Part shown: in pieces, positions 1 to 11,191 of the stretch
Layout of the letters: every line of letters begins with the position of its first letter
How positions within the stretch are numbered: the first letter of the stretch is position 1
DNA from: a virus
Direction: 5' to 3' (one strand)
Length of the DNA stretch: 11,191 nucleotides
Virus genome (UHGV): UHGV-1786984
Translations under genes and position numbers: made by a program
Notes under the pieces: model-generated
The model's input: only the letters and a program-made list of their open reading frames with translations
The model's database searches: none
What the model was told of the DNA's origin: nothing

Positions 1-140
1 TGCGTAACGAAAGCCCCAGGGCGATTGACTTCACCATCACCCACGGTAAGGGGCGTAAGGGAATCATTATCCGCACCAAAAAACAGAGTCCGTTAAAGAA
101 GGCTCTGACCTTTCTGAAAAGCCGGAGGGTATGGAAATGA
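1..140 (+). CDS. 3' end of an upstream phage early gene (partial; C-terminal fragment only, product unknown)
   Basis: Frame starting at nt 3 is open from the window edge to TGA at 138-140 (..RAIDFTITHGKGRKGIIIRTKKQSPLKKALTFLKSRRVWK*). Its stop overlaps the ATG at 137-139 (ATGA), suggesting translational coupling to the next gene. Not in the ORF track because the start lies outside the window. Confidence 0.3.
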   Translation, partial: RNESPRAIDFTITHGKGRKGIIIRTKKQSPLKKALTFLKSRRVWK

Positions 141-386
141 CAGTGATGACGCTCAATCTCGTTGAAAAACAGCCAGCAGCTATGCGCCGGATAATTGGTA
201 AGCATCTGGCCGTCCCTCGCTGGCAGGAGACATGCGATTATTATAATCAGATGATGGAAGGAAATGACAGTGATGACGCTCAATCTCGTCGAAAAACAGC
301 CAGCAGCTATGCGCCGGATAATTGGCAAGCATCTTGCCGTCCCTCGCTGGCAGGAGACATGTGATTATTATAATCAGATGATGGAG
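133..386. repeat. Tandem direct duplication, period ~127 bp, two copies (about 133-259 and 260-386), 4 mismatches between copies
   Basis: Read directly: the string gaaatgacagtgatgacgctcaatctcgt...ttataatcagatgatgga occurs twice head-to-tail. Copies differ at 4 positions (gtt/gtc, ggt/ggc, ctg/ctt, tgcgat/tgtgat). The period is not a multiple of 3. Confidence 0.9.
137..364 (+). pseudogene. Duplicated 5' fragment of gene B: first ~41 codons of B, then out of frame to a stop at 362-364
   Basis: ATG at 137 (and in-frame ATG at 131) with SD-like GGAGGG at 124-129. The N-terminus MTVMTLNLVEKQPAAMRRIIGKHLAVPRWQETCDYYNQMM matches the downstream full-length ORF, then diverges (EGNDSDDAQSRR...) because the 127-bp repeat shifts the frame by +1. 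Confidence 0.4.
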
Positions 387-764
387 CGCGAACGGCTAAC
401 GGTTTGCTTTCATGCGCAGTTAAAACAACGTCACGCAACGATGCGTTTTGAAGAAATGAACGACGTCGAACGTGAACGGCTGGTTTGTGCAATTGATGAA
501 TTGCGTGGGGCATTCTCAAAACGCCGTCAGGTTGGCGCAAGTGAGTATGCATATATTAGTTTTTTAACAGTCAGTCAGCGTCGTACTTTATTTATGCATG
601 CCGGATTGACTGAAAAAGAATTCAACCAGCCATACTGGCGAATTAATGAAGAATTATGTTACTGGCGTGATGCTTTATTCCGTGCATTACGTGAATTATT
701 CAGCCTGTTTGAGTATGCACCGACAATTCTGACGTCGGTAAAACCAGAGCAATATCTGCATTAA
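264..764 (+). CDS. B: P2 gpB-like DNA replication protein (helicase-loader-type accessory protein), 166 aa
   Basis: Complete 166-aa ORF, matching the recalled length of P2 B. Position immediately upstream of the small-ORF cluster and gene A fits P2 early operon order. Sequence identity to P2 B is from memory, not computed. Confidence 0.7.
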   Translation: MTVMTLNLVEKQPAAMRRIIGKHLAVPRWQETCDYYNQMMERERLTVCFHAQLKQRHATMRFEEMNDVERERLVCAIDELRGAFSKRRQVGASEYAYISFLTVSQRRTLFMHAGLTEKEFNQPYWRINEELCYWRDALFRALRELFSLFEYAPTILTSVKPEQYLH

Positions 765-827
765 GTAATTAACCAGAGTTTTTAACGCACTTAATCGTGC
801 GGGGCTTCTTTTTGCCTGGAGAAAGTC

Positions 828-1052
828 ATGCATACAGTTTCTGAAAATCAGTGCGGTAAATACGCATTACTGCTGCAACAGACCAGAACCGAAGCACAGG
901 CCGACGCGGCGACGCGCTTTTCTTCTCATCTTGACGCCATGATTCGCCACATCACAAAGGCGGAGTTATCCCGCGTGGAGATAGTCGAGCTGCTCAGTCA
1001 GGAGTCGGAAAAATTTCACAATATCGGATTGTCTCGCGGGGAGGTACTTTGA
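828..1052 (+). CDS. Small early-operon hypothetical protein (P2 orf80-like by position), 74 aa
   Basis: ATG at 828 preceded by GGAGA (818-822). Stop TGA at 1050-1052 overlaps the next ATG (TGATG). Confidence 0.6.
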
Positions 1053-1351
1053 TGTCCTGTTCTCATTCAGTTGTATTACTGAATAACGCCTTAAAAATCG
1101 CCGTTATGGAAAATGGTGATTTGTCTCTTATTCAACTTTGTCTTGATAAAGAAAAACGCGACATAACTGAATCTGTTATCGCGATTTATCAGAATGAATT
1201 AAACCTCCTGTCTGATGTGGTCAATTTACTTGTTAAACGCGCTGTATTCCACAAGCAAATTTCCTCCGTGGATGAACTGACAAAATTAACGACAGAACTT
1301 GCCAGTTATTGCGCTGATGTATCCAGGAAACTTAACGATAAAAGGAGCTGA
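1052..1351 (+). CDS. Small early-operon hypothetical protein (P2 orf81-like by position), 99 aa from ATG 1052
   Basis: ATG at 1052 with GGGAGGT (1039-1045) upstream; the track ORF begins 3 nt earlier at a TTG. Ends at TGA 1349-1351, 2 nt before the next ATG. Confidence 0.6.
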   Translation: MSCSHSVVLLNNALKIAVMENGDLSLIQLCLDKEKRDITESVIAIYQNELNLLSDVVNLLVKRAVFHKQISSVDELTKLTTELASYCADVSRKLNDKRS

Positions 1352-1353
1352 TA

Positions 1354-1578
1354 ATGCCGGACAACGTAGATTTTATTCAGGAACAACAGGCTGAATTACT
1401 GGAGCGTCAGATTAACGCGGCAAGGGTAAAACATTGCGGTGCTTCTGCGCTGGTTTGCGAAGAGTGTGACGCGCCAATACCTGCTGCCCGTCGTGCGGCT
1501 TATCCGTCAGCCACGCGTTGTGTTTCCTGTCAGTCAGTCTTTGAAGCAAAAAACAAACATTACCGGAGAACGGCATGA
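1354..1578 (+). CDS. TraR/DksA-family C4 zinc-finger protein (P2 orf82-like), 74 aa
   Basis: ATG at 1354 with AAGGAG (1342-1347). Two Cys pairs, CxxC (CEEC) and CxxC (CVSC), in a short basic protein is the TraR/DksA zinc-ribbon arrangement. Stop overlaps the next start (ATGA at 1575-1578). Confidence 0.65.
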   Translation: MPDNVDFIQEQQAELLERQINAARVKHCGASALVCEECDAPIPAARRAAYPSATRCVSCQSVFEAKNKHYRRTA

Positions 1579-1850
1579 GTATTCGTATTGAAATTGGCGA
1601 ACGTTATGTCGTTACCAGTGACAGCTTTCAGTTTATTCTCCACGAGAAAAAGAGAGCGGAAAGCGGTAAAAACGCCGGTCAGGAATGGCTGGCAGTGGTT
1701 GGTTATTACCCGAAATTAAGCCAGCTCGTTTCCGGCCTGATGCATCACGATATTCTGACCGGAAGCGCAAAATCTTTTGCTGATTTAAACGCGCAGGTTG
1801 AGCAACTCAGCAAGCGTTGTTCAGAGGCTTTTGGCTCACATGGACGTTAA
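1575..1850 (+). CDS. Small early-operon hypothetical protein (P2 orf83-like by position), 91 aa
   Basis: ATG at 1575 with GGAGA upstream. Ends TAA 1848-1850, overlapping the proposed gene A start at 1840. Confidence 0.6.
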   Translation: MSIRIEIGERYVVTSDSFQFILHEKKRAESGKNAGQEWLAVVGYYPKLSQLVSGLMHHDILTGSAKSFADLNAQVEQLSKRCSEAFGSHGR

Positions 1851-4122
1851 AGCCTCCGGGCGTTTTGTCCCTCCGTCAGCATTTGCCGCAGGCACCGGTA
1901 AGACGTTTACCGGTGCTTATGCATGGAACGCGCCACGCGAGGCCGTCGGGCGCGAAAGACCCCTTACACGTGACGAGATGCGTCAGGTGCAAGGTGTTTT
2001 ATCCACGATTAATCGCCTGCCTTACTTTTTGCGCTCGCTGTTTACTTCACGCTATGACTACATCCGGCGCAATAAAAGCCCGGTGCACGGGTTTTATTTC
2101 CTCACATCCACTTTTCAGCGTCGTTTATGGCCGCGCATTGAGCGCGTGAATCAGCGCCATGAAATGAACACCGACGCGTCGTTGCTGTTTCTGGCAGAGC
2201 GTGACCATTATGCGCGTCTGCCGGGGATGAATGATAAGGAGCTGAAAAAGTTTGCCGCCCGTATCTCATCGCAGCTTTTCATGATGTATGAGGAACTCTG
2301 CGATGCATGGGTTGATGCGCATGGTGAAAAAGAATCGCTGTTTACGGATGAGGCGCAGGCTCACCTGTATGGTCATGTTGCTGGCGCTGCACGTGCTTTC
2401 AATATTTCCCCGCTTTACTGGAAAAAATACCGTAAAGGACAGATGACCACGAGGCAGGCATATTCTGCCATTGCCCGCCTGTTTAACGATGAGTGGTGGA
2501 CTCATCAGCTTAAAGGTCAGCGTATGCGCTGGCATGAAGCGTTACTGATTGCTGTCGGGGAGGTCAATAAAGACCGTTCTCCTTATGCCAGTAAACATGC
2601 CATTCGTGATGTGCGTGCGCGCCGCCAGGCAAATCTGGAATTTCTTAAATCGTGTGACCTTGAAAACAGGGAAACCGGCGAGCGCATCGACCTTATCAGT
2701 AAGGTGATGGGCAGTATTTCTAATCCAGAAATTCGCCGGATGGAGCTGATGAACACCATTGCCGGTATTGAGCGTTACGCCGCCGCAGAGGGTGATTTGG
2801 GGATGTTTATCACGCTGACCGCGCCGTCAAAGTATCACCCGACACGTCAGGTCGGAAAAGGCGAAAGTAAAACCGTTCAGCTTAATCACGGCTGGAACGA
2901 TGAGGCATTTAATCCAAAGGATGCGCAGCGTTATCTCTGCCGTATCTGGAGTCTGATGCGCACGGCATTCAAGGATAATGATTTACAGGTCTACGGTTTG
3001 CGTGTCGTCGAGCCACACCACGACGGAACGCCGCACTGGCATATGATGCTTTTTTGTAATCCACGCCAGCGTAATCAGATTATCGAAATCATGCGTCGCT
3101 ATGCGCTCAAAGAGGATGGCGACGAAAGAGGAGCCGCGCGAAACCGTTTTCAGGAAAAACACCTTAACCGGGGCGGTGCTGCGGGGTATATCGCGAAATA
3201 CATCTCAAAAAATATCGACGGCTATGCACTGGATGGGCAGCTCGATAACGATACCGGCAGACCGCTGAAAGATACTGCCGCGGCTGTTACCGCATGGGCG
3301 TCAACGTGGCGCATTCCGCAATTTAAAACGGTTGGCCTGCCGACAATGGGGGCTTACCGTGAACTACGCAAATTGCCTCGCGGCGTCAGCATTGCTGATG
3401 AGTTTGACGAGCGCGTCGAGGCTGCACGCGCCGCCGCAGACAGTGGTGATTTTGCGCTGTATATCAGCGCGCAGGGTGGGGCAAATGTCCCGCGCGATTG
3501 CCAGACTGTCAGGGTTGCCCGTAGCCCGTCGGATGACGTTAACGAGTACGAGGAAGAAGTCGAGAGAGTGGTCGGCATTTACGCGCCGCATCTCGGCGCG
3601 CGTCATATTCATATCACCAGAACGACGGACTGGCGCATTGTTCCGAAAGTGCCGGTCGTTGAGCCTTTGACTTTAAAAAGCGGCATCGCCGCGCCTCGGA
3701 GTCCTGTCAATAACTGTGGAAAGCTCACCAGTGGTGATACTTCGTTACCGGCTCCCACACCTTCTGAACACGCCGCAGCAGTGCTTAATCTGGTTGATGA
3801 CGGTGTTATCGAATGGAATGACCCGGAGGTCGTGAGGGCGCTCAGAGGTGCATTAAAACACGGTCGGAGAACGCCAAATCGTCAGCAAAGAAACGGAAGC
3901 TCGTTAAAACCACATGAAATTGCACCATCGGCCAGACTGGCCCGGTCGGAACGAATGCAAATTACCCGTATCCGCGTTGACCTTGCTCAGAACGGTATCA
4001 GGCCGCAGCGATGGGAGCTTGAGGCGCTGGCGCGTGGTGCGACCGTAGATTACAACGGGAAAAAATTTACGTATCCGGTCGCTGATGAGTGGAGTTGGTT
4101 TTATTGTTATTCAGAGCAATAA
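1840..4122 (+). CDS. A: Rolling-circle replication initiator endonuclease, P2 gpA family (HUH superfamily), ~760 aa
   Basis: Long ORF. HUH-type metal-binding motif in PHWHMMLF and a paired-tyrosine catalytic motif in YIAKYISKNIDGY (phiX174 gpA / P2 gpA class). First ATG is at 1840 (the track ORF starts at an upstream TTG at 1798); from 1840 the length is close to the recalled P2 A length. Ends TAA 4120-4122. Confidence 0.9.
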   Translation: MDVKASGRFVPPSAFAAGTGKTFTGAYAWNAPREAVGRERPLTRDEMRQVQGVLSTINRLPYFLRSLFTSRYDYIRRNKSPVHGFYFLTSTFQRRLWPRIERVNQRHEMNTDASLLFLAERDHYARLPGMNDKELKKFAARISSQLFMMYEELCDAWVDAHGEKESLFTDEAQAHLYGHVAGAARAFNISPLYWKKYRKGQMTTRQAYSAIARLFNDEWWTHQLKGQRMRWHEALLIAVGEVNKDRSPYASKHAIRDVRARRQANLEFLKSCDLENRETGERIDLISKVMGSISNPEIRRMELMNTIAGIERYAAAEGDLGMFITLTAPSKYHPTRQVGKGESKTVQLNHGWNDEAFNPKDAQRYLCRIWSLMRTAFKDNDLQVYGLRVVEPHHDGTPHWHMMLFCNPRQRNQIIEIMRRYALKEDGDERGAARNRFQEKHLNRGGAAGYIAKYISKNIDGYALDGQLDNDTGRPLKDTAAAVTAWASTWRIPQFKTVGLPTMGAYRELRKLPRGVSIADEFDERVEAARAAADSGDFALYISAQGGANVPRDCQTVRVARSPSDDVNEYEEEVERVVGIYAPHLGARHIHITRTTDWRIVPKVPVVEPLTLKSGIAAPRSPVNNCGKLTSGDTSLPAPTPSEHAAAVLNLVDDGVIEWNDPEVVRALRGALKHGRRTPNRQQRNGSSLKPHEIAPSARLARSERMQITRIRVDLAQNGIRPQRWELEALARGATVDYNGKKFTYPVADEWSWFYCYSEQ

Positions 4123-4238
4123 ACATCTGATTTAATTTGTTGCATAATAGTAAAATTGCTGTTTATCTACATGTGTTAACTATTGATAATTATGTTGCTA
4201 ATAATGTGTGCAAATTTATACTGAAAAAGGTGAAAACG
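4123..4238 (+). promoter_or_regulatory. AT-rich intergenic region upstream of the cargo module; likely holds its own promoter and RBS (AAGGTG 4227-4232)
   Basis: Abrupt shift to AT-rich sequence right after the gene A stop, with several -35-like and -10-like hexamers (ttgcat near 4140, gataat 4185-4190, tgctaataat 4196-4205). Exact -35/-10 pairing could not be fixed by eye. Confidence 0.35.
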
Positions 4239-5123
4239 ATGAATGATATCTTTGTTCTTACAAGGGAAGAGCTTGAAACACTAGATTATAGTGTTTTTAT
4301 GCATATACCAGTTACATTTCATGCACATAAAATAAAAAAATATCTGGATGGGATTGCTGAATCATCAGGAAACCCCAAAGAGAAAAAATTAGCATCTCTT
4401 TTTGGTATGCTATATAGTTTCAATTTGCAAGTTGTTAACAACACTCCATCATTTGAACCCCAAATGATTTGGGGTAATAAAAGATCAATATTGTCTGAAG
4501 ATTTTGATGAGCAGGTGAATGACTGTCTTTTATATGTTTCTCAAAAAATAACCAATCCATTTTTGTTATCAAGAATATATGATGTTGTTTGGTGTAATAA
4601 CCGGAAAAACAAAGACGTGGCAATTAAAGCAATTGATTCCTATGCTGAAATGCTAAATATAGCAATTGAAAAACTAATAATAAAAAACGAAAGCATGGAT
4701 GAAAGTGATTTAAATTGCTTTATTTTTGCTCGTGATTATATTGCTAGGGCTTTGCACATTAATAAAATGGTCTACCCTAGAAAATCAGAAGGAAACATGG
4801 CGATTAAAAATGCCATTCATTCTCTTTATAGTATTCAAAATGAAAGATTAATCTTTGAAGGTTTCAATAATTTGACTTGGTTTATGGTGCGTGATTTTGA
4901 TGGGTATAATCTGCAGTATGCGGAAAATGCTGAGAAGATGGCTGAGCAGCATAAAGATAAAAAATATTATGATGCTGTAAAATCACTTTATATGACAAGT
5001 GCAGTTATTTATGAAAAAATGGTGAGTATGAACGTGCCAAGAGATGTAAACTGGCATCTGCAAATATTACTATTAAAGTTGCAACAGATCGACCTGATAA
5101 TATGGGTAAGATCTCTTGGTTAA
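4239..5123 (+). CDS. Cargo gene 1: hypothetical protein of unknown function, 294 aa from first ATG; AT-rich, foreign composition
   Basis: First ATG at 4239 with AAGGTG 6 nt upstream; the track ORF starts at an in-frame TTG at 4137. Codon usage is A/T-rich, unlike flanking phage genes. No motif recognised by eye. Overlaps the next ORF by 22 nt. Confidence 0.7.
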   Translation: MNDIFVLTREELETLDYSVFMHIPVTFHAHKIKKYLDGIAESSGNPKEKKLASLFGMLYSFNLQVVNNTPSFEPQMIWGNKRSILSEDFDEQVNDCLLYVSQKITNPFLLSRIYDVVWCNNRKNKDVAIKAIDSYAEMLNIAIEKLIIKNESMDESDLNCFIFARDYIARALHINKMVYPRKSEGNMAIKNAIHSLYSIQNERLIFEGFNNLTWFMVRDFDGYNLQYAENAEKMAEQHKDKKYYDAVKSLYMTSAVIYEKMVSMNVPRDVNWHLQILLLKLQQIDLIIWVRSLG

Positions 5124-6070
5124 GAACAGCTATCTCTGAATTAAGACAGTATGGTGGTGATAGCCAACAGATAGAAGATTTAAAGGAACAACTTGCTAAT
5201 TTGAGAGAAGAAGTAAGGAGTGAATATGTCACTTTAAGCCATTCTATTGATATTAGTGACTTGGTTGCTGAAAGTGAAAAAAAACTGACGGGGCGTTCTT
5301 TGCCCGATATATTCAAAGTTTTAATGCGTGAAACACCGATTGAAAATATTGAAAGCATGAGGGAGCAAGTTTTAAGATTATCAGAAAAAAGTTTATTCTC
5401 TAGTTTTGTTGGAACAGAAATTAATGATGAGAGTGGGCGTAAGGTATATACAATCCCGCCGTTGAATAATAAAAAAGATATGAGTGATGATGTTGTTATT
5501 GATCAATATCTAAGAAATTTCGAGATTACTCATAAGATTTTTGTAAACGGTGTCTTTGAACCTGCTCGCTATGTACTTTCTCAAGAACATGGCTTGACGT
5601 TGTCAACATTCGTTAAATTAGTTACAACTAGTCCAATTGTCAAGCCGGAGTTTAGGGAGATTTTTAATTTGGGCTTTTACAAATTATGGCAGGGAGATTA
5701 CATCAGTGCAGCTTATCTTTTAATACCACAAATGGAAGGTATGGTTCGTTATTATTATGAGCTTAGTGGAAAGGATGCTACTAGATATTTGGATAAGGGA
5801 TTAGAGGAGTCAACAAGTATTTCTCAGCTTCTAGATAAATGCAGAGATGATTTGGAAAGTATCTTTTCTAAGAATCTTGTTTTAACTATCGATGTTCTTT
5901 TTAATAGAAAGAGTGGGGCAACCTTAAGACATAAATTAGCACATGGTAATTTATATACTAATGCTTGTTACGATGAAACAACGACATATGCATGCATCCT
6001 GATTTTCTTTCTGTGTGCTTATCCTCTCCTACCATATTTTGATACTGTATTTGAACAGGGCTCTGTTTGA
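5102..6070 (+). CDS. Cargo gene 2: hypothetical protein with C-terminal HEPN-like R-x4-H motif (candidate RNase/abortive-infection effector), 322 aa
   Basis: ORF from ATG 5102, in the -1 frame relative to cargo gene 1, no obvious SD. C-terminal ..NRKSGATLRHKLAHGNLY.. has Arg (5927-5929) and His (5942-5944) spaced R-x4-H as in HEPN (Abi_2/AbiD/AbiF-like) domains. Same AT-rich composition. May be a separate gene or the 3' part of a frameshifted single gene. Confidence 0.65.
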   Translation: MGKISWLRTAISELRQYGGDSQQIEDLKEQLANLREEVRSEYVTLSHSIDISDLVAESEKKLTGRSLPDIFKVLMRETPIENIESMREQVLRLSEKSLFSSFVGTEINDESGRKVYTIPPLNNKKDMSDDVVIDQYLRNFEITHKIFVNGVFEPARYVLSQEHGLTLSTFVKLVTTSPIVKPEFREIFNLGFYKLWQGDYISAAYLLIPQMEGMVRYYYELSGKDATRYLDKGLEESTSISQLLDKCRDDLESIFSKNLVLTIDVLFNRKSGATLRHKLAHGNLYTNACYDETTTYACILIFFLCAYPLLPYFDTVFEQGSV

Positions 6071-6221
6071 TAACGTATACGTTGAGGCATAAAACCTATG
6101 CATACTTAGCTGCATCAATTTGCACGAGGTATTTCAGTATGCATTTTCTGCGTAATAGTAGGGATTGCTTGGTTTGGTAGTTGTAATTCAACTGCATTCA
6201 AACCGACCCATGAAGCGGGCG

Positions 6222-6240
6222 GGCGAGGCGGGGAAAGCAC
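6222..6240. other. cos site: 19-nt P2-type cohesive-end sequence GGCGAGGCGGGGAAAGCAC (phage genome ends joined)
   Basis: Exact string ggcgaggcggggaaagcac at 6222-6240, matching the recalled P2 cohesive end. Location between the right-end cargo region and portal gene Q is where P2 cos lies. Confidence 0.7.
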
Positions 6241-6391
6241 TGCGCGCTGGCGGTGGTGCTGATTTTATTTTTTCAGCGTCTCAGCGCGTCGTAATGGCGT
6301 TTAGATTGTGCGCCGGGGCGTTGGTGTGTCTGCGGGCTGTTTTGTGCGGTGGTGAGCGTGTGAGGGCGTGATGACGGGATGTAAAAAAGCC

Positions 6392-6414
6392 TAAAAAAGC
6401 CGCCCGCAGGCGGC
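6392..6414 (-). terminator. Rho-independent terminator of the P-Q late operon
   Basis: On the - strand, 5 nt after the Q stop: GC-rich hairpin GCCGCC-TGCG-GGCGGC (plus 6399-6414) followed by a U-run (plus-strand A-run 6393-6398). Confidence 0.55.
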
Positions 6415-6419
6415 GATGT

Positions 6420-7454
6420 TCAGTCGTTGTCAGTGTCCAGTGAGTAGTTTTTAAAGCGGATGACCTCCTGACCGAGCCAGCCGTTTATCTCGCGGATCCT
6501 GTCCTGTAGCGGGATAAGCTCATTGCGGACAAAGACCTTTGCCACTTTCTCAATATCGCCCAGTGACCCGACGTTCTCCGGCTTGCCACCCATCAACTGA
6601 AAGGGGATGCGGTGTGCGTCCAGCAGGTCAGCGGCGCTGGCTTTTTTGATATTAAAAAAATCGTCCTTCGTCGCCACTTCACTGAGCGGGATAATTTTAA
6701 TGCCGTCGGCTTTCCCCTGCGGGGCATAGAGAAACAGATTTTTAAAGTTATTGCGGCCTTTCGACTTAACCATGTTTTCGCGAAGCATTTCGATATCGTT
6801 GCGATCCTGCACGGCATCGGTGACGTACATGATGTATCCGGCATGTGCGCCATTTTCGTAATACTTGCGGCGGAACAGCGTGGCCGACTCATTCAGCCAG
6901 GCAGAGTTAAGGGCGCTGAGATATTCCGGCAGGCCGTACAGCTCCTGATTAATATCCGGCTCCAGCAGGTGAAACACGGAACCGGGCGTGAAAGGTGTCG
7001 GCTCGTTGAAGGACGGCACCCACCAGTAAACATCCTCTTCCACACCACGGCGGGTATATTTTGCCGGTGAGGTTTCCAGTCTGATGACCTTACCGGTGGT
7101 GCTGTAACGCTTTTCCAGAAACGCATTACCGAACACCAGAAAATCCAGCACAAAGCGGCTGAAATCCTGCTGGGAAAGCCACGGGTGCGGGATAAACGTT
7201 GAAGCCAGAATATTACGTTTGACGTAAATCGGTGAGCTGTGATGCACGGCAGCACGCAGGCTTTTTGCCAGACCGGTAAAGCTGACCGGCGGCTCATACC
7301 ATCTGCCGTTACTGATGCATTCGACGTAATCCAGAATGTCACGGCGGTCGAGTACCGGCACCGGCTCACCAAAGGTGAATGCCTCCATTTTCGGGGCGCT
7401 GGCAGTCATTGTTTTTGCCGCAGGTTGCGGTGTTTTCCCTTTTTTCTTGCTCAT
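6420..7454 (-). CDS. Q: Portal protein, P2 gpQ family, 344 aa
   Basis: 344-aa ORF on - strand (MSKKKGKTPQPAAK...), matching recalled P2 Q length and its position next to cos. Start ATG (7452-7454) overlaps the P stop by 1 nt (TGATG). Confidence 0.9.
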   Translation of the reverse strand: MSKKKGKTPQPAAKTMTASAPKMEAFTFGEPVPVLDRRDILDYVECISNGRWYEPPVSFTGLAKSLRAAVHHSSPIYVKRNILASTFIPHPWLSQQDFSRFVLDFLVFGNAFLEKRYSTTGKVIRLETSPAKYTRRGVEEDVYWWVPSFNEPTPFTPGSVFHLLEPDINQELYGLPEYLSALNSAWLNESATLFRRKYYENGAHAGYIMYVTDAVQDRNDIEMLRENMVKSKGRNNFKNLFLYAPQGKADGIKIIPLSEVATKDDFFNIKKASAADLLDAHRIPFQLMGGKPENVGSLGDIEKVAKVFVRNELIPLQDRIREINGWLGQEVIRFKNYSLDTDND

Positions 7455-9226
7455 CAGTAAAACTCCAGAATGGTGGATGTCAGCGGGGTGCTGATACCTG
7501 CGGTGAGTGGCTCATTTAACAGGGCGTGCATGGTCGCCCAGGCGAGGTCGGCGTGGCTGGCTTCCTCGCTGCGGCTGGCCTCATAGGTGGCGCTGCGTCC
7601 GCTGCTGGTCATGGTCTTGCGGATAGCCATAAACGAGCTGGTGATGTCGGTGGCGCTGACGTCATATTCCAGACAGCCACGGCGGATAACGTCTTTGGCC
7701 TTGAGCACCATTGCGGTTTTCATTTCCGGCGTGTAGCGGATGTCGCGCGCGGCGGGATAGAACGAGCGCACGAGCTGGAACACGCCGACACCGAGGCCGG
7801 TGGCATCAATACCGATGTATTCGACGTTGTATTTTTCGGTGAGTTTGCGGATGGATTCCGCCTGAGTGGCAAAGTCCATGCCTTTCCACTGGTGACGCTC
7901 AAGTATTCTGAATTTGCCACCGGCCACCACCGGCGGTGCCAGCACCACGCATCCGGCGCTGTCGCCACGGTGTGACGGGTCGTAACCAATCCATACCGGG
8001 CGGGAGCCGAACGGATTCGCGGCAAACGGCGCATAGTCTTCCCATTCTTCCAGCGTGTCGACCATGCAGCGTTGCAGCTCCTCGAACGGGAACACCGACG
8101 CCTTGTCGTCAACAAATTCACACATGAACAGGTTTTTAAAATCGTCGGCGCTGTTTTCACGTTTGAGCTGCTCAATGTCGAACAGCGTGCAGCCGCCTTT
8201 CAGGGCGTCCTCAATGGTGACAATCTGCCGCCACTGGCCGTCCGCACAGAGAAGCCCGCTGGCAAGGGCGTTATGACTGACGTCGATTTCCACACGTTCG
8301 GCGGCGCTGGCGCGTCCCCGGTTGAACAGTTCACCCGACCAGAACGGGTAGGCGTCGTGCGCCAGCGTGGACGGGGTGGAGAAATAGGTCGAGCGCAGGT
8401 GACTCTGTGAGGCCATACCTGATGCCACCTTACGCAGTACCTGAAAATTCGGGATCCAGAAAATCTCGTCGACGTACAGGTCGCCGTTATGGCTCTGTGC
8501 GGTGTTGGAGTTGGTGCCGAGAAAAATCAGTTTTGCGCCGTTATTGCCCAGGACAATCGGGTCACCGGTCAGGTCAACGTCAACCAGCCGGGCAAAGGCG
8601 ATGATGTATTCGCGGAACACATACGCCTGCGTTTTACTGGCCGACAGAAAAATCTGGTTATGACCGGTTTTCAGGGCGCGCAGCAGCGCCTCGCGGGAAA
8701 AATAAAACGTCGCGCCAATCTGGCGGGATTTCAGGATATCGCGGATGCGGTGCTCAAGCCCGGCGCGATACCAGTGCAACTGATATTCGAAAGACTGCTC
8801 AAAGAAAATCTGCTCCAGCTTTTCGATGGCCTCGTCACTGAAAAAATTCTTTTTCGGTTTGCGACGCCCGCCTTTGTTGCGGTTAGCGACGTTCGGATTA
8901 AGGTCTGCCTCGTTGCCGGTCTGACTGTAGCGGTTTACCCGTGCCAGTCGTTCAATCTGGCGTCCGAGCAGGTCAATTTCCTTGAAGTCACCGCCGGTTT
9001 TCTGCGGTTTGATGATGAGCTGGGTCAGCCGCGCTTCCAGGCTCATTTCGACACGGCTGATGGGGGCAACGCTGTCCCAGCCGTCGCGCTGTTTCCAGCT
9101 CTGCACCGTCGGGCGTTTCATCTGCAACATGGCGGCAATCTGCGGCACGGAAAATCCCTGCCAGTACAGCAGCGCCGCCTGACGACGCGGGTCGTGTAAA
9201 AGAGTGGTGTCTGTGGTGATGGTCAT
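7454..9226 (-). CDS. P: Terminase ATPase (large) subunit, P2 gpP family, 590 aa from ATG at 9224-9226
   Basis: Long - strand ORF upstream of Q. First ATG gives MTITTDTTLLHDPRRQ... with GAGG-containing SD upstream; the track ORF extends 10 codons further to a non-ATG start. Length fits recalled P2 gpP. Confidence 0.9.
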   Translation of the reverse strand: MTITTDTTLLHDPRRQAALLYWQGFSVPQIAAMLQMKRPTVQSWKQRDGWDSVAPISRVEMSLEARLTQLIIKPQKTGGDFKEIDLLGRQIERLARVNRYSQTGNEADLNPNVANRNKGGRRKPKKNFFSDEAIEKLEQIFFEQSFEYQLHWYRAGLEHRIRDILKSRQIGATFYFSREALLRALKTGHNQIFLSASKTQAYVFREYIIAFARLVDVDLTGDPIVLGNNGAKLIFLGTNSNTAQSHNGDLYVDEIFWIPNFQVLRKVASGMASQSHLRSTYFSTPSTLAHDAYPFWSGELFNRGRASAAERVEIDVSHNALASGLLCADGQWRQIVTIEDALKGGCTLFDIEQLKRENSADDFKNLFMCEFVDDKASVFPFEELQRCMVDTLEEWEDYAPFAANPFGSRPVWIGYDPSHRGDSAGCVVLAPPVVAGGKFRILERHQWKGMDFATQAESIRKLTEKYNVEYIGIDATGLGVGVFQLVRSFYPAARDIRYTPEMKTAMVLKAKDVIRRGCLEYDVSATDITSSFMAIRKTMTSSGRSATYEASRSEEASHADLAWATMHALLNEPLTAGISTPLTSTILEFY

Positions 9227-9399
9227 GAATACCTCGCCGTGATGAATACACGGCAAGGCTACTGAGTCGCGCCCCGCGATTCGCTAAGGTGCTGTTGTGT
9301 CAGTGATAAGCCATCCGGGACTGATGGCGGAGGATGCGCATCGTCGGGAAACTGATGCCGACATGTGACTCCTCTAATCACTATTCAGGACTCCTGACA
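9227..9399. promoter_or_regulatory. Divergent intergenic region between P (-) and O (+); expected site of the two late promoters (activator-dependent in P2)
   Basis: 173-bp gap between divergent late operons, as in P2. An exact TGT-N12-ACA activator dyad was searched by eye and not found, so element positions are unresolved. Confidence 0.4.
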
Positions 9400-10149
9400 A
9401 TGGCAAAAAAAGTCTCAAAATTCTTTCGTATCGGCGTTGAGGGTGACACCTGTGACGGGCGTGTCATCAGTGCGCAGGATATTCAGGAAATGGCCGAAAC
9501 CTTTGACCCGCGAGTCTATGGTTGCCGCATTAACCTGGAACATCTGCGCGGCATCCTGCCTGACGGTATTTTTAAACGTTATGGCGATGTGGCCGAACTG
9601 AAGGCCGAAAAGATTGATGACGATTCGGCGCTGAAAGGCAAATGGGCGCTGTTTGCGAAAATCACCCCGACCGATGACCTTATCGCGATGAACAAGGCCG
9701 CGCAGAAGGTCTACACCTCAATGGAAATTCAGCCGAACTTTGCCAACACCGGCAAATGTTATCTGGTGGGGCTGGCCGTCACCGATGACCCGGCAAGCCT
9801 CGGCACGGAATACCTGGAATTCTGCCGCACGGCAAAACACAACCCCCTGAACCGCTTCAAATTAAGCCCTGAAAACCTGATTTCAGTGGCAACGCCTGTT
9901 GAGCTGGAATTTGAAGACCTGCCTGAAACCGTGTTCACCGCCCTGACCGAAAAGGTGAAATCCATTTTTGGCCGCAAACAGGCCAGCGATGACGCCCGTC
10001 TGAATGACGTGCATGAAGCGGTGACCGCTGTTGCTGAACATGTGCAGGAAAAGCTGAGTGCCACTGAGCAGCGCCTCGCTGAGATGGAAACCGCCTTTTC
10101 CGCACTTAAGCAGGAGGTGACTGACAGGGCGGATATGACGAACTGCTGA
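9400..10149 (+). CDS. O: Capsid scaffolding protein, P2 gpO family, 249 aa from ATG 9400
   Basis: ATG 9400 (MAKKVSKFFRIGVEGDT...) with AGGA at 9387-9390. The track ORF starts at the upstream in-frame ATG 9334, which has no spacer after its SD-like sequence. Position between P and N fits P2 order. Ends TGA 10147-10149. Confidence 0.8.
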   Translation: MAKKVSKFFRIGVEGDTCDGRVISAQDIQEMAETFDPRVYGCRINLEHLRGILPDGIFKRYGDVAELKAEKIDDDSALKGKWALFAKITPTDDLIAMNKAAQKVYTSMEIQPNFANTGKCYLVGLAVTDDPASLGTEYLEFCRTAKHNPLNRFKLSPENLISVATPVELEFEDLPETVFTALTEKVKSIFGRKQASDDARLNDVHEAVTAVAEHVQEKLSATEQRLAEMETAFSALKQEVTDRADMTNC

Positions 10150-10207
10150 CCGGCGTCAGTCAGTCCGGGAAAACCTTCACGATTAACCCTTAATTTCAGG
10201 AAAAACT

Positions 10208-11191
10208 ATGCGCCAGGAAACCCGCTTTAAATTTAATGCCTACCTGTCCCGTGTTGCCGAGCTGAACGGCATCGACGCCGGTGATGTGTCGAAAAAATTC
10301 ACCGTTGAACCGTCGGTCACCCAGACCCTGATGAACACCATGCAGGAGTCCTCTGACTTTCTGACCCGCATCAACATTGTGCCGGTCAGCGAAATGAAAG
10401 GGGAAAAAATTGGTATCGGTGTCACCGGCTCCATCGCCAGCACCACCGACACCGCCGGTGGCACCGAGCGTCAGCCGAAGGACTTCTCGAAGCTGGCGTC
10501 CAGTAAGTACGAATGCGACCAGATTAACTTCGATTTTTATATCCGCTACAAAACGCTTGACCTGTGGGCGCGTTATCAGGATTTCGAATGCGACCAGATT
10601 AACTTCGATTTTTATATCCGCTACAAAACGCTGGACCTGTGGGCGCGTTATCAGGATTTCCAGCTCCGTGTCCGTAACGCCATTATCAAACGCCAGTCCC
10701 TTGATTTAATCATGGCCGGTTTTAACGGCGTGAAGCGTGCCGAAACCTCTGACCGCAGCAGCAATCCGATGCTGCAGGATGTGGCGGTCGGCTGGCTGCA
10801 GAAATACCGCAATGAAGCCCCGGCGCGCGTGATGAGCAAGGTCACTGACGAGGAAGGCCGCACCACCTCTGAGGTTATCCGCGTGGGTAAGGGCGGTGAT
10901 TATGCCAGCCTTGATGCACTGGTGATGGATGCGACCAACAACCTGATTGAACCGTGGTATCAGGAAGACCCTGACCTTGTGGTGATTGTGGGGCGTCAGT
11001 TACTGGCGGACAAGTATTTCCCCATCGTCAACAAGGAGCAGGACAACAGCGAGATGCTGGCCGCTGACGTCATCATCAGCCAGAAACGCATCGGCAACCT
11101 GCCAGCGGTACGCGTCCCGTACTTCCCGGCGGATGCGATGCTCATCACGAAGCTGGAAAACCTGTCCATCTACTACATGGATGACAGCCAT
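10208..11191 (+). CDS. N: Major capsid protein, P2 gpN family; 5' partial (328 codons, runs off the window end)
   Basis: ATG 10208 with CAGGA upstream; frame open to the last base of the window (MRQETRFKFNAYLSRVAELNG...YYMDDSH). Absent from the ORF track because no stop lies in the window. Follows O as in P2. Confidence 0.85.
   Translation, partial: MRQETRFKFNAYLSRVAELNGIDAGDVSKKFTVEPSVTQTLMNTMQESSDFLTRINIVPVSEMKGEKIGIGVTGSIASTTDTAGGTERQPKDFSKLASSKYECDQINFDFYIRYKTLDLWARYQDFECDQINFDFYIRYKTLDLWARYQDFQLRVRNAIIKRQSLDLIMAGFNGVKRAETSDRSSNPMLQDVAVGWLQKYRNEAPARVMSKVTDEEGRTTSEVIRVGKGGDYASLDALVMDATNNLIEPWYQEDPDLVVIVGRQLLADKYFPIVNKEQDNSEMLAADVIISQKRIGNLPAVRVPYFPADAMLITKLENLSIYYMDDSH
10511..10660 (+). 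repeat. In-frame 75-bp tandem duplication inside gene N (2 copies, 1 synonymous mismatch), duplicating ECDQINFDFYIRYKTLDLWARYQDF
   Basis: Read directly: gaatgcgaccagattaacttcgatttttatatccgctacaaaacgct[t/g]gacctgtgggcgcgttatcaggatttc occurs twice head-to-tail (10511-10585, 10586-10660). 75 = 25 codons, in frame with N. Confidence 0.9.

Follow-up and report, generated by a model that had tools for sequence, protein, structure and literature searches.

The doubled start of replication gene B in a P2-like prophage sequence is probably a technical chimera of two co-occurring templates

Why should the start of a phage replication gene stand twice, in tandem, in a single prophage sequence? The 11,191-nt stretch of DNA analyzed here (the window) opens with such an arrangement, in which a frameshifted fragment of gene B precedes an intact B. 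A preliminary description of the sequence read the repeat either as an older duplication whose copies had diverged or as a recombination junction between related phages, and proposed that it lowers or uncouples B expression. Our comparison of the window with natural P2-like prophages assigns the two copies to different phage types and points instead to a join that is most likely not a biological feature.

Gene B and the anatomy of its doubled start

The window corresponds to the early-to-head part of a P2-like (Peduovirus) prophage. It runs from the end of orf78 through B, orf80-83, A (1840-4122), a cargo gene, Q and P (both on the minus strand) and O to the start of N, and this ORF map agrees with the annotations of S88, Wphi and fiAA91-ss and with the early-operon synteny cox, orf78, B, orf80-83, A. 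In genes, order and sequence (97-99% DNA identity), the window resembles P2, Wphi, L-413C, fiAA91-ss and E. coli prophages, and its B-region DNA is 97-98% identical to the annotated gpB of P2-like phages. The 166-aa B protein (264-764, plus strand) is an exact match to a widespread protein with the Pfam assignment PF26815 (Phage_RepB), indexed in 1,232 blocks; all four places shown for this exact protein have a single-copy orf78-B-orf80 context. A Pfam profile search of B returned no match from a profile set that apparently lacks the newer PF26815 model. The reading frames of A, B, Q and P are all intact in the window.

The repeated unit at the start of B is 127 nt long and occurs in two tandem copies, 133-259 and 260-386 (plus strand), as had been described. 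It was recovered both by a repeat finder (133-258 against 260-385, 97% identity, spacing 127) and by Tandem Repeats Finder (133-385, period 127, 2.0 copies, 96% matches, score 478), the latter with a score far above chance for an 11-kb window. Under exact 127-nt registration the copies differ at five sites rather than the four previously counted, namely, 163 (T/C), 199 (T/C), 208 (G/T), 235 (C/T) and the additional pair 259 A/386 G. All five are synonymous third-codon positions, an outcome with a chance probability of (1/3)^5, or ~0.004. Inspection of the sequence places a blunt head-to-tail junction at 259/260, where ...ATGATGGAA meets GGAAATGACAG..., and GGAA is retained on either side of it, closing copy 1 and opening copy 2, so that the join made no use of microhomology.

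How far the repeat extends upstream determines which start signals accompany each copy. The unit reaches just 4 nt before the ATG, which leaves the native Shine-Dalgarno (SD) sequence of B, GGAGGG (124-129, plus strand; 7 nt before ATG 137; SD:anti-SD duplex of -10.0 kcal/mol), outside the repeat. The claim that the SD-proximal start had been doubled thus holds for the first ~41 codons of B, which do occur twice, but not for the SD. Translation of orf78, the small gene upstream of B, places its 3' end at 3-140 (plus strand), and its TGA stop (138-140) overlaps the native B start as ATGA (137-140); the reported coupling of ATG 137 to the upstream stop is therefore real at the sequence level. 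The S88 annotation contains the same orf78/B pair (CDS 2998-3168 and 3165-3665), with a 4-nt overlap. GGAGGG and the ATGA overlap likewise mark the native orf78-B junction of P2-like phages, and in the window they belong to the frameshifted first copy alone, not to intact B.

The coordinates and translations given earlier for the two reading frames hold. The first copy opens a 75-aa ORF (137-364, plus strand; stop TGA at 362-364) that specifies B residues 1-41 followed by 34 out-of-frame residues and that keeps the native SD and orf78 coupling. Its product, entered as either 75 aa or 77 aa, is not on record in an exact-protein look-up. Intact B begins at ATG 264, inside this ORF and in another frame, 98 nt before the ORF stops. 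The sequence preceding ATG 264, GGAAGGAA, is a weak and mis-spaced SD-like run (duplex of -5.7 kcal/mol, spacing 0-1 nt). Whereas the P2-like relatives examined have one B start each, the window thus has two, and the intact one lacks both the native SD and the coupling.

The two copies are alleles of two phage types

Comparison with natural prophages establishes a two-allele origin of the B-start copies. Copy 2, which starts the intact gene, is the allele of the yegR-site prophage of E. coli S88 (type S), to which window positions 260-500 are identical. Copy 1 is the allele of a second, cpxP-site prophage (type X), represented by prophage 2 of E. coli N53 and by four other genomes (L004-L007). 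Window positions 1-259 differ from these X-type sequences at base 98 only, and copy 1 together with its upstream flank carries the X allele at 131, 163, 199, 208, 235 and 259. Set against S88, positions 1-258 differ at 131, 163, 199, 208 and 235, and base 259 is A, where type S has G. A natural haplotype with the left side of the window, G98 included, is present among 134 natural loci. In these loci, the sites that distinguish the copies are common, freely reassorting polymorphisms, with 36 haplotypes at nine sites. Both parental types are found in one genome, that of E. coli N53.

Since all five differences are synonymous natural alleles and each copy matches a different phage type, the differences predate the join. 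They did not accumulate in place after an older duplication, as had been supposed, but existed already in the population. Nor do mismatches between the copies argue against an assembly artefact, the use to which they had been put, because allelic mismatches are the product of joining two co-occurring templates and the rest of the window carries the signature of a mixture. The suggested recombination junction between related phages fares better: the copies are indeed alleles of two P2-like phage types, although a technical join is favoured.

Across the collections searched, the two-copy state is private to the window. Of 136 panel loci, 135 contain the B-start motif a single time and one lacks it; the window alone has it twice. 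A single copy is therefore the norm at every panel locus that carries the B start (135/135), and no carrier was found for the contrary idea, also raised beforehand, that related phages conserve the two-copy arrangement. Among phage records, the 40 listed of 75 matches are all single-copy (773 of 900 query bases), as are the best 60 of 1,673 matches among E. coli records (274 of 401 query bases). Neither the 5,426 complete E. coli genomes nor the 50,697 phage records contained a match to a 50-mer centred on 259/260, within which no 28-base megablast seed is possible without crossing the join. Junction patterns, whether exact or degenerate at one site, were likewise absent from IMG/VR, from one genome per GTDB species and from JGI metagenomes; as a positive control, the native right-hand boundary was found in at least 120 IMG/VR contigs. 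A leader or upstream ORF of B conserved in relatives thus has no carriers in the collections searched. In the literature searched, nothing bore directly on P2 tandem duplications or on B.

Parentage of the window and its private lesions

Two-parent composition extends well beyond gene B. Counted with close kin of each type over alignable parts of ~8.7 kb, 225 sites separate S from X, and the window is S-type at 120 of them, X-type at 105 and neither at 0. Among the 1,457 panel-polymorphic sites where S equals X, it departs from the shared base at 0. Nearly all bases at which the window differs from S88 carry the X allele, and in the cargo region, which is absent from X, the difference from S88 amounts to one SNP and a 1-nt deletion at 5014. 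Every allele at the separating sites can thus be traced to one of two parents, which distinguishes the window from the controls: the best donor pair leaves 4-9 sites unexplained in the window, where single parents each differ at ~118-143, and 45-123 in natural control prophages without close kin in the panel.

Mosaicism alone was dropped as proof of an artefact, because natural P2-like prophages are fine mosaics too and the controls need 15-66 donor switches; the best-pair, neither-site and runs tests replaced it. The literature documents real recombination among P2 relatives (Nilsson and Haggard-Ljungquist, cited in PMC3448106), and exchange between such close genomes yields mosaics, as seen in the window and the controls alike. 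Natural mosaics, however, involve many donors and private sites and leave the larger unexplained remainder, whereas the window combines a very small remainder with misaligned joins.

The distribution of parental alleles along the window shows linkage over tens of bases and independence beyond. Of 157 pairs of adjacent informative sites with a gap <37 nt, 3 switch parent, compared with 32 of the 67 pairs with a gap >=37 nt. Sites linked at <37 nt form 68 clusters, of which 65 are homogeneous, and their labels fall into 33 runs against the 34.3 expected for coin flips (z = -0.32). SNP clusters in the window therefore assort as if by coin flip, and the choice of parent is independent beyond short range. 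This pattern is expected of short-range merging and not of a few in vivo exchanges; if crossing-over had produced the ~35 alternations in ~8.7 kb, exchanges would have had to occur about once per 145 nt. A threshold model described the switches better than a Poisson crossover model (delta-AIC of 11.3), a comparison that is partly confounded by SNP clustering. Given this confounding and the natural occurrence of mosaics, the case for an artefact rests on the runs test and the absence of sites of neither type. Switches at short gaps (9, 28 and 33 nt) conflict with a strict k-mer limit, unless the references deviate slightly from the true parents.

Private changes in the window comprise one or two SNPs (4494 and possibly 10951) and five structural changes, i.e., the 127-bp duplication, a 75-bp duplication, a 105-bp deletion, a 10-bp duplication and a 1-nt homopolymer deletion. 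Natural mutation does not yield structural changes and substitutions in such a ratio. The 75-nt tandem duplication (10510-10659, plus strand) adds 25 codons in frame to the major capsid gene N, and its copies differ only at a third-codon S/X site, 10558 T (S-type) and 10633 G (X-type). Both longer duplications (127 and 75) thus pair one S copy with one X copy. The N duplication was absent among the 15 listed of 108 matching phage records, in which the 601 query bases correspond to 526. The 105-bp deletion (10134/10135, plus strand) removes 35 codons in frame near the 3' end of the scaffold gene O, which specifies 249 aa in the window versus 284 aa in relatives; it has no flanking direct repeat and does not lie at a parent switch.

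The perfect 10-bp tandem duplication (TAAAAAAGCC) occupies 6382-6401 and adjoins a hairpin downstream of Q. A natural origin for it, suggested by a copying model that derived 6338-6391 from locus L031, turned out to be an alignment effect, and the exact string is absent from the 136 panel loci. The neighbouring GC-rich hairpin, GCCGCCCGCAGGCGGC, looks like the Q terminator on the minus strand. The homopolymer change affects an A6 run at 5014-5019 (plus strand) that is A7 in S88, and with one base fewer the cargo gene falls into two ORFs. The product of this gene (4239-6070, between A and Q), a DUF7380 protein, matches PDC-S39, a candidate defence family of PADLOC, and is intact, at 610 aa, in S88. 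At the same A-Q position, the cargo of the other P2-like prophages examined consists of retron and reverse-transcriptase genes, a methylase-restriction pair or cdt toxin genes.

On inspection, the four multi-base junctions offer usable homology of 0-1 nt at most, which rules out microhomology-mediated slippage for the two longer duplications, the 10-bp duplication and the 105-bp deletion. Junction 30-mers of all four changes are absent from the panel, and a combined 50-mer search for the 75-bp, 105-bp and 10-bp junctions found none in complete E. coli genomes. Exact-protein look-ups had no record of the shortened O (249 or 271 aa) or of the mosaic A (760 aa). In both S88 (L001, 13619-16201) and N53 (L003), the S-type prophage carries an IS21-family ISEc12 in gene N and a frameshifted integrase. 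The ISEc12 target site is uninterrupted at ~10693-10697 of the window, so that either its backbone derives from a relative that predates the insertion, or the sequence of the other prophage bridged the site.

Origin of the join and its consequences for gene B

We regard it as probable that the doubled B start is a technical chimera of two co-occurring P2-like templates. Some technical process would have merged two such templates, ~98% identical, into one sequence, and the 5' end of B from the X allele (cpxP site) would have been joined head-to-tail to the 5' end of the S allele (yegR site). A candidate process is an assembly or consensus step of short range (~30-40 nt) that collapsed the two prophages and abutted overlapping allelic pieces instead of merging them. 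Abutted in this way, allelic versions would give tandem duplications in which an S copy stands beside an X copy. A chimera formed during amplification is an alternative candidate.

Near-identical repeats in assemblies are known to give rise to collapsed-repeat or haplotype-duplication artefacts. At the sequence level, the window is like these in its two parents, absence of private alleles, independent clusters, tandem alleles and homopolymer indel. It differs in its overlaps of 127, 75 and 10 nt, which are not those of one k-mer, and in the few switches under 37 nt. Counting against a chimera, the three repeat lengths fit no one fixed assembler overlap. An untrimmed SPAdes overlap at k = 127 was rejected as the source, because the copies differ from each other and the remaining duplications measure 75 and 10 nt. 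Likewise discarded was the idea that the 75-nt unit is a bubble around one isolated SNP (2k+1 nt, k = 37), the SNP being off centre at position 49 of 75. From the parentage and arrangement of the alleles we infer technical rather than in vivo joining.

The main competitor to a technical chimera is a real hybrid, made in vivo by repeated template switching (copy-choice, break-induced replication or illegitimate exchange) between co-resident prophages. A misaligned switch would then have joined X position 259 to S position 133, and the resulting prophage would be in decay, its B decoupled and weakly translated. Both parents do co-reside in N53, and parent switches fall at the junctions of both longer duplications, as misaligned switching predicts. 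The S88-type prophage is, moreover, already defective in S88 and N53 (integrase frameshift, IS in N), so that further lesions would be tolerated, and the B, A, Q and P frames survive in the window. Nevertheless, we consider such an origin unlikely. The alternations, with clusters >=37 nt apart behaving as coin flips, are far above known in vivo exchange densities. The multi-base junctions are all blunt, and E. coli lacks efficient blunt end-joining. The excess of structural over point changes is unlike the natural spectrum, and no second carrier turned up in any collection searched. N53 itself is informative: S prophages score the same against the window in S88, MS7163, N53 and N62, and the S88 and N53 alignments are identical. 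Although N53 also carries X, its S prophage aligns as that of S88 and has acquired no X patches.

Two further explanations keep the duplication biological and fare worse. An older within-lineage duplication, identical at first, might have had one copy overwritten later through homologous recombination with another P2-like phage. B loci reassort so finely (36 haplotypes at nine sites in 134 loci) that one extra conversion patch would be ordinary. The X tract, however, runs through 259 and the S tract is established by 290, which confines the exchange to 30 nt abutting the junction. The same coincidence recurs at the 75-bp duplication, with a joint chance that we estimate at ~0.03 for one switch per ~270 nt. 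An older duplication should also be shared by relatives, and it was seen in 0 of ~1,900 E. coli places and 0 of 135 panel loci, which makes this history quite improbable. Hardly credible at all is the idea that an evolved device, be it a leader peptide, an upstream ORF or a programmed frameshift, regulates the level of B synthesis. The first ORF does have the native SD and coupling and does overlap the second start, as such a device might. It is, however, conserved in no relative; inspection of ATGATGGAAGGAAATGAC reveals no slippery X XXY YYZ heptamer at the junction; local folds are unremarkable; and the copies are simply two alleles of one coding sequence.

With a technical chimera as the preferred reading, any effect on B expression becomes moot. 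If the junction were real, ribosomes coupled to orf78 would make the 75-aa fragment and read past ATG 264 out of its frame. Initiation of intact B would be left to the poorly placed GGAAGGAA inside a translated region, and B output would probably be lower. The proposal of reduced B expression is reasonable on that condition, since neither the native SD nor the stop-start coupling accompanies the second ATG. P2 B is reported to interact with the DnaB helicase (Odegrip et al. 2000, as cited in PMC11087808), and replication of the P2 type would be predicted to suffer from reduced B. A genuine hybrid prophage of this kind, in which dense template switching set a coupled 75-aa decoy ORF before a poorly initiated B, is in our judgment doubtful. 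It would exemplify a natural, copy-choice-like shuffling of co-resident prophages with built-in down-tuning of a helicase-loading replication gene. Even so, it would be a modest curiosity, a decaying hybrid prophage whose B translation is decoupled by a private lesion and which attests to unusually dense exchange between co-resident prophages.

As it stands, the window is unfit for inferring P2 gene structure, B regulation or scaffold/capsid variants. More generally, mismatches between repeat copies are no bar to an artefact where two near-identical prophages co-occur. A second, minor repeat also touches the B region: a 21-nt direct repeat at 111-131 and 838-858 (TTTCTGAAAAGCCGGAGGGTA and TTTCTGAAAATCAGTGCGGTA, 76% identity) is present in two copies, probably by chance.

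Follow-up and report, generated by a model that had tools for sequence, protein, structure and literature searches.

A cargo gene between P2 gene A and cos

The 11,191-nt stretch of viral DNA analyzed here (UHGV virus genome UHGV-1786984, hereafter the window) carries a variable insert between gpA and gpQ of a P2-like prophage, directly beside cos. On the left, the insert is bordered by P2 gene A (1840–4122, + strand; stop codon 4120–4122), which encodes the replication endonuclease gpA and was identified by annotation and by tblastn with 98.3% identity across all 760 aa of E. coli MS7163 gpA. On the right, the border is the 19-nt cohesive-end sequence of cos (6222–6240, + strand), which exactly matches cosR as annotated in phage P2 (AF063097; zero matches expected by chance) and is followed by an intact portal gene, gpQ (6420–7454, − strand; 99.4% identity over 344 aa). 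The backbone around the cargo is 98–100% identical to P2-like prophages, and the slot between gpA and gpQ is well established as a hotspot for defence cargo (Rousset et al. 2022). Unlike the best-matching complete genomes, the window also has unusual tandem duplications (127 and 75 nt) and a deletion of 105 nt; it produced no Rfam match at gathering thresholds.

Computed GC content was 0.328 over 4123–6100 versus 0.528 in the remaining window, where any other stretch of the same length (1,978 nt) had a GC content of 0.466 or above. In 50-nt windows, GC fell at ~4100 and climbed at ~6175–6200, which delimits an AT-rich island (GC ~0.33) from ~4100 to ~6200. The original prediction, made by a model from the sequence alone, had described a switch to AT-rich DNA after gene A and had placed it in the gene A–cos slot of P2, and both statements were borne out; the left edge of the island lies close to the gene A stop codon, but its right edge lies slightly past the claimed position 6100. 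The AT-rich gene described below was acquired horizontally and is carried as cargo in this variable slot. The canonical occupants of the same locus in P2 are old and tin, which are likewise non-essential, low-GC lysogenic-conversion cargo. However, Old (an ATPase-TOPRIM nuclease) and Tin are unrelated to the protein encoded here, their genes are read from the strand opposite to the cargo gene, starting at a promoter beside cos, and experiments have proven their exclusion phenotypes.

The insert opens with an intergenic leader (4123–4238, + strand) that contains a good ribosome-binding site (AAGGTG, 4227–4232) ahead of an ATG at 4239. Scanning the AT-rich island for sigma-70-like promoters returned 13 candidates against 10 ± 3 expected, which is chance level; hence no promoter is claimed for the cargo gene, and the suggestion that the cargo has its own promoter was left unconfirmed. 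The leader region does form part of a native-promoter clone of the locus, pFR103 (Rousset et al. 2022).

One gene split by a one-base deletion

Two overlapping open reading frames of 294 aa (ORF1, ATG 4239 to 5123) and 322 aa (ORF2, 5102–6070) are present as predicted, with a 22-nt overlap. Their interpretation as a module of two genes did not survive closer analysis. The frame of ORF2 is already open from 5018, just past a run of six A's, and the addition of a single A to this run produces one ORF of 610 aa. This repaired protein differs from a protein encoded by a single CDS in E. coli MS7163 and S88 (WP_000997854.1) at one residue (S86 versus P86), and over 4100–6200 the DNA is 99.9% identical to both genomes, with only T4494C and the missing A setting them apart. 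ORF1 and ORF2 match positions 3–263 and 291–612, respectively, of one and the same PHROG profile, and the 3′ part was recovered by tblastn as residues 260–610 in frame 2 with 100% identity. The window thus contains one gene at 4239–6070, and ORF1 and ORF2 each represent one half of it.

The 5′ part of this gene (codons 1–260; 4239–5018, + strand) encodes DUF7380 and a helical-repeat scaffold. It runs into the A6 homopolymer (5014–5019, + strand), the site of the one-nucleotide deletion that splits the gene and A7 in every intact allele. Beyond it, ORF1 continues out of frame for 34 unrelated residues and a stop codon (5019–5123, + strand), and its PHROG match ends at residue 261. The 3′ part (codons 261–610 and stop; 5018–6070, + strand) follows in the −1 frame, with ORF2 as its ATG-initiated subset (5102–6070). 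The break falls after codon 260 within an invariant IYEKNG block, and ORF2 starts 29 residues past the break with no visible Shine-Dalgarno sequence. A second difference is found at codon 86 (4494–4496, + strand), which is TCT (Ser) in the window and CCT (Pro) in relatives, with Pro in at least 90% of the relatives' alignment; Ser is a derived change linked to the frameshift.

A functional two-gene module would require that ORF1 (sensor- or antitoxin-like) and ORF2 (a HEPN effector) act as separate, co-expressed subunits of an anti-phage system. The overlapping ORFs themselves would fit such an arrangement, as would the position of the split, close to where the N-terminal scaffold gives way to the C-terminal half, and a few family matches of ~370–420 aa span only profile positions ~250–606 (the C-terminal ~360 residues), so natural short forms might exist. 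Against this, the two-gene arrangement was found in none of the relatives, the break lies inside an invariant block rather than in a linker, ORF1 ends in nonsense residues while ORF2 begins well past the break and is poorly equipped for initiation, and a single homopolymer base separates the split gene from the intact one. We consider this arrangement extremely unlikely.

Intact alleles and the spread of the A6 allele

All 55 complete E. coli genomes that contain the cargo DNA have it annotated as one protein, and their corresponding span is at least 2,102 nt versus 2,101 nt in the window. Likewise, all 7 IMG/VR contigs and the relatives in other genera encode a single uninterrupted protein of ~610 aa. 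Among the intact copies, a pN/pS of 0.21 indicates selection. The A6 run was found together with T4494 in two contigs from other samples (ERZ28657805 and ERZ1689454), while 10 other sequences have A7 with C4494. A6 was present in 0/55 complete genomes and, by exact-pattern counts, in none of the IMG/VR or JGI metagenome contigs.

Indels in homopolymers are a well-known kind of error, which raises the question of whether the source DNA is truly A7, with an intact gene and a miscalled homopolymer. In another public contig, A-runs of this same gene contain two gaps of one base each, and the duplications and deletion described above cast doubt on the quality of the window's assembly. However, A6 is shared by three assemblies, each from a different sample (the window and the two contigs), and is perfectly linked to T4494, a base 520 nt away that was seen in no A7 sequence; the same independent miscall confined to one haplotype is unlikely, and we regard a sequencing or assembly artefact as improbable. 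Because A6 recurs on two independent metagenome contigs and is linked to P86S, the A6 allele is taken to be real and rare, and it is probably inactivating.

Alternatively, A6/A7 could be a reversible ON/OFF switch, or the site of a programmed −1 frameshift that limits a toxic HEPN effector. As read from the sequence, tRNA-Lys slipping by −1 on GAA-AAA-A would restore exactly the wild-type ...YEKNG..., homopolymer tracts mutate reversibly, and an OFF state could benefit costly abortive-infection genes. Nevertheless, all other alleles are A7 and in frame, and the orthologues encode ...YEKNG... in one frame; therefore, the frameshift lacks conservation. A run of six or seven A's is also on the short side for slippage or phase variation to be efficient, which speaks against a switch, as do the failure to find A6 in the genome and contig collections searched and the linked P86S, which fits decay better than switching. 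Such regulated recoding or phase variation is hardly credible for this locus.

With the frameshift inside an invariant block, products that would be fragments, and P86S at a near-invariant proline, the copy in the window is most likely an inactivated (pseudogene) allele. As a whole, the locus is very probably explained by a frameshifted, single PDC-S39-family HEPN gene that was carried as gpA–cos cargo and has most likely been inactivated.

The repaired protein belongs to the PDC-S39 family and ends in a predicted HEPN-like domain

The original prediction had been unable to assign the cargo to any named system. The repaired protein, however, matches both PADLOC models of PDC-S39 over nearly their full length (PDLC05011, E = 1.8e-84, residues 40–598 on profile positions 44–583 of 595; PDLC05012, E = 1.3e-82, residues 7–596 on positions 8–599 of 615); in the window itself, the ORF breaks after codon 260 and thus departs from the single intact ORF of PDC-S39. 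Pfam DUF7380 (PF24098) was matched by residues 4–184 with 133.4 bits (E = 1e-38; gathering cutoff 27 bits), and was also matched by 20/20 homologues. Pfam DUF4209 (PF13910) was matched by residues 524–590 with 19.5 bits (E = 1.1e-3), under its gathering cutoff of 22.3 bits; 10/20 homologues matched it too, every one below the cutoff (best E = 6e-4). Other annotators label the gene DUF4209 despite this score, and Table S5B of Rousset et al. (2022) includes it as system #13 ("DUF4209", 193 occurrences). NCBIfam gave no match. Our literature search found nothing on DUF7380 or WP_000997854, and PDC-S39 solely in PADLOC prediction lists. Overall, the gene family is already known from PADLOC, Pfam, PHROGs and the P2-hotspot survey. 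The S88 gene of that survey shares with the window copy its slot, its single-gene architecture, the R-x4-H motif and 99.9% of its DNA; the window copy differs by the A7-to-A6 deletion and P86S.

The HEPN-like motif predicted near the end of ORF2 was confirmed as RHKLAH (R564 and H569; residues 564–569; 5927–5944, + strand), which has the R-x4-6-H form of HEPN motifs. Among 133 representatives with a median identity of 23%, E500, R564 and H569 never vary and R504 is retained in 99%, and R564 and H569 are also invariant among 80 aligned sequences; conservation of all four residues reaches down to ~20% identity. E500 and R504 lie in an LIPQxExxxR helix (5735–5749, + strand) that is a putative part of the active site. 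A structural model of the C-terminal domain (residues ~407–610; 5456–6067, + strand) retrieves Csm6, AF0298, AbiA, HI0074, Roquin, a HEPN toxin and LsoA, while a profile search of PDB sequences found no relative (best E-value 0.36, coiled-coil noise). The model suggests that the C-terminal ~200 residues adopt a HEPN-like fold of the DUF4209/C6orf70 type. DUF4209 has been classed as a predicted active HEPN, and the C6orf70/DUF4209 family (Anantharaman et al. 2013) shares with the cargo protein the invariant R-x4-H, the conserved upstream E and R, a C-terminal domain modeled as all-alpha and bacterial members in restriction-modification (R-M) or defence contexts. In contrast, the repaired protein scores below the DUF4209 cutoff, and its large DUF7380 region lies outside the description of the eukaryotic family.

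Single-gene relatives and their genomic neighbours

All 21 homologue clusters (48–100% identity) and nearly all distant matches listed are ~600–640 aa long with a single matched stretch, and one uninterrupted ORF was found at 37/38 distant genomic loci. The family exceeds 3,000 clusters at 50% identity. Since an alignment of 80 sequences was too diverse to serve as a pattern for relatives, a 27-sequence subset sharing PQLENSLR was used; a scan of genome contigs with the close-relative alignment returned no relatives. In Klebsiella and Kosakonia prophages, the gpA–gpQ slot is likewise filled by orthologues (64% and 54% identity). In a crude neighbour scan, distant relatives were flanked by integrases, resolvases and defence genes (including Iet, Type IIG R-M, AbiE, a KAP NTPase with PIN, and CBASS-associated genes), and a conserved partner was absent.

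Proposed function and comparison with known systems

The cloning and phage challenge proposed with the original prediction had already been run on the intact allele. The S88 allele, which is 99.9% identical to the window copy, was cloned with its native promoter (pFR103, "Putative HEPN") and challenged in MG1655 with eight phages; it is listed among the "additional tested systems", outside the validated ones (Rousset et al. 2022). The same authors caution that small phage panels overlook many real systems.

This outcome can also be read as a sign that the intact family is not anti-phage, and instead comprises HEPN RNA-processing or regulatory proteins, or selfish toxin or addiction factors, carried as prophage cargo for roles such as lysogenic conversion or prophage maintenance. 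Cargo housed by the P2 hotspot does include genes outside defence, for example partition systems and cytolethal distending toxin, and eukaryotic DUF4209 proteins (C6orf70) are predicted to function in ER-associated RNA degradation rather than immunity (Anantharaman et al. 2013). Conversely, the family occurs in two independent defence-associated contexts, namely the P2 hotspot and the loci behind the PDC models, which were built from genes lying inside BREX, DISARM or Type I R-M loci (the candidates themselves being described as untested). The defence genes beside distant relatives and the limited reach of an eight-phage panel point the same way, and single-protein HEPN defence has a precedent in HEC-08, whose histidine mutant loses defence. 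Taken together, a non-defence role is a substantial but rather unlikely alternative, and phage exclusion or abortive infection is the most plausible function of the PDC-S39 family. The earlier reading of the cargo as an abortive-infection or exclusion module thus holds for its hotspot location, its HEPN motif and the most plausible role of the family, but not for the window copy, which is a single, frameshifted gene.

HEC-08 (a DUF3644 HEPN with zinc ribbons) resembles PDC-S39 in joining a HEPN effector and a non-catalytic recognition region in one polypeptide, and its defence requires the catalytic R-x4-6-H. It is validated, whereas PDC-S39 is a candidate. Among other HEPN effectors (Csm6, AbiA, which has a C-terminal HEPN, and LsoA/RnlA), the modeled C-terminal domain suggests fold-level similarity to Csm6, AbiA and LsoA. 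The HEPN subfamily and partner domains of HEC-08 and these effectors differ from those of PDC-S39, with no detectable sequence homology beyond the motif.

Genomic context suggests that the intact protein may be an auto-inhibited HEPN ribonuclease, although the searched literature reports no RNase activity for the family. Its N-terminal ~400 residues (DUF7380 and further helical hairpins) would form a TPR/SNAP-like alpha-solenoid, and its C-terminal ~200 residues a DUF4209/C6orf70-type HEPN domain with the invariant R-x4-H dyad. The helical-repeat domain could sense a phage cue and free or dimerize the HEPN domain, which would then cleave RNA and abort infection. In the A6 allele, loss of one A at 5014–5019 would leave an N-terminal fragment of 294 aa, its last 34 residues being nonsense, as the likely product and, at best, also a poorly initiated 322-aa C-terminal fragment. 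A bolder and highly improbable version has intact PDC-S39 as a narrow-spectrum, single-protein abortive-infection RNase (TPR-like sensor plus DUF4209-type HEPN) and the prokaryotic counterpart of C6orf70/ERMARD, with A6 as a reversible or leaky low-expression state reached by an A6/A7 switch or −1 tRNA-Lys slippage; if true, this state would let the prophage carry a costly effector silently.

Because the gene is catalogued, carries a one-base deletion and has an intact twin that is not among the systems reported as protective, the window copy is best seen as an unremarkable and probably dead representative of a known candidate, and the appropriate annotation is a frameshifted DUF7380/HEPN pseudogene. 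It holds little discovery value, as the family is catalogued and the intact allele has already been assayed in the way proposed. More generally, a pair of overlapping ORFs in AT-rich cargo should be called a multi-gene system only once homopolymer frameshifts have been looked for. The strikingly invariant E...R...R-x4-H site and wide distribution of PDC-S39 make the family a sensible choice for a wider phage panel and RNase biochemistry, an interest that belongs to the family rather than to the copy in the window.

A single frameshifted gene in the P2 cargo hotspot

The computed GC content was 0.328 at 4123-6100 compared with 0.528 in the remaining window, and was 0.466 or more in every other 1,978-nt window of the stretch, which bears out the AT-rich island of the original prediction. 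In 50-base windows, the island begins at ~4100, on the stop codon of gene A (4120-4122), and ends at ~6175-6200, just ahead of a perfect match to the 19-nt cohesive-end (cos) sequence of P2 (6222-6240; 0 expected by chance), downstream of which lies the portal gene gpQ (6420-7454, minus strand). Genes of the backbone share 98-100% identity with their counterparts in E. coli P2-like prophages, whose gpA-gpQ region was established as a defence hotspot by Rousset et al. 2022. A 68-aa ORF (6165-6371, plus strand) overlaps cos. Phage vB_EcoM-569R9 has its counterpart as a hypothetical protein, whereas RefSeq E. coli genomes leave it unannotated, so this ORF in GC-rich DNA is probably spurious.

Two ORFs overlapping by 22 nt were confirmed within the island, ORF1 (ATG 4239..5123, 294 aa) and ORF2 (5102..6070, 322 aa), but they are not two genes as first proposed: judged by sequence comparison, they are the halves of one frameshifted gene. 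The ORF2 frame is open from 5018, right after a run of six As at 5014-5019 (A6), and reads KNGEYERAKRC...; one inserted A joins both frames into a 610-aa protein. Although no motif had been assigned to a named system, the HMM search proposed in the original prediction showed that this repaired protein gives full-length matches to both PADLOC models of the single-gene phage defence candidate PDC-S39 (E = 1.8e-84 for one; E = 1.3e-82 for the other, where residues 7-596 cover positions 8-599 of a 615-position profile) and matches the Pfam domain DUF7380 at residues 4-184 (E = 1e-38). ORF1 and ORF2 also align to one and the same profile, phrog_5183 (612 positions), at positions 3-263 and 291-612, respectively. 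The matching DNA of E. coli MS7163 and S88 (99.9% identity) is annotated as one 610-aa CDS (WP_000997854.1), and exactly two differences were found over 4100-6200, i.e., T4494 (Ser86 for Pro86) and one A missing from a run of seven (A7). The break lies inside an invariant block (between IYEK and NG), not at a linker, and tblastn identified no other backbone or cargo gene of the window divided between two frames.

The intact form predominates among relatives. All 55 complete E. coli genomes carrying this DNA (about 1% of 5,426) are annotated with a single protein and span 2,102-2,106 nt, compared with 2,101 nt in the window. Full-length homologue clusters (48-100% identity) are 606-632 aa in 20 of 20 cases, and searching 1.8 billion representatives with a profile returned 3,358 clusters at E ≤ 1e-3 (614 at E ≤ 1e-30), with nearly all of the matches listed being 600-640 aa and matching in one stretch. 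The gene is one uninterrupted ORF at 37 of 38 loci from distant genera and orders (including Yersinia, Pseudomonas, Sphingomonas, Rhizobiales, Rhodobacterales and cyanobacteria), and single-gene orthologues occupy the gpA-gpQ slot in Klebsiella variicola (64% identity) and a 186-like prophage of Kosakonia cowanii (54% identity).

The frameshift as a rare allele

Gene calls for the exact 322-aa ORF2 product already exist on two metagenome contigs in ENA that come from different samples, one 100% identical to window 3928-6102 and the other 99.4% identical over 5.6 kb, yet 100% across 4040-6240. A6 and T4494 occur together only in the window and these contigs, whereas ten other sequences carry A7 and C4494. 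Because A6 is linked to a SNP 520 nt away, a single inherited haplotype is favored over repeated miscalls. The allele is rare, with the exact A6 pattern found in none of the IMG/VR contigs (A7 in seven) and not found in JGI metagenomes. Intact alleles are under purifying selection (pN/pS = 0.21; 13 synonymous and 11 nonsynonymous changes). As Pro86 is kept in at least 90% of a 20-sequence homologue alignment, the haplotype carries two potentially damaging changes, the frameshift and Pro86 to Ser86. In IMGVR_UViG_2531839178_000021, the same gene has single-base gaps at two A-rich sites separated by 348 nt (equivalent to 4334 and 4682), so homopolymer indels recur in this AT-rich gene, whether as real mutations or sequencing errors.

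Further anomalies of the window lack counterparts in the best-matching complete genomes, which calls for some caution in reading its copy as a probable rare inactivated allele. A 127-nt tandem duplication (133-385; 2.0 copies, 96% identical) extends from the end of orf78 into the beginning of replication gene B, leaving a second, 41-residue copy of the B N-terminus upstream of the intact gene (264-761). It is not present in the MS7163 and S88 prophage, and could be real or an assembly artefact; 127 is a k-mer length often used by assemblers. The major capsid gene gpN contains a 75-nt (25-codon) in-frame tandem duplication (10510-10660) repeating ECDQINFDFYIRYKTLDLWARYQDF, which is missing from the best-matching complete E. 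coli genomes (216 nt spanned for a 291-nt query). In the capsid scaffold gene gpO (9400-10152), a 105-nt in-frame deletion at ~10134-10135 removes 35 residues near the C-terminus, between ...VTDRAD and MTNC*, relative to the 284-aa MS7163 protein. These three anomalies indicate that either the prophage is decaying or the assembly is imperfect, and the latter two point the same way when taken with the cargo frameshift. The MS7163/S88 prophage, with its intact, experimentally tested allele, is itself defective (integrase annotated as frameshifted, capsid gene truncated beside an ISEc12 insertion), with the cargo gene still intact.

In the window allele, translation stops 34 codons past the frameshift. 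As ORF2 starts 29 residues past the break and lacks a Shine-Dalgarno sequence, the HEPN half is probably produced, if at all, in amounts too small to be useful. The exact wild-type sequence would be restored if tRNA-Lys slipped by -1 on the A-run, an event expected to be inefficient on six As.

A catalogued HEPN candidate and its possible role

The HEPN-like motif noted toward the end of ORF2 was upheld as RHKLAH (5927-5944). Across 133 representatives (median 23% identity), E500, R564 and H569 never vary and R504 is conserved in 99%, and an 80-sequence alignment identified R170, E500, R504, R564 and H569 as invariant, a pattern expected for a predicted catalytically active HEPN nuclease. DUF4209/C6orf70 was described as a predicted active HEPN family with bacterial members in R-M-related operons (Anantharaman et al. 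2013); the DUF4209 match (residues 524-590) scores below the curated Pfam cutoff, and the repaired protein is therefore not filed as a formal PF13910 member. The last helix, YACILIFFLCAYPLLPYF (5978-6040; residues ~580-601), a possible membrane anchor, is very hydrophobic and called '1 TM' by Phobius (Rousset et al. 2022, Table S5B); eukaryotic C6orf70 is described with a single TM region, and in the C-terminal domain of the AlphaFold model these residues form a long helix predicted with fair confidence.

The window contains, in frameshifted form, a HEPN candidate that was already known, having been catalogued and tested, and is still unvalidated. Table S5B of Rousset et al. 2022 lists the cargo protein as system #13 (Pfam "DUF4209"; 193 occurrences among 18,150 loci) and a different 'DUF4209' protein starting MSEFDVFSISVDD... 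as system #55 (76 occurrences, P2 hotspot), so at least two lineages of DUF4209-type HEPN serve as P2 cargo. The proposed phage challenge of a native-promoter clone had already been run on the S88 allele: plasmid pFR103 ("Putative HEPN", P2 locus, one gene, E. coli S88; Table S2B) carries a fragment equivalent to ~4039-6440 and encodes WP_000997854.1. Assays used MG1655, native promoters and phages lambda, T4, P1, 186cIts, CLB_P2, LF82_P8, AL505_P2 and T7. Table S2A gives the validated systems and Table S2B the "additional tested systems", and the candidate is not among the three of eight extra P2-hotspot systems that tested active. We infer from this placement, a per-system statement not being found, that pFR103 gave no protection; the authors caution that more systems are active than so small a panel reveals. 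The PADLOC authors describe their 145 PDC candidates as untested, and our literature search found no validation of PDC-S39.

The abortive-infection or exclusion reading holds in part, as a HEPN candidate in the hotspot, and not as a two-ORF module. A helical-repeat region and a HEPN-like domain bearing invariant putative catalytic residues are joined in a single polypeptide. The role of the intact protein is proposed by analogy with single-protein HEPN defences that have been validated, among them HEC-08, in which mutation of the motif histidine abolishes defence. It would most likely be an auto-inhibited RNase, in which the helical-repeat domain would respond to a cue from the phage by allowing the HEPN domain to cleave RNA, arresting the infected cell. 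We give such a defence role about an even chance; a non-defence RNA-processing or selfish-toxin role is less likely. A crude, qualitative scan of distant relatives (two nearest ORFs per side, 145 ORFs, no background model) identified no conserved partner gene. Neighbors included resolvases, integrases and recombinases, as well as defence genes (IetA/IetS, a Type IIG R-M enzyme, AbiEii, KAP NTPase with PIN, a Schlafen-type helicase and capP/TRIP13). This picture agrees with the derivation of PDC models from genes lying within BREX, DISARM or Type I R-M loci. Some relatives of ~370-410 aa (among them deep-search matches P0095, P0111, P0122, P0130 and P0137) span only profile positions ~250-606, which takes in the C-terminal module and leaves out DUF7380. 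Such proteins could be truncated gene calls or short forms that exist in nature; in the latter case, some lineages would be able to do without the N-terminal domain.

Follow-up and report, generated by a model that had tools for sequence, protein, structure and literature searches.

The window analysed here, the whole 11,191-nt stretch of the viral genome UHGV-1786984, contains two consecutive open reading frames on the same strand, ORF1 (294 aa) and ORF2 (322 aa), that overlap by 22 nt in a -1 frame relationship. This arrangement raises the question of whether the interval 4239-6070 holds one gene that was split by a frameshift, one gene that is decoded by frameshifting, or two genes with coupled translation. 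The evidence presented below indicates that it is very probably a single frameshifted gene that has recently lost its function, as opposed to a pair of genes or a recoding element. On this reading, the features of the locus are as follows.

1840-4122, plus strand: P2 replication endonuclease gpA, bordering the hotspot on the left, as annotated in S88, KE50 and 569R9; Pfam Phage_GPA is found in related loci
4239-5018, plus strand: 5' portion of the split gene, with codons 1-260 for a 610-aa protein, with DUF7380 and the first TPR-like helices
5014-5019, plus strand: site of the frame change, where intact alleles have A7 and the window has A6, hence a 1-nt contraction by allele comparison
5015-6070, plus strand: 3' portion of the gene, in the -1 frame and open from 5015, with the codons for residues 260/261-610 and the stop
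5019-5123, plus strand: out-of-frame ORF1 tail by translation, 34 missense codons (MVSMNVPRDVNWHLQILLLKLQQIDLIIWVRSLG) followed by TAA 5121-5123
5102-5104, plus strand: the ATG called as the ORF2 start, lacking a Shine-Dalgarno sequence, an internal codon (Met289) of the intact protein
5277-5284, plus strand: second slippage-prone tract, A8, intact in the window and frameshifted in other strains
5927-5944, plus strand: R564-HKLA-H569, an R-x4-H motif of HEPN type and predicted catalytic site within the DUF4209-like C-terminal domain
6222-6240, plus strand: 19-nt cos cohesive-end sequence (GGCGAGGCGGGGAAAGCAC, exact match), the right border of the hotspot
6420-7454, minus strand: P2 gpQ portal gene, by annotation

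Reading frames and the site of the frame change

ORF1 begins at TTG 4137 or, more likely, at ATG 4239, which is preceded by a likely ribosome-binding site (AAGGTG, 4227-4232) and coincides with the RefSeq-annotated start in Escherichia coli S88. It ends at TAA 5121-5123, and ORF2 extends from ATG 5102 to 6070 in the -1 frame (5102 mod 3 = 2, versus 0 for ORF1). A preliminary description of this DNA had reported the 22-nt overlap, the ORF1 stop, the ORF2 start and the lack of a Shine-Dalgarno sequence at ATG 5102 (upstream sequence CAGATCGACCTGATAATATG), all of which were reproduced from the sequence, as was the shared composition of the two ORFs (approximately 33% GC in both halves versus 53-56% in the flanks). 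The same description had the ORF2 frame opening only at 5099, behind a TGA at 5096-5098, and this part did not hold. The bases at 5096-5098 are GAT, and the TGA nearby occupies 5095-5097 in the third frame. The last stop in the ORF2 frame is TGA 5012-5014, and the frame is open from 5015 onward (...SYL, stop, KNGEYERAKRCKLASANITIKVATDRPDNMGKISWL...), giving an overlap of the two open frames of 109 nt (5015-5123) as opposed to 25. The lesion had likewise been placed too far downstream, at 5095-5125, when the frame in fact changes approximately 80 nt upstream, at the A6 run 5014-5019.

This run is A7 in all 55 complete E. coli genomes that carry the gene, as well as in Peduovirus phage vB_EcoM-569R9 and in 5/5 JGI metagenome contigs, and the A7 version is a single 1833-nt CDS encoding 610 aa. 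The earlier suggestion that an ancestral gene of about 600 codons was split by a 1-bp indel is thus borne out by near-identical alleles that are single CDSs, one A longer, in 55/55 complete genomes. Relative to S88, FDAARGOS_1261 and KE50, the missing A is the sole indel in the gene, and the S88 gene (99.8% identical DNA) shows just two differences, T4494C and the additional A of the run. T4494C is a missense change, and no further inactivating lesion is found when the gene is compared with that of S88, its closest intact allele. The peptide spanning the junction in the full-length product is AVIYEKNGEYER; a scan of GTDB species representatives did not return the junction sequence, and as this set holds one genome per species the scan is uninformative.

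In the proposed mechanism, the A7 tract would have been contracted to A6 in the window, most likely through replication slippage. A ribosome starting at ATG 4239 would then leave the native frame after Lys260, read the 34 missense codons and stop at 5121, so that the remaining 350 codons would lie in the -1 frame and ORF2 would be this remainder counted from the internal Met289. The interval 5015-5101 encodes conserved residues 261-288, which are contained in neither annotated ORF; within it N261, A267, C270, A275, T278, I279, V281 and N283 are conserved in the homologue alignment, and M289 itself is nearly invariant among the 20 aligned homologues. The out-of-frame tail of ORF1 (5019-5123) matches neither the PDC-S39 profile nor any of these 20 homologues.

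Profile searches follow the same pattern. The repaired product matches the PDC-S39 profiles of PADLOC from end to end (PDLC05012, positions 8-599 of 615, E 1e-83; PDLC05011, E 2e-84) and phrog_5183 over positions 1-612 of 612. ORF1 residues 7-261 align with profile positions 8-252 of PDC-S39. Read from 5015, the ORF2 frame aligns with positions 253-599, a match that is restricted to 305-599 until 5015-5101 is included. Such seamless coverage of one profile by two frames across the A run indicates that the arrangement is not a product of chance.

Homologues, domains and genomic setting

The preliminary description proposed an alignment of homologues as a means of deciding between one gene and two. 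That alignment yields single fused proteins throughout, in 20/20 diverged homologues as well as in the 55/55 near-identical alleles. The diverged homologues, at 48-67% identity, are all single proteins of 606-626 aa, and approximately 130 of the best 150 family representatives (of 3358 matches) are single proteins of 600-660 aa that match end to end. In Klebsiella, Enterobacter and Kosakonia, the homologues likewise occupy the gpA-to-portal interval as a single gene; for P0005, no contig could be located. The two-component system with coupled translation that had been offered as one reading of the overlap is therefore refuted by homologues that are single long ORFs.

Judged by its sequence, the protein comprises an N-terminal DUF7380, central TPR-like repeats and a C-terminal DUF4209/HEPN-like region with an invariant R-x4-H motif. 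The DUF7380 assignment covers residues 4-184 (133.4 bits versus a cut-off of 27, E 1e-38) and is matched in 20/20 homologues. Pfam DUF4209 scores 19.5 bits in this protein, below the gathering cut-off of 22.3, is matched at E<0.01 in 10/20 close homologues, and rises above the cut-off (24-30 bits) in more distant relatives (P0024, P0028, P0060, P0095, P0127 and P0130). The R-x4-H motif is invariant in 20/20 homologues. The C6orf70/DUF4209 family has been classed as HEPN, and according to Anantharaman et al. (2013; PMC3710099) its members frequently carry fused TPR repeats. The DUF4209-like C-terminal region, the invariant R-x4-H and the TPR-like repeats that precede it resemble the HEPN RNases of abortive infection and defence described there (PMC3710099). 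Unlike those enzymes, the present protein has a sub-threshold Pfam score, fold searches with the protein model did not recover a HEPN fold, and its activity is only predicted. Searches by sequence against solved structures gave insignificant matches only (best E 0.36), NCBIfam gave no match, and the literature searched for DUF7380, DUF4209, PDC-S39 or the protein accessions yielded no functional study. The intact protein is predicted to be a HEPN RNase of the abortive-infection type, with the N-terminal/TPR part sensing infection.

By its sequence matches, the gene is a member of the PADLOC candidate-defence family PDC-S39 (phrog_5183), itself a computational candidate family, for which an anti-phage role is a prediction only. 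The PDC-S39 gene of S88 (RefSeq WP_000997854.1, annotated as a DUF7380 domain-containing protein) encodes the same 610 aa at the same gpA-to-cos position; the window allele differs from it in lacking one A, in being split into two ORFs, and in carrying Ser in place of the nearly invariant Pro86. The cargo at 4239-6070 is 33% GC and lies between gpA and cos/portal, in flanks of 53-56%, and the right-hand border matches the 19-nt cos sequence given for P2-related phages (PMC3931495). The gene is thus low-GC cargo of the gpA-to-cos hotspot of a P2-like prophage, which is the site of tin/old in P2. Antiviral systems have been described as having a reservoir in the gpA-cos (tin/old) locus of P2 (Rousset et al., 2022, PMC9122126; a 2026 NAR study, PMC13586616), and like the cargo of that hotspot the present gene is accessory, low in GC and flanked by gpA and cos.

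Alternative readings of the split

One alternative is that the source DNA really carries A7 and an intact gene, and that the missing A is a homopolymer miscall of sequencing or assembly. This is considered because the comparison rests on assemblies as opposed to reads, and the conclusion that there is one gene holds either way. Homopolymers are classic sites of base-calling error, and A6 is found in 0/55 complete RefSeq E. coli genomes. The window also features two tandem duplications, one of 127 bp and one of 75 bp, both made up of two different alleles of one segment, which suggests an imperfect assembly; 127 is a common assembler k-mer size. A 105-bp deletion in gpO is a further irregularity. 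Against a miscall, three further assemblies carry A6, and they represent two haplotypes. In L004 and L005, which are independent metagenome assemblies from ENA, it is linked to the private T4494 SNP, as in the window, and in an unrelated E. coli isolate (L009, GCA_030481655.1) it sits on a haplotype 12 SNPs away that is otherwise identical to the A7 allele of FDAARGOS_1261. Over 9.9 kb, comparison with KE50 reveals no other homopolymer difference, the only indels being the missing A and a 10-bp duplication. Runs of A6 or A7 are, moreover, short enough for reliable short-read consensus. A miscall is accordingly improbable, and we infer that the lesion at 5014-5019 is biological.

The gene is also broken elsewhere. 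The A8 tract at 5277-5284 is contracted to A7 in E. coli CP164087.1 (L011), whereas Salmonella Muenster and three Logan runs (L012-L015) have it expanded to A9. In E. coli PE15 (L016) one extra base falls in the same interval, the tract length being inferred, and the gene has the 364+265-aa split of L012. Given A6 on two haplotypes and a second tract that is frameshifted in other strains, slippage has struck this AT-rich gene repeatedly.

Recurrence of this kind brings up a second possibility, namely that the A7 and A8 tracts together form a crude, reversible ON/OFF switch of a costly, prophage-borne HEPN abortive-infection gene. The OFF state would then have been captured in the window, in the other three A6 assemblies and in the variants with A7 or A9 at the second tract, lysogen populations would be a mixture of armed and disarmed cells, and the N-terminal DUF7380/TPR fragment might persist in OFF cells as a free product with its own role. 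Tract length is indeed polymorphic among natural isolates (A6/A7 at 5014-5019 and A7/A8/A9 at 5277-5284), A7 having shortened to A6 independently at least twice, on different haplotypes, and A8 having been both contracted and expanded, and the lack of further inactivating lesions in OFF alleles fits recent or reversible switching. Several observations nonetheless make such a switch quite improbable. Frameshifted alleles are rare in complete genomes, at 0/55 for the first tract and 1/55 for the second. The tracts are not conserved, as homologues at 54-64% identity lack the A8 tract and the A7 tract is broken in one of three, so there is no sign of a selected contingency locus. The A7 tract is simply the outcome of conserved Glu-Lys-Asn codons where GC content is 33%, and the nine A runs of >=6 in the gene are the number expected from its composition. 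Classical contingency loci have longer tracts than 7-8 nt.

A third possibility is that programmed -1 frameshifting or transcriptional slippage at the A6 run yields, by design, both a truncated N-terminal protein and the full-length protein. Known slippage sites include A-rich runs, as in dnaX and IS911, and the locus is like these -1 frameshift sites in having an A-rich run where two -1-related frames overlap. If tRNA-Lys slipped back by one base on A-AAA-A, or if RNA polymerase added an extra A, exactly the wild-type ...YEKNGEY... sequence would be restored. Unlike the dnaX and IS911 sites, the window has no zero-frame heptamer, stimulatory elements or conservation. The zero-frame codons are GAA AAA ATG, which contain no X XXY YYZ heptamer and allow only single-tRNA slippage. 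No Shine-Dalgarno-like (GGAGG-like) stimulator precedes the A6 run, and the fold of 5005-5110 (106 nt; -17 kcal/mol) is not significant relative to shuffled sequence (z = -0.58), which also counts against recoding. Efficient transcriptional slippage in E. coli needs runs longer than A6. There is no conserved two-frame architecture either, since relatives use a single frame. Recoding is therefore highly improbable, and the earlier proposal that the gene is decoded by frameshifting fails on the same grounds: no heptamer, no downstream structure and relatives in one frame.

A translationally coupled pair, consisting of an N-terminal DUF7380 protein and a separate HEPN protein, has a practically negligible chance of being correct: the same-strand 22-nt overlap, the shared composition and a few distant relatives of approximately 370-420 aa that consist of the C-terminal module alone, making a stand-alone C-terminal product conceivable, are outweighed by an ATG without a Shine-Dalgarno sequence and 19 nt upstream of the ORF1 stop, by a 34-residue non-homologous ORF1 tail and 28 conserved residues that fall between the ORFs, by splits that lie at different places in other strains and are also at homopolymers, and by the finding of one gene for every close or distant homologue examined in genomic context. 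The short relatives, in addition, retain a helix hairpin that is missing from ORF2.

Consequences of the split for a candidate defence gene

The break in the single frameshifted gene lies within the helical repeats, where it separates one predicted helix from the next as opposed to marking a domain boundary, and it cuts the N-terminal domain off from the predicted nuclease. With these two parts disconnected, the window allele most likely represents a recent loss of function, and the split allele is most likely inactive. The event itself is ordinary pseudogenisation.

Recognisable defence pseudogenes are rare in P2, at approximately 2% of pseudogenes (PMC13586616), and the window allele is one such rare case only if PDC-S39 is truly a defence gene. 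Homopolymer slippage has nonetheless inactivated this one candidate gene several times, at two tracts and on several haplotypes, in both E. coli and Salmonella, and these knockouts occur in the very locus where that survey found defence pseudogenes to be rare (PMC13586616). For annotation, two hypothetical proteins become one frameshifted PDC-S39/DUF7380 gene, and in counts of defence systems for this prophage the gene should be treated as probably inactive. The A6 isolate GCA_030481655.1 and FDAARGOS_1261 form a natural ON/OFF pair that differs by a single base, while the window and S88 form a second pair that is also set apart by one missense change. Both pairs would lend themselves to tests of whether PDC-S39 acts in phage defence and whether it has a fitness cost.

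A single gene split at an A run

The two overlapping ORFs of the low-GC cargo block, ORF1 and ORF2, are one gene in which an A7 tract has contracted, most likely a recent inactivation. The preliminary description had ORF1 ending at TAA 5121-5123 and ORF2 starting at ATG 5102 in the -1 frame, giving an annotated overlap of 22 nt, with no Shine-Dalgarno sequence upstream of that ATG, and the sequence bears out each of these points. It had also opened the ORF2 frame at 5099, after a TGA at 5096-5098; these bases read GAT, and the nearby TGA (5095-5097) belongs to the third frame. On translation, the ORF2 frame is open from 5015, after a TGA at 5012-5014, and reads KNGEYERAKRCKLASANITIKVATDRPDNMGKISWL..., with position 5015 falling within a six-A run (5014-5019). 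The open frames therefore overlap by 109 nt, starting exactly at the homopolymer, and the true site of the lesion is ~80 nt upstream of the interval originally flagged.

In the unedited window sequence, residues 7-261 of ORF1 (from ATG 4239) match positions 8-252 of the profile of PDC-S39, a PADLOC candidate-defence family, and the last 34 residues match neither this profile nor anything else. ORF2 matches positions 305-599 from its own ATG and positions 253-599 once the 29 preceding codons are added. The two matches thus cover the profile without a gap and change frame at the A run. In the window, only the ORF2 frame encodes residues 261-288, and it does so upstream of the ORF2 ATG. With one A inserted, the repaired 610-aa product matches PDC-S39 end to end (E 1e-84) as well as Pfam DUF7380 at residues 4-184 (E 1e-38) and, weakly, DUF4209 at residues 524-590. 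Its near-identical database relative P0001, natively 610 residues, aligns with positions 1-612 of 612 of phrog_5183.

Homologues, which the preliminary description had proposed aligning, come as single long ORFs and not as overlapping pairs. Twenty homologues of 48-67% identity from Kosakonia, Klebsiella, Enterobacter and metagenomes are all 606-626 aa long, and their alignment is strongly conserved across the junction (I257, Y258, E259, K260, N261, A267, C270, A275, T278, I279, V281, N283, M289). A profile search of 1.84 billion representatives returned 3358 relatives, and ~130 of the best 150 are full-length matches of 600-660 aa. Wherever a homologue's contig was fetched, the homologue is one gene lying between gpA and the portal gene of a P2-like prophage. 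The gene is also present in 55 complete E. coli genomes (megablast, query 4100-6300). In one of these, S88 (99.8% identical), it is a single 1833-nt CDS (WP_000997854.1, annotated 'DUF7380 domain-containing protein') whose only differences from the window within the gene are T4494C and an additional A in the run. With a 151-nt query over the run, the matching stretch was 152 nt long (or 150 nt where 149 nt aligned) in 55/55 genomes. All 55 therefore have A7, as do 5/5 JGI metagenome contigs; in the phage record ON470601 (vB_EcoM-569R9) the gene is intact. The tiling of one profile by the unedited ORFs and the single-gene relatives uphold the reading of a disrupted gene, and a pair of separate genes is refuted by homologues that are single genes.

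Origin and recurrence of the frameshift

The A6 lesion is probably biological rather than a miscall. By exact look-up, the window's ORF2 was found on two ENA metagenome contigs, L004 (labelled ZELL14) and L005, both of which have A6 and the window's T4494 variant, and the flanks of L004 differ from those of the window. A one-residue ORF2 variant (P0183) was traced to the E. coli isolate assembly GCA_030481655.1 (L009), which has the same split and A6 on a cargo haplotype that is 12 SNPs from the window and identical to the A7 allele of FDAARGOS_1261. A6 is thus found on two haplotypes, so the A7-to-A6 change occurred at least twice or was transferred on a tract of <424 bp. Over 9.9 kb, the missing A and a 10-bp duplication beside the gpQ terminator are the only indels of the window relative to KE50. 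The T at 4494 encodes Ser86, a nearly invariant position that is Pro (C) in 18/20 homologues and in every close E. coli allele examined; being common to the A6 contigs L004 and L005, T4494 marks the frameshifted haplotype.

A second tract, A8 at 5277-5284, is intact in the window but frameshifted in other strains. In E. coli CP164087.1 the tract is A7, and the gene reads as ORFs of 349 and 256 aa; Salmonella Muenster and three sequencing-run assemblies have A9, and E. coli PE15 has one extra base there and the same 364 + 265 aa split as the A9 cases. Slippage mutations have hit this gene repeatedly. Such recurrence could also be taken as phase variation via homopolymer tracts, which is very unlikely: mutation bias predicts recurrent hits in a gene of 33% GC with nine A runs of at least six, loss being tolerated, and the tracts are not kept in diverged homologues. 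The second is absent from them; the first stems from conserved codons for Glu-Lys-Asn, and a Klebsiella homologue has it interrupted (GAG AAA AAT). The set of A or T runs differs from one homologue to the next. Programmed frameshifting, raised in the preliminary description, is rejected, as the A run has no recoding signals: its zero-frame context is GAA AAA ATG, not X XXY YYZ, no Shine-Dalgarno-like stimulator is present, and the 106 nt downstream are folded no more stably than shuffled sequence (z = -0.58).

Prophage setting and other anomalies

The window covers part of a P2-like (Peduovirus) prophage.

Features of the window
264-764, gene B
1840-4122, early genes and gpA replication endonuclease
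4137-6070, low-GC block (33% GC vs 53-56% in flanks)
6222-6240, cos, 19 nt, GGCGAGGCGGGGAAAGCAC
6420-7454, minus strand, portal gpQ
7454-9256, minus strand, terminase gpP
then scaffold gpO and the start of capsid gpN

With gpA on one side and cos, whose sequence is confirmed as that given for P2-related phages (PMC3931495), on the other, the low-GC block occupies the gpA-to-cos accessory locus, a described hotspot of antiviral cargo (PMC9122126; PMC13586616) that holds tin/old in P2 itself. A 68-aa ORF (6165-6371) crosses cos and is probably no real gene; its counterpart in some relatives is annotated as a 65-aa hypothetical protein (e.g., WP_137491481.1). Within the last ~280 nt of gpA (3846-3952), 14 SNPs separate the window from L004 despite identical cargo genes, a cluster that looks like a recombination boundary adjoining the hotspot. 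In S88, MS7163, N53 and N62, the closest complete-genome relatives, an IS21-family ISEc12 insertion splits gpN (10791-13373 in S88, equivalent to about window 10697); these prophages have an intact cargo gene and a dead capsid gene, and the window is the reverse.

Further anomalies were judged relative to KE50, S88 and L009. A 127-bp tandem duplication (133-386), absent from all three, runs from the end of an orf78-like gene 123 nt into gene B; its copies differ at five positions, copy 2 being the S88 allele and copy 1 a different one. Its period is a common assembler k-mer size, so the duplication may not be biological but the result of two strain variants joined during assembly; if it is real, gene B no longer has its native ribosome-binding context upstream. 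A 75-bp in-frame tandem duplication in gpN (10510-10660) places 25 residues, ECDQINFDFYIRYKTLDLWARYQDF, twice, one copy being the S88 allele and the other that of KE50, and was found in none of the relatives examined. Since the two copies are different alleles of the same segment in both cases, the sequences suggest strain-variant assembly joins as much as prophage decay. Near the 3' end of gpO, a 105-bp in-frame deletion (10134/10135), flanked by GATGA microhomology, removes 35 residues (ETSQAF...GGGDAL), leaving 249 aa vs 284 aa in KE50 and S88. The 10-bp tandem duplication (6382-6391, TAAAAAAGCC twice), absent from KE50 and L004, adjoins a G+C-rich terminator-like hairpin (6399-6414) downstream of gpQ.

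Predicted protein and effect of the split

The protein consists of DUF7380, an all-helical TPR-like array and a DUF4209-like C-terminus. DUF4209 has been assigned to the HEPN superfamily and described as often TPR-fused (Anantharaman et al., PMC3710099); its score is sub-threshold in the window protein and above threshold in more distant relatives, and an R564-x4-H569 motif (5927-5944) is invariant among the 20 aligned homologues. Fold searches with the predicted model did not recover a HEPN fold because model confidence is low around this motif. The intact protein is a predicted abortive-infection-type effector, in which sensing or restraint would fall to the N-terminal and TPR part and execution to the predicted HEPN RNase. 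For PDC-S39, a computational candidate for which a literature search found no functional study, this role is a prediction only.

In the predicted structure, the frameshift would fall between two helices within the repeat array (residues 282/283, P0001 numbering), not at a domain boundary. A few distant relatives of about 367-421 aa (P0095, P0111, P0122, P0127, P0130 and P0137) contain only the C-terminal module, spanning profile positions of about 204/250-606 with DUF4209, and these gene calls suggest that the family is modular and varies in its N-terminal DUF7380 part. They retain a helix hairpin that ORF2 lacks. With the break inside the array and this hairpin missing, the split allele is most likely null.

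Inactivation by A7 contraction is an ordinary finding, and the gpA-to-cos locus reportedly has few recognisable defence pseudogenes (PMC13586616). Ultimately, it makes possible the correct annotation of the cargo gene and supplies natural single-base ON/OFF allele pairs of a candidate defence gene.

Follow-up and report, generated by a model that had tools for sequence, protein, structure and literature searches.

A conserved Rx4H motif and predicted HEPN domain in a frameshifted, single-gene phage defence candidate of a P2-like Escherichia coli prophage

The window, which is the whole stretch of 11,191 nucleotides analysed here from virus genome UHGV-1786984, is the junction between the early and late genes of a P2-like (Peduovirus) Escherichia coli prophage. 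On the left side, genes for B, DUF2732, TraR-like and DUF5405 proteins precede the gene for the replication endonuclease gpA, and on the right side gpP is followed by the gpO scaffold gene and the start of gpN. The gpA–gpQ slot, which in phage P2 holds old and tin, here contains cargo with a GC content of 31–34%, compared with 48–58% in the flanks. The features of the region are as follows.

1798–4122, plus strand: P2 gpA replication endonuclease, left border of the P2 defence hotspot (S88 annotation; Phage_GPA in related loci).
4239–5123, plus strand: 5′ fragment of the disrupted cargo gene (Pfam DUF7380, E = 3e-39; PDC-S39 match; comparison with S88).
5014–5019, plus strand: A6 homopolymer, A7 in intact alleles, a one-base deletion that splits the gene (alignment to E. 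coli S88).
5102–6070, plus strand: 'cargo ORF2', which covers the remaining helical repeats, a beta-hairpin linker and the HEPN domain (PDC-S39, PHROG 5183, S88 and phage ORFs).
5591–6067, plus strand: HEPN domain (Pfam DUF4209/C6orf70 family), residues 452–610 of the intact protein.
5735–5749, plus strand: E-x3-R motif EGMVR (E500 and R504 of the intact protein) in predicted HEPN helix 2 (alignment of 135 relatives).
5927–5944, plus strand: Rx4H motif R-H-K-L-A-H, R564/H569 of the intact protein (alignment; secondary structure prediction).
6420–7454, minus strand: P2 gpQ portal protein, right border of the hotspot (S88 annotation; Phage_portal in related loci).
7454–9256, minus strand: gpP terminase.

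Between the cargo gene and gpQ, positions 6222–6240 read GGCGAGGCGGGGAAAGCAC, which we take to be the exact P2/P4 cohesive-end (cos) sequence. The same 19-mer, for which no occurrence is expected by chance, is found in the P4 sequence given in Table S2A of Rousset et al. (2022, PMC9122126). These authors described the gpA–gpQ slot as a hotspot of anti-phage systems, and the location of the cargo gene matches that of the systems they reported. Homologues with 53–54% identity, from Kosakonia and from a metagenome, occupy the same slot in P2/186-like prophages.

Elsewhere in the window, a 127-bp tandem duplication (133–385; two copies, 96% matches) lies over the start of phage gene B (repB) and is absent from the 98.8%-identical prophage of E. 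coli S88; its second copy leaves B (264–764) intact and its first copy gives rise to a spurious 77-aa ORF (131–364). The major capsid gene N carries a 75-bp in-frame tandem duplication (10510–10660; two copies, 98% matches), also absent from S88, which would add 25 residues to the capsid protein; the prophage may be in decay, or the duplication may be an artefact of assembly. Compared with S88, the window lacks 105 bp (positions 10527–10631 of the S88 locus, L001) where the gpO scaffold gene ends at its 3′ side (around 10134/10135), and gpO has 271 aa in the window versus 284 aa in S88.

The earlier note had described an R-x4-H motif at the C-terminus of cargo ORF2 as if this were a gene of its own. 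The motif is real, but the independent ORF is not: ORF2 represents residues 289–610 of a single 610-aa protein, and the motif lies in the C-terminal domain encoded by a frameshifted gene. A megablast search with window positions 4100–6200 recovered the locus from the Escherichia phage vB_EcoM-569R9 (Peduovirus) and, among 5426 complete E. coli genomes, from 55. In E. coli S88, which is 99.9% identical in the region, it consists of a single 1833-nt coding sequence for a 610-aa 'DUF7380 domain-containing protein' (WP_000997854.1), and the orthologue in vB_EcoM-569R9 is likewise one continuous ORF, labelled in GenBank as a 'DUF4209 domain-containing protein'. Within the gene region the window differs from S88 at two sites only, with T4494 in place of C (P86S) and A6 in place of A7. 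The longer tract is present in every one of the 55 complete genomes that carry the locus (a 117-bp match to a 116-bp query). The deletion from A7 to A6 shifts the frame after residue 260, splits the gene and parts residues 1–260 from residues 289–610: the 5′ fragment encodes residues 1–260 in frame, which comprise the DUF7380 domain and the beginning of the helical repeats, and then continues for 34 codons in the wrong frame up to a TAA stop at 5121–5123, and the first ATG of the downstream frame, at 5102, is Met289 of the intact protein. The two halves match consecutive parts of the PADLOC PDC-S39 models (about 600 positions long), namely positions 8–252 (in a model of 615 positions; E = 4.5e-19) and about 278–599 (278–583 in a model of 595 positions; E = 2.5e-59). 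The halves likewise fall on successive stretches of PHROG 5183, where ORF2 matches positions 291–612. Since the frameshift makes ORF2 no more than the 3′ half of the gene, the motif is properly numbered R564/H569.

In the intact protein, a DUF7380 domain at the N-terminus is followed by a TPR-like helical-repeat region and, at the C-terminus, by the HEPN domain. A profile built from 20 close homologues retrieved about 3358 cluster representatives at E ≤ 1e-3 and 614 at E ≤ 1e-30, and nearly all of the best 150 of these roughly 3358 representatives are 600–640 aa long and match from end to end. In the DUF7380 domain (window 4239–4900) several polar residues are near-invariant (R82, D88, R112, D115, W118, Y135 and R170), a conservation pattern that suggests a possible binding pocket or second active site.

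The A6 allele is not confined to the window. Proteins of 322 aa and 328 aa that match the products of the split allele exactly were found in the protein collection; they are encoded on two metagenome contigs from ENA that both carry A6. One of these is identical to the window along its full 2175 nt (window 3928–6102), and the other shows no differences over window positions 4137–6070 and diverges only in the flanking gpA and downstream DNA. An identical A6 cargo allele in two independent metagenome assemblies indicates one inherited frameshift rather than independent read errors; a sequencing error was for this reason judged the less likely cause of A6, although a homopolymer artefact could still account for it. 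Programmed frameshifting or transcriptional slippage at A6 was considered and rejected as the principal reading, as the tract is short, has no canonical X XXY YYZ arrangement and is A7 in all the complete genomes. The window allele has Ser at position 86 of the DUF7380 domain, where 109 of 135 relatives have Pro; this substitution is compatible with relaxed constraint and, taken with the frameshift, hints at relaxed selection on the window allele.

It could be argued that the split is itself functional, with A6 encoding a two-piece system of a sensor half and a free HEPN half, or acting as an A-tract phase-variable on/off switch. That the window shares an identical cargo allele with the two independent metagenome contigs, one of which has other flanking DNA, would fit such a system, as would the overlap of the ORF2 ATG with the ORF1 stop, since in one version of this explanation the 22-nt overlap (5102–5123) would couple translation of the halves. 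We nevertheless consider it very unlikely, as no obvious ribosome-binding site precedes 5102, residues 261–288 are lost from the middle of the helical repeat, and one allele shared by these sequences is better explained by a single mutation than by frequent switching. The uniform A7 of complete E. coli genomes, the single-ORF state of nearly all of the best 150 representatives, the additional P86S change at a position where Pro prevails, and 80 distant loci in which the gene is always one intact ORF speak against it in the same way. The A6 copy in the window is therefore most likely an inactive pseudogene allele from which no functional protein would be made. Truncated or differently annotated versions of the gene also occur in complete genomes of E. 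coli, Shigella and Salmonella, with products of 256 and 349 aa and, in Shigella, fragments of 76–92 aa, and independent decay of the gene seems to be recurrent across these genomes.

The codons of the motif lie where the earlier note had placed them, with AGA (Arg) at 5927–5929 and CAT (His) at 5942–5944, corresponding to residues 276 and 281 counted from the ATG at 5102 in the peptide context NRKSGATLRHKLAHGNLYTNA. The caution that so short a motif may arise by chance was justified: at least one Rx4-6H occurs in 56% of composition-preserving shuffles of ORF2 and at least one Rx4H in 24%, and ORF2 itself contains three Rx4-6H matches, at R138, R156 and R276. The bare pattern is thus not significant, and only homology, conservation and fold can carry the case for a HEPN domain. 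Conservation was assessed in an alignment of 135 full-length relatives with about 20–27% identity to the query, except for three closer sequences at 32–63%. Just three columns are invariant, namely E500, R564 and H569 (E212, R276 and H281 of ORF2), and R564 and H569 are also invariant in a set of 141 sequences, so that the conservation of the motif residues, which had been proposed as a check, is borne out in distant homologues. Residue 565, directly after the Arg, is polar (His in 105 relatives, Asn in 27, Asp in 2, and Ser in 1); R504, four residues past E500, is Arg in 134/135 (EGMVR or ENSLR); A568 is Ala in 119/135 and G570 is Gly in 130/135. The resulting family signature is P-Q-[LM]-E-x-x-[LV]-R ... 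G-P-x-L-R-[HN]-x-x-A-H-G. A second HEPN motif at R138/H144 or R156/H163 of ORF2 was rejected, both pairs being variable among the 135 relatives, whereas the R276/H281 motif stands above the chance level because it is conserved in distant relatives.

Structure prediction, the other check that had been suggested, returned a HEPN fold with its four-helix core. The predicted domain is an up-down bundle of four helices, interrupted by an insert between helices 2 and 3, and is structurally similar to solved HEPN domains, including those of Csm6 (6tug, 7.2; also 5yjc, 8jbc and 4rgp), TTHA0636 (1wwp, 7.1), HI0074 (1jog), HEPN toxins (7ae2, 8xdj and 5yep), AbiA (8oz7), YutE (1ylm), LsoA (5hy3), RnlA (6y2r and 7aex) and Roquin, with Las1, Csx1, MtlR and the sacsin HEPN domain at lower ranks. 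In the predicted topology the second core helix carries the Glu, helix 3 is preceded by an insert of a beta-hairpin and two short helices, and the Rx4H motif is placed at the distorted end of helix 3 and is followed by a long helix 4, in agreement with the published description of HEPN domains (Anantharaman et al. 2013, PMC3710099). The diagnostic features listed there are an Rx4-6H motif whose Arg is followed by a polar residue (N, D or H) and an upstream acidic residue in E-x3-[KR]; the domain studied here has Rx4H with a polar residue after the Arg and E-x3-R on helix 2, ahead of the insert. We infer that E, R and H may lie close together in space and that the domains may dimerise. Motif conservation and predicted fold thus support the reading of Rx4H as a HEPN signature.

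That the motif is a coincidence in a helical protein unrelated to HEPN is extremely improbable: the frequency of the pattern in shuffled sequences, and its threefold occurrence in ORF2, would be compatible with this, but the invariance of one Arg–His pair while the other two vary, the predicted fold and the probable membership of the DUF4209 family are not expected of a coincidence. The DUF4209 family was classed in 2013 as the C6orf70 HEPN family, in which Rx4-6H is conserved and which is found in operons related to restriction-modification (PMC3710099). The window protein scores 21.2–21.8 bits against Pfam DUF4209 (PF13910; E = 2e-4 to 3e-4) just short of the gathering threshold of 22.3, and 59 of 68 relatives match this model at E ≤ 0.01 (best E = 9e-13), with DUF7380 matched by 68/68. 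When ten HEPN-domain sequences of the family were compared with Pfam at a permissive cut-off, DUF4209 was the sole match, with none to other HEPN models. Abi_2, which the earlier note had named together with AbiD and AbiF, was not matched at E ≤ 1 by ORF2 or at E ≤ 10 by the ten HEPN-domain sequences, so that AbiD and AbiF are analogues and not members of the same family. On these profile matches the family appears to be C6orf70/DUF4209 and not Abi_2/AbiD/AbiF. Searching PDB sequences with a profile yielded no significant match, NCBIfam gave no match, and the PHROGs matched were only families without an assigned function.

The genomic surroundings of the family were examined in 80 distant loci from Pseudomonas, Sphingomonas, Rhizobiales, Rhodobacterales, Acidobacteria and others, gathered with a subset of distant relatives as the query; a pattern scan of species-representative genomes with the close-relative alignment gave chance matches only. 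There is no conserved partner gene in the 80 loci, and no neighbouring family occurs in more than four of them, those four being closely related. Immediate neighbours include HTH regulators, integrases or resolvases and IS66 TnpB, as well as components of type I, III and IV restriction systems, IetA, PbeA and other PDC candidates. This setting fits a mobile single-gene module of variable islands.

A HEPN fold need not be catalytic, and the domain could instead be a nucleotide- or RNA-binding or regulatory module with a non-defence role in the prophage, comparable to MtlR or to HEPN domains paired with nucleotidyltransferases, as might be argued from the S88 allele, for which no defence phenotype is reported. 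HEPN lineages of this kind have typically lost all or part of Rx4-6H (PMC3710099), however, while in this family R, H and the helix-2 Glu are the sole invariant residues, a pattern expected of an active site, and the family is found in variable, mobile, defence-type contexts. A non-catalytic module is accordingly an unlikely reading. We favour, with a probability of roughly 0.8, the interpretation that Rx4H is the predicted catalytic signature of a DUF4209/C6orf70 HEPN domain in a single-gene PDC-S39 cargo, of which the window holds a frameshifted and likely inactive copy.

The HEPN assignment itself was already known from annotation and literature, and in this respect our analysis adds nothing new. 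By its model matches the gene belongs to PDC-S39, a single-gene phage defence candidate of PADLOC; PDC systems are by definition candidates that were found inside loci of BREX, DISARM or type I RM (bioRxiv 10.1101/2024.01.29.577857). Rousset et al. (2022, PMC9122126) listed 'DUF4209' as P2-hotspot system number 13, with 193 occurrences, and cloned the S88 locus as pFR103 ('Putative HEPN'), which appears in Table S2B ('additional tested systems') and not in Table S2A ('validated'). From this placement, pFR103 presumably gave no reproducible protection against their panel of eight coliphages. The window holds the same gene, the first 399 nt of the pFR103 insert being identical to window 4039–4437, but as an allele with the A7-to-A6 frameshift and P86S, in contrast to the intact reference alleles of pFR103 and PDC-S39. 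A full-text search of the literature found no biochemical or phenotypic characterisation for DUF4209, for DUF7380 or for ERMARD in connection with HEPN.

Among the closest known systems is the C6orf70 (ERMARD)/DUF4209 family, whose PF13910 model spans helix 2 and the Rx4H motif and extends into helix 4. The conserved Rx4H, the polar residue after R and the upstream E-x3-R are shared, as is the fusion of the HEPN domain to TPR-like repeats, whereas the bacterial proteins have an N-terminal DUF7380 domain and in the bacterial model, in which all parts look soluble, have no membrane anchor, one being predicted for the eukaryotic protein. The HEPN RNases of known defence systems (ApeA, the C-terminal HEPN domain of AbiA, RnlA/LsoA, HEPN-MNT toxins and Csm6) likewise have the four-helix core, in which Rx4-6H closes helix 3, and a similar logic of a sensor or regulator joined to a HEPN effector. 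There is no relationship at the sequence level (Pfam Abi_2, HEPN_Apea and other HEPN models are unmatched), the N-terminal architecture differs in consisting here of DUF7380 and a helical repeat, and an antitoxin or partner gene is absent beside the family members in the 80 loci.

Starting from the features established computationally (single-gene architecture, HEPN fold, invariant E/R/H, P2-hotspot location and frameshift), and by analogy with the HEPN biology of RNase L/Ire1, PrrC/RloC, Csm6, RnlA and HEPN toxins (summarised in PMC3710099), a most likely mechanism can be proposed for the intact protein. The DUF7380 and repeat regions would hold the HEPN domain inactive until a cue of infection is sensed; this auto-inhibitory or sensor role is pure inference. 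Pairing of two HEPN domains would next create a composite, metal-independent RNase site out of E500, R564, H565 and H569; as each chain has only one HEPN domain, pairing between chains would probably be needed. Host and/or phage RNA would be cleaved and infection aborted; both metal-independent cleavage by the Rx4H site and abortive infection as its outcome are suggested by the analogous systems.

It is also conceivable, though quite unlikely, that either the A6 split allele, present in at least three sequences, is a functional two-piece or phase-switchable system, or the large DUF7380-repeat-HEPN family, whose members are related to eukaryotic ERMARD, uses a novel sensing or target mechanism. 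If this were true, a sensing or target mechanism unlike those of known HEPN defences could account for the presumed blank result with a standard phage panel.

Under the preferred reading, of a predicted catalytic HEPN domain in a single-gene cargo, a guess made from the motif alone proved right and the gene model has been corrected. Since the two cargo ORFs belong to one frameshifted gene, any mutagenesis is best done on the intact A7 allele, with the R564/H569 numbering. The DUF7380-repeat-HEPN family is widespread: about 1% of complete E. coli genomes carry it, and its representatives among Proteobacteria number in the thousands. It stays a candidate for phage defence.

Follow-up and report, generated by a model that had tools for sequence, protein, structure and literature searches.

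A private 75-bp tandem repeat in a P2-type capsid gene joins two natural haplotypes and may be a false duplication

The window and its capsid gene

The window analysed here, the whole 11,191-nucleotide stretch of virus genome UHGV-1786984, spans the early-to-late junction of a P2-like (Peduovirus) prophage, from the replication gene B through a partial gene N (Table 1). According to the open reading frame map and annotated relatives, the position of N in the head module fits the P2 family, with the divergent pair Q-P followed by O-N, and the portal and large terminase genes are intact. The exact P protein of the window is present in 115 blocks of the collection and its exact B protein is likewise very common; an exact-protein look-up of the window gpA gave no match.

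The N reading frame starts with an ATG and is still open at the window end, so that its final 54 codons lie outside; the full duplicated gpN would have 382 residues. Its product matches the Pfam family PF05125 (Phage_cap_P2) with 464 bits against a cut-off of 27, in a match that the duplication breaks into two stretches, and its DNA is about 98-99% identical to the P2 gene N and to prophage N genes. The canonical cluster representative that is the closest hit of the window gpN (P0002) matches the HK97-fold gpN of PDB 7jw1 with a phmmer E of 3e-236. Family match, identity and Q-P/O-N synteny thus bear out the assignment made in an earlier sequence-only reading, which had named the gene as N, a P2-type major capsid protein.

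Table 1. Features of the window, with positions counted from its first letter
Feature	Position	Strand	Description	Basis
127-bp tandem duplication	133-259/260-386	+	4 nt upstream and codons 1-41 of gene B	
Gene B	264-764		replication gene	ORF map, annotated relatives
Gene A	1840-4122		760 aa	ORF map, annotated relatives
DUF7380 moron	~4137-6070			ORF map, annotated relatives
10-bp tandem duplication	6382-6401		TAAAAAAGCC x2; T-tract, terminator-like hairpin downstream of Q	
Gene Q	6420-7454	minus	portal, 344 aa	ORF map
Gene P	7454-9226	minus	large terminase, 590 aa	ORF map
Gene O	9391-10149	+	scaffold/protease; carries private 105-bp in-frame deletion	
105-bp in-frame O deletion	junction 10134/10135	+	exactly gpO codons 246-280 lost	
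Gene N	10208-11191	+	P2-family major capsid protein, partial	translation, Pfam, identity, Q-P/O-N synteny
Copy 1 of the 75-bp repeat	10511-10585	+	codons 102-126; T at 10558; second commonest natural unit allele	
Copy 2 of the 75-bp repeat	10586-10660	+	codons 127-151 of duplicated protein; G at 10633; commonest natural unit allele	
Novel N junction, 10585/10586	10566-10605	+	...CAGGATTTC/GAATGCGAC...; 1 nt microhomology	

The 75-bp repeat

Tandem Repeats Finder reports the repeat at 10510-10660, with a period of 75, 2.0 copies, 98% matches, no indels and a score of 295. The two copies lie head-to-tail and are identical at 74 of 75 positions, an agreement between adjacent copies that excludes chance; their sole difference, T10558 against G10633, turns ctt into ctg, both leucine. 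The repeat is in frame and doubles exactly codons 102-126 of N, which encode ECDQINFDFYIRYKTLDLWARYQDF. Both the repeat finder and direct reading therefore agree with what had been described from the letters alone: an in-frame duplication of 25 residues, with the coordinates, 75-bp unit, peptide and ctt/ctg difference all correct.

A single copy is the rule in relatives

How common is such a repeat? A query of 1,042 bases hit 116 phage records and 1,523 E. coli records, and the best matches listed all span 967 bases, which means one copy in those relatives. For the junctions themselves, a 70-bp query across the N junction proved uninformative, as single-copy genes match it as two joined pieces, and it was superseded by 40-mers centred on each junction, which seed no match unless the junction exists. 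The N-junction 40-mer has no match in 5,426 complete E. coli genomes or in 50,697 phage records, and an exact 24-mer over the junction (TATCAGGATTTCGAATGCGACCAG) has none in GTDB species representatives, IMG/VR or JGI metagenomes.

The proteins give the same picture. All 80 IMG/VR loci fetched encode a single-copy gpN of 357 residues, and the extra 25 columns are empty in 81 of 81 aligned family proteins (70-98% identity). Without its extra copy the window protein is an exact and common E. coli gpN, found on 184, 129 and 24 contigs in a collection of about 15 billion proteins, according to three C-terminal tails; seven versions of the duplicated gpN are absent from the same collection. A single uninterrupted 102-126 segment is thus the family norm, as had been supposed, and the window gpN departs from it with a second copy of a strand and the start of helix alpha3 that is in no other family member examined. 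Relatives routinely carrying the same duplication were looked for, and every one examined has one copy. The uniform single copy, together with a junction found nowhere else, makes the duplication private to the window sequence.

A literature search on tandem duplications in capsid genes returned nothing relevant. Only one other in-frame tandem duplication within gpN was found, in an E. coli P2-like prophage (CP173567.1; P0001, 414 aa). It doubles another segment, 57 residues at about 190-246 that overlap the sir loop, and its two 171-bp copies are 100% identical within an otherwise intact O-N-M-L operon. In the window, by contrast, the copies differ in allele and O is damaged.

The repeated segment belongs to the capsid core

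The structure of gpN has been solved in the P4 procapsid (PDB 7jw1) and has the HK97 fold (PMC7552001). In it, Glu102 and Lys64 make an inter-capsomer contact at the base of the E-loop, and the spine helix alpha3 is covered by the E-loop and N-arm of the neighbouring subunit (PMC7552001). An AlphaFold2 model of canonical gpN, of moderate confidence (pLDDT 67.6, pTM 0.67) and with a TM score of 0.65-0.82 against 7jw1, assigns residues 104-113 to a strand and 123-148 to the spine helix. Matched in this way to 7jw1, the duplicated segment is predicted to comprise the P-domain strand that follows the E-loop, a linker and the first turn of the spine helix.

Conservation points to the same kind of place. 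Thirteen of the 25 residues are invariant in 81 proteins (C103, Q105, N107, D109, F110, L117, D118, L119, W120, A121, R122, D125 and F126). Residues 23-158 have zero indels across the family, whose length varies only at 22, 159, 193-195 and in the C-terminal tail, and even phiRSA1, at 57% identity, has no gap in the duplicated region. Segment 102-126 is core sequence. The suggestion that it might sit in a tolerated surface loop fails, because over half of it is invariant, it lies in an indel-free zone and it maps to the P-domain strand and the beginning of the spine helix.

The 382-residue gpN is not expected to work as a capsid protein, whether it was joined in the cell or in silico. An AlphaFold2 model of the duplicated protein has a pLDDT of 35 and a pTM of 0.21, values given no weight here, as the last 54 residues were missing from the model.

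The two copies are two natural alleles

Among 83 natural loci, only position 48 of the 75-bp unit is commonly polymorphic, with G in 46 and T in 37; the remaining variable positions are singletons or doubletons. This is the position at which the two copies differ. The sequence of copy 1 occurs unchanged in 33 of the 83 loci and that of copy 2 in 40, and a random substitution after duplication would have had a chance of about 1/225 of producing that base at that site. Since the copies are the two major natural alleles, two templates or haplotypes contributed to the repeat. The synonymous difference had been taken as a sign that the repeat is not a simple read artefact. This argument does not hold: a difference that is standing polymorphism fits a false duplication well, and it excludes only a duplication followed by random point mutation.

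The flanks of the N junction hint at the same mixture. To its left the window is exactly S88-type for 168 bp, and the codon there for Ser99 (AGT) is rare, found in 2 of 84 loci, both with the T unit, while all 47 loci with the G unit have an Asn99 codon. From 10586 rightward the window is identical over 272 bp to a G-type locus (L053). The evidence for a haplotype switch at the N junction is no more than suggestive, as the flanks support it weakly and control positions show the sample to be too thin.

Further private changes in the window

The closest relatives of the window are the P2-like prophages of the S88 clade (E. coli S88, MS7163, N53 and N62; 98.9%). Compared base by base with S88 (98.9%) and KE50 (98.0%), the window has five length differences. 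One of them, the loss of one A (A7 to A6) near 5014, which shifts the frame of the DUF7380 gene, is natural, as it is common to two independent metagenome contigs, one of which (L012) is identical to the window at 100% over 2,175 bp, frameshift included.

The tandem duplication at the start of gene B resembles that in N. Its first copy has all five alleles of the cpxP-site prophage type and its second copy all five alleles of the S88 type. Positions 1-259 have one mismatch to the cpxP-site haplotype (L003-L010, L093) and five to S88, and positions 260-520 have one mismatch to S88 and seven to the cpxP-site type, so the haplotype switches exactly at the B junction (259/260). Searches for this junction in E. 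coli genomes, IMG/VR and JGI metagenomes gave no match. S88, KE50 and L011, an independent metagenome contig, all lack the 10-bp duplication downstream of Q. The sequence-only reading had overlooked the tandem duplication in B (133-386) as well as two more of the private junction changes.

The sequence around the O deletion is cleanly S88-type, with no haplotype switch. E. coli genomes, IMG/VR and GTDB representatives all lack the deletion junction, and the exact gpO lacking the 35 residues has no record in an exact-protein look-up. The window gpO covers only profile positions 1-234 of 268 in Pfam PF05929, and its scaffolding domain (195-284) is not intact. This C-terminal domain is needed for P2 procapsid assembly (PMC7552001).

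The four private junctions have little or no microhomology, 1 nt in N and 0 nt at the other three. The 75-bp change in N and the 105-bp change in O are both in frame and codon-aligned; two in-frame lengths would come from random joins with a chance of 1/9. Duplications or deletions of at least 10 bp are found in O-N in none of about 86 unselected natural loci, while the window itself carries two in O-N and another two upstream.

Population background

The S88 clade is itself defective: ISEc12 interrupts its N, and its int has a frameshift. It has the DUF7380 moron and an inactivated N in common with the window, but its N carries no duplication and its gpO has the full 284 aa, whereas the window gpO is shortened. 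The insertion site of ISEc12, an IS21-family element, corresponds to 10693-10697 of the window (5-bp target CCAGT), 33 bp downstream of the duplication. A link between the two is unsupported, as the differences in N between the window and S88 (10417, 10633, 10772 and 11000) are spread evenly.

Both haplotypes, S88-type and cpxP-site type, co-reside in strain N53, a double P2-like lysogen. At 237 sites that differ between the N53-type prophages, the window switches alleles 40 times and never has a third base. These switches might be taken to mark the window as chimeric, but most of the same blocks recur in L011 and the mosaic of the complete genome KE50 is just as fine, which means that these sites just have two alleles in a population that recombines heavily. 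The combination of zero private substitutions with four private indels was likewise considered as proof of an artefact. The four substitutions that appeared private are all present in other loci, and the argument is weakened by 33 of 88 natural loci that also have no singleton substitutions in O-N. What is unusual about the window after these controls is its structural load only.

Origin of the repeat

The 75-bp repeat is a join of two natural P2-like haplotypes, and neither slippage in a single genome nor a feature of the capsid family. The best reading, to which we give about an even chance, is a false duplication made by merging the two, and we infer that the joining took place in silico rather than in the cell. 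Two related P2-like prophages or strains in the sample would have overlapped by 75 bp that differ at the T/G site, and these overlapping sequences would have been set end to end, unmerged, to leave a 75-bp tandem. The 127-bp repeat in B would have the same origin, and the 10-bp duplication and the 105-bp deletion would be more join errors in the same repeated region. Several observations agree with this reading: the N junction is unique although the population is very heavily sampled, the copies carry alternative alleles and both B haplotypes co-occur in N53, four private junction changes cluster in 11 kb, and microhomology of 0-1 nt at all four is atypical of replication slippage. Vertebrate assemblies are the subject of a paper that reportedly treats false duplications, and the window resembles these in having two allelic versions of one segment in tandem. 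For bacterial assemblies, errors of tens to hundreds of bp have been documented, mostly indels and concentrated in genomic repeats (PMC8442456). The likeness there is to indel-type errors of that size at near-identical repeats, but the bacterial cases come mainly from circularisation or from the polishing of repeats, and are not specifically tandem joins of 75 or 127 bp with different alleles (PMC8442456).

Against a false duplication stands the behaviour of de Bruijn assemblers, which invent no junction k-mers, and no single assembler step can be named that gives both a 75-bp and a 127-bp overlap. That 127 is the largest default k of SPAdes was given no weight, as 75 does not fit the same assembly and overlaps in the graph would be identical. 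The changes in N and O are also in frame and codon-aligned, which random joins would give with a chance of only 1/9, a chimera finds no support in the window's fine mosaic of S/C alleles, and the duplication in CP173567.1 shows that such N alleles get deposited and may be real. Differing copy alleles could, moreover, arise in vivo by gene conversion, since tracts converted from a donor with one copy have to end at the duplication junction. The main competitor, which we consider a substantial possibility while leaning against it, is a real duplication made in the cell, either by illegitimate, homology-independent recombination between co-resident or co-infecting P2-like genomes, or as an older duplication that was converted in part by a single-copy relative. 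The prophage would then be head-defective, with 25 extra core residues in gpN and with gpO lacking residues 246-280 of its scaffolding domain, part of the domain (195-284) required in P2 procapsid assembly (PMC7552001). The clean frames of the N repeat and the O deletion speak for such an origin, as do an intact remainder of the module (Q 344 aa, P 590 aa, A 760 aa) and an underlying sequence that is natural, as the perfect match of L012 attests. Recombination among these phages is so intense that differing alleles are expected soon after a duplication, double lysogens such as N53 offer potential donors, and the nearest relatives are themselves defective. On the other side, a real origin needs four independent rare junction events in 11 kb, of a kind that about 86 natural loci lack in O-N, all four with next to no microhomology; the nonsense mutations and private substitutions that long decay would predict are missing; and the allele is never seen again in a very heavily sampled population. 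The suspicion that the insertion disables assembly and marks a defective prophage is plausible, and backed by the private 35-residue deletion in the gpO scaffolding domain.

Could the repeat be real and tolerated? The 25 residues might protrude as a new insertion from between the P-domain strand and the spine helix, in a capsid that still works and is perhaps altered, or the protein might act as a dominant-negative poison of superinfecting P2-like or P4 capsids on late-gene transactivation; we regard this as very unlikely. Both structural-gene changes do keep the frame, which chance would allow once in nine, and by geometry a fold using the strand of copy 1 and the helix of copy 2 may leave a 25-residue excursion with adjacent ends. 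HK97-fold proteins elsewhere do carry insertion domains, such as the I-domain of P22. Insertions of this type are conserved, independently folding domains at permissive sites. The window gpN resembles them in having extra polypeptide in the HK97 fold, but what it adds is a one-off repeat of an invariant core where the family length never varies. The invariant residues, the lack of indels at 23-158 in the family and in phiRSA1, the Glu102-Lys64 contact and the covered spine helix (PMC7552001) all argue against tolerance, and the extruded segment would be hydrophobic core sequence next to a gpO without much of its essential scaffolding domain. The allele has been seen only once, and the model of the duplicated protein collapsed (pLDDT 35), a result confounded by the missing C-terminus. 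That the 382-residue protein is biologically active, as a capsid gaining an insertion (perhaps co-adapted with the short gpO) or as a poison by which a defective prophage mounts an assembly-level defence against superinfecting P2-like phage or P4, strikes us as more doubtful still. Least probable, and almost certainly wrong, is simple replication slippage in one genome followed by a random synonymous mutation, the model implicit in the sequence-only reading. The copies are indeed tandem, head-to-tail and nearly identical, and the perfect 171-bp repeat in another E. coli N gene shows a comparable case. Slippage, however, would have had to place its one mutation at the only common polymorphic site and to the exact alternative allele (about 1/225), from endpoints that share 1 nt, and the sister duplication in B differs at five of five natural biallelic sites.

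Significance

Rather than a new capsid design, the duplication is an error of joining during sequence assembly or else a disabling change to a prophage that was already broken. Its biological weight is small, as a one-off in one of the best-sampled E. coli prophage genes, and its practical consequence is a quality flag: N, O and the start of B in UHGV-1786984 are suspect until reads confirm the junctions. As a general point, tandem copies that differ synonymously are no evidence against an artefact if the difference is standing polymorphism. If all four junctions are true, the window would document P2-like phages that recombined in nature, while co-resident, independently of homology, and its gpN would be a ready-made test of insertion tolerance at the base of the HK97 spine helix.

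Other changes in the capsid gene

The N gene of another E. coli P2-like prophage, that of CP173567.1, carries an in-frame tandem duplication as well, but of a different segment from the one in the window. Its unit is 171 bp, or 57 residues (about 190-246), with copies 100% identical; the duplicated residues overlap the Sid-responsiveness "sir loop", and the O-N-M-L operon is intact apart from this duplication. This duplication may be genuine or may stem from an error of assembly.

In the window's closest relatives, which include at least S88, MS7163, N53, N62, OkiPb01678, OkiPb01712 and OZ039827, N is split by ISEc12, flanked by a 5-bp target duplication (CCAGT). The insertion site lies only 33 bp downstream of the end of the window's N duplication, and no evidence was found for a causal link between the two. 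In S88 the integrase gene is disrupted as well, by a frameshift.

Location of the changes in the window and in other prophages
Feature	Location	Details
A7->A6 homopolymer deletion, DUF7380 moron gene	window ~5014	ORFs 4137-5123 and 5102-6070
Private 127-bp unit in two tandem copies, start of gene B	window 133-386	copies 96% identical
Private tandem duplication, 10 bp (TAAAAAAGCC x2)	window 6382-6401	perfect
Private 105-bp deletion, gene O (9391-10149)	junction 10134|10135	in-frame, codon-aligned
Tandem duplication, in frame, within N of E. coli CP173567.1 (protein P0001)	L094 3568-3908
ISEc12 (IS21 family) within N, E. coli S88 prophage	L001 13591-16173	site equivalent to window 10693-10697

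Private changes in the window

The deletion in the scaffold/protease gene O removes residues 246-280 of gpO (ETSQAFTRLKNSLDHTESLTQQRRSKATGGGGDAL), part of the C-terminal scaffolding domain. Its junction shows neither microhomology nor a haplotype switch, and the exact shortened protein has no match on record anywhere. At the start of replication gene B, the repeated unit comprises 4 nt upstream and codons 1-41; the duplication does not keep the reading frame, and copy 1 therefore yields a B' fusion ORF of 75 residues, running from the ATG at 137 to a stop codon that ends at 364. The fusion overlaps full-length B (264-764), which starts in copy 2 and is without its native GGAGGG ribosome-binding site. 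All five alleles of the cpxP-site prophage fall in copy 1 and all five of S88 type in copy 2. The 10-bp duplication, not found in S88, KE50 or metagenome contig L011, directly adjoins a hairpin (GCCGCC-CGCA-GGCGGC) that reads as the terminator of the minus-strand Q-P operon.

The N duplication (10511), the deletion in O (10134|10135) and the point where the B unit ends (259) all fall exactly on codon boundaries, an alignment with a chance estimated, post hoc, at roughly 1 in 100, and accounted for by neither selection nor assembly error. In contrast to the window's other changes, the deletion that breaks the 610-residue DUF7380 gene into two ORFs is natural: it recurs in two ENA metagenome contigs of independent origin, L011 (99.4% identical) and L012 (100% identical to window 3928-6102).

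A mosaic of two alleles

The whole window was compared with the S88-type prophage and the cpxP-site prophage of strain N53 (L093). At the 237 sites that distinguish the two co-resident N53 prophages, its alleles split 136/101 between them and switch 40 times, and a third base is never seen. Similar mosaics occur in L011 and the complete genome KE50. The P2-like prophages of E. coli thus behave like a population that recombines intensely and is almost entirely biallelic; substitutions private to one lineage are rare in it, with a median of 1 per 2 kb.
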